Shown: positions 1 through 60,775 of the stretch, one piece after another | Numbering within the stretch: the first letter of the stretch is position 1 | Layout of the letters: each line of letters opens with the position of its first letter | DNA from: an uncultured Desulfovibrionaceae bacterium | GTDB lineage: Bacteria > Bacillota > Dethiobacteria > DTU022 > UBA8154 | Assembly (NCBI GenBank): GCA_964567295.1 | Contig: CAZMLU010000005.1 | Location: 1 to 60,775 of the forward strand | Reading direction: 5' to 3' | Length of the DNA stretch: 60,775 bases | Translations under genes and position numbers: made by a program | The notes under the pieces: model-generated | What the model was told of the DNA's origin: nothing | The model's input: the letters and a program-made list of their open reading frames with translations, nothing else | The model's database searches: none

Positions 1-586
1 GTAATGTCTACGTCAAAAGCCGCAGAGCCAGGGAGCGAGTCATGGTAAGCATAAGACGGTTCATTGAAGACCGACTGAAGCTGAAGGTAAACGAACAGAA
101 AAGCGCAGTGGACAGCCCTATGAAGTGGAAGTTTCTCGGATACAGCTTCTACAATACCCGTGTGGACAATACAGGCTTAGAGTTCATGCCAAGAGCTTTA
201 AACGGCTCAAGGATAAGATTCGGGACATTACTAACCGGAACGCCAGCATGAACTTCGAGACTAGGGTAAGAAGGCTCACTGAGGTTACCCGTGGATGGGT
301 TAATTACTTCATACTGGCAGACATGAAGAACCACCTCAAACAGTTGGATGAATGGGTACGCAGAAGACTTAGGGCATGTATCTGGAAGACGTGGAAACGT
401 ATCCGAACCAGATATGCAAACCTAAAGAAGCTAGGCATCCCGGAAGGTAAAACATGGGAATTTGCAAACACAAGAAAAGGCTACTGGAGGATCTCCAATA
501 GCCCAATTGTGAATCGTGCCATAACTAACGCCCATCTGGAAAAACGTGGGTATACTAGCATGTCAAATTTGTTTTCTAGAGCTTGA
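1..586 (+). pseudogene. ltrA: Group II intron reverse transcriptase/maturase, C-terminal part, frameshifted near 160
   Basis: The frame from position 3 reads NVYVKSRRARERVM...KLKVNEQKS...KFLGYSF (end of RT). The maturase/X domain (GWVNYF...LDEWVRRRLR...W) is in a different frame (ORF 125-586). Removing one GT from CGTGTGG (159-165) joins them. Confidence 0.8.
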
Positions 587-596
587 TTGTCATAAC

Positions 597-674
597 GAAC
601 CGCCGGATACCGAACGTTACGTACGGTGGTGTGAGAGGACGGTCACTCAAATAATGGGTGACCTCCTACTCGAT
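597..674 (+). ncRNA. Group II intron ribozyme domains V and VI
   Basis: CGC catalytic triad in ACCGCC, GAAC loop, DVI hairpin with branch-point A, terminal AT. Confidence 0.88.
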
Positions 675-687
675 CAGATATAATTAA

Positions 688-716
688 TTGACACTTATGA
701 AGGATCGTGGGATAAT
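688..716 (+). promoter_or_regulatory. Candidate sigma-A promoter for the 776 gene
   Basis: TTGACA (688-693), 17 bp, GATAAT (711-716). Confidence 0.45.
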
Positions 717-775
717 ATTTGCGCCGCTTATTAGAGGTGGCAGCGAAAAGCATACCTCCAAAAAGGAGCTAAACC

Positions 776-1000
776 TTGGATCTTTTTATTACCCTTCTTA
801 TTGTATTGTTGCTAATATTTTGGCCTCGCCTGGGGAAAATGCGTTACTATATACTTCTTTTTGTGGGGGTTGCATTTCTTTTTTTTGCCCTCATATTTGC
901 TCCTCTAATACTTCTTACTCCTGTTTTTTATGCGGGGGCTATAATAATTATCTTGTTAATTCTATACAGGGAGATTGTCAATAAAAGGAAAAATGATTGA
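776..1000 (+). CDS. Small hydrophobic membrane protein (74 aa)
   Basis: AAGGAG SD before a TTG start; hydrophobic segments and a basic C-terminus (NKRKND). Confidence 0.65.
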   Translation: MDLFITLLIVLLLIFWPRLGKMRYYILLFVGVAFLFFALIFAPLILLTPVFYAGAIIIILLILYREIVNKRKND

Positions 1001-1069
1001 GAAAGAATCGATCTAGATTGCCATTAACCCAGCTCTTGAAAAGTACCTTTTTTCTCAACAGATATTAGG

Positions 1070-2065
1070 TCACTGAATATTTCTGCTGCTTCCAGATAAA
1101 GAAGTATTAAGGGGAATATCCCTGCCAATTTTTATGGGGATTATATCGTTCAGACGATATAGGTTGGCTTTTTCCAGCCGCCACTGTTCATTAAAAACCA
1201 TGGTTAGTTTATAGACAAAATCAGATTTGTTGCCAAAACGCAGATCCATTAGTTTGACAAATATTTTGCCTTTTTCTTCCCACTGTGCGATGTGGTAAAA
1301 GGAAGTAAATTGCAGGAAAAAACGCCCAGGGACAGTTTGAAGAGCTTTATAGGCCAAGGGAGTCAAGGTTGTTTTATCTAAAAAAAGGATGCTATTTATT
1401 TGCTGTCCGAAGTAATGCATAGTACCCCGGGTTACTTTCATGGGGCTATCGATTAGAAAGTCCCAACTTGCTATTCCTCTTAACGCGGGCATTATTGCCA
1501 GTTTTTCATTGTGCGGCCTTAGCCTATAATGTTTTTTTAAAAAATGTTCTACCTGGAGGCGCATTTTCCAGCGTATTAAAAGATAGATCGCAACTAAGAT
1601 AATAGACAGGACAGCTGCCAGCTGCGGGTTTTGGTAAATGAAAAATATTGGTATAAAAAGCATTAATAATAAAGGGTCCATAAACATAAGCAAGTTGCCT
1701 GCGCGCCTTTTGCTCGATAACGGCCACCAAAGCGCTGCGCCATACGAATTAAAAAAGTCAAGAGTAATGTGAGAAAGTGCTCCTATTACTGCCCAAAGGA
1801 AATAAAGCCAAAAGTATCCGCCAAAATCAATATAAATTATTCCTGCCACAGCGGCGGAGATTAGTAGAAGGCCAACCAGTGAATGAGAAATGCCCCTGTG
1901 ATGACGTATAAACGAAAACTCCCCTCTAAGCATGGTAACAATATCAAAATCAGGTGCCACTGCACCGAAAACTGCTGCACAATATATTGGATTATAAGGG
2001 GAGATGGTTTGTCCTGAAAGTGCTCCAACCCCAACCCCTACTATTGCATGTGTAAAAGGATCCAT
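1070..2065 (-). CDS. Membrane-bound metal-dependent hydrolase (YdjM/YfhP-like)
   Basis: Motifs MDPFTH, APDFD, HHRGISHS, SHITLD; several TM segments. Confidence 0.85.
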   Translation of the reverse strand: MDPFTHAIVGVGVGALSGQTISPYNPIYCAAVFGAVAPDFDIVTMLRGEFSFIRHHRGISHSLVGLLLISAAVAGIIYIDFGGYFWLYFLWAVIGALSHITLDFFNSYGAALWWPLSSKRRAGNLLMFMDPLLLMLFIPIFFIYQNPQLAAVLSIILVAIYLLIRWKMRLQVEHFLKKHYRLRPHNEKLAIMPALRGIASWDFLIDSPMKVTRGTMHYFGQQINSILFLDKTTLTPLAYKALQTVPGRFFLQFTSFYHIAQWEEKGKIFVKLMDLRFGNKSDFVYKLTMVFNEQWRLEKANLYRLNDIIPIKIGRDIPLNTSLSGSSRNIQ

Positions 2066-2286
2066 TCCCTTTTCCTCCAGTATGATATGATCAGAACAAC
2101 ATATTTTAATGATGTCTACTTTCTGATTATAGCATAAACAAATTTAGAAAATCAGGGGTAAAATTTAAAGAAGTTGCAAATAATAGAATACTCCAGATGA
2201 CGGCAAACTACAATTATCTTTTAAAAGTATAGAAAATATGATATACAATATATGGAGAATGAAAGATGCACTGGAGATGAGCACCT

Positions 2287-4182
2287 ATGCCCAAGGACAA
2301 TGGTTGGTTAGATAAGGTGAAAAAGCAATATCCCGGAAAAATAGCTGTAGAAGAAGAAATTTTTGCTAACATTCGCGCTGGGGACAGGATTTTTATTGGA
2401 ACAGGTTGCGGAGAACCACAATACCTGGTCGAGGCCCTTGTCGGGTACGTGGAGTCCAATCCCAAAGCTTTTTTCGATGCCGAGATACTCCACGTGTTTA
2501 CCCTGGGTGTGGCCCCCTATACTGATGAAAAATTTCGCCGCAATTTCCGACATAATTCATTTTTTATCGGAGATAACACTCGAGAGGCTGTAAATAAGGG
2601 TATGGCGGACTATACACCTATTTTCCTTTCTGATGTCCCTACTCTTTTCTCCCGCCGCTTTGTTCCGCTGGATGTTGTCCTTGTGCAAGCTGCTCCTCCG
2701 GATGCACACGGTTATCTCAGTTTGGGAATAAGCGTGGATATTGTTAAAGCAGCAGTGAACAGCGCTAATACAGTGATCGTCCAGATAAATTCCTACATGC
2801 CAAGGGTTCACGGAGATTCCTTTATTCATCTTCAGGAAGTAGATTTTATTATACCGAAAGATGAACCTTTGCTGCAGTATCAAGGAGAAGTTGCAGGTGA
2901 AATTGCCCAAAAAATTGGAGAATATGTTTCCCGTATTGTTGAAGATGGTGACACTATTCAGGTGGGTTATGGTGCCATTCCCAGCGGCGTGATAGGAAAC
3001 CTGTACGGCAAAAAGCACCTTGGAGTTCACACAGAACTGCTCAGTGATAGTATCGTCAAGCTAATTGAAAATGGTATTGTTGATAATAGTAAAAAAAATC
3101 TATTACGAGGAAAAACAGTAGCGGCTTTCTGTATGGGCAGCAGAGATACTTATGCTTTTTTAGATGATAATCCAGCCATTGAATTTAGGACAGTTGACTT
3201 TACCAATAATCCACTGGTTATCGCTCGCAATAAAAATATGGTGGCTATCAATACTGCTCTTGAGATAGATTTGACAGGGCAGACTACCGCTGAATCCAGG
3301 GGACAAAAATTCTATAGTGGTATCGGCGGGCAGGCGGATTTTATGAGAGGCGCCGTTCTTTCCGAAGGAGGGAAAACAATACTTGCTCTTCAATCGACTG
3401 CCCGGGAGGGTTCTATTTCTCGTATAGTTCCTTTCCTCCAGGAGGGAGCAGGGGTTACATTGACCCGCGGCGATCTCCACTACGTGATTACAGAGCATGG
3501 CATTGCCTATTTACATGGCAAGAATATCAGGGAGAGAGCTATGTCTCTCATAGCGATCGCTCATCCAGATTTTAGGCCCTGGCTTATTGAGGAAGCAAAA
3601 AGATTTTCTTTAATTTATAAAGATCAGGCTTATATTCCCGGTAAAAAAGGTGAATATCCCGAAGAACTGGAGACATACAGAACTACAAATAGCGGTATTG
3701 AAATGCTTCTGCGCCCGGTAAAGATAAGTGATGAACCCTTGTTAAAAGATTTTTTTTATTCCCTTTCGGATACGAGCATGTACAAGAGGTTCTTGACAAA
3801 GCGTAGAGATATGCCTCACCACATGTTGCAGGATATGTTCGTAGTAATAGATTATACGCGTGAGATGGTAATTCTGGCCATAAAAGTAATGGAAGAAATT
3901 GAGACTATTATAGGAATTGGGCAGTACGGAATCGACGAAAATAATCATACAGCAGAGGTAGCTCTTGTTGTGGGGGATGAATACCAAAATATGGGCGTTG
4001 GGACGGAACTGCTTTCGTATCTTATTAATTTAGCAAAAAAACAAGGACTTCTAAGTTTTACCGGTGAAGTGCTCCCTGAAAACAAGGCCATCATTCATTT
4101 AATGGAAAAGTTTGGCTTTGAGATAGAGAAGCGTTTTTCGGCAGGGGTGTATATTCTTAAAGTGAATTTGAGAGAAAAGTAA
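2287..4182 (+). CDS. Acetyl-CoA hydrolase/CoA-transferase family protein with C-terminal GNAT domain
   Basis: FIGTGCGEP, GVHTE (catalytic Glu), SGIGGQADF; C-terminal LLRPVKISDE...EVALVVGDEYQNMGVGTELL GNAT motif. Confidence 0.88.
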   Translation: MPKDNGWLDKVKKQYPGKIAVEEEIFANIRAGDRIFIGTGCGEPQYLVEALVGYVESNPKAFFDAEILHVFTLGVAPYTDEKFRRNFRHNSFFIGDNTREAVNKGMADYTPIFLSDVPTLFSRRFVPLDVVLVQAAPPDAHGYLSLGISVDIVKAAVNSANTVIVQINSYMPRVHGDSFIHLQEVDFIIPKDEPLLQYQGEVAGEIAQKIGEYVSRIVEDGDTIQVGYGAIPSGVIGNLYGKKHLGVHTELLSDSIVKLIENGIVDNSKKNLLRGKTVAAFCMGSRDTYAFLDDNPAIEFRTVDFTNNPLVIARNKNMVAINTALEIDLTGQTTAESRGQKFYSGIGGQADFMRGAVLSEGGKTILALQSTAREGSISRIVPFLQEGAGVTLTRGDLHYVITEHGIAYLHGKNIRERAMSLIAIAHPDFRPWLIEEAKRFSLIYKDQAYIPGKKGEYPEELETYRTTNSGIEMLLRPVKISDEPLLKDFFYSLSDTSMYKRFLTKRRDMPHHMLQDMFVVIDYTREMVILAIKVMEEIETIIGIGQYGIDENNHTAEVALVVGDEYQNMGVGTELLSYLINLAKKQGLLSFTGEVLPENKAIIHLMEKFGFEIEKRFSAGVYILKVNLREK

Positions 4183-4289
4183 TAAGCTTTACTACTTGAG
4201 GGAGAAGAGATTGAAACACTAAAAGGTCATCTGGAGCTGACAGAATCGGTGGAGCCGGACTGGAGTCTTATTGACTAATTTCGACCCTA

Positions 4290-4925
4290 TCATGTCAGCT
4301 TTGCAGCCATCTCCCATATTATTAATCCTGGCAGAAGAGCATAATCTTCAGTGGGCAGGTAGTGCTCTGCCGATGCATCATAAAGTATAGTAGCCGAAGG
4401 AGAGAGCTCCTCATCTCCTTCCCATAAGGCAAAAGCAACGGGAACTCGTGGAAAAGGTCGCATAATTACACTTGAATCACCCATGGAGCTGGGGGCGCCA
4501 CCCAGGCTTGCGGCTATATTCTGTAGTTGTTCTGGCTTATGACCGAAGTATTTTAGAAGAGGGTTAATAGCCCTGTTTTGGTACGGTTCAGCATATATTA
4601 AACCTCCCGGAAGCTCCTTGAAAGTAATCCATCTGTTTTGGAGTGGAGTTCCATCAGCATGAGTCAGGTAATGTATAAACATGATTTGCAGATGAATAGA
4701 GATTTCCTTATCTTCCCCTAAGGGCTTTACTTCACCGGTGCTGTGGTTAACAAAGTATTTCCTGTTCAAATAGGGAAGGAGATAACTGTTCATTTCCCTA
4801 TTATAAGTAGTGCCGCTGTTGAGACTGACCAGGCGTGGGTCAGCCTGTGAAAGATCCGAAATTGCTTTTTCCAGTGTTACACCCAGGTTGAACTTTTCTC
4901 TTTGTTTTTTTTCTTTGTCAGGCAC
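4290..4925 (-). CDS. DUF3786 domain protein
   Basis: WITFKELPGG, PFPRVP, LWEGDEE-PSATILYD pattern recalled for DUF3786. Confidence 0.75.
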   Translation of the reverse strand: MPDKEKKQREKFNLGVTLEKAISDLSQADPRLVSLNSGTTYNREMNSYLLPYLNRKYFVNHSTGEVKPLGEDKEISIHLQIMFIHYLTHADGTPLQNRWITFKELPGGLIYAEPYQNRAINPLLKYFGHKPEQLQNIAASLGGAPSSMGDSSVIMRPFPRVPVAFALWEGDEELSPSATILYDASAEHYLPTEDYALLPGLIIWEMAAKLT

Positions 4926-4990
4926 GCTTCCACTTCCTTTCCCCCAAAGATTTCTTTTTGTTTATCTCTTGCTTTATTAATAATACTTGT

Positions 4991-5722
4991 TTATTCTTTT
5001 GCCATTTGGGTGTTATTTCGAATATTGTCCAGAATCTCCTGCGGAGTGTTTCCAGGATACAGATCTATCATCTTCTTGTGTTTAAAATGAGCATAAAGAC
5101 ATTCTCGAAACATTTGTAGACGGTACGTAAAACCCTTGATAAAGCCCAGCTTTTCTTCTTTAGTTACATGAGTTATTCCATTCAGTTCAGGATAATGGAC
5201 AGGTCTTTGAGTCAGCTTTGCAAACCTTGTTAACAAGACTTCCACACCGAAACGGGACCATTTGAGTTCAGGAAGTATCTCCACAAAGTCTCTTCGTAGT
5301 CCCCGTTGACCGTTAAGAACGGAAAAATATTTCTGGGCCAAATTTACACTGTTTTTATTACCTGCTTTAAAAACCCCGATAGTCATGGACGGAGGATTTT
5401 TTTCTTTCAGCGGGGACAGGAGAGTTTTGATGTGCTCATGGTTGAGATGGAGCAGATCGGCATCCAGAAAAATGTAATAAGATGCATAGTACACTTCTTC
5501 CAGGGCTACCTGTAGGGCTGCACCTTTCCCCATGTTTTGGGAAAGCCGAATGAGCTTTACCGGAAAAGCCGCTGCTGTTTCCGCAGTTCCATCAGTAGAT
5601 CCATCATCGACAACAATAGTTTCGTTGATGAGCGGACAGGATAGCACTGTTTCTAAAACTTTTGAAATGCGAGGCGCTTCATTATAAGCAGGGATTATGG
5701 CAACTGTTTCAAGAAGACTCAA
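4991..5722 (-). CDS. Glycosyltransferase family 2
   Basis: IIPAYNE, VVDDGSTD, NMGKGAA, FLDADL. Start placed at TTG 5722 after AAGAGGT (ORF track starts at 5770). Confidence 0.88.
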   Translation of the reverse strand: MSLLETVAIIPAYNEAPRISKVLETVLSCPLINETIVVDDGSTDGTAETAAAFPVKLIRLSQNMGKGAALQVALEEVYYASYYIFLDADLLHLNHEHIKTLLSPLKEKNPPSMTIGVFKAGNKNSVNLAQKYFSVLNGQRGLRRDFVEILPELKWSRFGVEVLLTRFAKLTQRPVHYPELNGITHVTKEEKLGFIKGFTYRLQMFRECLYAHFKHKKMIDLYPGNTPQEILDNIRNNTQMAKE

Positions 5723-5901
5723 AAGTAAACCTCTTTCTAATATATATTTTGCATTTTTCTTCTTCGACAAGTATAGGTTGATTTCCTTTTATAGGCAAAA
5801 AAATAACAGGGAAAGAGCTTGAAAAACTCCTCCCCGCTTTATGAAGGAAACCGCTCCGGCATGAATCTTATATCAGCTTAGTTGTGAAATAACCAACGTT
5901 A

Positions 5902-6357
5902 TTATTCATCTTTAATGGTTATTTCTTTGGGTTTTGCTTCTTCTGCCTTGGGCAACTTAAGACTCAGTATTCCTTCTTTATAGGTAGCTTCTGCATCAGC
6001 AGAGCTAACCGGGCAAGGCAACGTGAACCCACGGCTAAATCTTCCTCTTGCCCTTTCTTTGACATAGTAGTTTTTCTCTTGCACATCTTCTTCTTCAAAC
6101 AATTTACCGCTTATCATGACTTTGTTTTCTGCTATATTGATCTTAATGTCATCTTTTTTTATGCCGGGTAATTCTGCGGTGACTATGAATTCGTTCTCAT
6201 TTTCTTCCAGATCCACCGCAGGCTGCCATCCCAGACTGTTGCCACGATTGTCATCAAATAACCGGAAAGGATTGCTCAAGAAACGATCCATCTCGTCTCT
6301 CAGTCCCATCAGATCATTTACCGGATTTCCCGTACGTCTCCTCATAATGTTTGTCAT
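5902..6357 (-). CDS. Small heat-shock protein Hsp20 (alpha-crystallin domain)
   Basis: PAVDL-E, AELPG, GRFSRGFTLP, ATYKEGILSLKLPK; GGAGGTG SD before ATG 6357. Confidence 0.95.
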   Translation of the reverse strand: MTNIMRRRTGNPVNDLMGLRDEMDRFLSNPFRLFDDNRGNSLGWQPAVDLEENENEFIVTAELPGIKKDDIKINIAENKVMISGKLFEEEDVQEKNYYVKERARGRFSRGFTLPCPVSSADAEATYKEGILSLKLPKAEEAKPKEITIKDE

Positions 6358-6453
6358 TATAAACACCTCCTGTCACATTATTCTTTGGTTATACTTTGTA
6401 TTGCTGAAATATAAGAGAAGTTTTGTTTATAGGGCAAAGTAGAGGGTTATCAA

Positions 6454-6819
6454 CTAGAGTTCATTGTTTGCCTGATAATCTTTTGACAATAATTCGGGAG
6501 CGATTTCCCTGACCTTTTCTTCGATCTCACTCGCTTCTTTCTGAGCATTTTGTTCTTTTAAATAACCCTGTTTTTGATTGAATAGTAACCCTATAATTAT
6601 TTTTATGCCGGGAAGGTTCACCTCCTTTTCCCTATGCAGGTAGCAGATGATCTCTAGCTTTTTCATATCTTTTTCTGAATACAACCGCGTCTTTCCTTCT
6701 GTCCTAAAAGGACTTATAAGATCCATTTCCTCGTACATTCTTAATATTCTTGGAGTTACCTTTAATAGTCTAGCGGCTACGCTTATGCTGTAGACAGGTT
6801 CCTTGTTTCTATCTATCAT
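6454..6819 (-). CDS. MerR-family transcriptional regulator, HspR-like
   Basis: EPVYSISVAARLL...LRMYEE...PFRTEGKTRLYS...VNLPGI. Start at ATG 6819 after GGGGGT. Confidence 0.85.
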   Translation of the reverse strand: MIDRNKEPVYSISVAARLLKVTPRILRMYEEMDLISPFRTEGKTRLYSEKDMKKLEIICYLHREKEVNLPGIKIIIGLLFNQKQGYLKEQNAQKEASEIEEKVREIAPELLSKDYQANNEL

Positions 6820-6844
6820 CGCTACCCCCGCCTTCCTGTCTGTA

Positions 6845-6873
6845 ATTATAAAATATAACATTATTTATGTCAA
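6845..6873 (-). promoter_or_regulatory. Sigma-A promoter of the hspR-like gene
   Basis: Perfect TTGACA-17 bp-TATAAT on the minus strand. Confidence 0.8.
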
Positions 6874-6952
6874 TAACATTACAAAAAAAAATATATTATG
6901 ATATTTTTATTGTAATAAAATCTTACATTATAAGTCAAGGTGGTTTTTGGAA

Positions 6953-7498
6953 TTATTTTTCCCTGGGCATGCAGATAAATTCTTTGAGCATTGTGTCAAA
7001 AAAGTAGTTGGAATGGGCAGGGACTATAACGCAGGCTGTGTCAGAGCCGCGTCCGCTTCCTGCTACACTGATTACTTCTTGACCGTAAGGTATCATTCCA
7101 GCATCCAGTGCCATACAGGCTATCTCCACGCAGACTTTTGTGCCTTGTCCAAAAATTCGCAGAGCAGCAGCAATTATTTCAGCGGGGTAAAGTCCCCCGA
7201 ATTTTACTCGTACTGCCCGATCTACTCCGGCCAGTAAATGAGTAGTGGTAAGAACTTGCACCCCTTCTTCCTGCAGCTTCTTTTTCATCTCCATGGTTAT
7301 TTCACTTTCACCCGGGTTCTTAAAACCAACGTGGTGTGTAACACAGATTACTTCCAATCCTTCACCAATGTACTTTTCAGCAGAAATCCCACTATTGGAG
7401 GCCACAACAATATGCTTGATTCCAAGCTCTTTCGCTTTTTCGAGTACCGCTTCCACAGTTTGTTCCGTATTATGTGATCCTTTTTTTCCCCAAAGCAT
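6953..7498 (-). CDS. Stand-alone pyruvate kinase C-terminal-like domain protein (MTH1675/DUF1867-like)
   Basis: HIVVASNSG, VTHHVGF, GTKVCVEIACMALDAG, AGSGRGSDTA. Confidence 0.75.
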   Translation of the reverse strand: MLWGKKGSHNTEQTVEAVLEKAKELGIKHIVVASNSGISAEKYIGEGLEVICVTHHVGFKNPGESEITMEMKKKLQEEGVQVLTTTHLLAGVDRAVRVKFGGLYPAEIIAAALRIFGQGTKVCVEIACMALDAGMIPYGQEVISVAGSGRGSDTACVIVPAHSNYFFDTMLKEFICMPREK

Positions 7499-7539
7499 TA
7501 CCCATACCTCCTTGATTAGAGCAAAAAAGCTCTTTTTAA

Positions 7540-9177
<1,638 letters not shown>

Positions 9178-9207
9178 GAGAGGATTATTCCTGGATTCTT
9201 ATAAGGG

Positions 9208-10734
9208 ATGGTGCTTCCCATAGGAAAAATATTATCTCAACGAGAAGCTCCTCTTTACAGGGTAGCTAAAAATTACTTACGAAAGAGATTGTTCCCTTTA
9301 CATGTTCCTTTGCATGGGCGAGGAGGCTCTTCTCTGCCTTCAAGGCAAAGGGATTTTTTTTACCATATGCAGTGGGATCTTACAGAACTCCCATCCCTGG
9401 ATGATCTGCATCTGCCCCAGGGGGCTATTGCGCGGGCCCAAAAGCTGACAGCTTCTATTTTCAATGCAAAAGAGAGTTTTTTCCTTGTCAACGGTGTAAC
9501 AGGAGGAATGCTTGCTCTTTTTCTGGGGATATGTCAGCCAGGAGAAAAGGTCTTGATTTCCCGTCTTTCACATAAATCTGCTTATAACGGTATTGCTTTG
9601 AGCGGGGCAAATCCTATCTATATTCCGGTGGAGCGTGAACCACTCTCGGGCTTTCCCCTGAATCTTTCCGCCGAGGTAGTAGAAAGGGCCATTAAAGAGC
9701 ATCCCGATGCCAAGCTTTTATTGGTAACTTCACCTTCTTATTGGGGTGTAACCTGTGATCTGGAAGAGATCAGTAGAATTACTAAAAAACACGGAGTGCT
9801 CATGGCTGTAGATGAAGCACATGGTACTTATTTTCCCTTTCTGGGGGACAAACTGCCACACTCTGCAAGGGCGGGGGCTGATCTGTGGCTGCATAGCGCT
9901 CATAAATCCCTGGGAGCTCTTACCCCGGGAGGTTTTTTACATCTGCGGGCAAAAGGCTTGGTCGATACAACAACTTTTTGGTTGCAGGCTGTTCAGACCA
10001 GCAGCCCTTCTTATCCGGTTATGATCTCCCTGGATCTGGCCAGGCATAGGGTTGCGTATGATGGGGAAAAGATTTTCGGCGATCTGTGGGAATGGTCTAT
10101 GTATCTTAGAGAAGCCTTATATCGGAAAGGATTATACCATCTTTCTGTTAAAACAGTTAATAAATGCGGTTTTAAACTTGACCCTGCCCGTTTGACTTTT
10201 TTTTCTCCGGGCGGTAAAGCCCGTTTTTTAGCGTCTGAATTGGCTCAAAAGTACGGCGTTCAGGTAGAAATGGCAGGAGACTCATACCTCCTGGCAGTGC
10301 TTGGCCCTGTAGTGCTTAATACTCCACATTCCTTTTTTCTGAATGCGTTTTCTAGAGTTTTAAACAAGGAAAATAGTTTTTCCGGTATGGCGAGGAATTT
10401 TTGTCGCACTGATTTTCCCCCCCCATTTTTTTCCAATGTATTTCACAAGTATAAGGATACCGGTCAAGCAAGCTTTTCCTTTGTTCCTCAGTTCCTGTCG
10501 CCCAAAGATGCATTACATGCTCCTTCTATGGAGGTTCCATTGGAAAAATCCAGGGGGGAAAAAAGTGCTGAGATGATAATCCTCTCACCTCCGGGTATTC
10601 CGCTTATATCTCCCGGGGAGAGGATTACATCAAAAATTCTTTCTCTTTTACAGCATAAGCGTGCAAAAGGCTGGCTGTTTCAAGGAGTGTCAGATCCCAA
10701 ATTACAAAAATTACGGGTTATCTGTGAAGAATAA
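9208..10734 (+). CDS. Orn/Lys/Arg decarboxylase family PLP enzyme (YaaO-like)
   Basis: FFLVNG-TGG, VDEAHG, HSAHKSL (PLP Lys), TSSPSY, PPGIP; position upstream of tmk. Confidence 0.85.
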   Translation: MVLPIGKILSQREAPLYRVAKNYLRKRLFPLHVPLHGRGGSSLPSRQRDFFYHMQWDLTELPSLDDLHLPQGAIARAQKLTASIFNAKESFFLVNGVTGGMLALFLGICQPGEKVLISRLSHKSAYNGIALSGANPIYIPVEREPLSGFPLNLSAEVVERAIKEHPDAKLLLVTSPSYWGVTCDLEEISRITKKHGVLMAVDEAHGTYFPFLGDKLPHSARAGADLWLHSAHKSLGALTPGGFLHLRAKGLVDTTTFWLQAVQTSSPSYPVMISLDLARHRVAYDGEKIFGDLWEWSMYLREALYRKGLYHLSVKTVNKCGFKLDPARLTFFSPGGKARFLASELAQKYGVQVEMAGDSYLLAVLGPVVLNTPHSFFLNAFSRVLNKENSFSGMARNFCRTDFPPPFFSNVFHKYKDTGQASFSFVPQFLSPKDALHAPSMEVPLEKSRGEKSAEMIILSPPGIPLISPGERITSKILSLLQHKRAKGWLFQGVSDPKLQKLRVICEE

Positions 10735-10785
10735 TATGTTAAAATAATATGTAAACAAAAAACAGTCCTGGGTGGCGGTGAAAAG

Positions 10786-11466
10786 ATGACTTCTTCGAAG
10801 AATACGCGAGGTTTTTTTGTAAGTATTGAAGGTGCAGATGGCGCCGGCAAAACAACGCAGGCCTATATGCTGAAAGAGCGCCTGGAAAGCGAGAGATATA
10901 AGGTTTTTCTCACCAGGGAGCCTGGGGGGACTCCCATCGGCGAGGAGATCAGGAATATTCTTTTAAATCCACATTTCAAAGAGATGTCAGTCCCCACCGA
11001 GATACTCCTTTACAGCGCGGCCAGGGCCCAGCTGGTAACAGAGTTGATCAGACCTTACCTGGAAAAGGGTTACGTGGTTATTACAGATCGCTACCTGGAC
11101 TCCAGTATCGTGTACCAGGGTCTTGCCGGCGGCGAAAAATTGGAAATGATAAGAGATACAAACATCTGGGCAACTGGTGGAGTTCTACCGGATATGACCT
11201 TTTTGCTGGATATAGATGCGGAGCACGGTTTGCAGCGCCTGGAAAGAAAAGGAGAAGGGTTGATCCCTTTTCATAAGGATCGCATGGAACAAAAAGAATT
11301 AGAATTTCATCGCAAAGTGCAGGAAGGTTTTTTGCTCCTGGCTTCCCAAGAAAGGAAACGTTTTGTAATTTTAAATGCGGAAAAAGAACCCCAAAAGGTG
11401 CACGAACAGCTTTGGGATCGATTGCAATCCTTATTATTGAACAAGACGAATGTTTCAAAAATATAA
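10786..11466 (+). CDS. tmk: Thymidylate kinase
   Basis: IEGADGAGKTT, TREPGGT, DRYLDSS. Confidence 0.96.
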   Translation: MTSSKNTRGFFVSIEGADGAGKTTQAYMLKERLESERYKVFLTREPGGTPIGEEIRNILLNPHFKEMSVPTEILLYSAARAQLVTELIRPYLEKGYVVITDRYLDSSIVYQGLAGGEKLEMIRDTNIWATGGVLPDMTFLLDIDAEHGLQRLERKGEGLIPFHKDRMEQKELEFHRKVQEGFLLLASQERKRFVILNAEKEPQKVHEQLWDRLQSLLLNKTNVSKI

Positions 11467-11497
11467 TAAGGACTATATCCAGTAAAGGAGCTATGAA

Positions 11498-12505
11498 TTG
11501 GGATTTCAAAAAATAATTGGCCAAAAATTAATATTGCAGGCCCTGCAAAACATCCTCTCCGCGGGGCAAGTTGGACATGCTTACCTGTTTTCAGGTTCTC
11601 CTGGAAGTGGAAAAAAGACTCTGGCTATGCTTTTTGCCCAGGCCATGAACTGTGATGCCAGTAGCGAGCCCCCCTGCGGGCAATGTCTTTCTTGTCGAAA
11701 GACTCTTAGCGGCAGCCATCCCGATCTATTTTATCTCAAGCCCAGCGGGGCGTCCTTAAAGATTGCTCAACTGCGGGAGATTAAGGAAGATCTTTATTAT
11801 CTGCCGGCTGAAGGGCAAAGAAAGATATGTATAATTCAGGATGCAGAGCTTCTGACTCTCTCTGCTGCTAATAGCATGTTAAAAATCCTGGAAGAGCCTC
11901 CTCGCCACCTGGTGTTTATCCTAATGAGCTCTAAGTCGTGGTCTTTACTACCCACGATTCTTTCCAGATGCACCCATTTCCCTTTAAAACCGCTTGCCAG
12001 AGAAGAGATGGAAGAATTACTGGTAAATCAGGGCTCTTTCTCCAAGGAGGAGAAAGAAATTGTGTTGGTTTTGGCTGGTGGCAACCCGGGAAAAGCTATA
12101 GAAACAGCTTCCCTGGGGAAATGGGATAGTAAATATCAGGAAATTTTGATGCTGGTAGAAGCCATCGAAAGAGATCCTGTAGACGTCATATTCAGCAAGG
12201 CAGAAGAGTTTTCCCGACGAGAGGATCTGGAAGAAGTCCTGGATCTGCTGCTGCTATTTTATCGGGACCGGCTTGTGATACAATCCGGAGGAAGCGGGAA
12301 GAACCTGATTTTGAAAAGTATTAATACGAGAAGCACCCAGAACAATGATCCTGGGGAGAAAGAAGTTCGGAATAACCATTCATCCTTCTTTTCCCAGGAA
12401 AAGATCTGTGGCGACATCCTGGATCTGCAGTGGCAACTCCAGGGCAATGTTAATAAGCGCCTGGCGCTAGAGGTGTTGTTTTTGAAGATGAGAGGAGTTG
12501 CATAA
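11498..12505 (+). CDS. holB: DNA polymerase III delta' subunit
   Basis: HAYLFSG-PGSGK, C-x-PCG-C-SC Zn motif, ANSMLKILEEPP, TILSRC. Confidence 0.93.
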   Translation: MGFQKIIGQKLILQALQNILSAGQVGHAYLFSGSPGSGKKTLAMLFAQAMNCDASSEPPCGQCLSCRKTLSGSHPDLFYLKPSGASLKIAQLREIKEDLYYLPAEGQRKICIIQDAELLTLSAANSMLKILEEPPRHLVFILMSSKSWSLLPTILSRCTHFPLKPLAREEMEELLVNQGSFSKEEKEIVLVLAGGNPGKAIETASLGKWDSKYQEILMLVEAIERDPVDVIFSKAEEFSRREDLEEVLDLLLLFYRDRLVIQSGGSGKNLILKSINTRSTQNNDPGEKEVRNNHSSFFSQEKICGDILDLQWQLQGNVNKRLALEVLFLKMRGVA

Positions 12506-12507
12506 CT

Positions 12508-13332
12508 TTGTCAAAGGTGGTAGGCGTACGCTTTAGGAAAGCTGGAAAAATTTATTATTTCGATCCAGGTCAACTGGAACTCAAGGCAGGACAGAAGGTT
12601 GTTGTGGAGACAAGCCGGGGACTGGAGCTTGGAGATGTTGTGCTGGAAAGCAAAAAAGTCGATGATGATGAAATTGTTCCTCCCCTACGCCTGGTGCGTA
12701 GAATTGCCACGGAATCTGATAAAAACCAGATTTCTGAAAACAAACGCAAAGAAGAGGAAGCATATAAGGTTTGCCAGGAGAAGATCAAAAAATACGGCTT
12801 GACCATGAAACTGGTAGATGTTGAATATACCTTTGACCATAACAAGATAATCTTTTATTTTACCGCAGAAAATCGCGTAGATTTTAGAGAACTGGTAAGA
12901 GATTTGGCGGCGGTCTTTCGTACTCGTATTGAGCTCAGGCAGATCGGAGTGAGGGATGAAGCTAAAATAGTTGGTGGAATGGGACCTTGTGGAAGAGGGC
13001 TTTGCTGTGCTACTTTTCTTGGTAGTTTTGGTCCTGTCTCCATACGTATGGCCAAGGAACAGAACCTATCTCTTAATCCTACTAAGATTTCCGGAATTTG
13101 CGGGCGCCTCATGTGTTGCCTGCGCTATGAGGCCGATCATTATGAACATGCTAAAGGAGAACTCCCTGTTACGGGTGATTTAGTGATAACCCCTAGAGGA
13201 GATGGAAAAGTTATAAGCACCAATATCGCTAAAAAAATAGTTCTGGTGGAGTTAAAGGACCTTTCTGTACAGCAGGAATTTCCTGTGGAAGAAGTAGAAA
13301 GGGACAATTCTGATGGAAAAAAAGAAAAATAG
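12508..13332 (+). CDS. ricT: PSP1-domain protein RicT/YaaT
   Basis: VDFRELVRDLA, RQIGVRDEA, GPCGR-LCC, KISGICGRLMCCL; TTG start. Confidence 0.92.
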   Translation: MSKVVGVRFRKAGKIYYFDPGQLELKAGQKVVVETSRGLELGDVVLESKKVDDDEIVPPLRLVRRIATESDKNQISENKRKEEEAYKVCQEKIKKYGLTMKLVDVEYTFDHNKIIFYFTAENRVDFRELVRDLAAVFRTRIELRQIGVRDEAKIVGGMGPCGRGLCCATFLGSFGPVSIRMAKEQNLSLNPTKISGICGRLMCCLRYEADHYEHAKGELPVTGDLVITPRGDGKVISTNIAKKIVLVELKDLSVQQEFPVEEVERDNSDGKKEK

Positions 13333-13359
13333 AAAAAAAGAAAAAGGATAGCGACCTTC

Positions 13360-14271
13360 ATGATTGAAGAGGAAGTTCAAGATCAATTTAAAAGGGGAAC
13401 CCTTTTTATCTGTGCTACTCCTATCGGCAACTTAAAAGACATAACCTTGCGGACGTTGGAATGCCTCCAAGCCGTGGACCTGATAGCGGTGGAAAAGGTC
13501 GAACGTTCCCGCAAATTGCTCTCTGCCTATGGGATTAGTGCTGCCCTTATTTCTTACCGTGAAGCTAACCGCAAGAAAAGCAGTAAATTTATTCTGGGCA
13601 AGCTGAAAGAAGGAAAACGGGTTGCATTGATCACTGATGCAGGTATGCCCCTGATCTCTGATCCCGGTCATTACCTTATAGAGTTGCTGGTAGAAGAAGG
13701 ACTTACTTATACTGTGCTTCCGGGGCCATCTGCTGCTCTTACTGCGCTGGTGCTCTCTGCTTATCCCTGTAAAAGGTTTGTGTTCATGGGATTTTTGGAA
13801 CGTAAAAAAGCAGCACGCCGGAAAGTACTGGAATCCCTTAAAGAGGAAGAAAACGCAGTTATTTTTTACGAGTCCCCTCACCGATTGTTAAAGACTTTGC
13901 AAGAGATGGAGGAAATTTTTGGTTCGAGGGAAATTGCTGTATGTAGAGAATTGACCAAATTGTTTGAGGAAATAAAAAGGGGGGCACCTTTAGAACTTAT
14001 AGATTATTACAGTGAAAATCCTCCCCGTGGAGAAATTACCTTGGTACTGGCACCCCATATTAGAGATCCGGGCGGTAGAAGTAGAAATGGATTAATAGAA
14101 GACAATAGTGAAAAATTAAAAGAAAAAATCCGGTATATGCTCATGAAAGAAATAGGTAATGGCTATGCCCCGGGAGAAGCCGTTAAAAAAACAGCCAGAT
14201 TTTTTTCCCTCTCACGAAATGAAGTGTATTCGCTCTATCTCCGCTTTAAAAAGCTGGGATTGCTTGAATAA
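13360..14271 (+). CDS. rsmI: 16S rRNA C1402 2'-O-methyltransferase
   Basis: ATPIGNLKDIT, TDAGMP-ISDPG, YESPHR, RELTKLFEE. Confidence 0.93.
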   Translation: MIEEEVQDQFKRGTLFICATPIGNLKDITLRTLECLQAVDLIAVEKVERSRKLLSAYGISAALISYREANRKKSSKFILGKLKEGKRVALITDAGMPLISDPGHYLIELLVEEGLTYTVLPGPSAALTALVLSAYPCKRFVFMGFLERKKAARRKVLESLKEEENAVIFYESPHRLLKTLQEMEEIFGSREIAVCRELTKLFEEIKRGAPLELIDYYSENPPRGEITLVLAPHIRDPGGRSRNGLIEDNSEKLKEKIRYMLMKEIGNGYAPGEAVKKTARFFSLSRNEVYSLYLRFKKLGLLE

Positions 14272-14378
14272 AAAAAAGGCTAACATCAATGTTTAGAAGA
14301 CTTTCTGGAAAGAGTGCAGTAAGTCTTCTTTTCACCTTTGTTTGCCGTTATGTGTCTATTTCTTCTCACTCACAATTC

Positions 14379-14627
14379 TCAATCAGACATCTTGTTAATG
14401 CATTCTTCACAGATTATCCTTCCGCTAAACTGCTTGATTTTTTCAGCACTTCCACAAAAAATGCAAGCCGGTTCATATTTTTTAAGGATTATTTTCTCTC
14501 CGTCCACATAAATCTCCAAAGCATCTTTAACTTCGATCCCCAAAGTCCTGCGTAGCTCAATAGGGATAACAACCCTGCCCAGTTCGTCAACCTTGCGTAC
14601 AATGCCTGTGGATTTCAACCCGGTCAC
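14379..14627 (-). CDS. abrB: AbrB family transition-state regulator
   Basis: KSTGIVRKVDELGRVVIPIELRRTL...LKKYEPACIFCG. Confidence 0.95.
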   Translation of the reverse strand: MTGLKSTGIVRKVDELGRVVIPIELRRTLGIEVKDALEIYVDGEKIILKKYEPACIFCGSAEKIKQFSGRIICEECINKMSD

Positions 14628-14662
14628 CCCCTTTATTTACATTATTCACCAAATTCATAAAC

Positions 14663-14691
14663 ATTATACCAGCAATTCCCATAAAAGGCAA
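14663..14691 (-). promoter_or_regulatory. Sigma-A promoter of abrB
   Basis: TTGCCT-17 bp-TATAAT with TG extension, minus strand. Confidence 0.65.
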
Positions 14692-14826
14692 TAGTAAAAA
14701 GCGAGGTTGAACGAAATATAAATTTATTGCTCTTTTTCCCAAAAATCGGCGTTTTTTATTTTTAAATCTTATACAGAGCATAGCTGCGAAAGGTCCTTAT
14801 AACAGAATTTACGAGTTTTACAACAT

Positions 14827-14855
14827 TTGCTCCCCTCAAGTTTTTATGGTATAAT
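14827..14855 (+). promoter_or_regulatory. Sigma-A promoter of metG
   Basis: TTGCTC-17 bp-TATAAT with TG extension. Confidence 0.6.
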
Positions 14856-14908
14856 TTAGCTTATTTATGCGCCTTGCTTGAAAGTTAAAAGGAGGATTGG
14901 CAGAAAGC

Positions 14909-16864
14909 ATGCCCGAAAAAACATTTTTCATAACTACTCCGATTTATTATCCCAGTGACAGGTTGCATGTCGGTCATTCTTATACTACCGTAGCCGCGGA
15001 TGCTATGGCCAGGTTTAAGAGACTAACCGGCTACGATGTGTGGTTTTTAACAGGCACCGATGAGCACGGCCAAAAAATTCAGCGTAGCGCTGAATCTGCC
15101 GGTAAGGAGCCCCAGCTTTTTGTAGATGAAATAGTAGACTGGATTAAGCAGCTCTGGTCTGCCCTAGATATTTCATACAATGATTTTATCCGCACTACAG
15201 AGCCCCGTCATCGAAAAGCCGTGCAAAACATTTTTAGCCGGCTTTATGAACAGGGGGATATTTATAAAGGACGCTACGAGGGTTTATACTGTACACCCTG
15301 CGAGTCGTTTTGGACAGCTCGACAGGTAGAAGATGGAAACTGTCCGGATTGCGGAAGACCTGTTGAAATGGTGGCGGAAGAGGGATACTTTTTTCGTATG
15401 TCCAAGTATGCTCCCCGCCTATTACAACATATCCAGGAAAACCCGCAGTTTATCCAACCGCCTTCTCGAAAAAATGAAATGATCAATAACTTTTTGGAAC
15501 CCGGGCTGGAAGATCTTTGCGTATCTCGCTCTACTTTTGACTGGGGAATTCCCATTCCCTTTGCTCCCGGCAATGTAATTTATGTCTGGCTGGATGCCCT
15601 CAGCAATTATATCACTGCGTTGGGTTACTCATCCGAAGACGAAACTCTTTTCCATAAATATTGGCCTGCTGATGTTCACCTTATGGCCAAAGAAATTGTG
15701 CGTTTTCATACCATCTACTGGCCTATTTTCCTTATGGCGCTGGAGCTTCCCTTGCCAAAACAGGTTTTCGGGCACGGTTGGTTGATCTTGCAGGAGGGGA
15801 AAATGTCCAAGTCTCAAGGCAATGTAGTGGACCCTATGGTGCTGATGGAACGTTATGGTTCTGACAGCTTGCGCTACTTTTTACTGAGAGAAATACCCTT
15901 TGGAGCAGACGGAGTGTTCAGCAACGAATCCATGCTGCAACGTATTAATACAGACCTGGCCAATGATTTGGGCAATCTCCAGAGCAGAACCGTTACCATG
16001 GTGGAGCGTTATTTCGACGGTAAGCTTCCCCGACCCGATGGTAAAGAAGAGGAGATGGACAAAGAGCTAAAAGAAATGGCGCTTAAGACACCTCAACGGA
16101 TTGAAGAGTTTATGGATAAGCTTCAATTCAGCGGGGCCTTGGAGGAACTCTGGTCGTTGGTCAGGCGTTCCAATAAATATATTGATGAAAATACCCCCTG
16201 GGCACTGGCCAAGGATCCGGAAAAAAGAGAGCGATTGGCCACCGTGCTCTATAATCTCTGTGAATCGTTGCGTTTTGTAGGGGTGCTTCTCCTGCCCTAT
16301 ATGCCTTGTACTCCCCGGCGCATATGGAGACAGTTAGGGATGGAGAATCTCTCTCAACTACAGAGTTGGGAAAGTTTGAATACTTGGGGGTTGCTTGAAT
16401 CGGGGAGCAAGATAGAACGCACAGAAGATCTGTTCCCGCGCCTGGATATTGAGGAAGAACTAAAGGTGCTGTTTGGTGATTCCCGGAAAAAGGGAAGCTC
16501 TAAAAAAGAAAATAAAGAAAAAGCAGAAGAAAAAGAGGGTCTTCTTGATATTGAACACTTTGCCAGCCTGGATATCCGTGTGGGCGAGATTCTAGATGCC
16601 GAGCAGGTTCCGAAAGCTGATAAACTGCTAAAAATGACGGTAGATCTGGGAGAGGAAAAGAGGCAGATTATCGCTGGCATAGCCCAATTTTATAAACCAC
16701 AAGAGCTAAAAGGTAAAAAGACCTTGTTCGTAGTAAACCTGAAGCCGGCAAAGATCAGGGGATTCTTATCAGAGGGAATGATCCTTGCTGCTACTGATAA
16801 TGAAGGCAACGCGGTATTAACAGCAGTGGATAAAGATGTTTCTCCGGGGAGTAAAATATCATGA
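14909..16864 (+). CDS. metG: Methionyl-tRNA synthetase with C-terminal tRNA-binding domain
   Basis: LHVGH, KMSKS, Zn knuckle CTPCES...CPDCG. Start ATG 14909 or TTG 14897. Confidence 0.97.
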   Translation: MPEKTFFITTPIYYPSDRLHVGHSYTTVAADAMARFKRLTGYDVWFLTGTDEHGQKIQRSAESAGKEPQLFVDEIVDWIKQLWSALDISYNDFIRTTEPRHRKAVQNIFSRLYEQGDIYKGRYEGLYCTPCESFWTARQVEDGNCPDCGRPVEMVAEEGYFFRMSKYAPRLLQHIQENPQFIQPPSRKNEMINNFLEPGLEDLCVSRSTFDWGIPIPFAPGNVIYVWLDALSNYITALGYSSEDETLFHKYWPADVHLMAKEIVRFHTIYWPIFLMALELPLPKQVFGHGWLILQEGKMSKSQGNVVDPMVLMERYGSDSLRYFLLREIPFGADGVFSNESMLQRINTDLANDLGNLQSRTVTMVERYFDGKLPRPDGKEEEMDKELKEMALKTPQRIEEFMDKLQFSGALEELWSLVRRSNKYIDENTPWALAKDPEKRERLATVLYNLCESLRFVGVLLLPYMPCTPRRIWRQLGMENLSQLQSWESLNTWGLLESGSKIERTEDLFPRLDIEEELKVLFGDSRKKGSSKKENKEKAEEKEGLLDIEHFASLDIRVGEILDAEQVPKADKLLKMTVDLGEEKRQIIAGIAQFYKPQELKGKKTLFVVNLKPAKIRGFLSEGMILAATDNEGNAVLTAVDKDVSPGSKIS

Positions 16865-17655
16865 ACAGTGTAAAATCCTTGCCCTACCTGGTTGACAGCC
16901 ATACACACCTGGATTTTAAAGATTTTAACTCGGATAGAGAAGAAGTTCTTCGCAGGGCGGAAAGAGTAGGATTAAAAGTTATCATCAACGCCGCTTTCGA
17001 CCTGGAATCTTCGCGGAGGGCCGTCCAACTTGCGGAGCAGTACCCTCTTATTTATGCTTCGGCAGGCATCCATCCTCATGATGCTAGCAAAGCAGTATCT
17101 GATTTTCCCCAGCAACTGGAAGAGATCTCTACCCATCCCAAAGTTGTGGCCTTGGGAGAGATGGGACTTGATTATTACAGGGATCGTTCTCCTCGTCAGG
17201 TACAACAGGTTGTTTTTCGCAAGCAGCTTAGGGTAGCGATTAAAGTGAATTTGCCAGTTATTATACACGACCGTGATGCCCATGAGGAAGTCTTGGACAT
17301 ACTGGAAGAAGAAGGGGTTCCTGCGGCGGGTGGAGTTATGCATTGTTTCTCAGGTGACTATAAACTGGCGCAGAGAGTAACGGAGATGGGTCTTTATATT
17401 TCCATAGCAGGCCCCGTAACGTATCCTAAAAACACAGATCTGGCCAAGGTTGTCTCGACTGTACCTCTTGACAGGCTCCTGTTGGAAACTGATGCACCTT
17501 TCCTCGCTCCTGTACCCTTGCGCGGCAAAAGAAATGAACCCGCCAATGTTGTTCATGTTGCCGAACGGGTTGCTGCATTACGCGGAACTACCGGGGAGAG
17601 GGTGGGACGTGCCTGCCTGGAAAATACGAGGCGCCTCTTTGCTTTGGAGATCTAG
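16861..17655 (+). CDS. tatD: TatD family hydrolase
   Basis: DSHTHL, GIHPH, GEMGLDY, HCFSG, ETDAPFL. Confidence 0.94.
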   Translation: MNSVKSLPYLVDSHTHLDFKDFNSDREEVLRRAERVGLKVIINAAFDLESSRRAVQLAEQYPLIYASAGIHPHDASKAVSDFPQQLEEISTHPKVVALGEMGLDYYRDRSPRQVQQVVFRKQLRVAIKVNLPVIIHDRDAHEEVLDILEEEGVPAAGGVMHCFSGDYKLAQRVTEMGLYISIAGPVTYPKNTDLAKVVSTVPLDRLLLETDAPFLAPVPLRGKRNEPANVVHVAERVAALRGTTGERVGRACLENTRRLFALEI

Positions 17656-17726
17656 AACCATGGTGGGAATCAGGTGCAGGGTACAGAGTATGGATTGTTT
17701 TTCCTATGGCTTGGGGCTGTTTTTAA

Positions 17727-17755
17727 TTGACAATTATTTTCTAATATGATAGAGT
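17727..17755 (+). promoter_or_regulatory. Sigma-A promoter of the cold-shock gene
   Basis: TTGACA-17 bp-TAGAGT with TG extension. Confidence 0.6.
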
Positions 17756-17807
17756 ATTTTGCGAAGGTTCCCAGCCTCACAGTTTAAATTATTAGGAGGT
17801 ATGTTTA

Positions 17808-18005
17808 ATGTTGGGTAGGGTAAAGTGGTTTAGTAAAGAAAAAGGCTACGGGTTTATTGAGCGAGATGATGGAGATGATGTATTTGTACATTACTCTGCC
17901 ATCAATGAGGAAGGCTTTAAAACTCTGGCTGAAGGCCAAGAGGTAGAGTTTGAAATCGTAGAAGGTGGCAGAGGGCCACAGGCTTCCAATGTTACCAAGG
18001 TTTAA
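17808..18005 (+). CDS. Cold-shock protein
   Basis: GRVKWF, KGYGFI (RNP1), DVFVHYSAI (RNP2); AGGAGG SD. Confidence 0.97.
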
Positions 18006-18081
18006 TCTGTGAGGTGGGGATAGCGCTATAATATAGTCGTTACACTATAATATCAGGAAATACCTTAACCTCGAGATTAAT

Positions 18082-18114
18082 GAAGAGAGGCGTTCTGCCT
18101 CTCTTCTCATTTTT
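18082..18114 (+). terminator. Rho-independent terminator after csp
   Basis: GAAGAGAGGC-GTTCT-GCCTCTCTTC stem-loop followed by TCATTTTT. Confidence 0.7.
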
Positions 18115-18143
18115 GAGAGATCCAATATATTTAAGAGAAAAGG

Positions 18144-18170
18144 GCAGGATTTTTCTTTTATATAGGGAAT
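18144..18170 (+). promoter_or_regulatory. Sigma-H-type promoter of hpf
   Basis: GCAGGATTT-11 bp-AGGGAAT fits RNAGGAWWW-(11-12)-RNNGAAT; the B. subtilis hpf ortholog yvyD is sigma-H controlled. Confidence 0.7.
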
Positions 18171-18232
18171 AGTAATTGTTACCCCTTTAAGGGAATAGAA
18201 CAACCAAATGTTTGAAGGGAGTGGCTCTTCTA

Positions 18233-18772
18233 ATGAATATCAACGTTCGTGGAAAAAACATGGAGGTATCTTCTGCTCTGCAAGAATACGTGGAAAAGCG
18301 CATGGGAAAGTTAGAAAAATATTTTGATTCGCAGATAGAAGTCCAGGTAACAATGAGCATTATCAAGGGCGATCACATAGTAGAAGCAACAATTTCTATT
18401 GATGGTTTATTATTGCGTGCTGAGGAAGCAAGCCAGGATATATATGCTTCCATTGATTTGGTAGTAGACAAATTGGAACGGCAGATGCATAAATATAAAA
18501 CAAAAATTAACCGTAAACTAAGACAAAGCGGTATCAAGGATTTAACCGAGCAGGTTGTGCAAACACAGCCCACAGAAGAAGAGTCAGAGCCGGTAGTGGT
18601 CAGGACCAAACGGTTTGCCATGAAGCCAATGCCCGTGGAAGAAGCTATTTTACAGATGAATTTACTGGGACACAGTTTTTTTGTTTTTGCCAATGCTGAT
18701 ACCGATGAGATAAATGTCCTTTACAGGCGTAAAGACGGCAATTACGGCCTAATTGAGCCGGAGGACTGGTAA
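18233..18772 (+). CDS. hpf: Ribosome hibernation promoting factor, long form
   Basis: NINVRGKNMEVS-AL-EY, YASIDLVVDKLERQ, KPMPVEEAILQM-LLGH-FFVF. Confidence 0.95.
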   Translation: MNINVRGKNMEVSSALQEYVEKRMGKLEKYFDSQIEVQVTMSIIKGDHIVEATISIDGLLLRAEEASQDIYASIDLVVDKLERQMHKYKTKINRKLRQSGIKDLTEQVVQTQPTEEESEPVVVRTKRFAMKPMPVEEAILQMNLLGHSFFVFANADTDEINVLYRRKDGNYGLIEPEDW

Positions 18773-18841
18773 GAAAAGGAACCTTTAAAATAGGCTCCGG
18801 GTGTGTAAATATATTAAGCCAAGACAAAAGGCGGACAGTAG

Positions 18842-19954
18842 ATGCGCAAAGCCGTAAATGTAGTAATTTTTGAAGGGGGAAATCCGGAAGGCAGAACAGA
18901 AAAAATACTGGCGGATGTGCGCCATGCTGTTCTGTTGGATAACATCAATAAAATGAAAAAAGTGCAGCAGATAGGGTCTATTTATCTGCTCACAAATTAT
19001 TCGGAGTTGGCAGCAGAGGTTTCTTCTATGGGGGTAACGGTATGGGAGAATCAGCGCAGTAGAGAAGACTTTCATTTCGGGAAGGTCTTGCAGGAGCTCA
19101 TAAATAGCGAAAGGCTGGAAAATATCCTCTATGTAGGGGGTGCCAGCATTCCTTTTGTCACCGTGGCAGAATTGGAGGCTATTTGTGAGCAACTACAGGA
19201 AGAAGCAAAAATTGTTTACTCCAATAATGCCCAGTCGGCTGATATTATTGCTTTTACTCCTGCTTCCCTCATCAATAGTATTAAACCTCCGGCCATGGAT
19301 AATATTCTGGCTATTGAGCTGCGAGATAATTCAGGTATAGAGATGAAGCTTTTTCAAAATACACTGGGACTGCTTTTTGACTTGGATACTCCGGCCGACT
19401 TGTTGGTGCTGGCCGGGAGCCCCTTTACCGGTCCTCTTGCCTCACAAAAAATTAAGGCCTTAAAACTGGATCTTTCGCGATTGGAAGGAGCAAAAGAGGT
19501 CCTCAGGGGAGATTATGAGGAAATTGTTTTGTTGGGCAGAGTGGGAGCTCCTTTAATTGCTCATATTAATAAAAATATTAAGGCGCGCTTGCGTATTTTT
19601 TCCGAGGAAAGGGGCATGAAAGCCCTGGGGAGGGAAGAGCGTGGGGAAGTCACCTCCTTAATGGGTTATTTTCTGGAGGAGGTTGGACCTGAGAAGTTTA
19701 TAGATTATATAGAAAAAATTGCGCGGTGTGCCTTCCTGGATACCAGGGTCTTAATGGCGCACTTCAGGATGAATCTCACCCCTGAGGAGCGCTTTCTTTC
19801 TGACCTGGGAATGTGGGAAGAGTTGAGCAATCCACTGATGAGTGATTTTACCAGGGCTGTTATGGGATCAGAAATTCCTGTTCTCTGTGGTGGGCATTCC
19901 TTGGTATTGGGTGCATTATGGGCGCTTGTTGAGGAGATAGGACCTACATATTAG
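18842..19954 (+). CDS. Hypothetical protein with CofC-like/GT-A nucleotidyltransferase N-terminal region
   Basis: LFDLDTPADL resembles the CofC/MobA D-(I/V)-D-T-P-x-D-L motif. The C-terminal half (FSEERGM, LDTRVL, GGHSLV) is unassigned. Confidence 0.5.
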   Translation: MRKAVNVVIFEGGNPEGRTEKILADVRHAVLLDNINKMKKVQQIGSIYLLTNYSELAAEVSSMGVTVWENQRSREDFHFGKVLQELINSERLENILYVGGASIPFVTVAELEAICEQLQEEAKIVYSNNAQSADIIAFTPASLINSIKPPAMDNILAIELRDNSGIEMKLFQNTLGLLFDLDTPADLLVLAGSPFTGPLASQKIKALKLDLSRLEGAKEVLRGDYEEIVLLGRVGAPLIAHINKNIKARLRIFSEERGMKALGREERGEVTSLMGYFLEEVGPEKFIDYIEKIARCAFLDTRVLMAHFRMNLTPEERFLSDLGMWEELSNPLMSDFTRAVMGSEIPVLCGGHSLVLGALWALVEEIGPTY

Positions 19955-20065
19955 GTAGTCATAACGCTGTTTTACCCTGTTGGGAAAAAAATGGGCAACT
20001 TGCGGGAAGGAATGGTTTTCCTTGTTGGCTTATACTTCCCACATAATGTAGAGGGAGTGGGTTTG

Positions 20066-21391
20066 GTGAAGATCTATGAGCTTTCTAATCTGACAGAGGA
20101 CGAATTGCAGGCCTTGATGAGCCGATCGGAGATTGATGTTACTGAGCATGCTTCCCTGGCCTTAGAAGTTATGGAGAGAGTGCGCAGAGAAGGTGATCAG
20201 GCTCTTTTGCACTATACGGAAAAGTTTGATGGGATTCGGCTGGAGCAGTCAGAGATCAAGGTGCCTCCTGAAAAGATAGCTGAGGCCTACTATAACTTGG
20301 ACGAACAGACCAGGGATACGCTGCAGTACGCTGCGGATAACATAAAAAAATTCCATCAGGAACAGCTTCCATTAGAGATGTGGATGAAAGAAGTTGACGA
20401 AGGTATTTTGGCCGGAGAGAAGGTTACACCTATCTCTGATGTTTGCCTCTATGTTCCCCGGGGTAAAGGTAGTTTCCCTTCGGTGATGCTGATGTTAGGG
20501 ATTCCGGCCGCTTTGGCAGGCGTTCCAAATATCATGGTGTGTACTCCTCCCGGGCAGGGCGGCCTGGTTGAAGAAACTACTCTGGCAGCAGCCCATATCG
20601 TTGGTATAAAAGATATTTACAGGATTGGCGGGATGCAGGCCGTGTCAGCCGTAGCTTTTGGAACGGAGACTGTGCCCCGTTGCCGCAAGATAACCGGTCC
20701 CGGCAATGCTTATGTGAACGCTGCTAAAAGATTGCTTTACGGTGTTCTGGATGTAGGTTTGCCGGCAGGACCTAGTGAAGCCATCATCATGGCTGATGAA
20801 AACGCTGACCCTCATACCGCAGCCTTAGATTTGCTTATCGAGGCGGAGCATGGTCCTGACTCAGCGTCATTGTTAGTGACTCACTCCAGGACTCTTGCTC
20901 AAGAAGTTTTTGAGCTGGTTCCCCAGCTTCTTCAAAAATTGCCAGCAGAAAACCGCAGTTTTGTGGATAATGTTCTTAACGGTTATGGAGGTATTATTCT
21001 TACAGATAGCCTGGATGAATCGGTGAGCTTTGTCAACGAATACGCGCCGGAGCATCTGGAAGTATTAGCAGAAGATTCCTTTTCTTTGCTGCCCTGCATC
21101 AAAAATGCGGGGGAGATTTTACTGGGGCCATATACACCTATAACCCTCTGTAATTTTTTATTGGGGCCGAACGCCATTCTACCTACCGGATCTTTTGCTA
21201 AAACTTATTCCGGGGTTTCGGTTCATGATTTTTTAAAACGTTCCTCCTTCGGCCATGCCACCCGAGAGGGTTTCCATAAGGTGAAAGAAAAAGCAGAGTT
21301 TTTTGCCCGGACAGAGGGTTTTCTCGCTCACGCCATGGCAGTAAGAGAAAGGTTAAATAATCCCAAGGGAACAGGAGGTGGTCCGGAATAG
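20066..21391 (+). CDS. hisD: Histidinol dehydrogenase-family protein, divergent active site
   Basis: KITGPGNAYV, AGPSE, APEHL, DFLKRSS, EG-x-AHA. Start GTG 20066 after GAGGGAG (ORF track starts at 19991). True HisD activity is not assured. Confidence 0.8.
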   Translation: MKIYELSNLTEDELQALMSRSEIDVTEHASLALEVMERVRREGDQALLHYTEKFDGIRLEQSEIKVPPEKIAEAYYNLDEQTRDTLQYAADNIKKFHQEQLPLEMWMKEVDEGILAGEKVTPISDVCLYVPRGKGSFPSVMLMLGIPAALAGVPNIMVCTPPGQGGLVEETTLAAAHIVGIKDIYRIGGMQAVSAVAFGTETVPRCRKITGPGNAYVNAAKRLLYGVLDVGLPAGPSEAIIMADENADPHTAALDLLIEAEHGPDSASLLVTHSRTLAQEVFELVPQLLQKLPAENRSFVDNVLNGYGGIILTDSLDESVSFVNEYAPEHLEVLAEDSFSLLPCIKNAGEILLGPYTPITLCNFLLGPNAILPTGSFAKTYSGVSVHDFLKRSSFGHATREGFHKVKEKAEFFARTEGFLAHAMAVRERLNNPKGTGGGPE

Positions 21392-21429
21392 AAGGTGCCG
21401 CACGCACTTTCTTATAACCCGGGCAGGTT

Positions 21430-22062
21430 ATGCAGGTAACAGCCAAGAGGAAAACAGAAGAATCCAGTATTGTAGTGAAGGTGGTCTTTGGGCCTCGGCC
21501 GGCTGAACCCAAAGAAAAGTTGCAGACTACCATGCCTTTTTTAAACCATATGCTGGAGCATGTGATCTGGCGTGGCGAATTTAACCTGGAAGTAAGTGTA
21601 GAACTGGGTGACTTTTATCTCTCCCATGTAGTATGTGAGGATATAGGCAGTACTTTCGGGGTAGCTGTTGCGAAAGTTCTTGAAAACAGGGTGGAAGATG
21701 GTGTGAAGGGATATGGGTATGCATTTGCTACTATTGACGAGGCGCTATGTCGGGCTGTAATTAGCTTTGAAAGCAGGGCATACCTGGATTTAAATCCTGC
21801 TGAGGGGATTGTTGTGCCATCAGAGACAGAAAACACTCTTTCGGAAGACTTGAAGACTTTTTTTGAGGGATTTGTTCAGGGAGCACGCTGCACTTTACAT
21901 CTTGATATTCTTAAGGGAGAAAACGGACATCATATTTGGGAAGCAGCCTTCAGGGCTTTTGGTGAAGCTCTCTTTAATTCTTTTGAGCTTCGAAAGTGGA
22001 GAAAAGGAATCACAGCCGGAGTGGCTGGACCGTTAACTATTGAAGTAGATAGTGAAGGATAA
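21430..22062 (+). CDS. hisB: Imidazoleglycerol-phosphate dehydratase-family protein, divergent
   Basis: RKTEES, FLNHML, EDIG-TFG, IDEAL, NGHHIWEAAF; first HH motif and C-terminal STKG altered. Confidence 0.7.
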   Translation: MQVTAKRKTEESSIVVKVVFGPRPAEPKEKLQTTMPFLNHMLEHVIWRGEFNLEVSVELGDFYLSHVVCEDIGSTFGVAVAKVLENRVEDGVKGYGYAFATIDEALCRAVISFESRAYLDLNPAEGIVVPSETENTLSEDLKTFFEGFVQGARCTLHLDILKGENGHHIWEAAFRAFGEALFNSFELRKWRKGITAGVAGPLTIEVDSEG

Positions 22063-22070
22063 TAACTTAT

Positions 22071-23246
22071 ATGACTCGAAATAAACTAAAAATACCTAAA
22101 ATTATTTTTGACATGGATGGTGTTATTACCGGAGAAGAATGCTACTGGGACACGGCAGCATTGGTGGTCTGGGAAATGCTTCTGGGTGCACACTTCCTGG
22201 GTCTTAAGCCAGTAGCAGGGCTGCCTCCTTTTAAATCCACAGTTAATGCAATGGAAATTGCACAGATACGAAAGATTATTTTTCAGGATGACCGTGTGAT
22301 TAGTTACTTTAAAAAAAGGGCAGTAAACTCCAATTGGGACCTGGCTTATTTTACTTTTGCCTTTCACCTGGTGCAGCTGTTAACAAAAAAAAGTGCTGAG
22401 GATGAGAGAAAGGTTCGTGGGATCTTTGAAAATGCCTTACTGCCTGAGCTCCGGCAGCTTTCTGAACATCTACAGTTAAGGGACCACTACCCTGTAGATT
22501 TTTCGAGGGTGCTTGGTGAGTGGTCAGGGGAAGCCAGAGGGCCACAGGAATTGGCCGAAAAAATACGCTGCCTTCTGCCGGAAAGCTGCAGCACCGAAGC
22601 TCATAATAATATTGCTCTTTTTTCGATACTAAGGAGTAAAGTACGGACAGTCTTCCAGGAATGGTATCTCGGGGAACAGAAATATTGGGATTTTTTTGGA
22701 AAGCAGTCTGCTGTTTCGGGAAAGAAAGGGCTGGTTTATGAGGAAAAACCTATACTTCCCTTGGAAAAGATTCACTCTTCGCTGCAGGAACTTTGCGATC
22801 AAGGATGGGTGTTGGGGATTGCTACAGGCAGGCCTTTTAATGAGCTTTATGCTCCTTTAGAACAGATGAACTTGTGGAGCTATTTTGATGATAATTCTGT
22901 GGTTACCTTTGATGTTGTGGAAAGGTTTGAGAAAACTCTGGGCTCTGAACTGGGTAATGTATCCCTTAGCAAGCCCCATCCTTTTCCGTTTCTGAAAGCT
23001 TACTGGGAGGACCTTTATACAGCCAGAGAGCTTTTGTTATCTTCTATGGCGGTTCCCGAACGGGGAACTTGTTGGGTGGTAGGTGATTCCCTGGCCGATC
23101 TGCTGGGAGCCAAAGAAATGGGTGCTGCTTTTGCAGGAGTGCTTACAGGGCATAGTGGGGTTAATTATCATAAACTTTTTGAGGAGGAAGGTGCAGATGT
23201 GGTCCTTCCAGATATCAGTTATTTCCCTGCTTTTTTACGTGAATAA
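22071..23246 (+). CDS. HAD-superfamily phosphatase with large cap insertion
   Basis: IIFDMDGV (motif I), IATGRP (II), KPHP (III), VGDSLAD (IV). Confidence 0.85.
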   Translation: MTRNKLKIPKIIFDMDGVITGEECYWDTAALVVWEMLLGAHFLGLKPVAGLPPFKSTVNAMEIAQIRKIIFQDDRVISYFKKRAVNSNWDLAYFTFAFHLVQLLTKKSAEDERKVRGIFENALLPELRQLSEHLQLRDHYPVDFSRVLGEWSGEARGPQELAEKIRCLLPESCSTEAHNNIALFSILRSKVRTVFQEWYLGEQKYWDFFGKQSAVSGKKGLVYEEKPILPLEKIHSSLQELCDQGWVLGIATGRPFNELYAPLEQMNLWSYFDDNSVVTFDVVERFEKTLGSELGNVSLSKPHPFPFLKAYWEDLYTARELLLSSMAVPERGTCWVVGDSLADLLGAKEMGAAFAGVLTGHSGVNYHKLFEEEGADVVLPDISYFPAFLRE

Positions 23247-23247
23247 T

Positions 23248-23781
23248 TTACTCTTTTTGTTTCAACTTGCCTAGCGAAACTATGAAAAGGATTGCCCCCA
23301 TGGTTAAAACTACGTAATTGGCTAACTGCGCTTTTTCCAGGCCTCTCTGGAATACAGGTCCGATCAAACTATCTGCATCAAGGATTAAGTAGCCGGGGAG
23401 AATACTGATGATTATTTGAGAAATGGTAAATATGATAAGGGAAAGAATAGCTGGCGCCAGGAAGATTGAAAAACTACCGTATAAATAATAGAGAAATATA
23501 AGGCAAAACCCGATAGCACCAAGTGATACCCAGAAAATATTTTTAATGACAATCTCATCAACATTGACCATCATGGTTGCCAGTTCCGGTGGATAAGGTG
23601 TTGCTTCAGTGGCGATTACCAGTTCTTCAGAGACAACCATCTCTGATAAGGAAAAAGTAAAAATTGAGGCCAGCACTGCAGCAGCGAAGACCACCGATAA
23701 AATAATTTTCAATAAGAGCTCTGCCCTTCCTATTGGGTTTTTCACAAGCCTTGCCACCCTCCTGCGTCTTATTTTATTCAT
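23248..23781 (-). CDS. Hypothetical membrane protein (about 4 TM segments)
   Basis: 177-aa ORF with basic N-terminus and alternating hydrophobic segments; no family recognised. Confidence 0.7.
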   Translation of the reverse strand: MNKIRRRRVARLVKNPIGRAELLLKIILSVVFAAAVLASIFTFSLSEMVVSEELVIATEATPYPPELATMMVNVDEIVIKNIFWVSLGAIGFCLIFLYYLYGSFSIFLAPAILSLIIFTISQIIISILPGYLILDADSLIGPVFQRGLEKAQLANYVVLTMGAILFIVSLGKLKQKE

Positions 23782-23849
23782 AAATAAGCATGTAACATCA
23801 AAATGTATAGTTTAATCTTCCTGCTAGCTAGGCAAAATATTTAACTTTA

Positions 23850-23877
23850 ATTCTCTGTAAAAGCAGGTTAATCCTGC
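23850..23877 (-). promoter_or_regulatory. Sigma-H-type promoter for the 23781 gene
   Basis: Minus strand GCAGGATTA-12 bp-AGAGAAT. Confidence 0.5.
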
Positions 23878-23985
23878 TTACAGAATAAAAAACTTATTCC
23901 TTTACTAATCTATTCGGGGGAAGAGCCGGTTTATAAGAATTAATATGTCTTTCATGTTAGAGAGGGGTTTCACCGGGAAGCAATG

Positions 23986-24014
23986 GTGACATACAAATTT
24001 TTTTATTGTATAAT
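23986..24014 (+). promoter_or_regulatory. Sigma-A promoter of secA
   Basis: GTGACA-17 bp-TATAAT. Confidence 0.6.
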
Positions 24015-24051
24015 GGAGCTCCAAAGAGCTTTGCTTGTTTAGGGGGATTGT

Positions 24052-27036
24052 ATGGGTTTATTGACAAAGATTTTTGGAGATTCTCATGCCAGGGAAGTTA
24101 AGAAGCTCTGGCGTTATGTAGAAGAGGTTAATTCCTACGAGAATAGAATGGCTGATCTCAAAGACGAAGAATTCTCCCGATATACCGCTCGCTTGAAGGA
24201 TAAGCTGACCGAGGAGGGGGAGTCCTTGGACGACATACTGCCGGAGGCTTTTGCGTTGGCCCGGGAAGCAGCCAGGAGGACCCTTGGCCTGAGGCCTTTT
24301 GATGTACAGGTACTGGGTGGGGTAGTCTTACACCAGGGACGTATTGCGGAGATGAAGACCGGTGAAGGTAAGACATTGGTAGCAACCATGCCTGCTTATC
24401 TTAACGCATTAACCGGGCTCGGTGTGCATATTGTCACTGTTAATGACTACCTGGCCAGGCGTGACCGGGACTGGATGGGACCTGTTTTTGAGTTTTTGGG
24501 ACTTACTGTGGGCGTGATCACGCACGATATGAAACCTGAAGACCGTCGTGCAGGGTACCATGCTGATATCACCTACGGTACCAATAACGAGTTTGGTTTT
24601 GACTATCTGCGGGATAATATGGTGCTCTATAAAGAAAAACTGGTGCAAAAAGAGCACCATTTTGCAGTGATAGATGAGGTAGATAGCATCCTCATAGATG
24701 AGGCAAGGACACCGCTTATTATTAGTGGCATGCCTCAAAAAGAAACTGGTGTCTTTGAGCGATGGAAAGAGCCGGTAGAATCAATTATCAAGAAGCAGAA
24801 ACGCCAGGTAAATGATCTTTTGAAGAAGGTTAGGGAAAAAAGTGAAGCCGGCCTCCACGAAGAAGCAGCAGAGTTGCTTTATCTTGCCCGGCTTGGCGCA
24901 CCCAAAAACAGCGAACTCATGGAAATCCTGAAGGAATCGAGTATCGCAAAAAAAGTGGATCAGGCCAAGCACAATCTTTCCAAAACCCAGGAACATATGC
25001 TGCGAGAGCAGCTCTATTTTACCATTGATGAGGCTACAGGTGTGGTTGATATCTCCTCTCAAAGTTATGAAATACTGGCCGAGGAAGAGCCGACTCTGAA
25101 AAAATTTCTCAGCTTTGACCGTGAGGAACAGGAAGAGGAAGCGGACGATTTTTTAGAGGAAGCAGATACAGAAAGCGATTCTGCCAAGGAGTTGCAGGAG
25201 ATAAGGGAAAGAGGAGGCGAGCATGAGTCGATTATCCGCACCATGCTGAAGGCTTATTCTCTCTTTGAAAAAGATGTGGACTATGTGGTGGCAGACGGCG
25301 AAGTGGTTATCGTTGACGAATTCACTGGTCGCCTGATGCACGGACGCCGCTATTCAGAAGGCCTTCACCAGGCCATAGAAGCTAAGGAAGGGGTAACCGT
25401 GAAAGGACGCTCTCAGACTATTGCTTCTATTACTTTCCAGAATTATTTTCGCCGCTACCAGAAGCTCTCCGGCATGACAGGTACTGCTTTAACGGAAGAA
25501 AGCGAATTTCGTAACATATACGGTATGGATGTGGTAGCCGTCCCCACCAATAAACCGTTGCAAAGAACGGAACTTCCCGATGCTATTTATCGTACCGAAC
25601 AGGCAAAATTTAGGGCTGTAGTCGAGGAGATCGAAGAGAGGCACAGCAAGGGACAGCCGGTGCTGGTGGGCACTATCTCTATTGAAAAATCAGAACTGCT
25701 GAGCAAAATGTTGAAGCAGAGAGGGATTCCCCACCATGTGCTCAATGCCAAGAATCACGAGAAGGAAGCGGAGATTATTTCCCAGGCCGGCCAAAAAGGT
25801 GCGGTAACTATCTCCACCAACATGGCAGGACGTGGTACAGATATCATTCTGGGCGGAAACCCGGAGCCCGAGTTAAGAAAGATCTTTGAGGATGAAGAGC
25901 TGGCTGAGGATCAAAAAGGGATCAAGATACAGGAAGTTCGGCAGCGCTGGCAGGAGCGCCATGACGAAGTAGTGGATCTTGGAGGCCTGCATATCCTGGG
26001 GACGGAAAGACATGAGTCGCGCCGTATCGATAACCAGCTAAGAGGACGTGCTGGTCGCCAGGGGGATCCCGGTTCCTCCCAGTTTTTTATTTCCCTGGAA
26101 GACGATCTGATGCGTATTTTCGGTTCCGATAGCGTTAGCACTATTATGGAAAAAATGGGTATGGAGGAAGATGCTCCCCTGGAGCATTCTATGGTTTCAA
26201 AGGTCATTCAAAATGCCCAGAAGAAAGTGGAAGGGCGTTATTTTGAGATGCGTAAGCATGTTCTGGAATACGATGATGTTATTAATAACCAGAGAGATGT
26301 TATCTACAGTCAGCGCCGTCAGGTGTTGGAGGGAGAAAACCTGCGCGAGCGTGTTTTGGGTATGATAAGCGATCTTATCGAGAAAGAAGTGCTTTTTCAT
26401 GCCCATGATGGTTTGGAGGACGAAGAGTGGAATTTGGCAGGATTGTTGCAGCACGGGGAGTCAGTTTTTTTGCCTCCCGGTCGGCTCACCAAAGATGAGT
26501 TGCGCGATCTTTCCCGTGAGGAGATTAAGGAAGCGCTTCAACAGGTTGCTTATCAGTACTATGAAGAGCGAGAGAAGGAACTGGGTTCGGAAATCATGCG
26601 CGAATTGGAGCGGGTAGTTTTGCTGCGCACAGTGGACCGGAAGTGGATGGAGCAGATTGATAACATGCATGAATTGCGACAGGGGGTAGGCCTCAGGGCA
26701 ATAGGGCAGCAGGATCCTTTACAGGCTTACCGCAAAGAAGCCTATGAAATGTTTCAGGATATGATTCATTCCATCCAGGAAGAAGTGGTAAGGCTCATTT
26801 TCCGCGTGCAAGTGACGGATAAACCTCAGCGAGAGCAGGTGGCTGTACCTCAACAGGCTGGCCGAGAACAGGTGGCAGCAGGAGCTGCCGTTGGAACAGG
26901 CACTACCTCAGAGGCTTCTTCCTCAGGCAGGAAGAAGCAGCAGCCTGTAAGAGTGGAAAAAAAAGTGGGAAGAAATGAGCCATGTCCCTGCGGAAGCGGG
27001 AAAAAACATAAAAAATGTTGTGGAATAACTCAATAG
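24052..27036 (+). CDS. secA: Protein translocase ATPase SecA (994 aa, enlarged PPXD)
   Basis: [73 protein letters not shown]. Confidence 0.98.
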
Positions 27037-27069
27037 AATTGAGTTTACACGAAAGGCGGTGTATTATTT

Positions 27070-28219
27070 ATGATTACTGAGTTATGGGAGCAATTAATTG
27101 AGCGCAAGAAACGTTTAGAAGAATGGGGGAGCTCTCTTTGACCTTCTTCGCAAGAAGAACAGAATGGCTGTTTTAGAAAAGGAAGCCAGCGATCCTAATT
27201 TTTGGGATAGCCCCGAAGAAGCGCAGCGTTTAATGCAGGAGTTAGGCCAATTAAAAGAGAAGCTGGGCGAATATGAGCAACTTGCAGAGCAACTTGAAGA
27301 GTTGGAAGCTTTGTTGCAGCTCGCTCAGGAGGAATCCCATGATAATGATTCTCAGGAATTGTTAGAAGAAGCGCGTATATTAAATAATAAGATAGAACGT
27401 TTGCTGGAAAAGAAAGAACGCTCTATGTTGTTTCAGGGTAGCTACGATAAGAAAAACGCCATTGTCTCTATCCATCCTGGAGCCGGTGGGTTAGAAGCCC
27501 AGGATTGGGCAGAAATGCTGTTACGAATGTATACGCGCTGGGGAGAGAAAAGAGGATATGAGGTGGAGATCTTGGATCTCTTACCCGGGGACGAAGCTGG
27601 TATCAAGAGCGCAACACTTACGTTTAAGGGGGAAAAGGCCTACGGCTACCTCCAGTCTGAAAGAGGAGTGCACAGGCTGGTACGAATATCTCCCTTCGAC
27701 ACTGGTGGCAGAAGGCATACTTCTTTCGCTTCTGTAGATGTCCTTCCGGAAGCTGAAGTGGGGATAGATGTTGCGATTGATCCTGATGAATTAAGGATTG
27801 ATACTTTCCGTGCTCGAGGTGCCGGGGGGCAGCATGTTAATACTACAGATTCTGCTGTGAGGATAACTCATCTTCCTACGGGAATAGTGGCCCAATGCCA
27901 AAATGAACGCTCACAGCATAGCAACAAAGAAAGGGCTATGCATATTCTTGTGGCCAGGATGGCAGATATCTCCAGGCAAAAGCATCAAGAAGAGTTAAAC
28001 GCTCTGCGGGGAGAACAAAAGGAGATAGCTTGGGGGAGCCAGATAAGATCCTATACCTTTCATCCTTACAGCCTGGTTAAAGACCATCGCACAGGAGTAG
28101 AAGTGGGAAATATTATTAGTGTAATGGATGGAGAGATAGATCTCTTCCTGGAGGCTTTCCTGCGTTATAATGCCAATCTGCAGACAGGTACCACCACTAA
28201 AGGAGATAAGGAAGACTAG
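27070..28219 (+). CDS. prfB: Peptide chain release factor 2, translated via programmed +1 frameshift (27070-27138 joined to 27140-28219)
   Basis: 23-codon first ORF from ATG 27070 ends CTT TGA C. The +1 frame continues DLLRKKNRMAVLE into ISPFD and GAGGQHVN. Confidence 0.95.
27125..27142 (+). promoter_or_regulatory. prfB +1 ribosomal frameshift site
   Basis: GGGGGAG internal SD-like sequence followed by CTCT CTT TGA C. Confidence 0.9.
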
Positions 28220-28280
28220 TTTTCCATCAAGTTGTCAGGAGCCCAAGCACGCTATATTTTCAATGAAAGGGGAGGTTACA

Positions 28281-29111
28281 TTGCAGGTGCTTTCCGCAGC
28301 TGCCCTGGATGAGCTGATATTAAAATCTAAAAAGCTTAGGCGAGATATTGTAACAATGCTTTATCAGGCTGGATCGGGACACCCCGGAGGTTCTCTCTCG
28401 GCACTGGATGTTTTAGTAGTTTTATATAACAAAGTGATGAGAATAGATCCTGCGAATTATCAGGACACGGAAAGAGACAGGTTTGTGTTGAGCAAGGGGC
28501 ATGCCTGTCCTGCCCTTTATGCTGTACTGGCAGATAGGGGTTTTTTTTCTTCAGAGCATCTTTCCACCTTACGAAAGCTTGGTTCTTGCCTTCAAGGACA
28601 TCCCGATATGCGTAAAACTCCTGGTGTGGAAATGTCTACCGGTTCTCTCGGACAAGGTCTTTCTGCAGCGAATGGCATGGCTATAGCGGCACGGCTTGAC
28701 AACTCAGACCGCCGTGTTTATATAGTTTTGGGAGACGGGGAGAGCCAGGAAGGACAGGTATGGGAAGCAGCAATGACTTCCTCCCACTACAGGTTGGATA
28801 ATTTGACTGCCTTTTTGGATTTTAATGAGCTACAGATAGATGGATGGTGCAAGGATGTCAAGGGCATAGAGCCCCTTGCGGAGAAATGGAAGGCATTCGG
28901 GTGGCACGTCCTGGAGGTTGACGGTCACGATCACGCTGCCCTTTTAGAGGCAGTACAAAAGGCCCATTCCGTTAAAAACTCTCCCACTATTATCATCGCT
29001 TATACCGTTAAAGGTAAGGGAGTATCTTTTATGGAAGGTCAAGCAGACTGGCATGGCAAAGCACCAGGCAAGGAAGAGTATGAAAAGGCATTGGCAGAAC
29101 TTAAGGATTAA
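28281..29111 (+). CDS. Transketolase, N-terminal (TPP-binding) subunit
   Basis: SGHPGGSLS, FVLSKGHA, GSLGQG, GDGE-QEGQVWEA. Start TTG 28281 after GGGGAGG. Confidence 0.92.
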   Translation: MQVLSAAALDELILKSKKLRRDIVTMLYQAGSGHPGGSLSALDVLVVLYNKVMRIDPANYQDTERDRFVLSKGHACPALYAVLADRGFFSSEHLSTLRKLGSCLQGHPDMRKTPGVEMSTGSLGQGLSAANGMAIAARLDNSDRRVYIVLGDGESQEGQVWEAAMTSSHYRLDNLTAFLDFNELQIDGWCKDVKGIEPLAEKWKAFGWHVLEVDGHDHAALLEAVQKAHSVKNSPTIIIAYTVKGKGVSFMEGQADWHGKAPGKEEYEKALAELKD

Positions 29112-30067
29112 TGGAGGGGAAAATGATACAAGAAATGCTTTCTACCAGAGAGGTTTACGGGAAAACCCTGGTCCAAATAGGAGCACGTTGGAAACAAGTG
29201 GTAGTATTGGATGCAGATCTTTCCAAGTCGACTCAGTCAGCAATGTTTGCCAAGGAGTTTCCGCTTCGCTTTTTTAATTTGGGTGTTTCTGAAGCAGATA
29301 TGATGGGAACTGCAGCTGGGCTGGCTGCTTCTGGTTATATCCCATTTGCCAGTACCTTTGGTGTTTTTGCCACAGGGCGTGTATATGATCAGATCCGTAA
29401 CTCCATCGCCTATACCTGCCTTAATGTAAAAATTGTAGCCAGTCATACCGGTCTTACAGTCGGAGAAGATGGAGCTTCACACCAGACGCTCGAGGATATT
29501 GCGTTGATGAGGGTTTTACCGAATATGATGGTGGTTGTTCCAGCTGATGGCAGGCAAACAGAACAAGCTGTGGAGGCTCTGGTCTCTTATAAAGGACCTT
29601 CGTATTTGCGTTTAACCCGCCCAAAGGTACCCACAATCATTCCACAGGATCTACCTTTTGAATTGGGCAAGGCACAGCTCTTAGAAGCAGGAAGTGATCT
29701 GGTTTTTGTGGCCACGGGAATCATGGTCGGTACAGCCCTTCAGGCTTCACAGGAAATGGAAAAAGAGGGGATTAAGGCGGCGGTGCTCAACGTGCATACT
29801 ATTAAGCCTCTTGATGAAGAGCTTTTGCTAGAAGTAGCCGGGCAAACAGGTGCCGTGGTTGTAGCCGAAGAACATAGTATTATTGGAGGTCTGGGTGGTG
29901 CTGTGGCCGAAGTGCTAAGTGAATTATGCCCGGTACCCATAACAAGGGTTGGAGTACGAGACGAGTTTGGAGAGTCCGGATCACCACAAGATCTTCTCGA
30001 GAAATATGGACTGACCGTTGAAAAGTTGGTTTCAGCAGGAAAAAAGGTGTTGAGCAAAAAACTCTAG
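29111..30067 (+). CDS. Transketolase, C-terminal subunit
   Basis: LDADLSKST, GEDGASHQ, GPSYLRL, AEEHSIIGGLG. Confidence 0.92.
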   Translation: MEGKMIQEMLSTREVYGKTLVQIGARWKQVVVLDADLSKSTQSAMFAKEFPLRFFNLGVSEADMMGTAAGLAASGYIPFASTFGVFATGRVYDQIRNSIAYTCLNVKIVASHTGLTVGEDGASHQTLEDIALMRVLPNMMVVVPADGRQTEQAVEALVSYKGPSYLRLTRPKVPTIIPQDLPFELGKAQLLEAGSDLVFVATGIMVGTALQASQEMEKEGIKAAVLNVHTIKPLDEELLLEVAGQTGAVVVAEEHSIIGGLGGAVAEVLSELCPVPITRVGVRDEFGESGSPQDLLEKYGLTVEKLVSAGKKVLSKKL

Positions 30068-30217
30068 ATTTATGAATATTTTATTTCGTCCAGGCAGGGA
30101 ATCGACGATATAGCGTCGTAAAGAAGCAACAGGTAATATTTTAAACACAGGAGGTGTAAAGTCCGGACGACAGTTTGGGCTATTTTGAGCCCGTTCTGTT
30201 TGATCCGGATGATAAAA

Positions 30218-31213
30218 ATGGCGGTAATTTACTATGATAATGATGCAGATTTTTCGAATCTCAAGGGAGAAAAAATTGCCATCCTGGGATATGGTAGCCA
30301 GGGTCATGCTCATTCCCAGAATTTGACAGAAAGTGGACTTGAAGTAGTGGTCGCAGATCTTCCCGGTAGTAAAAGTTGGGCACAGGCAGAAAAAGATGGT
30401 TTGGAAGTGAAAACCGCAGCGGAAGCTGTTAAAGAGTCCCAGGTGGTTATGATGCTTATCGGCGATAACGACCAACCCACGGTATTTCAAAAAGAGGTGC
30501 TACCATACCTGACGGAAGGCAAAGCATTGGCCGTGGCACATGGGTTTAATATTCTTTATAATCAGGTTGTTCCACCGGAGAATGTTGATGTGTTTATGGT
30601 TGCTCCCAAGAGCCCCGGGCACTTGGTGCGACGCATGTACCAAGAAGGTAGGGGGGTTCCGGGATTGGTGGCCGTTCACCAGGATGCTACGGGGCGTTGC
30701 CTAAAGCGGGCCCTGGCTTATGCCCGGGGACTTGGCTGTACCAGGGCCGGGGTAATCGAGACCACCTTTCAGGAAGAGACCGAGACTGACCTTTTTGGTG
30801 AACAAGCTGTTCTCTGCGGAGGGGTTACTGCCCTTATCAAAGCTTCTTTCGATACCTTGGTAGAGGCCGGATATCAACCTGAAGTCGCCTACTTTGAATG
30901 CTTGCACGAGCTGAAACTGATCGTTGACCTCATTTATGAGGGTGGTTTATCCTGGATGCGGGATTCAGTGAGCGATGTAGCAGAATACGGTGATTTGACC
31001 CGTGGACCCAAAATTATAAACGAAAATGTTCAGGAAGAGTTACAGCAGATTCTTAAGGATATTCAGGAAGGGGTTTTTGCAAACGAATGTATTACCGAAT
31101 TTCGAATGAATCGCCCGCGCTATACTGCACTGAAAAGAAAGGAAGCTGGACACCTTATTGAAAAGGTGGGTGCTGAGCTGCGGGGTATGATGCCCTGGTT
31201 GCAGAACAAATAA
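30218..31213 (+). CDS. ilvC: Ketol-acid reductoisomerase
   Basis: [46 protein letters not shown]. Confidence 0.97.
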
Positions 31214-31354
31214 ACCACATCATTTTTCCATAAAGACAAAAAAATGTGTAAATATCCATAATTTGGTCATCTCTAATAAAGGGTTTTTGAAAAGGCCGTC
31301 GAATACAGCACTATATAAGGGGTTCGCAAGTTTTTTTAAACACTACTGCAAAGG

Positions 31355-32056
31355 ATGGCTCTCTTATTCATGATAGAAATCTATCATCTATACAAGCAGT
31401 ATAGCAAAGATGTGTTAGCCTTAAAAGATCTTAACCTGGTGGTCGATCGGGGAGAGTTTATCTTTTTGGTAGGATCCAGTGGGGCCGGAAAGTCGACCCT
31501 TCTTAAGCTCTTGTTGCGGGAGATATCTCCGAGCCGCGGGAATATTAAGATCTTTGGGAAGGATATTACACGGCTGAAAAAGCGTGAAATACCTTTCTTC
31601 CGCAGAAACGTGGGCATGGTCTTCCAGGACTGTCGTCTCCTGGAAGACCGCAATATTTTTGAAAATGTAGCTTTTGCCTTGAGAGTTATCGGTGTTTCTC
31701 CCCGGGAAATTCGCAAAAGGGTTCCTTTTACCTTGGAGCTTGTGGGATTAAAAAACAAGGTTTTTAAAAAACCTAATGAACTTTCCGGAGGAGAGCAACA
31801 GAGAGTCGCCCTGGCCAGGGCTATTGTTAATCGCCCTTCCCTGGTTATTGCGGACGAGCCGACTGGCAACCTGGATCCCAATACTTCCATAAATATTATT
31901 AACCTTTTGCATGAGATTAATATCCGAGGCGCCACGGTACTGGTCGCTACCCATGCTAAAAATATCGTGGACTACTACCAAAAAAGGGTTGTGGTCCTGG
32001 AGGAAGGACGCTTGGTTAGCGACCAGGAAAGAGGGGTTTATTTTAATGTCGATTAG
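31355..32056 (+). CDS. ftsE: Cell division ABC ATPase FtsE
   Basis: GSSGAGKST, LSGGEQQR, ADEPTGNLD; followed by ftsX. Confidence 0.94.
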   Translation: MALLFMIEIYHLYKQYSKDVLALKDLNLVVDRGEFIFLVGSSGAGKSTLLKLLLREISPSRGNIKIFGKDITRLKKREIPFFRRNVGMVFQDCRLLEDRNIFENVAFALRVIGVSPREIRKRVPFTLELVGLKNKVFKKPNELSGGEQQRVALARAIVNRPSLVIADEPTGNLDPNTSINIINLLHEINIRGATVLVATHAKNIVDYYQKRVVVLEEGRLVSDQERGVYFNVD

Positions 32057-32939
32057 GAGCCTCTTTTATTTCTGGAAAGAGGCGTTAAAAAGTATTTTTC
32101 ACCATGGATGGATGAGTATAGCATCAGTTGCAGTGGTAATTATTACGCTTCTCATCCTGGGAAGCTTCATGGTTGTAAATTATAATGTTGCACTTTTGAC
32201 GGAAGATATTAAAGAACAGGTGCAGATTGTCCTTTACATAGATGAGGATGCCGGCGAAGAAGAAGTGGATGAACTGCAGACGCTTTTAGTTTCTCACCCG
32301 CAGATGGAAGAGGTACGATTTGTTTCCAAGGAAGAAGCAATGGATCGTTTGAAAAATCAACTTGGGGAGAGGGCTTTTCTCCTGGACGGCTATGAGGAGG
32401 AAGATAAAAATCCGCTGCGCGATTCTTACGAACTGCGCACCAAAGTACCCGAGGAAGTTTCCATTATAGCGGATGAAATTGAAGATTATCCTGCTGTTGG
32501 TTATCTGGATTATGGAAGCGGTGTAGTGGAACCTCTTTTTCAGTTCACGGGGATTGTGCGATGGGTAGGACTGGCCTTCATGGGTGGTTTGGCTTTAACT
32601 GCTGTATTTCTAATTGCCCATACCATACGCTTAACTGTTTTTATCAGGCGTAAAGAGATCATGATCATGAAATATGTAGGGGCGACGGACTGGTTTATAC
32701 GCTGGCCTTTTATCTTTGAAGGCCTGCTTCTGGGGCTAATTGGAGCACTTATTCCGGTAATTATTATTTATTATGCTTATGAGATTGCCTTCTTGTGGAT
32801 GGAGGCCAACGTTTATTTTGTAAATCTTATTCCTACCGAAGTGATCATGAAAGAAATTATTCAGGTTCTTCTCCCTCTCGGGGTGATGTTAGGAGTTGTG
32901 GGAAGCAGTATCTCGGTGCGGCGTTTTCTGAAAGTATAA
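32046..32939 (+). CDS. ftsX: Cell division permease FtsX
   Basis: FVSKEEA, RRKEIMIMKYVGATDWFIRWPF. Start ATG 32046 after GAGGGGT. Confidence 0.94.
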   Translation: MSIRSLFYFWKEALKSIFHHGWMSIASVAVVIITLLILGSFMVVNYNVALLTEDIKEQVQIVLYIDEDAGEEEVDELQTLLVSHPQMEEVRFVSKEEAMDRLKNQLGERAFLLDGYEEEDKNPLRDSYELRTKVPEEVSIIADEIEDYPAVGYLDYGSGVVEPLFQFTGIVRWVGLAFMGGLALTAVFLIAHTIRLTVFIRRKEIMIMKYVGATDWFIRWPFIFEGLLLGLIGALIPVIIIYYAYEIAFLWMEANVYFVNLIPTEVIMKEIIQVLLPLGVMLGVVGSSISVRRFLKV

Positions 32940-33051
32940 AACGGGAAGATTGGCAAATCTGTTTCAATGCGTAAGACGCGCTTTCCGGAAGTTATAATAA
33001 TCACTTATGTTTGCGGACGTTGGATATAGCAGTAGTTGGGAGGTATGAAAT

Positions 33052-34293
33052 TTGTCTTTCCTAAAACCCCGCCGGTTTTTATGTTTTTTTCTTCTTCTGG
33101 TTCTGGGTTCCATGGCAATTTTGCCAGGTGATGCCTTCTCTCTGGAAGGAGAGATCGATAGCACAGAAGAAGATCTTTCACGCATTGAGGAACAAATAGA
33201 GTCTCAAGAAGAACAGCTCTCTGAGTATGAAAGTGAAGAGGAGCGGCTAATCGGCGAATTGAGAAGTTTGGAGGATAGCCTTAGCGAATTGCGGGGGGAG
33301 CTTGAGCAGCTAGAAAAAGAAATTAAAGATACAGAAGAGCAAATAACCTTTACGGAGGAGCAATTGGCGGAAGCTGAGGCCGAAATTGCTCACAGGGACG
33401 AACTTCTTTCGCGAAGGTTGAGGGCTATCTACGAACAAGGGGATAATGGAAATGGCTACCTGGAGGTGGTTTTTAACGCTTCCAGCTTTGCCGAATTTAT
33501 AACCCGCCTTAACGATCTGCAGATTATAGCTGAAAACGACCTGGAGATACTTGAAGAAGCTTTTATCGCCAGAAATGAAGTGCAAGAGAAAAAAGAAGAA
33601 CTGGAAACACAAAAGGAAAGCCTCCTTGCACTGCGTGTGGAGAGGATGGAACGTCGCGAAGAGCTAAGTATTCAGTTATCCAGGCAGGAGCAGCTCCGGG
33701 AAGAGGTTCGAAAATCCATCGAAGCTCAAGAACAGGCTATAGAAGAACTGGAACAGGAAGCTGAAAAGGTAGGAGAAGAGATCAAGCGCTTGCAGGAGGA
33801 GATGCAGCGTCAGACTGAACACCTGGTTCCTTCGGGTGATCTTCTGTGGCCTTTGGCCGAATACGGAACCTCCTCTATAACTTCAGGTTTTGGGCCGCGC
33901 ACCCATCCTATAACAGGGCGGGCTGGAGTTTTTCATGGAGGTGTAGATATTGGTATACCCCGTACTCGCTGGCCTGGTTCTCCTTCTTATAATGGTAATC
34001 CAGTACATATTAGAGCGGCAGAACATGGAGTGGTTATCTTTGCCGGTATCAGTGGTAGCCTCAGTCACGGGTATGGCAGAATGGTTATTGTGGATCACGG
34101 GCAGACCGAGGACGGGCAGGGAATGGTTACAGTATATGCTCATTGTCACAACATCCTTGTTAGTGAAAAGCAAGAGGTTGCCCGAGGAAAACCGCTTGCT
34201 ATTGTGGGTTCTACCGGCTCTAGCACAGGTCCACATTTGCATTTTGAAGTCCGGATAGATGGGACTAGAGAGAATCCCATGAATTTCTTTTGA
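33052..34293 (+). CDS. Coiled-coil M23 peptidase (EnvC/PcsB-like murein hydrolase or activator)
   Basis: Signal/TM segment, long acidic coiled coil, HGGVDI and STGPHLHFEVR. Confidence 0.88.
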   Translation: MSFLKPRRFLCFFLLLVLGSMAILPGDAFSLEGEIDSTEEDLSRIEEQIESQEEQLSEYESEEERLIGELRSLEDSLSELRGELEQLEKEIKDTEEQITFTEEQLAEAEAEIAHRDELLSRRLRAIYEQGDNGNGYLEVVFNASSFAEFITRLNDLQIIAENDLEILEEAFIARNEVQEKKEELETQKESLLALRVERMERREELSIQLSRQEQLREEVRKSIEAQEQAIEELEQEAEKVGEEIKRLQEEMQRQTEHLVPSGDLLWPLAEYGTSSITSGFGPRTHPITGRAGVFHGGVDIGIPRTRWPGSPSYNGNPVHIRAAEHGVVIFAGISGSLSHGYGRMVIVDHGQTEDGQGMVTVYAHCHNILVSEKQEVARGKPLAIVGSTGSSTGPHLHFEVRIDGTRENPMNFF

Positions 34294-34376
34294 TGAAGGG
34301 GTGGTTTTTTAAATCTCCTAAAGTTATAATAAAAATAGATAATAATTCTTGAAGCATATAATTTGCTTCCAGAGAG

Positions 34377-35804
34377 ATGGTGTTATATATGAAGAAGCGG
34401 GAACTTATTATTGTTTTTTTATGTTTGCTTTTTTTGAGCAACGTAGCAACATATGTGGGTGCCCGTTTTTTATTTCTCCCTTCTTCCCCCCATGCTTTGG
34501 AGGAACCTGCCGAGATAGAAAGAGAAGTGCTTTTTCAGGAGATATGGAATATCCTTGAGGAACAGTATTTCAGGCCCCTTGATGAAGAAAAGATGATGCA
34601 AGGAGCCATTGATGGTATCCTGCGTTCACTGGATGATCCTTATACCGTTTATATGGACCCTGAGTCCCTTGAAGAAATGCTTATCCAAACCACAGGTTCC
34701 TTCAGTGGTATTGGGGTGGAGATAACGGAAGACGAGGATGCCATCCTGGTGTTGAGGGTTATAGACGATTCACCTGCCCAGGAAGCAGGTCTATTAAAGG
34801 GAGATCGTATTATTCAGGTAGAGGGCAGCAGTATGGAGGGAGTTGCCCTTGATGAAGCTGCAACAATGTTGAGAGGTGAAGCTGGCACTACTGTAAATGT
34901 GACCGTTCAGAGGACAGATGAAAATGATCTGCTGGAAGTGGATATAACCAGGGAAGATATTGAAATGGAGACGGTTTCCTCCCGCTGGATAGAAGAAGGG
35001 TTAGGCTATATCCAGATAACCAACTTTGATTCTGATACAGCTGATGATTTTAAGGAGGCTTTTAACTCCATGGAGCAAGAAGGTTTTGAAAAATTGATCC
35101 TCGATTTGCGTAACAACTCTGGAGGATTATTTGATAAAGCTATTGAAGTGGGAGAAATGATTGTTCCTGCCGGGGAGATCACCAGAGTGGTTGATCGAGA
35201 GGGAAACACGTTGGAAAGCCACTATTCAGAAGCGGAAACCGGTGATTATCCCATGGTGGTGTTGGTTAATGAATATTCTGCCAGCGCAGCGGAGATCATT
35301 GCGGGGGCTTTACAGGATCATGAACGGGCCGTACTGGTAGGGACTCCAACCTTTGGCAAGGCCAGCGTACAGTACCTACAAAATCTTAGCGATGGGGGTG
35401 CCCTACGCTATACAATTGCACTTTACCAAACACCTGGAGGTCAGGAACTTCATGAAAAAGGATTGGAACCTGACTTGGAAGTTGAACTTTCCGATGAGTA
35501 CTATCTGCAGTATCGTTCCATACCTACGGAGATGGAAGCTGGAGAGACCGGGGAGGGTGTTATCCTGGTGCAGGAGATGCTCAAGTTCTTGGGCTATTCC
35601 CTGGAAATTACCGGCGTTTTCGACCGGCAGACCACAACTTCCCTGGAAGAATTCCAGAATAACAGCGGGCTGGAACCCACCGGCTCTATGGATGCTTCTA
35701 CCAGAGAAAGGTTGCGTAATGCCCTTTCCGAAAAAGCGGAAGAGGAAGATGAGCAGTTGCAGGAGGCGGTAGAACTGATCGAAAATAAGGGAGCAATATA
35801 TTGA
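34377..35804 (+). CDS. C-terminal processing protease (S41, PDZ, C-terminal peptidoglycan-binding domain), CtpA/CtpB-like
   Basis: LDDPYT, GIGVEI, LDLRNNSGG, SASAAEI, TFGKA; C-terminal Q-x-x-x-GL-PTG. Confidence 0.9.
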   Translation: MVLYMKKRELIIVFLCLLFLSNVATYVGARFLFLPSSPHALEEPAEIEREVLFQEIWNILEEQYFRPLDEEKMMQGAIDGILRSLDDPYTVYMDPESLEEMLIQTTGSFSGIGVEITEDEDAILVLRVIDDSPAQEAGLLKGDRIIQVEGSSMEGVALDEAATMLRGEAGTTVNVTVQRTDENDLLEVDITREDIEMETVSSRWIEEGLGYIQITNFDSDTADDFKEAFNSMEQEGFEKLILDLRNNSGGLFDKAIEVGEMIVPAGEITRVVDREGNTLESHYSEAETGDYPMVVLVNEYSASAAEIIAGALQDHERAVLVGTPTFGKASVQYLQNLSDGGALRYTIALYQTPGGQELHEKGLEPDLEVELSDEYYLQYRSIPTEMEAGETGEGVILVQEMLKFLGYSLEITGVFDRQTTTSLEEFQNNSGLEPTGSMDASTRERLRNALSEKAEEEDEQLQEAVELIENKGAIY

Positions 35805-37090
35805 GTTTTTGGATAGATATTATTTCATTAATGTTGAAAACCACTCTTTTTACCTTTGTCAATCCTTTTTTCTGGTTGGTGCTTGTACTGGTCTTTTTTC
35901 AATACAGAAGGGTTGTCTCCATGGAAAAGAGCCTTTTCGGGCAACCCCTTAACAATATGTGGAGGCAGACCTTGTACTCCATGTTATTCGGAATTGCCGG
36001 AGGCATCTTCGGCAGTTTTTTTCTGTTGCTATTGGGCATTTCTTTAGAAAGTATAGGCATTGCTTACCTGTGGCCTGTTGCAATTACGCTGCTTCTTTTA
36101 AATCCCCGCTACCTTTGTTTTGCTTACGCAGGGGGAATAGTTGCTGTAGCAGCTCTTGTTTTGAAAGCGCTCTTACCAGTAGCTCCGTTTTTAAGGGATA
36201 TTGGAATAGTATCGGGGTTACTGGATATTCATCTTCCCAGCTTGCTGACTCTTGTAGGTATCTTACATCTGACCGAAGCTTTCCTTATCTATATGAGTGG
36301 CCACACCGGAGCCAGCCCGGTGTATTTAAAAGCTCCCGGTGGAGAGATCGTAGGGGGCTACACCATGCAGCGATTCTGGCCGCTGCCGCTTATGGGCTTA
36401 TGGGCACTGGTGGTAGCTGAAACGACGGATATGTTTGTTGGAGGGGTTTCCATGCCTGATTGGTGGCCTTTACTGGGAACAGTCATGAATGTTGGCCTGG
36501 ACGAAAAGGTGATCTACCTGATGGTGCCAGTGGTAGCAGGCTTGGGTTATAGCGATATTGCCCTTTCTACCCCCCCTCACATTAAGAGAATTAAAACAGC
36601 CAAAAACCTGGCTTTTTACAGTTTACTCCTCTCCGGAGTGGCTATCAGCGCTGCTTATGTTCCAGCTATGATCCTGCCGGCCGCACTTCTTTCTCCCCTG
36701 GGACATGAGTATCTCATTAAAAAAGGCAATGAGAATGAATTTTCCGGTCCCCCTCTTTATAGATCGGATGGTAATAATGGCCTGCAAATTATGGCTGTTA
36801 TCCCCGGTTCTCCTGCTTATAAGGCCGGCTTGCATGAGGGTGACCGCCTGATAGGAGCTAATGAAAATATCATCAATTCGGAATATGAATTTTTTGATGT
36901 TCTACGTATCAGCTATCAAAAGGTAAATTTGAAAATTGAAAGAGAAGGGCAGATCATGCATTTGCCGGTGCAGATCTATCCTTGGCCGGTAAATCAAATT
37001 GGCCTCATTTTTGCTCCCGGAAAAGGTACAACAGTTTATTTAGAGATGAAACAAGGTTCCCTGTTAGACCGTTTATTCCGTCGAAAGTAG
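35801..37090 (+). CDS. minJ: PDZ-domain membrane protein, MinJ-like
   Basis: Multi-TM N-terminus, C-terminal PDZ (VIPGSPAYKAGL); position after ctp as in Bacillus. Confidence 0.75.
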   Translation: MSFWIDIISLMLKTTLFTFVNPFFWLVLVLVFFQYRRVVSMEKSLFGQPLNNMWRQTLYSMLFGIAGGIFGSFFLLLLGISLESIGIAYLWPVAITLLLLNPRYLCFAYAGGIVAVAALVLKALLPVAPFLRDIGIVSGLLDIHLPSLLTLVGILHLTEAFLIYMSGHTGASPVYLKAPGGEIVGGYTMQRFWPLPLMGLWALVVAETTDMFVGGVSMPDWWPLLGTVMNVGLDEKVIYLMVPVVAGLGYSDIALSTPPHIKRIKTAKNLAFYSLLLSGVAISAAYVPAMILPAALLSPLGHEYLIKKGNENEFSGPPLYRSDGNNGLQIMAVIPGSPAYKAGLHEGDRLIGANENIINSEYEFFDVLRISYQKVNLKIEREGQIMHLPVQIYPWPVNQIGLIFAPGKGTTVYLEMKQGSLLDRLFRRK

Positions 37091-37196
37091 AAAAAATATA
37101 ACGCACAGGGAGATCTTTTATCTGCCTAAAAAATACAGGAGAGCAGGAGTCGCCAAAATTCAAGGCTGGGCTGTTCAAGTTAACTATTTATTTTTT

Positions 37197-37226
37197 AACA
37201 GGGGCTATCATCTGGCTCCTGTTTTG
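37197..37226 (+). terminator. Candidate terminator after minJ
   Basis: AACAGGGGC-loop-GCTCCTGTT followed by TTGT. Confidence 0.4.
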
Positions 37227-37357
37227 TCCATTTATACCCTTTGTTAGAAAAGAAGTTTAATGATATAATAATAAGATAATCATCTATGAGGGGGAAAAGA
37301 AAAGATAGCGCGGAATCCTTTTTCAACAGGAGATCGGCTGGATCTTTTCAAGATATT

Positions 37358-39352
37358 ATGGTTGATTTTAAGCTGGTTTCAGAGTATGCACCCCAGGGCG
37401 ATCAGCCCTCTGCTATCAAGGAAATCGTGGAGAACTTATATCAGGGAGATAGAAACCAGGTGCTTTTGGGGGTTACAGGCTCCGGGAAGACTTTTACTAT
37501 GGCCAATATCATCGAGAAACTGGGAAAACCGGCCCTGGTTATCGCTCCCAACAAAACGCTGGCGGCACAGCTCTGTAGCGAATTCAAAGAATATTTTCCA
37601 CATAATGCCGTGGAATATTTTATCAGTTATTATGATTACTACCAGCCCGAAGCCTACCTTCCCCAGGGAGATATCTATATCGAAAAAGATTCCTCTATCA
37701 ACCAGGAGATTGATAAACTTAGGCACTCTGCAACTAGTTCTCTTTTTGAGCGCAGTGATGTAATTATTGTAGCCAGCGTCTCTTGTATTTACGGCCTGGG
37801 TTCTCCGTTGGAATACGGTGAATTGGTCTTATCCTTAAGGGTAGGGGCTAACAAAAGCAGGGATGAGATCTTGCGTAAGCTGGTAGCTATCCAGTACCAA
37901 AGAAACGATCTGGACTTTCAAAGAGGAACGTTTCGTGTCCGCGGTGACGTGCTGGAGATCTATCCCGCTTCTTATACTGATGCCGCTATAAGGGTAGAGT
38001 TGTTTGGAGACGAGATCGAACGTATTCGGGAGATAGATGTGCTCACGGGCCGTATTTTAGCAGATCGCAAGCACGTTGCCATTTTCCCCGCTTCCCACTA
38101 TGTTACGGGACAGGAACGTCTGGGCGAGGCAATAAAGGATATTGAAGAGGAGTTGGCTCAGCGTCTCCGGGAGCTTCGGCGTCAGGATAAACTGGTAGAG
38201 GCTCAACGCCTGGAACAGCGCACTAATCAAGATCTGGAGATGATGCTGGAGATGGGATTCTGTAGTGGAATCGAAAATTACTCACGTCACCTGGACAGGC
38301 GTTTTCCGGGCAGCAGGCCCTATACGTTGTTGGATTATTTTCCCCGTGACTTTTTAATTTTTATCGACGAATCTCATGTTACTATTCCACAGATCCGTGG
38401 TATGTACGGGGGAGATATGTCTCGTAAAAAGACATTGGTTGAGTATGGTTTTCGCCTTCCTTCTGCATTGGATAATCGGCCGCTGCAGTTTGATGAGTTT
38501 ATGGAATTGGTTAACCAGGCAGTCTATGTCTCGGCGACCCCGAGCGACTATGAACAGCAATTGAGTTCGTGTATAGTAGAACAGATTATTCGTCCTACAG
38601 GGTTGGTAGATCCAGAAGTATTGGTTCATCCAGTAGAAGGGCAGGTTGACGACCTCTACGGTGAGATTAACAAGAGAACCGCAAGGAAGGAACGGGTCCT
38701 GGTTACCACGCTTACCAAACGTATGGCTGAAGATCTAACAGATTACTATCGCGAAATGGGAGTCAAAGTACGCTATATGCACTCTGATATAGACGCCCTG
38801 GAGAGAGTAGAGATTATTCGTGGACTTCGTCTGGGCGAATTTGATGTCTTGGTGGGTATAAACCTGCTGCGGGAAGGATTGGATCTGCCGGAGGTTTCCC
38901 TGGTGGCTATCCTGGACGCTGACAAAGAAGGTTTTTTACGTTCAGGACGTTCCCTGATCCAGACTATCGGACGAGCCTCCCGCAACATTAACGGCCAGGT
39001 AATTCTTTATGCTCAGGAGATTACTCCATCTATGAAATTTGCCATTGACGAGACAGAAAGGCGCCGCCAGAGACAGCTGCTTTTTAATCAGGAACACAAC
39101 ATTACGCCTGTCACTATCCGTAAAGCTGTTCGGGATCCCATCGAAGCTACGGTGGTGAGGGAGGATTCCACTTTCAATTATTCCGCTGAAAGGATAAGGG
39201 CCTTAAGTAAAAAAGAGCGTGAGAAGCTGTTACAACAGCTGGAAAAAGAAATGAAGGCTGCTTCTCGAGATCTGCAGTTTGAGCGAGCAGCGGAATTGCG
39301 GGATATTGTTTTTGAGATACGCGGCCAAGACAAGAAGTGGGCAAAAGCTTGA
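37358..39352 (+). CDS. uvrB: Excinuclease ABC subunit B
   Basis: [31 protein letters not shown]. Start probably ATG 37358. Confidence 0.98.
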
Positions 39353-39399
39353 TCAGAAAAGATAAACCGTTTTAGCTATATAAGTAGAGAGGAAATGTT

Positions 39400-42225
39400 A
39401 TGGAGAATATTGTTATCAAAGGTGCAAGGGAGCACAATCTTAAAAATATAGACCTTGATATCCCCCGCAATAAACTGGTAGTTTTTACGGGACTCAGTGG
39501 ATCCGGCAAATCATCTCTCGCTTTTGATACAATTTATGCCGAAGGGCAGAGGCGTTATGTGGAATCTCTTTCTGCGTACGCACGGCAGTTTTTAGGGCAG
39601 ATGGATAAACCGGATGTCGATTTTCTCGAAGGTCTTTCCCCTGCGGTTTCTATTGATCAGAAGGGCGCCTCCCGAAATCCCCGTTCTACCGTAGGTACGG
39701 CAACGGAGATTTATGATTACTTGCGCTTACTTTATGCCCGGGTTGGACGCCCTCACTGTCCTCACTGCAGTAAGCCCATCTCAGGCCAAACTGTTCAGCA
39801 GATGGTCGATACTCTCCTTCTACAACCAGAGGGAACTCGTTTTATGGTTATGGCACCTGTTGTTAGAGGGCGCAAGGGGGAATACACGTCCTTATTTGAA
39901 GAATTGCGCAAGAAAGGATATGTGAGAGCTCGGGTAAATGGTGAGATTATGGAGATTGACCAGGGCTTAAGTCTGGAAAAAAACAAGAAACATTCCATAG
40001 AAGTGGTTGTCGATCGGCTGGTTAAGAAGGAAAAAATTGAGACCCGTTTGGCCGATTCCCTGGAGACTGCCCTGGATTTAGGTGATGGGCTGGCCTTAGT
40101 GTATTTAATGGAAGGAGAAGAGCTGCTTTTTAGTAGTGTGTTTGCCTGTATTGAATGCGGTTTTAGTTTTGAAGAGCTCTCTCCTCGCATGTTTTCCTTT
40201 AACAGCCCTTACGGTGCTTGTCCTCAATGCAGTGGGCTTGGTTTAACCATGGAATTTGATCCGGAGCTGGTTGTTCCTAACCCAGATCTTTCCATTGCCG
40301 AGGGAGCCATTCATCCCTGGGGTGCCAATACCAACGGCTATTATAGGCAGTTTTTAGATTCCTTTGCTGCACACCGCGGTTTGGATTTGAAAAAACCTTT
40401 CGCTTCATATACTGTCGAAGAAAAAGAACTCATTTTTTACGGCTCGGCAGAGGCGATTTCCTTTCGTTATGTCAGTCCTTACCGCAAGAGAACCCGGCAG
40501 TACAAAAAGGCTTTTCCCGGGGTGTTGAGTTTACTGGAGAAGCGCTACCAGGAATCGGAAAGCGAGGATAGCAGAGCGGCTCTCTCCCGCTATATGAGCA
40601 GCAAGCCCTGCGACGCTTGTCACGGAGCAAGGCTCAAGGAAGCCAGTCTGGCGGTGACTGTAGGAGATATAAATATCGACCGCTTTACTCGTTTTACGGT
40701 AGAGCAAGCCTTGCATTTTTTAGAAGAGCTGCAGCTTTCTGAAAAGGAAGCTCTTATCGCCAGGCAAGTTTTGAAAGAACTCAATACCAGGTTAGGCTTC
40801 CTGCAGGATGTGGGCTTGGGCTACCTGACCCTTAACAGGGGAGCGGTTACCCTCTCTGGGGGCGAGGCACAACGTATCCGCCTGGCTACCCAGATCGGCT
40901 CGGGTCTTACAGGAGTGATCTATATTCTGGATGAGCCCAGTATTGGTTTGCACCAGAGAGATAACTCGCGCCTCCTGGGAACGCTTTTCAAGCTTAGGGA
41001 TCTAAGCAATACGGTCATCGTGGTGGAACACGATGAGGAGACGATCCGCAGCGCTGACCACGTGGTGGATATGGGCCCGGGCGCTGGTGAAGCTGGCGGT
41101 TACATTGTAGCAAGCGGTCCCCCGGAAATGATTGCGGCTGCTCCTTCTTCTATAACGGGAGATTATCTTTCCGGGAGGAGAGTCATTCCCCTTCCCTCCC
41201 GGAGACGAGAGCCGGGGGAACGCTGGATAGAGGTAGAAGGAGCAAGGGCCAATAATTTAAAAAACATTGCCGCCGGGTTTCCAATAGGTCTATTTACTTG
41301 TGTTACAGGAGTTTCCGGTTCGGGTAAGAGCACCCTGGTTAACGAGATCTTGTCTAAAGCCCTGGCCCATAAACTGCACCGTTCCCGGGGGCGCCCAAGT
41401 GAATATGCAACCTTGAGGGGAACGGAATACCTGGATAAGGTAGTGGAGATAGACCAGTCACCTATCGGGAGAACGCCCCGCTCAAACCCAGCCACCTATA
41501 CAGGTCTCTTTGACGGGATCAGAGAGCTTTTTTCAGAAACACCGGAGGCCAAGATGCGCGGCTACCGCCCGGGCCGTTTCAGTTTTAATGTGAAAGGCGG
41601 ACGTTGTGAAGCGTGCCGCGGGGACGGAATTTTACGTATTGAAATGCATTTTCTCCCTGATGTATATGTTCCCTGTGAAGTTTGCAAGGGGAAACGTTAC
41701 AACAGGGAGACCCTGGAGGTAACTTTCAAGGGTAAGAATATTAGCCAGGTTCTGCAGATGAGCGTAAAGGAGGCTCTGGAGCTGTTCGCTTCTTTTCCCA
41801 GGGTTGCCAGGCGTCTGCAGACCCTTTTTGATGTGGGTCTGGGTTATATCCGGCTGGGCCAGCCGGCCACAACTCTCTCCGGCGGAGAAGCCCAGAGGGT
41901 TAAGCTGGCTACAGAGCTCTCCAGGCGTAGTAACGGCAAGACTTTTTATATACTGGATGAACCCACTACAGGGCTGCACATAGATGATATAAAGAAACTT
42001 CTGGCCATCCTGGACCGCCTGGTAGAGAACGGCGATACAGTAGTGGTTATTGAGCATAACCTTGACGTCATTAAAAGGGCTGACTACCTTATCGACCTGG
42101 GACCGGAAGGTGGAGAAGGGGGTGGAGAGGTGGTTGCCTGTGGCACCCCTGAAGAAGTTGCCAGGGTAAAAGCTTCTTATACAGGTGAATACCTGGAAAA
42201 AGTTTTGGGCGGAGTGATTATTTAG
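39400..42225 (+). CDS. uvrA: Excinuclease ABC subunit A
   Basis: Two ABC modules ([24 protein letters not shown] twice) and Zn fingers. Confidence 0.98.
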
Positions 42226-42228
42226 GGC

Positions 42229-44064
42229 ATGGAACATGCACAGGAGTCTCTTTTTGTCAAACTTAAGCAGTTGCCCCGCAGTACAGGGGTCTATCTTTTC
42301 CTGAATAGCCGGGGGGAGATTATCTACGTAGGCAAAGCGCTAAACCTGTACCAGAGGGTGCGCTCTTACTTTCAAAAGCCATCCGCCCTGGCTTCTTCCC
42401 GTCTGCGTTTTTTGGTCGAGAATATCACTGATCTTACTTATATTATCACCGACTCCGAAGAAGAAGCCTTTATCCTCGAATCAAACTTGATCAAAGAGCA
42501 TGCACCACGTTACAATATTCATTTCCGCGATGATAAACAGTATCCATACCTGTGTCTTACTGTGGGTGAACCCTTTCCCCGCCTGGAAGTTTCACGAAGC
42601 CTTGAAAACAGGGATTCCCGCTATTTTGGTCCTTACAGCAATGCCAGCGCTGTTAGGCAAACTATGCGGATTATTAAAAAAATTTTCCCCTTGCGAGGGT
42701 GCAGGCAGCCTTTGCAAGAAGGAGAGCGCAGGGGTCGGCCCTGTCTTAATTACCAGATCAAGCGCTGCCTTGCGCCCTGTAGTGGAAAGGTTACGGAAGC
42801 TGAATATGGTGCTGTTGTGGAGCAGATAGCCCTTTTCCTGGAAGGTCGCCAAAAAGACCTGCTGAAAAGGCTGGACAAGGAGATGTTTGTAGCGGCAGAA
42901 GCCCTGGAATTTGAAAAAGCGGCCAGGCTCAGGGATCAGTATTATTCTTTGCAAAAGATGATGGAAAGGCAAAAAGTAGTGGCAGCGGATATGCGTGACC
43001 GGGATGTCATTGCCCTGGTAGAGGCAGGAGAAGGATACACCGTAGGTGTTTTTCGAGTGAGAGATGGCAAGCTGTTGGGAGCTGAAAATTTCAGCCTCAG
43101 ATCTCAAGGCGAAGAGTTGGAAGAGCAGGAAATTTTAAAGGAATTCCTGCGTCATTATTATGAAAAATCGGCGTTTATCCCCGGTGAGCTGCTGCTTTCC
43201 CATCCTCCTGCGGAAGAAGAGTTGTTGGCCGAGTGGTTTAAAAACAAAAAAGGCAGGGGTGGTATAAAATTCAAGGTTCCCCAGCGAGGGGAGAAAAAAG
43301 CCCTTCTGGAGATGGTGAAAAAAAATGCTTATCTTTTTAAGCAGCAGCAGCTTGGAGAGAAAGAAGAGCTATCACTGTTGGAACTGGAGCGTGTCTTGAA
43401 ACTTCCGGAACCACCGGCAAGGATAGAAGGCTATGATATCTCCCATTTTGGTGGCGGGGAGACAGTAGGATCTATGGTGGTTTTTTGGGAGGGAAACCCT
43501 TGGAAAGAGGGTTATCGTCGCTTTAAAATACGTTCGGCACGAAGTGCAGACGATTATGCTGCAATGTCCGAAATGCTGAGGAGACGCTTGCACAATGACC
43601 ACATACCTCTGCCCTCTTTGCTGCTTTTGGACGGGGGAAAAGGTCAGCTTTCCGCGGCTTTAAAGGTTTTGGAGGAATTGGAAAAAACAGATCTACTTGT
43701 GGTAGCTTTGGCCAAGGAACAGGAGTATCTTTTTCTACCAGGGGAGAAGTCCCCCCTTGTTCTGCCTGCTGCACACCCGGCGTTGCAACTGCTGCAGCAG
43801 GTACGCGATGAGGCCCACCGCTTTGCCCTCTCTCTCAGCAGAAAACTTGAACAAAAAAGCAGCCTTTCCTCCCTGTTAGAAACTGTCCCTGGAATAGGAC
43901 CGGTGCGGAGGAAAAACATATTAAAGCATTTTGGCGGAATTGAAGAGCTGCAGGGCGCTTCTTTAAAGGAGTTAAAGGCTGTCTCGGGAATGAATATGCA
44001 TGTTGCAGAAAAGCTTTACAAGATGCTTCACGAACGTGAGGGGCAAGAAAACGGTATAGGTTGA
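42229..44064 (+). CDS. uvrC: Excinuclease ABC subunit C
   Basis: GVY...YVGKA (GIY-YIG), RIEGYDISH, LLDGGKGQ, RDEAHRFA, HhH. Confidence 0.96.
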   Translation: MEHAQESLFVKLKQLPRSTGVYLFLNSRGEIIYVGKALNLYQRVRSYFQKPSALASSRLRFLVENITDLTYIITDSEEEAFILESNLIKEHAPRYNIHFRDDKQYPYLCLTVGEPFPRLEVSRSLENRDSRYFGPYSNASAVRQTMRIIKKIFPLRGCRQPLQEGERRGRPCLNYQIKRCLAPCSGKVTEAEYGAVVEQIALFLEGRQKDLLKRLDKEMFVAAEALEFEKAARLRDQYYSLQKMMERQKVVAADMRDRDVIALVEAGEGYTVGVFRVRDGKLLGAENFSLRSQGEELEEQEILKEFLRHYYEKSAFIPGELLLSHPPAEEELLAEWFKNKKGRGGIKFKVPQRGEKKALLEMVKKNAYLFKQQQLGEKEELSLLELERVLKLPEPPARIEGYDISHFGGGETVGSMVVFWEGNPWKEGYRRFKIRSARSADDYAAMSEMLRRRLHNDHIPLPSLLLLDGGKGQLSAALKVLEELEKTDLLVVALAKEQEYLFLPGEKSPLVLPAAHPALQLLQQVRDEAHRFALSLSRKLEQKSSLSSLLETVPGIGPVRRKNILKHFGGIEELQGASLKELKAVSGMNMHVAEKLYKMLHEREGQENGIG

Positions 44065-44171
44065 AAAGGTGGTAAATTGTAAATAATTGTCATAAATCAT
44101 AGAGGTTGAGGATAGTTGTTCAAAATTAACAAAAGCCATAGTAATGCTGCAAACAATGATAAAAAGGAGAT

Positions 44172-44825
44172 GTGGTGATAGTGGAGGAAGTCAAGAAAAA
44201 AGTGATGAACATTAAGCTGCCGGGGAAAGAGCTTACTATACAGGTTGTGGAGAATATCGAAGCTTTGATAACTGATCTCAGCGATGAAGATAAAGTTCCC
44301 TGTTGGGCCGATATCTGGCCGGCCTCCTTGGGGATGGCTCAATTTATTTGGGAACATCTACTCATTTCAGAGGGAGATACAGTCTTAGAATTGGGAGCCG
44401 GAATGGGGTTGCCCGGTATTACCTGCGGTCTTAAAGGCGCTCGTGTAACCCTCTCTGATTTGAACCCCCTGGCTTTGGAAATAGCTGGAGAAAATGCTTA
44501 CCTTAATAGTATCCAACCAGTATTACTTCAAGAGGACTGGCGTACGTTTAGTACCGGAAAAAAATATAACTGGCTCCTGGCCTCCGATGTGATGTACGAC
44601 CCTAAATTAAATCCGTATCTGGGAGAAATATTCAGGAATAATATTGCTCCTGGAGGAAGGATACTGATATCCCATCCCTGGCGAAAAGCTACTTATGAGT
44701 TTTTGCAATCGTGGCAGGAAGAGAGGAATTTCAGTGAAGAGATTTTTATCCAGGAAGTGGAGATGGAAGATGCTCTATTGCCCCGCTACAGGATTTTCAT
44801 CCATCTCTTAAAAGCCCTTGCGTAA
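44172..44825 (+). CDS. Class I SAM-dependent methyltransferase (lysine methyltransferase/Methyltransf_16-like)
   Basis: WADIWPAS, VLELGAGMGLPG, ASDVMY. Confidence 0.8.
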   Translation: MVIVEEVKKKVMNIKLPGKELTIQVVENIEALITDLSDEDKVPCWADIWPASLGMAQFIWEHLLISEGDTVLELGAGMGLPGITCGLKGARVTLSDLNPLALEIAGENAYLNSIQPVLLQEDWRTFSTGKKYNWLLASDVMYDPKLNPYLGEIFRNNIAPGGRILISHPWRKATYEFLQSWQEERNFSEEIFIQEVEMEDALLPRYRIFIHLLKALA

Positions 44826-44846
44826 TTTTGAAAACATTTAAGGGAT

Positions 44847-46319
44847 CTAGAGGAGGGGCGAAAGCAGCCTGGCTCCGGATTCTTTGAATTTTATGTGTAT
44901 GGGCCTCCGTAAATATTCTGCCAGGTTGACAGGAATACTGTTTGAAACGTCCACCCAAAAAGATTCTTCCAGCTCTCGCGTGATTTCTTTATCATAAATG
45001 AAAGCATTGATTTCAAAACTGTAATAAAAGCTTCGCATATCCATATTTGCCGTTCCGATAACAGAAACCTGACTGTCAACGGTTAAGGTTTTGGCATGGA
45101 TAAATCCTTTTTGATAGAGGTATATTTCTACACCTGCTCGAAGCAGGTCAGCAAAATACGAATAACTGGCCCAGTAAACTATACGGTGGTCCGGTTTTCC
45201 GGGAAATACAATTTTAACATCTACTCCTCCCAGGGCTGCCGCTCTTAGAGCAGTGGCGATACTATCATCTAAAATGAGATAGGGGGTGGTAATGTAAATA
45301 GTTTCTCTCGCAGTTGCGATTGCAGTGAAATATGCATGATGGATGGCTTCCCAGTTACCATCAGGTCCGCTGGCTGCAATTTGAACCGCTTTGTTGCCTA
45401 TATGAGCTCTATGAGGAAAATATTCCTTTCCTTCTATTTTCTCCCCGGTAGTAAACTGCCAGTCGCTGATAAAAACACCTTGCAGAATGTCCAGAGCATC
45501 TCCCTTGATTTCCAGGTGGGTATCGCGCCAAAATTGAAAGCGGTGTCCCCCATGAATATATTCTTCTCCGATATTAATTCCTCCTAAAAAGCCGATTTCT
45601 CCGTCAACTATAAGTATTTTACGGTGGTTTCGATAGTTCATCCATGTGCTGGGAACCGGTAAAGTAAGGGGCATAAACGCGGCAGTATTAACTTGTGCCT
45701 TTTGCAGCTCATTTCGGTAACGTCTTCCTAATTTTCGGCTGCCCAGTCCATCATATAGGAAGCGGACTTTTACGCCCCGGGAAGCTTTTTCCATAAGCAG
45801 ATTTTTTAATTCTTTACCAACCTCGTCGTTTTGAACTATAAAGTACTCCAGGTGGATATGGTGTTTGGCTTTCTTGATCGCCTCAAAAATAGCAGGAAAT
45901 TTTTCTTCTCCATTATTTAAAACCCTACACTGATTGTTAAAGCTAACATAAGTAGGGCTTATAGCAGAAATAATACGGGAAAGGCGTTTTTTATTTTTTA
46001 AGGTAACGGCATCGTTCAGCATAAGATGGGCAGTTCCTCTTGTGTTTTCTAACCTTTCTTTTAACTCGGGAATGTCATGGTGGTTCATTTTCCAGAAAAA
46101 CTTATACCGATAAGAGCTTCTCCCAAAGAATAGATAAAAAAGAAGACCTATCACGGGCAGGAAGGCCAGGACAAGCAACCAGTAGAGTGTTCGGTGAGGA
46201 GAACGGTTTTCAAAAAAAATTATCAAACCAACCGCATATACAGATAAAGTTATTATAAGAGGGAATACTTCTAAAAACCATTCTGTCATTGTAAATCTCC
46301 TTTTCAAATAGGCATACAA
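44847..46319 (-). CDS. cls: Cardiolipin synthase
   Basis: Two N-terminal TMs; two HKD motifs (NHRKILIVD, HAKTLTVD). Confidence 0.94.
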   Translation of the reverse strand: MYAYLKRRFTMTEWFLEVFPLIITLSVYAVGLIIFFENRSPHRTLYWLLVLAFLPVIGLLFYLFFGRSSYRYKFFWKMNHHDIPELKERLENTRGTAHLMLNDAVTLKNKKRLSRIISAISPTYVSFNNQCRVLNNGEEKFPAIFEAIKKAKHHIHLEYFIVQNDEVGKELKNLLMEKASRGVKVRFLYDGLGSRKLGRRYRNELQKAQVNTAAFMPLTLPVPSTWMNYRNHRKILIVDGEIGFLGGINIGEEYIHGGHRFQFWRDTHLEIKGDALDILQGVFISDWQFTTGEKIEGKEYFPHRAHIGNKAVQIAASGPDGNWEAIHHAYFTAIATARETIYITTPYLILDDSIATALRAAALGGVDVKIVFPGKPDHRIVYWASYSYFADLLRAGVEIYLYQKGFIHAKTLTVDSQVSVIGTANMDMRSFYYSFEINAFIYDKEITRELEESFWVDVSNSIPVNLAEYLRRPIHIKFKESGARLLSPLL

Positions 46320-46479
46320 GTTATAATTTTTATATTAAACATAACCTTGGAATATCCTTTTCTATAATCTTGATTTGCACCATGCCTACACCCCCTAAGT
46401 TGAGTATCTTTAAGGATTTGTCGGCCTGTTAAGTCTGCGGCTCAAATTTTTTTGCTCCTGCTAACATTTTGCCCTTATA

Positions 46480-46508
46480 TTGACAAGGACAGGTTTTCAC
46501 TGTAAGCT
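46480..46508 (+). promoter_or_regulatory. Sigma-A promoter of the Cof gene
   Basis: TTGACA-17 bp-TAAGCT. Confidence 0.55.
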
Positions 46509-46597
46509 AGTATGTAAGTAGTTTTTTGCCAAGGCCATTATTATTCTTACTGAGCCATGTGGTGTTGCATATTACTTTAGGGGAAGGAAAGCTATCA

Positions 46598-47401
46598 ATG
46601 AAATATAAAATGTTGGCCTTAGACCTTGATGAAACCCTTTTAAATGAGGAATCCCAGATATCTATGCGCAACAGGGAAGCTGTCAAAAAAGCTTTGAATA
46701 AGGGCCTCCAGGTAACCATAGCTACAGGGCGTATGTTCCGCTCTGCAAAAAAATTTGCTCTTGAATTAGGAGTGGAACTGCCCCTTATAATATACCACGG
46801 GGCGGTAATCAGAAGAAGCGATAACGGTAAGATTATGCGCTATTGCCCTCTCCCCTGGCAACTGTCACTGGAAATTATCCAGTTGGCAGAGGAACAAGAT
46901 TGCCACCTGAACTGCTACATGGATGACCGTCTTTTTGTAAAAGAGGAAAATGAGCATACACGTTTTTACCAGCAGATTGTTTCTGTGCCGGTAGAGACCG
47001 TAGGAGATTTGGGGGAGTTTGTTTCCAGGAACAAAAAAGAACCTATTAAACTATCTGTAGTCGAGAAAGGAAAAGATCTCGGTCCGTTGGAGAAGATGCT
47101 GAAAGAAAAATATACCTCCAACCTCACTGTGCTACAATCCCGCCCTTCATTCTTAGAGATTACCAGTTCTGAAGCTACCAAGGGTCAAGCGATCCATTTT
47201 CTGGCTGACAAAAAGGGCATCGATCGTGAAGAGATCGCTGCCATAGGTGACAGCTATAACGACATTGACATGCTCCAATATGCCGGTTTAGGGGTGGCCA
47301 TGGCCAATGCTCCTCAAGAGGTCAGTGCTTTTGCTGATTTCGTCACCCTTTCCAACCGGGAGGATGGAGTTGCCCATTTTATAGAAGAGTATTTGTTATA
47401 G
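46598..47401 (+). CDS. Cof-type HAD-IIB phosphatase
   Basis: ALDLDETLL, IATGR, KGQA, IGDSYND, AMANA. Start ATG 46598. Confidence 0.92.
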   Translation: MKYKMLALDLDETLLNEESQISMRNREAVKKALNKGLQVTIATGRMFRSAKKFALELGVELPLIIYHGAVIRRSDNGKIMRYCPLPWQLSLEIIQLAEEQDCHLNCYMDDRLFVKEENEHTRFYQQIVSVPVETVGDLGEFVSRNKKEPIKLSVVEKGKDLGPLEKMLKEKYTSNLTVLQSRPSFLEITSSEATKGQAIHFLADKKGIDREEIAAIGDSYNDIDMLQYAGLGVAMANAPQEVSAFADFVTLSNREDGVAHFIEEYLL

Positions 47402-47459
47402 GGGAAAACTTTTTACAAAGGTTTTGCCCTTTTATTAACCATAAGAAGGTGATGGATAA

Positions 47460-48206
47460 TTGGATACTCCCAAACTATTTGCTGACCTTCACATCCACAC
47501 TATTTCCAGCGGCCATGCTTACAGCACGGTGGCGGAGATAATCAATGCTGCTGCGGAAAAAGGTTTGCACGCCATTGCTTTTACGGACCACGGCCCGGCC
47601 ATACCAGGGGCTCCCCACCGTTATTATTTTGGAAACCTATTAGTCCTGCCGAAGAAAGAAAATGGGGTAGAGGTACTGCGGGGAGTGGAGGCAAATATCA
47701 TCGAAAAAGATGGCACTTTAGACCTTCCCGATCATTACTTGCAGCCCCTTGATCTGATTTGGGCCGGGCTGCATATTCCTTGTATCCAGCCCGCCAGCCC
47801 TTCTCTTAATACCGATGCCCTTTTGAATGCCCTTGAGAATCCTTATGTAGACGGAATTGTCCATCCCGGAAATCCTGACTTTCCCATTGACGAAGAGGCA
47901 CTAGTGCTTGCTGCAAGAGAGAAAGGCAAACTGTTGGAGATCAATAACAGTTCTTTTATTACACGCAGGGGAAGCAAGACAAGATGCCGGGAGATAGCAG
48001 GATTTATAGCAGTCCATGGCGGGCTTGTTGCGATTAACAGCGATGCCCATATTGCTCGTCACGTGGGTAAAAACGACAGGGCGCTGCAGCTTGCACTGGA
48101 GGCCGGAATTAACATGGAGCAGATCGTAAATACGGATCTGCGGAAACTGAAAGATTTTCTCCGAAGCCGCGGGAAAAAACATTTCCAGGAAACAGGTATA
48201 TTTTAA
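47460..48206 (+). CDS. PHP-domain phosphatase (YcdX-like)
   Basis: DLHIHT, FTDHG, GVEANI, EINNSS, NSDAH. Confidence 0.9.
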   Translation: MDTPKLFADLHIHTISSGHAYSTVAEIINAAAEKGLHAIAFTDHGPAIPGAPHRYYFGNLLVLPKKENGVEVLRGVEANIIEKDGTLDLPDHYLQPLDLIWAGLHIPCIQPASPSLNTDALLNALENPYVDGIVHPGNPDFPIDEEALVLAAREKGKLLEINNSSFITRRGSKTRCREIAGFIAVHGGLVAINSDAHIARHVGKNDRALQLALEAGINMEQIVNTDLRKLKDFLRSRGKKHFQETGIF

Positions 48207-48295
48207 GGTAAAGTAATCCTTGCTTCGGGATAGAAGGTTTTGTACAATTTATTGAGACTAGCAACCAATAATAACAGGGCAGGGTTGTGTTTATT

Positions 48296-49345
48296 ATGAG
48301 TAACTCTGGACCAAGAATTAAAGATATCGGGGAATTTGCTCTTATTGAGAGGCTGGCCGAGGCTCTAGGGCCTGTGGGCAGAGGTGCCGGACAGGGTGTG
48401 ATCCGTGGGATCGGTGATGATGCGGCGGTGTTGCAATCTACTTCTGGCACTCGTATTCTGGCTGCCTGCGATATGATGGTGGAAGGAAAGCATTTTAAAC
48501 TATCTTACTTCACTCCCCAGCAGATCGGCTGGAAGGCGCTGGCGGTTAACCTCAGTGATATTGCTGCTATGGGAGGAAAGCCCCGCTGGGCCCTTGTTTC
48601 TCTGGGACTCAAGCCGGAGATGGAAGTTGCCTTTGCGGAAGGGATTTATGCCGGTATCGCCGAATTGGCTCAAGAACATGGGGTTACCATTGTGGGGGGA
48701 GATACTTGTGCTTCTCCGAACTGCCTTGTGATAGATATATGTATAATAGGAGAGGCCTATCGCTCCCTTGTGACATATCGATCCGGTGCCAACCCGGGAG
48801 ATCTGATACTGGTTACGGGGATGATGGGTTTGGCAGCGGCAGGCTTATCTTGTCTCAGTAGCGAAGAGCATTTGCAAATTAAAGGAAGAGAAAGGCTTAT
48901 ACAGGCTCACCTTACCCCTTTTCCAAGGGTTAGAGAAGCTACAGCCCTGATTGAAAGTGAGACGGTCGGTGCCATGAATGATATTAGTGACGGCCTGGCT
49001 TCAGAACTGCACGAGATATCCCAGGCCAGCGGCCTGGGGGCAAGGATTTACCAGCACCGTATTCCCCTTGATGAGGCAGTAGTTTCATTGGCCGCTCAAC
49101 TGGGGATTAACCCTTTGGACTGGGCCCTTTATGGAGGTGAAGATTTGGAGCTTCTCCTTACTATCCCTGGTGGAAAGGGTTCCCCCCTTAAAGCTCGTAA
49201 ACTGGCCCGAATCTTGAAAAGGGTAACAGGCACTCCACTGACGCTTATTGGGCAGATGATGGAACAGACGGGGGGAGTGGAATTAGTTGATCATCATGAG
49301 CAAATTTTGCCTTTGCATGCGCAAGGTTATAACCATTTTGACTAA
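48296..49345 (+). CDS. thiL: Thiamine-monophosphate kinase
   Basis: GEFALI, GIGDDAA, VNLSDIAAMG, DISDGL, GGEDLELL. Confidence 0.93.
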   Translation: MSNSGPRIKDIGEFALIERLAEALGPVGRGAGQGVIRGIGDDAAVLQSTSGTRILAACDMMVEGKHFKLSYFTPQQIGWKALAVNLSDIAAMGGKPRWALVSLGLKPEMEVAFAEGIYAGIAELAQEHGVTIVGGDTCASPNCLVIDICIIGEAYRSLVTYRSGANPGDLILVTGMMGLAAAGLSCLSSEEHLQIKGRERLIQAHLTPFPRVREATALIESETVGAMNDISDGLASELHEISQASGLGARIYQHRIPLDEAVVSLAAQLGINPLDWALYGGEDLELLLTIPGGKGSPLKARKLARILKRVTGTPLTLIGQMMEQTGGVELVDHHEQILPLHAQGYNHFD

Positions 49346-49401
49346 TAGTATTGAAGAAGATGGGATGTCCTTTTTCCAAAACTACCTGTTCAAGGAAGCT
49401 G

Positions 49402-50277
49402 GTGCTTTCATTGTTTAAGGGAAGTTTCGTTCTAATTACCGGTTTTTCAGGGGCGGGAAAGAGTGGAGCCTTGCATAGTTTCGAGGATCTGGGTTTTTTC
49501 GCCATGGATAATCTTCCTCCCGCCTTGATACCCAAGTTTGCTGAGCTGTGTATCCAGTCAGAAGGCAAGATAAACAGGGTTGCCCTGGTCTGTGATATCA
49601 GGGGAGGAGAGCTTTTTAGCGGACTTTTTGAGGCCCTGGATAGATTGGAAGATATGGGATTTGGTTACGAAATTCTTTTTCTGGAGGCAGCGGAAGAGGT
49701 ACTTATCAAGCGCTACAAGGAGACCAGGAGGCGCCACCCTCTGGCAGATAAAGGGGGGATGGTAGCTGCTATTAGGGAAGAAAGAGGGTTATTGGAGGAT
49801 ATCAGGGGAAACTCAAATGTTATTATTGATACCAGCGACCTTTCCCTTGCAGATCTTAAAGAGAAGATTTCCCGTCTTTATGCGCCCGCGGAAAGGGAGA
49901 AATCGATTCTCTTAACAATTATCTCATTTGGTTATAAGTACGGTTTGCCACTGGATGCCGACCTTGTTTTTGATGTCCGTTTTCTTCCTAACCCGCATTA
50001 TGTTGATTCTTTACGTCCGCTTACCGGAGATCAGCAGGAGGTAAAGGACTATATTTGGAAGTGGGCTGTAACACATCGTTTCTTTGAAAAGCTCAAAGAT
50101 ATGGTGGAATTCTTACTGCCATATTATATTAAGGAAGGAAAGTCCCAGCTGGCTATAGCTATAGGATGCACAGGTGGAAAACATCGTTCTGTAGCCCTTT
50201 CCATTGAGCTGGGCCGGATGTTGGATGAGAAAAACTATCAGGCCAGGATTGAGCATCGCGATATAAATAAAACATAA
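49402..50277 (+). CDS. rapZ: RNase adapter/P-loop protein RapZ (YvcJ)
   Basis: GFSGAGKS, DNLPP, FDVRFLPNP, IGCTGGKHRS. Start uncertain (49351-49402). Confidence 0.93.
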   Translation: MLSLFKGSFVLITGFSGAGKSGALHSFEDLGFFAMDNLPPALIPKFAELCIQSEGKINRVALVCDIRGGELFSGLFEALDRLEDMGFGYEILFLEAAEEVLIKRYKETRRRHPLADKGGMVAAIREERGLLEDIRGNSNVIIDTSDLSLADLKEKISRLYAPAEREKSILLTIISFGYKYGLPLDADLVFDVRFLPNPHYVDSLRPLTGDQQEVKDYIWKWAVTHRFFEKLKDMVEFLLPYYIKEGKSQLAIAIGCTGGKHRSVALSIELGRMLDEKNYQARIEHRDINKT

Positions 50278-50390
50278 TCTGATTACATTTTAGGAGGCGG
50301 TTTTGTATATTGATTCTGCAGGGGGATATCGAAGAAATTTCTCCCCTAATCAGATGTTTTTAATATTAGATGGGGAAGGTGAACCAGTTT

Positions 50391-51344
50391 ATGCCGTCAT
50401 TTGCCAGGCAATTGAAGAGTGAGCTGGCAAGGCGAAAAATAAATAGCAAGTGCTGTGAACATGCCGAACTCAAGGCATTTCTACAGATGAGTGGCATGGT
50501 GGTCATCAGCGAGGAATATTTCAAGCTTAGCATACAAACAGAAGCAGCATCTGTAGCAAGGCGTCTCTTTTCACTCTTTAAGCGCTGGTTCGGGGAAACA
50601 CCCGAGATCTTGCTATGTCGAGTAAAGAGACTGCAGGAAAACAATAATTATCTATTGCAGGTGGGACAACGGGATAGTGTATTAAAAACGCTGGATACTT
50701 TCGGTTTTTTGGTGCATGAAAATGAAGAAAATGTTGCTCAAGATAAATCTCAAGAAACCCTCCCTGAAGACCTGAACAAGCAATGTTGCCGCAGAGCTTA
50801 TTTAAGGGCTGCTTTTATGGCAAGGGGCTCTATAACCAACCCGGAAAAAGACTACCACCTGGAGATTGCCATGCCATACGAGGGCTATGCCCTTTTGGTA
50901 ATAGAAATACTAAAGATGTTCCAATTAGAAGCCCGATATTTTCAACGCAAAGAAGATTACGTTATCTATCTAAAAGGTGGCGATGACATCGGAGAATTTT
51001 TAAGAGTTATCTCTGCATCAAATGCTCTGCTGCAATTCGAAAATGTGCGAGTTATGAAGGGTGTTAGAAACAAGATTAATCGCCTGGTAAACTGCGAGAC
51101 AGCCAACCTAACTAAAACCGTATTTGCTTCCCAGGAACAGATTAGCAATATCAAGCTTATCCAGGATTCTATCGGTCTGGAAAGTATTCCTGCCTCTCTA
51201 CAAGAAATTGCCTTTCTTCGTCTACGTTTTCCAGAATCAACCTTGCAAGAGTTAGGGAATAAGGTCTATCCTCCTCTCAGCAAGTCAACGGTTAATCATC
51301 GTTTGCGACGTTTGAACACCCTCGCCCAGAAAATTAAAGGTTGA
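50391..51344 (+). CDS. whiA: DNA-binding protein WhiA
   Basis: AYLRAAF-ARGS...YHLEI, NRLVNCETANL, SKSTVNHRLR. Start ATG 50391 (ORF track starts at 50370). Confidence 0.93.
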   Translation: MPSFARQLKSELARRKINSKCCEHAELKAFLQMSGMVVISEEYFKLSIQTEAASVARRLFSLFKRWFGETPEILLCRVKRLQENNNYLLQVGQRDSVLKTLDTFGFLVHENEENVAQDKSQETLPEDLNKQCCRRAYLRAAFMARGSITNPEKDYHLEIAMPYEGYALLVIEILKMFQLEARYFQRKEDYVIYLKGGDDIGEFLRVISASNALLQFENVRVMKGVRNKINRLVNCETANLTKTVFASQEQISNIKLIQDSIGLESIPASLQEIAFLRLRFPESTLQELGNKVYPPLSKSTVNHRLRRLNTLAQKIKG

Positions 51345-51370
51345 TATGATTAAGAACAAGGACAGTACAA

Positions 51371-51397
51371 GCAGGAATTTTCAAAAATATATGGAAT
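51371..51397 (+). promoter_or_regulatory. Sigma-H-type promoter of rpoN
   Basis: GCAGGAATT-11 bp-ATGGAAT. Confidence 0.6.
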
Positions 51398-51479
51398 ATA
51401 AGAGTAAGCACAAAAAGCCTCATTTTTTGATAAGTTAGCGGGCCTATTTTTTTATGCAAAGGTAAACGAGGTTTATCTT

Positions 51480-52910
51480 ATGTCGTTACATTTCGAGTTG
51501 AAGGCAGAACAATCACAAAAACTGGTGATGACTCCTGAACTGCAGCAGGCCATCGGCCTTTTGCAGCTTTCCTCCCTGGAGCTAAATAGTTATGTTCAGG
51601 AAGAAATGATAAATAATCCTCTGTTAGAGCTGAATACGAAAGTGGATTGCCCTGAGGAAACTTCGCAAAATGAAAAAGTTGATTCTAAAGGCGAACCACT
51701 TGTTGATGAGAATGAAAGGACTGCACCTGACTCTCACTTTGAATTGGAGGAGTATCTTAGTGATGAAGAACCTTATCAGCATTCCTGGAGTTATCAAAAA
51801 AGCGGAAGTGATTTTTCCGCTGTAGAATATTTCATATCCTCTGAAACAAGTTTGCAGGAACATCTTCTCTTTCAGCTCCATACTTCTGTAATAAATAGCA
51901 CGACAGGCCTTCTGGGTGAATATATCATCGGAAGTCTTGACGAGAATGGATATTTCCGGGGGGAGATAGCAGATCATGCCCGTTCCCTGGGAGTAGAAGA
52001 AGATGAATTAATAAAGGTTCTGAAACTTGTCCAATCCTTTGAGCCACCTGGTATAGCAGCCAGGAATCTGCAAGAATGCTTGCTGCTCCAAATAAGCGAA
52101 CGCAGTAATGTCCCTACAGCTGTCGAGACCGTTATTAAAGAACATCTGACCGATGTTGCTGAAGGGGGATATCGCTTTATTGCACAGAAAATGGGGATTT
52201 GCCATAGTGAGATCCAGGTGGTGGTGGACTATATTTGTTCTTTAAATCCCAAACCCGGAGCATGTTATGGCAGTGGACAGGAAGTAAAATATATCGTTCC
52301 GGATATCATTGTGGAGAAAATTGAGGAAGATTACATTATAACTGTCAATGACAATATACCGCATTTGGTAATCAATCCTTTTTACCGGAACATGCTCCGG
52401 GGTAATGGAGACGAAGAAATACGTGGTTACATCAAAAAAAGACTGGGAAGTGCATTATGGCTAATCAGAAGCATAGAACAGAGGCGTACAACCCTTTACA
52501 ACGTTACCCGGCAGATTATAAATATTCAGCGTCCTTTTTTGGAAAAGGGTATTCATTTCCTAAAGCCCCTGACACTTCGAGAAGTTGCTGAAGAGGTGGG
52601 CATGCATGAATCTACCATTAGCCGTGTTACAGCTAATAAATACATGCAGACTCCCCGTGGACTTTTTTCCTTAAAATTTTTCTTTTGCGGGGGGCTAAGC
52701 GGCCAGAAAGGTAATGATAAGCATTCTGTCTTGAGTATCAAAACTCATTTGAAAGAGCTGATAGAAAAAGAAGATAGTAGTGCTCCTTATAGTGACAGGG
52801 AATTGGAGGATATTTTCAAGAGTTTGGGGATTGATGTTTCCAGGCGAACCATAACTAAATATCGTAAGGAATTAAATATACAGGCTTCTTACAAGCGCAG
52901 GCGCCATTGA
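51480..52910 (+). CDS. rpoN: RNA polymerase sigma-54 factor
   Basis: MTPELQQAI-LLQL, MHESTISRV, RpoN box SRRTITKYR. Confidence 0.96.
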   Translation: MSLHFELKAEQSQKLVMTPELQQAIGLLQLSSLELNSYVQEEMINNPLLELNTKVDCPEETSQNEKVDSKGEPLVDENERTAPDSHFELEEYLSDEEPYQHSWSYQKSGSDFSAVEYFISSETSLQEHLLFQLHTSVINSTTGLLGEYIIGSLDENGYFRGEIADHARSLGVEEDELIKVLKLVQSFEPPGIAARNLQECLLLQISERSNVPTAVETVIKEHLTDVAEGGYRFIAQKMGICHSEIQVVVDYICSLNPKPGACYGSGQEVKYIVPDIIVEKIEEDYIITVNDNIPHLVINPFYRNMLRGNGDEEIRGYIKKRLGSALWLIRSIEQRRTTLYNVTRQIINIQRPFLEKGIHFLKPLTLREVAEEVGMHESTISRVTANKYMQTPRGLFSLKFFFCGGLSGQKGNDKHSVLSIKTHLKELIEKEDSSAPYSDRELEDIFKSLGIDVSRRTITKYRKELNIQASYKRRRH

Positions 52911-52953
52911 TAAGATAGCTGCAGATATGCTGTAAGCTGAGAAAAAGAAAAAA

Positions 52954-52989
52954 CGGGTCAAAAAAAATCCATGTGGGACTTTTTTTGAC
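52954..52989 (+). promoter_or_regulatory. Candidate CggR operator
   Basis: CGGGTC-N6-AATC-N4-TGGGAC-N6-TGAC has the spacing of the CggR tandem site CGGGAC-N6-TGTC-N4-CGGGAC-N6-TGTC; upstream of cggR. Confidence 0.6.
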
Positions 52990-53140
52990 CCGTTTTTCAT
53001 AGTATAATAGGCATAAGAAGATTGCAGCCATCTAAAACATAAATATCCGTAATTATATTGATAATTGTGCAGAATAGAAGATATGTAAATTGCTGTTTTA
53101 TTATACTTTATCATATTCGTTCTGATAAGGGAGAGGGGGT

Positions 53141-54193
53141 ATGTTCTTGACAGCACAAAAGCCCGGGCACGAATACTTAGCGCTGCTGGCGCCGGAGTTC
53201 CCCAAGATCATTGTAAATCGTTATCGTCTTTTACGAAAAATATATTATTCAGCTCCTCTCGGACGCCGCACTCTGGCTTCTTACTTTCAAGTGGGCGAAA
53301 GGGTAATGCGCAAAGAGATAGAAGTTTTAAGAGAGCAAGGCCTGCTTGCCGTTGATAAAAGAGGTCTTCTGCTCACATCTACCGGAGAAAACCTCGTTAC
53401 AGTTTTTCCTTCCTATCTGAAATATTTCTTGGGCATTACCATTTTGGAAGAAAAAATATTGCATTTATTGAAAGTAAAACGGGTAATAGTGGTGCCAGGC
53501 GACCTGGAAAAAGACGAATTTGTTCTCCCGGAGATGGGGCGTGCTGCAGCCAAAATATTGCGGGAGTGCCTGGAGCAGGATATGGTCTTGGCTGTTTCAG
53601 GAGGAACATCATGTGCGGCTGTTGCTGAAATGTTTCCTTTCCTTCCAGCTCCCCAGGGGATTACCGTAGTGCCCGCCAGAGGTGGACTGGGAGAAGAAGT
53701 AGATTATCAGGCCAATACTATTGCAGCTCGTGTGGCCACAAAACTTAAGGCAAATTATCGTCTTCTCCACCTGCCAGATTCACTTAGCCAGGAAGCACTG
53801 GAGATGCTGCTGCAAGACAAAAAAACAAGAGAGCTTGTAGAGCTTATTAATTCTGCCGGGGTTTTGGTCCATGGCATAGGAACCGCTGAAGATATGGCTG
53901 CTCGCAGGGGAGCAGCCCCCGGTGAAATAGAAAGACTGCAAAGCAAAGGAGCCGTGGGAGAGGTGTTCGGTCTTTTTTTTAACAGTCGGGGAGAAATTTT
54001 AGAGCGTATACCCAGCCTGGGGTTTAACCTGGAAAAACTCGGCGATAAAGTTCATAACATTATTGTGGTGGCGGGGGGAAGGAAAAAAGCGAAAGCTATT
54101 GTGGCCGTAGTAGGCAATCATCCCCGTGACCTCCTGGTTTTGGATGAGGGAGCAGCTGCCCGGATTATAGAGTTATATGATGATGGATCTTAA
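53141..54193 (+). CDS. cggR: Central glycolytic genes regulator (SorC family)
   Basis: PLGRRTLA...ERVMRKE wHTH, AVSGGTS, ARGGLGE, AGGRKKA; first gene of the gap operon. Confidence 0.92.
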   Translation: MFLTAQKPGHEYLALLAPEFPKIIVNRYRLLRKIYYSAPLGRRTLASYFQVGERVMRKEIEVLREQGLLAVDKRGLLLTSTGENLVTVFPSYLKYFLGITILEEKILHLLKVKRVIVVPGDLEKDEFVLPEMGRAAAKILRECLEQDMVLAVSGGTSCAAVAEMFPFLPAPQGITVVPARGGLGEEVDYQANTIAARVATKLKANYRLLHLPDSLSQEALEMLLQDKKTRELVELINSAGVLVHGIGTAEDMAARRGAAPGEIERLQSKGAVGEVFGLFFNSRGEILERIPSLGFNLEKLGDKVHNIIVVAGGRKKAKAIVAVVGNHPRDLLVLDEGAAARIIELYDDGS

Positions 54194-54277
54194 AAAAGGC
54201 TGAGACTTCCTTCTAAAAATGGAAGGTTGGGCAGTATACATTAAAGAATCAAGTACTATCTTAAGGAGGCGGAGATT

Positions 54278-55285
54278 ATGTCCGTTAAAGTGGGGATTAA
54301 CGGTTTTGGCAGGGTAGCGAAATCCTGCCTGAGGGCTTCTTTTTCGCACCCCGGAGTTGATGTTGTCGCCATAAACAGTGTGCGTGATCCTGAACTCCTG
54401 GCACATTTATTGAAGTATGATAGCGTTTACGGGACTTTCGAGAGGGAAGTCAAGGCCGAGGGCAAGAACCTGGTAGTGGACGGTAAAAAAGTGGCCATTC
54501 TCTCAGAAAGGGATCCTTCCAAGCTAGACTGGAAAAGGACAAGTGCCGAGATCGTTCTGGAGGCCACCGGTGCCTTTAACAGTAAGGAGGAGGCGGCCGC
54601 ACATTTCCAGGGCGGAGCCAAAAAAGTGATTATTACCGCTCCTGGAAAAGGGGTCGATCTGACAGTTGTCATGGGAGTAAATGAAAAGGACTATGACCCC
54701 GCTCAACACTCTATAATCTCTAATGCTTCCTGTACCACCAATTGCCTGGCCGTAGCAGTGAGAGTACTGCAGGAAAAATTTGGCATAAAACGGGCTCTTA
54801 TGACTACAGTGCACTCCTATACTAACGACCAGAACTTGCTTGATGCTAGCCATAAAGATATGCGAAGGGCCAGGGCCGCCGGTGTTTCCATGATACCTAC
54901 AACCACAGGTGCTGCAAGAAATGTAGGGCTGGTGATGCCCGAGCTGGAAGGGAAAATTAACGGAACTGCTATCAGGATTCCTACTTTTGCCGTTTCCGTA
55001 GTGGATCTTGTTGCAGAGTTGGAGGACATGGCTTCCACGAAAGAGGTGAATAATGCTTTTTTAGAAGCTTCCAGTGGATACCTGAAGGATTTCTTGGATG
55101 TATCCTTTGAGCCGTTGGTTTCCATTGACTATAAAGGTAGTCCGTTTTCGGGGGTTGTCGATGCACTTTCCACTATGTTGGTTGGTGACAAAATGGTTAA
55201 GGTGTTGGCCTGGTACGATAACGAATGGGGATATTCGCTCCGGGTTTTAGATCTGGCTGCCTATATGGGCGCCCAGGGTTTATAA
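54278..55285 (+). CDS. gap: Type I glyceraldehyde-3-phosphate dehydrogenase
   Basis: GINGFGR, SNASCTTNCL, WYDNEWGY. Confidence 0.97.
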   Translation: MSVKVGINGFGRVAKSCLRASFSHPGVDVVAINSVRDPELLAHLLKYDSVYGTFEREVKAEGKNLVVDGKKVAILSERDPSKLDWKRTSAEIVLEATGAFNSKEEAAAHFQGGAKKVIITAPGKGVDLTVVMGVNEKDYDPAQHSIISNASCTTNCLAVAVRVLQEKFGIKRALMTTVHSYTNDQNLLDASHKDMRRARAAGVSMIPTTTGAARNVGLVMPELEGKINGTAIRIPTFAVSVVDLVAELEDMASTKEVNNAFLEASSGYLKDFLDVSFEPLVSIDYKGSPFSGVVDALSTMLVGDKMVKVLAWYDNEWGYSLRVLDLAAYMGAQGL

Positions 55286-55325
55286 ACATTAGGGCTTATA
55301 AAATATTGTTTAGGGGTGTGCTTTA

Positions 55326-56525
55326 ATGTCCAAGTTGACCGTAAGAGATTTACCCGTGGAGGGGAAAAAGGTTTTTGTGCGTGTTGATTTTAATGTTCCC
55401 TTATCGGAAGATGGCCTGGTATTAGATGATACCAGGATGCGTGCTTCTTTGCCCACCTTAAATTACCTGGTAGATAAAAATGCCAAGATTATTATTGCCT
55501 CTCACTTGGGAAGGCCTATGGGAAAAGTGGTAGAAGAATTAAAATTAGATCCCGTAGCCGAACGACTGTCGCAATTGCTGGGTAGAGATGTTTTAAAGGT
55601 AGATTCAGTGATAGGGGAAGAGGTAGAACAAGCAATTGCTAAGTTGCCTCCTGGTGGGATTCTCCTACTGGATAATATTCGTTTTGAACCGGGAGAAGAA
55701 AAAAATGAGCCGGAATTTGCCCGGAAACTTGCCCATCTGGCAGATTATTTTGTAAACGATGCTTTTGGCACTGCCCACCGGGCTCATGCTTCAACCTGTG
55801 GAATTGCAGAGTACATTCCGGCTGCTGCCGGTTTATTGATGGAGAAAGAAATTCTATACCTGGAGAAAAGCAAGGTGAATCCAGCCCGCCCCCTGGTTGC
55901 TATCCTTGGCGGCAGGAAGGTAGCCGATAAAATAGGTGTCATCCGTTTTTTCTTGCAGCAGGCCGATAATTTGTTGTTGGGAGGAGCCATGGCCAACACT
56001 TTTTTAAAAGCTAGTGGTATATCTATAGGCGAATCCCTTTATGAAGAAGATAAGCTGGAGATGGCCAGGGAAGTTATAAGAGAAAATGGGAAAAAGTACG
56101 CACGGATTATACTTCCAAAGGATGTGGTTATTGTCGAAAAGCTTGAGAGCGGTGCCAGGGGAAAAGAAGTCAATATTGATGAGATCCCGGAAGGATGGAG
56201 CGTGGTAGATATCGGCTCTAAAACGCTAAAAGCCTTCCAGGATGTCATCGCAGGGTCTGAAACGGTCATCTGGAATGGCCCCCTGGGAGCTTACGAGGTG
56301 CCTCCTTTCAATCGCGGAACGATAGGGGTCGCAAGGGCTGTAGCTAATTCAGGCGCCGAATCCATCACAGGCGGTGGAGATATCGTGGCGGCACTGGCGA
56401 GCGCAAACCTTACCGATAAAATAACGCATATTTCTACGGGCGGCGGGGCCGTTCTTAAATTCTGGGAAGGTAAGGAACTTCCCGGCCTAAATGTGTTACA
56501 GGAACGCAGCGTGAGTAGGAGTTAG
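55326..56525 (+). CDS. pgk: Phosphoglycerate kinase
   Basis: RVDFNVP, SHLGRP, NDAFGTAHR, STGGGA. Confidence 0.97.
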   Translation: MSKLTVRDLPVEGKKVFVRVDFNVPLSEDGLVLDDTRMRASLPTLNYLVDKNAKIIIASHLGRPMGKVVEELKLDPVAERLSQLLGRDVLKVDSVIGEEVEQAIAKLPPGGILLLDNIRFEPGEEKNEPEFARKLAHLADYFVNDAFGTAHRAHASTCGIAEYIPAAAGLLMEKEILYLEKSKVNPARPLVAILGGRKVADKIGVIRFFLQQADNLLLGGAMANTFLKASGISIGESLYEEDKLEMAREVIRENGKKYARIILPKDVVIVEKLESGARGKEVNIDEIPEGWSVVDIGSKTLKAFQDVIAGSETVIWNGPLGAYEVPPFNRGTIGVARAVANSGAESITGGGDIVAALASANLTDKITHISTGGGAVLKFWEGKELPGLNVLQERSVSRS

Positions 56526-56528
56526 ATC

Positions 56529-57326
56529 ATGACAAAGAGCAAAGAGAAACCCATTAGACAAAGTATTGTGATGGCCAACTGGAAAATGTATAAGACTGTG
56601 GCGGAAGCGGAAACATTTCTGTATAACGTCAAAGCAGAAGTAGTGGGAATAAAGGATGTGGAAATGGTTATATGCCCTCCCTTTACTGCCCTGGAAAGCC
56701 TTCACCGACTTATGGAGGAAAGTAATTTAATTCTTGGCGCCCAAAACATGCACTGGGGAAAAGAGGGAGCTTTTACCGGGGAGATCTCCCCTCTGATGCT
56801 TAAGGAAAGCGGTGTTACGTATGTAATTATCGGTCATTCCGAGAGACGCAATTACTTTGGCGAAAACAACGACATTGTTGCTCAAAAGGTGTTTGCTGCC
56901 GTAGAAGCAGGGTTGCTGCCTATTCTCTGTGTCGGTGAAGACAGAGAACAGCGTCGTGCCGGAGATACAGAAGAGGTGGTTAAAGAGCAACTCCTTATCG
57001 CCCTTGATGGGCTTAAGGCGAGCAGGGATACTCTGAAAAAAATAATAGTTGCTTACGAACCTGTATGGGCCATCGGAAGTGGAGCAGCCGCGTATCCTGA
57101 AGATGTTACTTCTGTGGCAGTCTTTATTCGTTCCTTACTGCAAGAAAAATGGGGAGAAATATCCCAGCAAATCCGAATTGCCTATGGGGGAAGTGTCAAG
57201 CCCGATAATATTTCGGATTTTACTTCCCGGGAAGATATCGATGGTGCCCTGGTAGGTGGCAGTAGTCTAAAAGAAACGGTTTTTGTGGAGCTGGTAGAAG
57301 CTGTTAGGGGAGAGAGGAGAGTTTGA
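56529..57326 (+). CDS. tpiA: Triosephosphate isomerase
   Basis: ANWKM, GHSERR, AYEPVWAIG, YGGSV. Confidence 0.97.
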   Translation: MTKSKEKPIRQSIVMANWKMYKTVAEAETFLYNVKAEVVGIKDVEMVICPPFTALESLHRLMEESNLILGAQNMHWGKEGAFTGEISPLMLKESGVTYVIIGHSERRNYFGENNDIVAQKVFAAVEAGLLPILCVGEDREQRRAGDTEEVVKEQLLIALDGLKASRDTLKKIIVAYEPVWAIGSGAAAYPEDVTSVAVFIRSLLQEKWGEISQQIRIAYGGSVKPDNISDFTSREDIDGALVGGSSLKETVFVELVEAVRGERRV

Positions 57327-57327
57327 C

Positions 57328-58872
57328 TTGTCCGCAGGGGGTAATGAAAATTTTTTGGTCCTGGTAATTCTTGATGGCTGGGGCCTTGGCGAAAAAGAAA
57401 CGGGGAATGCTATTTTTCAGGCGTATACTCCAAATATGGATTACTATCAGCGGAATTTCCCCTTTTCATTTCTTACTAACAGCGGAGAAGCTGTGGGGCT
57501 GCCACCGGGGCAGATGGGTAATTCAGAAGTGGGACATTTGAACCTGGGGGCTGGCAGAATCGTTTATCAGGAGATAATGCGTATCAGTAAGGCAATTGAG
57601 GATGGAAGTTTCTTCCATAATTCGGTTTTACTGGAAGCTGTTAAGCAGGCCAAGGAAAAAGGATCTGCGCTACATCTGATGGGGCTTTTATCTGATGGGG
57701 GAGTCCACAGCCACAATAATCATCTTTATGCCTTATTGAAATTGGCAGGAATGGTAGGCCTAGAAAAGGTATTTGTCCATGCTGTTTTGGACGGAAGAGA
57801 TACTCCTCCACGAGTGGCGAAAACCTACTTGCAGGAGCTGGAACATAAATTTTCCAGCCTGGGCACAGGTGTTTTAGCCAGTATCTCAGGCCGCTATTAT
57901 ACCATGGACCGCGACCATCGTTGGGAAAGAATTGAAAAGGCTTATCGTGCTTATGTTTATGGCGAAGGAGAAAAAGCTGCAACCGGAATAACTGCACTGG
58001 ATGCCGCTTACCGGAGAGGGGAAGATGATGAATTTGTGCTCCCTACAATTATAGTGGGGGAAAATGAAAACAACCCCCCTTTGGTAAAAGAAGAGGACTC
58101 CCTTATTTTTTTTAATTTCCGCGCTGATAGAGCAAGGCAGATCAGCCGGACCTTTCTGGTAGATGATTTTGAAGGCTTTGATAGGGGGGCAAGGTTTCCT
58201 TTTCCCTACTATGTATGTTTTACCCAGTATGACCAGGATCTACACGCCCCAGTAGCTTTTCCACCGGAATATCTGACTGATACCCTTGGGGAAGTAATTT
58301 CTAACCATGGATTACACCAGCTCCGAATTGCTGAGACAGAGAAGTACGCTCACGTGACTTATTTTTTTAGTGGTGGCAGGGAAGAGCCTTTTTCTGACGA
58401 AGAAAGAAAGCTAATACCTTCCTCTAAGGTTCCCACTTATGATCTGAAACCGGAGATGAGTGCGCCGGAAGTAACGGATGAAGTTCTAAAAGCTCTGGAT
58501 GAGGAGAAATATAGCCTGGTGGTCCTAAATTATGCTAATACTGATATGGTAGGACATACAGGCAACTTGGAGGCTGCGATGAAAGCAGCAGCAACCGTGG
58601 ATTATCAGCTGGGACGGGTGGTAGAAAAAGTGCTCGGTAAAAAAGGTTTTGTCCTGGTAACTTCTGATCACGGAAATGCAGAAAAGATGATGATGCCAGA
58701 TGGCTCTCCCCATACTGCTCATAATAATAACAATACCCCTTTTATAATTGTTTCCGAATCAGGTAACTTTAAGCTTGACGAAAAAGGGAAGCTTGCTGAT
58801 GTGGCCCCTACCATTCTGAAACTACTTTCTTTGCCAATTCCTCGGCAGATGGAGGGTAAAATATTGCTCTAA
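57328..58872 (+). CDS. gpmI: 2,3-bisphosphoglycerate-independent phosphoglycerate mutase
   Basis: ILDGWG, GNSEVGH, DGGVHSH, ETEKYAHVT, DHGNAE. Confidence 0.97.
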   Translation: MSAGGNENFLVLVILDGWGLGEKETGNAIFQAYTPNMDYYQRNFPFSFLTNSGEAVGLPPGQMGNSEVGHLNLGAGRIVYQEIMRISKAIEDGSFFHNSVLLEAVKQAKEKGSALHLMGLLSDGGVHSHNNHLYALLKLAGMVGLEKVFVHAVLDGRDTPPRVAKTYLQELEHKFSSLGTGVLASISGRYYTMDRDHRWERIEKAYRAYVYGEGEKAATGITALDAAYRRGEDDEFVLPTIIVGENENNPPLVKEEDSLIFFNFRADRARQISRTFLVDDFEGFDRGARFPFPYYVCFTQYDQDLHAPVAFPPEYLTDTLGEVISNHGLHQLRIAETEKYAHVTYFFSGGREEPFSDEERKLIPSSKVPTYDLKPEMSAPEVTDEVLKALDEEKYSLVVLNYANTDMVGHTGNLEAAMKAAATVDYQLGRVVEKVLGKKGFVLVTSDHGNAEKMMMPDGSPHTAHNNNNTPFIIVSESGNFKLDEKGKLADVAPTILKLLSLPIPRQMEGKILL

Positions 58873-58968
58873 TCTTCGGAAGTCACGGTTCAGTGCTTTA
58901 AAAAAGATAGCTGAAAGAAGGCAAAAAATAATTTGTCATACAGATAAAAATTTGAAAGAGGTGAGTGA

Positions 58969-60249
<1,281 letters not shown>

Positions 60250-60254
60250 ATAGC

Positions 60255-60283
60255 TTGTCAGTATCTTTATCTTGTGGTAAAAT
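60255..60283 (+). promoter_or_regulatory. Sigma-A promoter of secG
   Basis: TTGTCA-17 bp-TAAAAT with TG extension. Confidence 0.6.
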
Positions 60284-60319
60284 AACCGTGGTTAAGGCTG
60301 AGTATAGGAAGGAGAGTGT

Positions 60320-60556
60320 TTGGGGTTGCATATGGCATTGAATATTTTGCACTTGATTGTATGCCTGTCTCTTATAGCTTCAGTATTGCTTCAGTCCGGG
60401 CGAAGTGCCGGGCTGTCTGGTGCCATAGCAGGTGGAGCACAAACCCTTTTGGGGAAGAAAAAAGGGATAGACGATCTTTTGGGACGTGTTTCCACCGGTC
60501 TGGCCATTGCTTTTATGATGCTGTCCATTACCTTGACTATTATTGTAGGAAGGTAG
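60320..60556 (+). CDS. secG: Preprotein translocase subunit SecG
   Basis: VLLQSGRSAGLSGAIAGGA; two TMs; position after eno. Confidence 0.93.
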   Translation: MGLHMALNILHLIVCLSLIASVLLQSGRSAGLSGAIAGGAQTLLGKKKGIDDLLGRVSTGLAIAFMMLSITLTIIVGR

Positions 60557-60705
60557 TTAAAATAATTCTGGAGGGAGGGATCTGTTCAGCTACTTAGGTA
60601 GGAGCCGAAGTACAGAGGGCAGTAATTAATAGTGTACAGTTGTGTTTGTATTGACCGTTTTCTGGCAGTAGAAAAAGAAGAACTTTATAAAGGAGGAGGT
60701 AAAAA

Positions 60706-60775
60706 GTGGAATTCATAGCTCCTATAGCAGGGATTATAGGTATTATTTTTGCGATCATTCTTTGGGTCCAGGTTA
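60706..60775 (+). CDS. Start of a membrane protein, truncated; possibly a membrane pyrophosphatase (HppA-like)
   Basis: AGGAGGAGG SD, GTG start, MEFIAPIAGIIGIIFAIILWVQV. The product guess rests on N-terminal resemblance only. Confidence 0.45.
   Translation, partial: MEFIAPIAGIIGIIFAIILWVQV

Follow-up and report, generated by a model that had tools for sequence, protein, structure and literature searches.

A divergent hisD-hisB-HAD module, probably for late histidine biosynthesis, beside an hpf-linked gene at an hpf-secA junction

The genes between hpf and secA in the window (the whole 60,775-nucleotide stretch of DNA that was analysed) probably belong to two units lying side by side: hpf with the gene that follows it, ORF1, and a divergent late-histidine module made up of a variant hisD, a variant hisB and a gene for a HAD phosphatase, the last being a candidate histidinol-phosphate phosphatase. 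With the substrates that we infer for these enzymes, the variant imidazoleglycerol-phosphate dehydratase (IGPD) would dehydrate imidazoleglycerol phosphate to imidazole-acetol phosphate, which an aminotransferase whose gene lies elsewhere would turn into histidinol phosphate; the HAD protein would remove the phosphate, and the variant histidinol dehydrogenase (HisD) would convert histidinol to histidine with NAD.

The first gene, hpf (18212-18772, + strand), encodes a long-form ribosome hibernation promoting factor with PF02482 and PF16321 domains (TIGR00741, 100.8 bits against a cutoff of 40.9). It is followed after 69 bp by ORF1 (18842-19954), which encodes a two-domain conserved hypothetical protein of 370 aa, and then by the genes for the variant HisD (20066-21391; 441 aa), the variant IGPD (21430-22062; 210 aa, a stand-alone IGPD domain) and the HAD phosphatase (22071-23246; 391 aa, large-cap HAD-IA type, 1QYI family). 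The sequence-only reading had described the last four as tightly packed and co-oriented between hpf and secA, and so they are in the ORF list, all on the + strand with gaps of 111, 38 and 8 bp. The downstream border is formed by secA (24052-27036, + strand), after which prfB starts at 27164. The hisD frame is listed as 19991-21391, with an ATG start that adds 25 residues found in no homolog; the true start is likely the GTG at 20066, with a ribosome binding site (GAGGGAG) at 20051-57. A terminator-like hairpin (18082-18106) precedes hpf, and promoter-like sites are located just 5' of hpf (18104-18131) and near secA (23986-24014). Since the sequence from the region upstream of hpf to 23246 gave no convincing terminator on the + strand, hpf, ORF1 and the next three genes may all be co-transcribed. 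Neither a His T-box nor any other Rfam element turned up. A convergent gene on the - strand (23248-23781), encoding a small membrane protein of 177 aa with no Pfam or NCBIfam match, lies between the HAD gene and secA and is a neighbour outside the module; it is kept at the equivalent place in loci L008, L013, L014, L016 and L123. As had been stated, the upper pathway is missing from the window, in which phmmer, together with Pfam on 10 mid-size ORFs, found no HisZ, HisG, HisH, HisA, HisF, HisIE or HisC-like ORF.

In this lineage and its relatives, ORF1 has long been the neighbour of hpf, and it stands outside the his module. Its homologs, which form 523 representative clusters, adjoin hpf in L001-L005, L008-L016, L090/91, L119, L121, L122, L129 and L135. 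The order in L004 and L005 is hpf-ORF1-secA-prfB, without his genes; in L001, hpf-ORF1 is followed by other genes before secA, again with no his genes. In all of L001-L005 the syntenic genes encode proteins with SecA domains. Even at 31% identity, in the comFC-hpf-ORF1 arrangement of L090, the homolog is still directly 3' of hpf, and in L176 a PfkB gene sits between the two. The hpf-secA junction is interrupted, as the sequence-only reading proposed, but by the last three genes only: in this Dethiobacteria-like lineage the trio forms an insertion separating ORF1 from secA, whereas many Clostridia have it at other sites. Complete genomes that carry the trio include that of Petroclostridium sp. 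X23 (CP124862). The trio is contiguous in 88 of the 165 sampled loci, and ORF1 is present in only 14 of these 88, being absent from the other 74. A single four-gene pathway acting on a non-histidine substrate, with the CofC-like ORF1 product as one of its enzymes, is therefore rejected, since the proposed linkage of ORF1 to the other three genes does not hold in other genomes.

The ORF1 protein has no Pfam match and scores 20.9 bits (E 2e-4) against the CofC model TIGR03552, for which the cutoff is 105, but its N-terminal part (residues ~1-195) has a CofC/FbiD-like nucleotidyltransferase fold in a predicted model (pLDDT 87.7), and this half matches Rv2983 (6bwg) with a Foldseek E value of 1.4e-8 and a TMt of 0.71. 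The fold shared with the phospho-acid guanylyltransferases CofC and FbiD (Mycobacterium tuberculosis Rv2983, 6BWG; Methanosarcina mazei 2I5E) covers the N-terminal ~200 residues. However, identity is 15%, the conserved partner is hpf, and ORF1 has an additional C-terminal alpha/beta domain (residues ~195-370, ~175 residues; model pLDDT 85) with no PDB match, the best PDB candidate having an E value of 0.02. The listed neighbours of ORF1 include no F420 gene.

The variant HisD and IGPD are also found in recognizable histidine operons. In four loci, L006 (Thermicanus aegyptius), L085 (a Clostridia MAG), L087 (a Peptococcaceae MAG) and L112, the order is hisZ-G-H-A-F-IE followed by the variant hisD and hisB, whose products are 55-60% identical proteins with the identical signature; no other hisD or hisB occurs within 10 kb of these operons, and no HAD gene is adjacent. 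The variant hisD adjoins hisC and hisZ in L125, and hisC in L131, L134 and L139. In L150 and L161, which are his operons of another lineage, the place between hisG and hisH is taken by a fused homolog of the HAD protein that has 33-34% identity and every invariant residue. It is these operons and HAD homologs that favour what the sequence-only reading had offered as the simpler alternative, a divergent late-histidine module in which the HAD is the histidinol-phosphate phosphatase. Around the trio itself, no upper his gene occurs within 10 kb in any locus, and hisC is never beside it. There are also non-histidine contexts for the variant pair: in L074 its neighbours encode an SDR, a Zn-ADH, a sugar-binding protein and another IGPD-like protein, and in L089 it accompanies a LysR gene and a haem-oxygenase-like gene.

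The active-site substitutions reported for both His-family proteins are real and fall at metal or substrate residues. The variant HisD resembles canonical HisD (E. coli 1K75/1KAE, Brucella suis 4G07, Medicago 5VLD) over the full length of PF00815 (487 bits) and TIGR00069 (460 bits, above the equivalog-domain cutoff of 243.8), scores 260-288 bits against solved HisD structures (288 for Brucella HisD, 4g07, against 211 for the paralog HpsN), and has relatives that are the last-but-one gene in his operons. In E. coli numbering, it retains the catalytic Glu326-His327 pair (APEHLE) and the Zn ligands His262 and His419, the latter the C-terminal His ligand. Unlike canonical HisD, it has two of four Zn ligands altered, the axial Gln259 being Glu (QAEH to EAEH) and the equatorial Asp360 being Asn, while Tyr361 is Phe here (Phe or Tyr in the family) and His367 is Ala (GDY..G.NH to CNF..G.NA); the substrate loop GG[ST]A.[LY] has become [RHG]GKG[SA]F. 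This signature is present in all 165 family members sampled. In HpsN, an Asp to Ala change at the position of this Zn-ligand Asp abolishes activity. We infer that in the variant HisD Glu and Asn together constitute a compensated swap, which would keep a Zn site of one carboxylate, one amide and two His. Relatives occur in at least 537 species genomes among the 600 pattern matches listed from 185,579 species genomes scanned, mostly Clostridia among those examined, and no characterized member was found.

The variant IGPD shares PF00475, matched over its whole length (118 bits), with canonical IGPD (Arabidopsis IGPD2, 4MU0; Medicago HISN5; the Cryptococcus enzyme, 1RHY), and its gene adjoins hisD. 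It matches 13 NCBIfam HisB equivalog models, each at a score far under the cutoff, the best being 117.7 against 283. Aligned with 1rhy and 2f1d, and with residue roles taken from PMC10978614, it keeps seven of eight Mn ligands, Asp78, Arg121 and the second motif GxNGHHxxEAxF. It differs from canonical IGPD in lacking the Mn2 ligand His74 (here Val; DHHT.ED to SHVVCED) and Arg99 (here Gly), one of two phosphate-binding arginines, and in having Arg for Lys177 and His for Gln51. These changes are conserved across the family, with Val, Leu or Ile at position 74 and mostly His at 51.

The HAD protein gives weak Pfam matches but has motifs I-IV intact, and it matches a Staphylococcus aureus structural-genomics 'hypothetical protein' of 384 aa (1qyi_A; 169 bits, profile E 2.9e-82) over its full length, including the large cap. 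Motifs I (FDMDGV), II (TGRP), III (KPHP) and IV (GDxxxD) and the cap residues YW, NSNWD and FQEW are invariant in 24 homologs; with 1QYI the protein has motifs I-IV in common, as well as NSNWD and QEWYLG in the cap. The known histidinol-phosphate phosphatases, namely the E. coli HisB N-domain (HAD-IIIA), PHP-type HisK/HisJ, IMPase-type HisN and Pseudomonas aeruginosa PA0335 (HAD), belong to different families; the present protein has no PHP or IMPase domain and is type-IA-like, its large cap being an insertion that separates motif I from motif II. TIGR01656 is matched by 10 of 24 family members, at E 4e-4 or weaker. The link between phosphatase and dehydratase is a physical one, as it is in E. 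coli HisB: the two genes are adjacent here, and in L150 and L161 the HAD homolog is fused to other his-operon genes.

It may be that the variant HisD and IGPD are histidine enzymes and that the HAD has another role, such as that of a phosphoserine or general amino-alcohol or sugar phosphatase sharing their operon. Phosphatase families swap between histidinol-phosphate and phosphoserine roles, gaps at phosphoserine phosphatase are frequent too, and the NCBIfam models that the HAD matches best, those for phosphoglycolate, hexitol and PpaX phosphatases, all score far below their cutoffs. The Staphylococcus simiae homolog is beside serA and a class-V aminotransferase gene, not his genes, but is convergent with them and hence not in an operon; the position of the HAD gene directly 3' of the variant hisB in 88 loci, together with the independent hisG/hisH placement, makes this reading of the HAD unlikely. 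Alternatively, the sequence-only idea might survive without ORF1, with the trio as a paralogous dehydratase, phosphatase and four-electron alcohol dehydrogenase for another phosphorylated polyol or amino alcohol. The changes at metal ligands and substrate sites in both enzymes, the L074 cluster, the lack of nearby upper his genes, a fumarase beta-subunit-like gene 3' of the HAD gene in 38 loci, and a loop Lys (GKGSF, against GSAPL in HisD) where the sulfonate-specific HpsN has Arg (GRYAH) are all consistent with such paralogs. They are nonetheless quite improbable given the relatives that end four complete his operons in which no second hisD or hisB occurs, the HisD scores, and the HAD homolog inside his operons.

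The product could also still be histidine, reached by undescribed steps of a re-ordered, partly phosphate-free route, in which the HAD would first dephosphorylate imidazoleglycerol phosphate or imidazole-acetol phosphate, the variant IGPD and/or a general aminotransferase would act on unphosphorylated intermediates, and HisD would come last. The three enzymes would then act in consecutive steps, which would fit their tight linkage (the HAD and IGPD genes overlap in many loci). The family-wide changes at Arg99 and Lys177 and the absence of hisC beside the trio also speak for this route. However, Arg121 and most of the IGPD active site are kept, the full operons have no adjacent HAD gene, a normal hisC adjoins the variant hisD in four loci, the HisD substitutions are left unexplained, and there is no biochemical precedent, so that this route too is quite improbable.

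For the late-histidine module itself, the metal-ligand changes in both enzymes, the loss of a phosphate-binding arginine from IGPD, the HpsN result, the lack of upper his genes near trios, the L074 and L089 contexts, the missing His T-box, the staphylococcal HAD beside serA and the fact that no assayed member of the three families was found count against it; the separability of ORF1, the conservation of the trio, the his-operon links, the TIGR00069 score and the retained catalytic Glu-His pair of HisD count in its favour. So does a gap in prototrophs, among which histidinol-phosphate phosphatase is the commonest unexplained step, in 20% of genomes (GapMind 2026 preprint). The phosphatase of the trio may be this long-missing enzyme of histidine synthesis.

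Four plus-strand genes lie between hpf (18212-18772, plus strand), their upstream border, and secA (24052-27036, plus strand), their downstream border: ORF1 (18842-19954), whose product has a CofC/FbiD-like fold; HisD*, a variant member of the HisD family; IGPD* (21430-22062), a variant member of the HisB (IGPD) family; and a HAD phosphatase gene (22071-23246), referred to as HAD. HisD* is listed from an ATG at 19991, and homologues together with a ribosome-binding site (GAGGGAG, 20051-57) favour the GTG at 20066 as its start. The gaps between the four ORFs are 111, 38 and 8 bp, and the GC content across the block is unremarkable. Just upstream of hpf there is a hairpin resembling a terminator, along with a promoter-like site. 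No convincing plus-strand terminator was found from hpf until after HAD, so a single transcript could span the five genes. The window contains neither a tRNA nor any Rfam element, and an Rfam gathering search of all of it and of seven related loci found no His T-box or other element upstream of HisD*. Homologues of ORF1 and IGPD* bear names that assign the contig to Dethiobacteria-like Bacillota. Homologue searches of the window detected none of HisZ, G, H, A, F, IE or HisC, bearing out what had been remarked from the sequence alone about hisG, Z, C, H, A, F and I. Between HAD and secA is a 177-amino-acid predicted membrane ORF without family assignment (23248-23781, minus strand); it is convergent with HAD, the two stop codons being 1 bp apart, and five related loci keep it in the equivalent position.

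ORF1 stays next to hpf, on its downstream side, at identities ranging from 85% to 31% (window 18212-19954; L001, L004, L090 and L176, all loci from other genomes). The order hpf-ORF1-secA-prfB, with no his genes, is found in a lineage whose ORF1 is 51% identical (L004/L005); in Candidatus Contubernalis (L001), hpf-ORF1 is followed by unrelated genes and then by secA; and in L090 a 31%-identical ORF1 comes directly after hpf, with comFC before it and neither his genes nor secA. A 35%-identical ORF1 occurs in L176 within hpf-PfkB-ORF1-acetyltransferase-GT4-PIG-L. That order in full is hpf-PfkB-ORF1-Acetyltransf_6-GT4-PIG-L-thioredoxin, a gene set resembling those for glycoside or low-molecular-weight-thiol synthesis. 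The neighbours listed for ORF1 across L001-L005, L090 and L176 are hpf, comFC, secA, PfkB, GT4 and PIG-L, none of them an F420-biosynthesis gene (cofD, cofE, cofG/H), and among the contexts examined only one, on a short contig (L174), is without hpf. In the sequence-only reading, all four genes, the CofC-like one included, had been taken as a candidate undescribed pathway. Co-occurrence across genomes, by which that proposal could be checked, speaks against it: HisD*, IGPD* and HAD occur without ORF1 in 74 loci and with it in only 14, all of them Dethiobacteria-like with the hpf-secA setting. Since ORF1 is found beside hpf without the trio, and the trio without ORF1, ORF1 is a resident of the hpf neighbourhood, and the his-type trio is an insertion on its downstream side.

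The ORF1 family is large, with 691 hits in a word-indexed search and 523 representative clusters. No Pfam domain was found in ORF1 or in 38 distant homologues; its score against the CofC model TIGR03552 is 20.9 bits, below the cutoff of 105, and a profile search of the PDB gave only a weak CofC match (6bwg, E 0.092). In the predicted structure (pLDDT 87.7), a MobA-like nucleotidyltransferase fold is present in the N-terminal half only, which matches FbiD/CofC (6bwg, 6bwh) with a Foldseek E of 1.4e-8 and TMt of 0.71-0.72. The C-terminal 175 or so residues form a separate, confident model (pLDDT 85), for which a PDB fold search returned nothing better than E 0.02 and TM 0.39. ORF1, hpf-linked and uncharacterised, constitutes a separate lead.

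The remaining three genes recur as a unit. A one-genome-per-species scan with the variant HisD alignment placed HisD* relatives in at least 537 species genomes, among the 600 pattern matches listed, and a metagenome scan yielded 501 more. Among 165 loci annotated by our own ORF calling and a phmmer pipeline, HisD*, IGPD* and HAD are contiguous in 88; the first two occur without HAD in 16 (absent in nine, cut off by the contig end in seven). Sources of the loci are Dethiobacteria-like MAGs, Bacilli, Petroclostridium (L007) and many Clostridia of gut and rumen, the last with records under Oscillospiraceae, Monoglobus and Ructibacterium. The module comes after the hrcA-grpE-dnaK-dnaJ operon in gut clades, so the flanks vary by lineage while the interior is constant. 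The trio is a well-defined and widespread variant module, not a new kind of system. A literature search on Dethiobacter or Monoglobus with histidine found nothing useful.

Directly after HAD in 38 loci, and often overlapping it, is a PF05683 gene of about 180 amino acids for the beta subunit only of fumarate hydratase (L018 8572-9102, L070 12943-13491, L007 14494-15057 and 35 other loci); no alpha subunit is encoded nearby, and the window lacks the beta gene. Upstream of HisD*, about seven gut-Clostridia loci carry a gene for a PurH-type AICAR transformylase, and about seven one for a PurO-like IMP cyclohydrolase (for example, L043 1464-2648 and L037 6668-7576); the HisH/HisF step releases AICAR as its by-product. 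A few HisD*/IGPD* pairs are found in non-histidine contexts (L074 and L089). In L074 (100-5949, from one MAG), the genes encode, in this order, a sugar-binding periplasmic protein, a third and more divergent IGPD-like protein with the motifs SHTIAED and HHTWESSFM, HisD*, IGPD*, an SDR and a Zn-dependent alcohol dehydrogenase.

HisD* matches PF00815 over its full length (487 bits, cutoff 27), lies above the curated cutoff of TIGR00069 (460 bits against 243.8), and aligns to the Brucella HisD structure with 288 bits. The catalytic Glu326-His327 are kept, with APEHLE aligned to Brucella AAEHLE and invariant in two HisD* alignments (A2 and A5). The canonical HisD zinc site consists of Gln259, His262, Asp360 and His419' (PMC11382572). 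HisD* departs from this four-ligand site: His262 and His419 are retained, and in 165 of 165 members the axial ligand Gln is replaced by Glu and the equatorial Asp by Asn. A neighbouring Tyr is Phe, and His367 (E. coli numbering) is Ala. The signature Glu / Asn-[Phe/Tyr]-Ala / Lys-Gly-[Ser/Ala]-Phe is present in every one of the 165 sampled sequences, and a distinguishing loop reads GKGSF in HisD*, GSAPL in HisD and GRYAH in the sulfonate enzyme HpsN, a sulfopropanediol dehydrogenase paralogous to HisD. Because the zinc site keeps one carboxylate and one amide, the two ligand replacements may be a compensated swap. The possibility that HisD* is itself an HpsN-type sulfopropanediol dehydrogenase was rejected: it scores 288 bits against HisD structures versus 211 against HpsN, the HpsN-specific His126 motif GRYAH is absent, and its context is that of his operons.

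IGPD* matches PF00475 (118.4 bits, cutoff 27, profile positions 1-144) and falls below the cutoff of all 13 of the NCBIfam HisB equivalog models that it matched (best 117.7 bits, cutoff 283); the curated models miss it because of altered active-site residues. In IGPD, manganese is bound by His47, His73, His74, Glu77, His145, His169, His170 and Glu173, and phosphate by Arg99 and Arg121 (PMC10978614). Seven of these eight metal ligands are kept in IGPD*; the Mn2 ligand His74 is Val in the window and Val, Leu or Ile across the family, the motif SHVVCED replacing the DHHT.ED of solved IGPDs. Arg121 is retained, while Arg99 is Gly, Lys177 is Arg and Gln51 is His, a set that departs from the canonical residues; the His74 and Lys177 replacements are common to IGPD* members. 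The active-site substitutions that had been noticed in both His-family proteins thus hold up in alignments to solved structures. HisD* and IGPD* are variants of known enzymes, and databases name many of them histidinol dehydrogenase or IGPD, several others remaining hypothetical. An E. coli-type bifunctional HisB was rejected for the window, as the IGPD is a stand-alone domain and HAD comes from another family.

HAD has all four catalytic motifs of its superfamily (I, FDMDGV; II, TGRP; III, KPHP; IV, GDSLAD), invariant in 24 homologues, and is above the cutoffs for PF13419, PF00702 and PF13242. A large cap with invariant YW, NSNWD and FQEW is inserted between motifs I and II. The profile of the 24 members retrieved one solved structure, 1QYI (E 2.9e-82), which matches the window protein with 169 bits over the full length, cap included. 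The 1QYI record is a structural-genomics "hypothetical protein" from Staphylococcus aureus, staphylococcal and Mammaliicoccus genomes name the family only "HAD family hydrolase", and a literature search on the PDB code found no relevant paper. HAD, compared with TIGR01656/TIGR01261 and with PHP and IMPase models, is not a member of the known histidinol-phosphate phosphatase families (HAD-IIIA HisB-N, PHP HisK and IMPase HisN); TIGR01656 is matched by 10 of the 24 members, at E of 4e-4 or above only, and HAD matches no PHP or IMPase model. In the GapMind 2026 preprint, histidinol-phosphate phosphatase is the most frequent unexplained gap in amino-acid biosynthesis among prototrophic bacteria, affecting 20% of genomes; its passages on histidinol, HAD/haloacid and Staphylococcus make no mention of the 1QYI family. 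In S. simiae the homologue (L173 8001-12360) converges on serA and a class-V aminotransferase, so in staphylococci it may act as a phosphoserine phosphatase.

Complete operons of the order hisZ-hisG-hisH-hisA-hisF-hisIE-HisD*-IGPD* are present in four loci (Thermicanus aegyptius L006, Clostridia MAG L085, Peptococcaceae MAG L087, and L112), and none of these has a further hisD or hisB inside 10 kb. Their HisD* proteins are 55-60% identical to that of the window, the IGPD* of L006 is 57% identical, and the signature is the same. Firmicutes his operons usually carry hisD and hisB in the interval from hisG to hisH. That slot is empty here and HisD*-IGPD* is appended, so the variant pair reads as having replaced the canonical genes. 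T-boxes beside the his operons of L085 (5107-5328, minus strand) and L087 (4573-4816, minus strand) were discarded as his regulators, being on the other strand; these leaders lie ahead of genes for an AsnC-type regulator and a class I/II aminotransferase that diverge from the his operon, an arrangement resembling alaR-alaT, and the specifier in the L085 leader, the one leader that was aligned, is GCC (Ala).

HisD* is accompanied by other histidine genes not in the window but in relatives at 50-60% identity (L006, L085, L087, L112, L125, L150, L161 and L163). In a second branch it follows a class I/II, hisC-like aminotransferase and a HAD_2-IGPD fusion, and hisZ comes next after it in L125 and L131; L134 and L139 have this fusion and aminotransferase too. 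The fusions (642-668 amino acids; L125 1263-3191, L139 1710-3692, L131 and L134) consist of an ordinary N-terminal HAD_2, a middle of about 240 amino acids without assignment, and a C-terminal IGPD, and recall E. coli HisB, yet are much longer. In a third branch (L150 and L161), HisD* is last in the operon and the hisG-hisH slot is occupied by a protein of 777-815 amino acids, the N-terminal 385 residues of which are a homologue of the window HAD with every invariant residue kept. A domain of APH-like small-molecule-kinase fold (HGDAHFGN) is also encoded in this slot, fused to the HAD homologue in L150 (4379-6826) and L161 (4517-6850) and stand-alone, at 60% identity, in L163 (5721-6953), whose his operon likewise ends with HisD*. 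No IGPD domain is detectable within 10 kb of these three his operons.

Adjacency to HisD*-IGPD* in Clostridia and insertion inside his operons elsewhere give two independent kinds of neighbourhood evidence that tie the HAD family to histidine synthesis. From its placement after HisD*-IGPD* in 88 loci and inside those other operons, HAD is probably a histidinol-phosphate phosphatase, a new family for a known reaction. The fallback of the sequence-only reading, a divergent late-histidine module with HAD as the phosphatase, is accordingly favoured, HisD* and IGPD* being found in full his operons and a HAD homologue inside others. Imidazole-acetol phosphate would be made from imidazoleglycerol phosphate by IGPD*, the product of a hisC at another site would form histidinol phosphate, HAD would convert this to histidinol, and HisD* would convert histidinol to histidine. 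This mechanism leaves unexplained why IGPD* has lost a manganese ligand and a phosphate-binding Arg.

Those losses, the lack of upper his genes within 10 kb of any trio, and the pairs in L074 and L089 leave room for three alternatives. It may be that the late histidine route is re-ordered and phosphate-free, which the missing Arg99 could suit; IGPD* does retain Arg121, and such a route seems unlikely. The pairs outside histidine contexts could instead reflect a trio acting on a non-histidine substrate, an improbable reading given the complete his operons that end in HisD*-IGPD*. That HAD has a different role is likewise doubtful in view of its two kinds of neighbourhood evidence. A broader reading departs further from the late-histidine module in its standard form, and is rather unlikely as a whole: a late-histidine route with non-textbook chemistry, HAD as founder of a new amino-alcohol-phosphate phosphatase family, and ORF1 as an unrecognised enzymatic partner of the hibernation factor. 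In one form of such a route, dephosphorylation would precede dehydration or transamination, and IGPD* would then need no phosphate handle; in another, both metalloenzymes would be re-tuned to another metal or to a modified imidazole substrate.

The adjacency of ORF1 to the his-type genes marks an insertion site, not a shared pathway, which corrects an appealing but wrong operon-based inference. The altered Zn and Mn ligands are fixed in every sampled member, in genomes of hundreds of species, and the "invariant" active-site signatures behind annotation and inhibitor design are not universal. For the often-missing phosphatase of histidine synthesis, the 1QYI-family HAD is a concrete and cheaply testable candidate in many Clostridia and, possibly, in staphylococci.

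Follow-up and report, generated by a model that had tools for sequence, protein, structure and literature searches.

A Glu259/Asn360 subfamily of histidinol dehydrogenase with altered zinc-ligand residues, associated with a divergent hisB and a HAD hydrolase gene

The stretch of DNA analyzed here (the window, 60,775 nucleotides) carries a gene of the histidinol dehydrogenase (HisD) family in which two of the four canonical zinc-ligand residues are changed, Gln259 to Glu and Asp360 to Asn. HisD of this Glu259/Asn360 type (E/N HisD) is an old subfamily that is widespread in anaerobic Firmicutes, and the variant module to which it belongs replaces the canonical hisD-hisB(-hisJ) genes and is no addition to them. 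We consider it likely that the window gene encodes the true terminal dehydrogenase of the histidine pathway, with a remodelled zinc site and as part of a variant end module. Histidinol dehydrogenase (EC 1.1.1.23) is an NAD-dependent enzyme that converts L-histidinol to L-histidine in two steps. Its Gln/His/Asp/His zinc site has been treated as invariant and used for annotation and inhibitor design, and the E/N clade, which is common in gut and sediment Clostridia, would offer a natural experiment on the rebuilding of a metal site without loss of function.

Residue changes in the window HisD and the clade they mark

The features of the window that are discussed below are as follows.

20051..20057, forward strand: Shine-Dalgarno sequence GAGGGAG, 9-15 nt upstream of the GTG at 20066, read from the sequence
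20066..21391, forward strand: hisD of the Glu259/Asn360 (E/N) subfamily, 441 aa, GTG start, with PF00815 and TIGR00069 matches
20459..20461, forward strand: codon of Arg132 in YVPRG (canonically the first Gly of YVPGG); Arg in 21/31 E/N versus Gly in 102/112 canonical representatives
20840..20842, forward strand: codon of Glu259 (canonical Gln259, axial zinc ligand), from alignment and homologue counts
21152..21154, forward strand: codon of Asn363 (E. coli Asp360, equatorial zinc ligand), from alignment and homologue counts
21173..21175, forward strand: codon of Ala370 (E. coli His367); Ala in 25/31 E/N versus His in 110/112 canonical representatives
21430..22062, forward strand: divergent hisB (IGP dehydratase), PF00475 at 118 bits, the sole IGPD of the genome
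22071..23246, forward strand: 391-aa HAD-IA hydrolase with a large cap, a candidate histidinol-phosphate phosphatase; Pfam HAD_2, Hydrolase, and Hydrolase_like

The hisD frame proved free of stop codons on translation. The GTG at 20066 was preferred as the start over an upstream ATG at 19991, because the alignments with homologues of 430-441 aa begin at residue 1-2 of the window HisD. The protein matched TIGR00069, the NCBI HisD equivalog model (460.5 bits, cut-off 243.8), and the Pfam family PF00815 (487 bits, cut-off 27) over the full length, and it aligned full-length at 37-47% identity with the canonical HisDs of E. coli (1K75/1KAE), B. suis (4G07), and M. truncatula (5VLB-5VLD). When the solved relatives were ranked by score, the true HisDs (288 bits) stood above the DHPS dehydrogenase (240 bits) and HpsN (211 bits).

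Individual residues were read from a HMMER alignment of the window HisD to Brucella suis HisD 4G07, in which the relevant segments (window/Brucella) are LIEAEHGPDS/LAQAEHDTAA, TLCNFLLGPNAILPTG/VIGDYVGGSNHVLPTA, and YVPRGKGSFPS/YVPGGTASYPS. All of the substitutions listed in the original prediction (QAEH to EAEH, GDY to CNF, NHVLPT to NAILPT, and YVPGG to YVPRG) were seen in this alignment, and the codon positions given there, 20840 for Glu259, 21152 for the Asn at E. coli Asp360, and 21173 for the Ala at E. coli His367, were exact. The catalytic and distal residues that it described as kept, namely APEHL (Glu326/His327) and EGFLAH (Glu414/His419), were indeed retained, as was His262. Of the canonical ligand set Gln259/His262/Asp360/His419', the window HisD therefore keeps His262 and His419 but has Glu in place of Gln259 and Asn in place of Asp360. 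It also contains the AGPSE loop, the FD and GGxQA motifs that bind NAD, and the imidazole-binding Glu414' of the EGF motif.

In solved HisDs, His262, Asp360, and His419' coordinate the zinc, with Gln259 becoming a ligand only after histidinol binds and with the other two sites filled by the substrate amine and imidazole, while His327 acts as the base and Glu326 activates water (PMC5585171; PMC11382572). With the axial Gln259 now Glu and the equatorial Asp360 now Asn, the window enzyme would possess a rebuilt zinc site. As judged from the sequence, the Glu/Asn pair can supply O/N/O/N donors (two O, two N) with the net charge unchanged, and the metal switch provided by Gln259 is probably altered. 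The canonical mechanism is expected, because His327, Glu326, His262, His419', and Glu414' are all unchanged, and the canonical reaction would be carried out on the rebuilt site, with a predicted substrate and a predicted metal. In the Medicago enzyme, the substrate oxygen touches the backbone carbonyl of the His367 equivalent and not its side chain (PMC5585171), and the replacement of His367 by Ala may leave specificity unaffected, because this contact is made via the backbone carbonyl only. The NAD pyrophosphate, which binds to the YVPGG backbone (PMC5585171), would have the new Arg of YVPRG beside it.

Further changes that are usual in the clade (window numbering) are Asp231 to Gly, Ala135 to Gly, Tyr137 to Phe, Phe352 to Leu, and Leu419 to Phe. 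In Medicago HisD, a Glu four residues N-terminal to Asp360 pairs with Gln259. A second-shell charge change at this position was rejected as a defining difference, as Glu occurs there in only 48/112 canonical representatives (Val in 42/112).

The combination Glu259/Asn360/Ala367 was found in all 121 nearest homologues (60-83% identity), which came from Dethiobacteria-like bacteria, Petroclostridium, Oscillospiraceae, and other Clostridia, and from both MAGs and isolates. Of the 150 representatives obtained by clustering at 50% identity, Glu259 occurred with Asn360 in 31 and Gln259 with Asp360 in 112, and odd combinations were limited to a handful; such a pattern lies far outside chance expectation. 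A FastTree phylogeny of HisD representatives, with a HisD-family paralogue of 33% identity as the root, united the E/N sequences in one clade, with a support of 0.94 for the main clade and 0.52 for the deepest node. The catalytic Glu326-His327 pair was present in 31/31 and the imidazole-binding Glu in 30/31 of the E/N representatives. The suggestion that the gene belongs to a distinct HisD subfamily is upheld by these data, since the E/N pattern marks a single clade among the 150 representatives. The related claim of selection rather than decay also stands, because the same substitutions recur without exception throughout a large clade. Literature searches returned no paper on the E/N subfamily, its ligand residues, or a characterized member, and neither these searches nor the solved relatives yielded a validated HisD with Glu/Asn.

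Several members of the clade have unusual architectures or active sites. P0125 (661 aa) and P0134 (651 aa) are, as gene calls, single polypeptides in which an E/N-type HisD is fused to a variant IGPD. P0172 and P0189 are nested in the E/N clade but retain neither the catalytic Glu-His nor the zinc ligands (R-A-H-Q-T... and G-S-R-A-C...), and may be inactive paralogues or pseudo-enzymes.

Copy number and partner genes of the variant hisD

The gene had been described as a HisD paralog. This description does not hold, because it is the only PF00815 gene in a 100%-complete genome (2.02 Mb, 0.87% contamination), and because the variant type excludes canonical HisD among the relatives and in a second order. 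Within the window's own order, 40-41 relatives had exactly one HisD per genome with a match. Variant HisD was found at 16/16 loci read in the window's own family (23 genomes with a match, one copy each), and canonical HisD at 13/13 loci read in sister families of the same order. The second order, that of Ructibacterium gallinarum, was examined through an even sample of 81 genomes, 72 of them HisD-bearing; 49 carried only the variant, 23 only the canonical type, and none both, although related genomes are not independent, and such genome counts overstate the number of independent events. Among 27 further variant carriers, 24 had a single HisD copy. Two of the three two-copy carriers had two variant copies, and the third had a distant paralogue (33% identity, QAEHG...GDK) that is no canonical HisD. 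The HisD-family paralogue of 33% identity at locus L165 (G136:C31:86974-88185) has QAEHG and GDKGIGTNHILPT, lacks the HpsN His motif, and coexists with the E/N HisD.

Like canonical HisD, the variant is single-copy and is located in his clusters beside hisB. Unlike canonical hisD, the window gene has as linked partners a divergent IGPD gene and a HAD phosphatase gene rather than hisC and hisJ. The hisB and HAD genes adjoin it in the window, with hpf, metG, tatD, and secA at a greater distance, and the order of variant hisD, then hisB, then a 330-390-aa HAD hydrolase was found at 75/86 loci. In two genomes of other families (G136 and G424), the hisD-hisB pair closes complete hisZ-G-H-AF-IE-D-B operons. 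E/N HisD, the remodelled IGPD, and in most cases the HAD phosphatase would thus be inherited together as one module.

The window IGPD scored under every NCBIfam HisB equivalog cut-off. IGPD scores were 117-131 bits in the variant family versus 194-210 bits in the canonical sister families, and IGPD type was perfectly coupled to HisD type in the relatives. Its residues were read by alignment to Arabidopsis IGPD. The second His of the DHHxxED motif ligates Mn2 and two Arg bind phosphate in IGPD (PMC10978614, from which the residue roles were taken). In the window protein, this motif reads SHVVCED, with the Mn2 ligand replaced by Val, Gly occupies the place of one of the two Arg that bind phosphate, and the C-loop S-T-K-G has become G-V-A-G. 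The variant IGPD has a new conserved Glu-His in the first motif, and its anion pocket retains three Arg.

The HAD protein has intact DMDGV, GDSLAD, and KPHP motifs and is a full-length homologue of PDB 1QYI (169 bits), an uncharacterized S. aureus protein and its sole solved relative. No match to the NCBIfam HolPase models was obtained, and literature searches on HAD-type HolPases in Firmicutes yielded nothing relevant. In the window's own order, HisJ over the cut-off was found in 14/15 canonical sister-family genomes with HisD versus 5/24 variant relatives, and in the Ructibacterium order in 23/23 canonical versus 6/49 variant genomes. The window genome has no HisJ over the cut-off, and the two variant genomes without the HAD gene, G136 and G424, have HisJ-family matches of 203 and 142 bits. 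On this distribution, the HAD protein probably supplies the histidinol-phosphate phosphatase step in place of HisJ. It resembles the PHP-type (HisJ/HisK) and HAD-type (HisB-N) phosphatases in being encoded in his clusters, and it alternates with HisJ as a non-orthologous replacement would, but it differs from them in being a 330-390-aa HAD-IA protein with a large cap and no NCBIfam HolPase match. The alternation of HAD and HisJ, together with the presence of HisJ in the HAD-less variant genomes, implies that histidinol phosphate, and therefore histidinol, is still made. 1QYI could serve as a template for this candidate family of histidinol-phosphate phosphatases.

Elsewhere, the window genome carries a long-form HisG, a hisH-hisA-hisF-hisI operon, and a HisC of 355 bits (cut-off 277), whose gene neighbours (UbiD/UbiX, NUDIX, and TsaE/B/D) were uninformative. 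Its HisI, a cyclohydrolase of 110 aa, has no HisE domain, and PRA-PH signals in the genome are limited to two matches of approximately 22 bits inside one 503-aa ORF (G000 C2:37353-37916, C7:29440-29661); the pyrophosphohydrolase step may therefore be done by a MazG-like protein.

The reaction of the variant enzyme and rival explanations

That the window gene encodes a true HisD is supported by the presence, in one complete genome, of this sole HisD and sole IGPD together with HisG, HisH-A-F-I, and HisC. Against this reading, two of the four canonical zinc ligands differ and the partner IGPD is altered as well, hence the whole module. The original prediction had favoured an altered substrate, citing the repurposing of the HisD fold in HpsN, which oxidizes a 2-hydroxy substrate with the 2-OH on zinc (PMC11382572). 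HpsN/(R)-DHPS-3-dehydrogenase (8V35, 8WWE) shares with the window HisD the fold, an octahedral metal site, and a four-electron oxidation of a primary alcohol, and it shows that the fold tolerates coordination changes and a non-amine ligand at C2. HpsN, however, retains Gln/His/Asp/His and adds a sulfonate-binding, zinc-capping His126 in the motif G-R-Y-A/S-H. This motif is absent from the window protein, which has G-K-G-S-F (Phe in 29/31 clade members), and no sulfonate-pathway genes (hpsOP, suyAB, or transporters) were found around the window hisD. By these sequence features, the window protein is not HpsN. An altered substrate is not favoured in view of the neighbouring hisB, the complete his operons elsewhere, the score above the TIGR00069 cut-off, the missing HpsN motif, and the backbone-only contact of His367, although the anti-correlation with HisC described below leaves some room for a substrate that is altered yet still histidine-directed. 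Prototrophy of Dethiobacter alkaliphilus, which grows autotrophically without yeast extract (PMC10376724), was dropped as evidence, because the proteome table of the type strain shows a classical hisZ-G-D-B-H-A-F set with a HisJ-family phosphatase; one variant-carrying MAG bears the name of this species.

In the Ructibacterium order, HisC (TIGR01141) over the cut-off was found in 22/23 canonical versus 0/49 variant genomes; the 23rd canonical genome has a HisC of 241 bits beside hisD. Among the first 27 variant carriers, HisC was over the cut-off in 8 and missing at this level in 19, and HisA and HisF were present in 5/5 carriers checked. In a sample of the window's phylum (n = 401), 328 genomes had HisC over the cut-off and 330 had HisD, and roughly one in ten canonical-HisD genomes lacks a TIGR01141-level HisC, as estimated from two profile counts. 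Because of the variant genomes without HisC, the canonical route would need another, unrecognized aminotransferase. Genomes that carry the module without a recognizable HisC or HisJ, and with an IGPD below the HisB cut-offs, may be called histidine auxotrophs by automated tools.

The HisC counts could instead reflect a rewired, HisC-independent end of the pathway, in which the phosphate would be removed early, the E/N enzyme would form imidazole pyruvate, directly or via imidazole glycerate, by oxidizing a non-aminated imidazole alcohol (imidazole acetol or imidazole glycerol), and a general 2-oxo-acid aminotransferase would act last. This would account for 0/49 versus 22/23 and for the 19/27 carriers that lack HisC though HisA and HisF are present; the three module genes, all divergent and co-inherited, would catalyze consecutive steps, the IGPD lacks a phosphate-binding Arg and an Mn ligand, HisD-IGPD fusion proteins occur in the E/N clade, and HpsN is a precedent for a 2-hydroxy substrate with its 2-OH on zinc. 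Nevertheless, the window genome and its family retain HisC (346-363 bits), the HAD-less variant genomes carry HisJ-type phosphatases, suggesting that histidinol phosphate is an intermediate, the variant IGPD keeps its three anion-pocket Arg, and a TIGR01141-level HisC is also missing from about a tenth of canonical genomes, non-orthologous aminotransferases being not unusual. Literature searches produced no biochemical precedent for an imidazole acetol/imidazole pyruvate route. We therefore regard such rewiring as unlikely, and favour a replacement aminotransferase over late-amination rewiring as the explanation of the HisC pattern, because the window family keeps HisC and because the variant is accompanied by HisJ in G136 and G424. 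Should the HisC anti-correlation nonetheless reflect chemistry rather than gene replacement, it would mean a new route to histidine, and the rewired end, if true, would be the first alternative late-step route in a pathway regarded as universal and invariant.

The remaining explanations concern the metal, the substrate, and the integrity of the gene. The same reaction might be run with another divalent metal (Mn, Fe, or Co) or be tuned to zinc-poor sulfidic habitats, which would refine the preferred reading of a true HisD; metal ligands are changed in both metalloenzymes of the module, the carriers are anaerobes of sediments, digesters, and guts, HpsN functions with Co, Zn, or Mn (PMC11382572), and Mn activation has been reported for bacterial HisD (PMC5585171). 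This refinement appears unlikely, as the donor atoms (two O, two N) and the net charge of the ligand pair are unchanged and closely related anaerobes of the same orders have canonical HisD. It is highly improbable that the gene is a repurposed paralogue acting on a non-histidine substrate (HpsN-like, a polyol, or an amino alcohol): while the ligand set and residues near the substrate are changed and the fold has been repurposed before, the gene is a sole copy that is mutually exclusive with canonical HisD, lies in his operons, has G-K-G-S-F in place of the HpsN motif, and conserves the imidazole-binding Glu414 in 30/31, and the genomes would otherwise make IGP without means to complete histidine. 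Finally, a decaying or inactive gene is scarcely credible; two of the four zinc ligands are non-canonical, but the reading frame is uninterrupted, the key residues do not vary over 50-83% identity, and synteny is kept in more than 80 loci.

Other reading frames near the module

Between hpf and hisD, a 370-aa ORF (18842-19954, forward strand) was found, without a Pfam family and with a faint CofC-like match to TIGR03552 (20.9 bits). This ORF was rejected as a part of the module and is probably not a his gene, as it is conserved at this position in 6/86 loci, within the Dethiobacteria-like set only. On the reverse strand, a 177-aa ORF (23248-23781) converges on the HAD gene, with no Pfam or NCBIfam match.

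At 31/64 gut-Clostridia loci (for example L100:10915-11445 and L101:11097-11648, and 29 more), a gene of approximately 180 aa for a Fumerase_C protein, resembling the beta-subunit of class I fumarase, lies directly 3' of the HAD gene; it is absent from the window. No alpha-subunit gene was found beside it at the gut-Clostridia loci. In Ructibacterium, the Fumerase_C gene overlaps the HAD gene by 11 nt.
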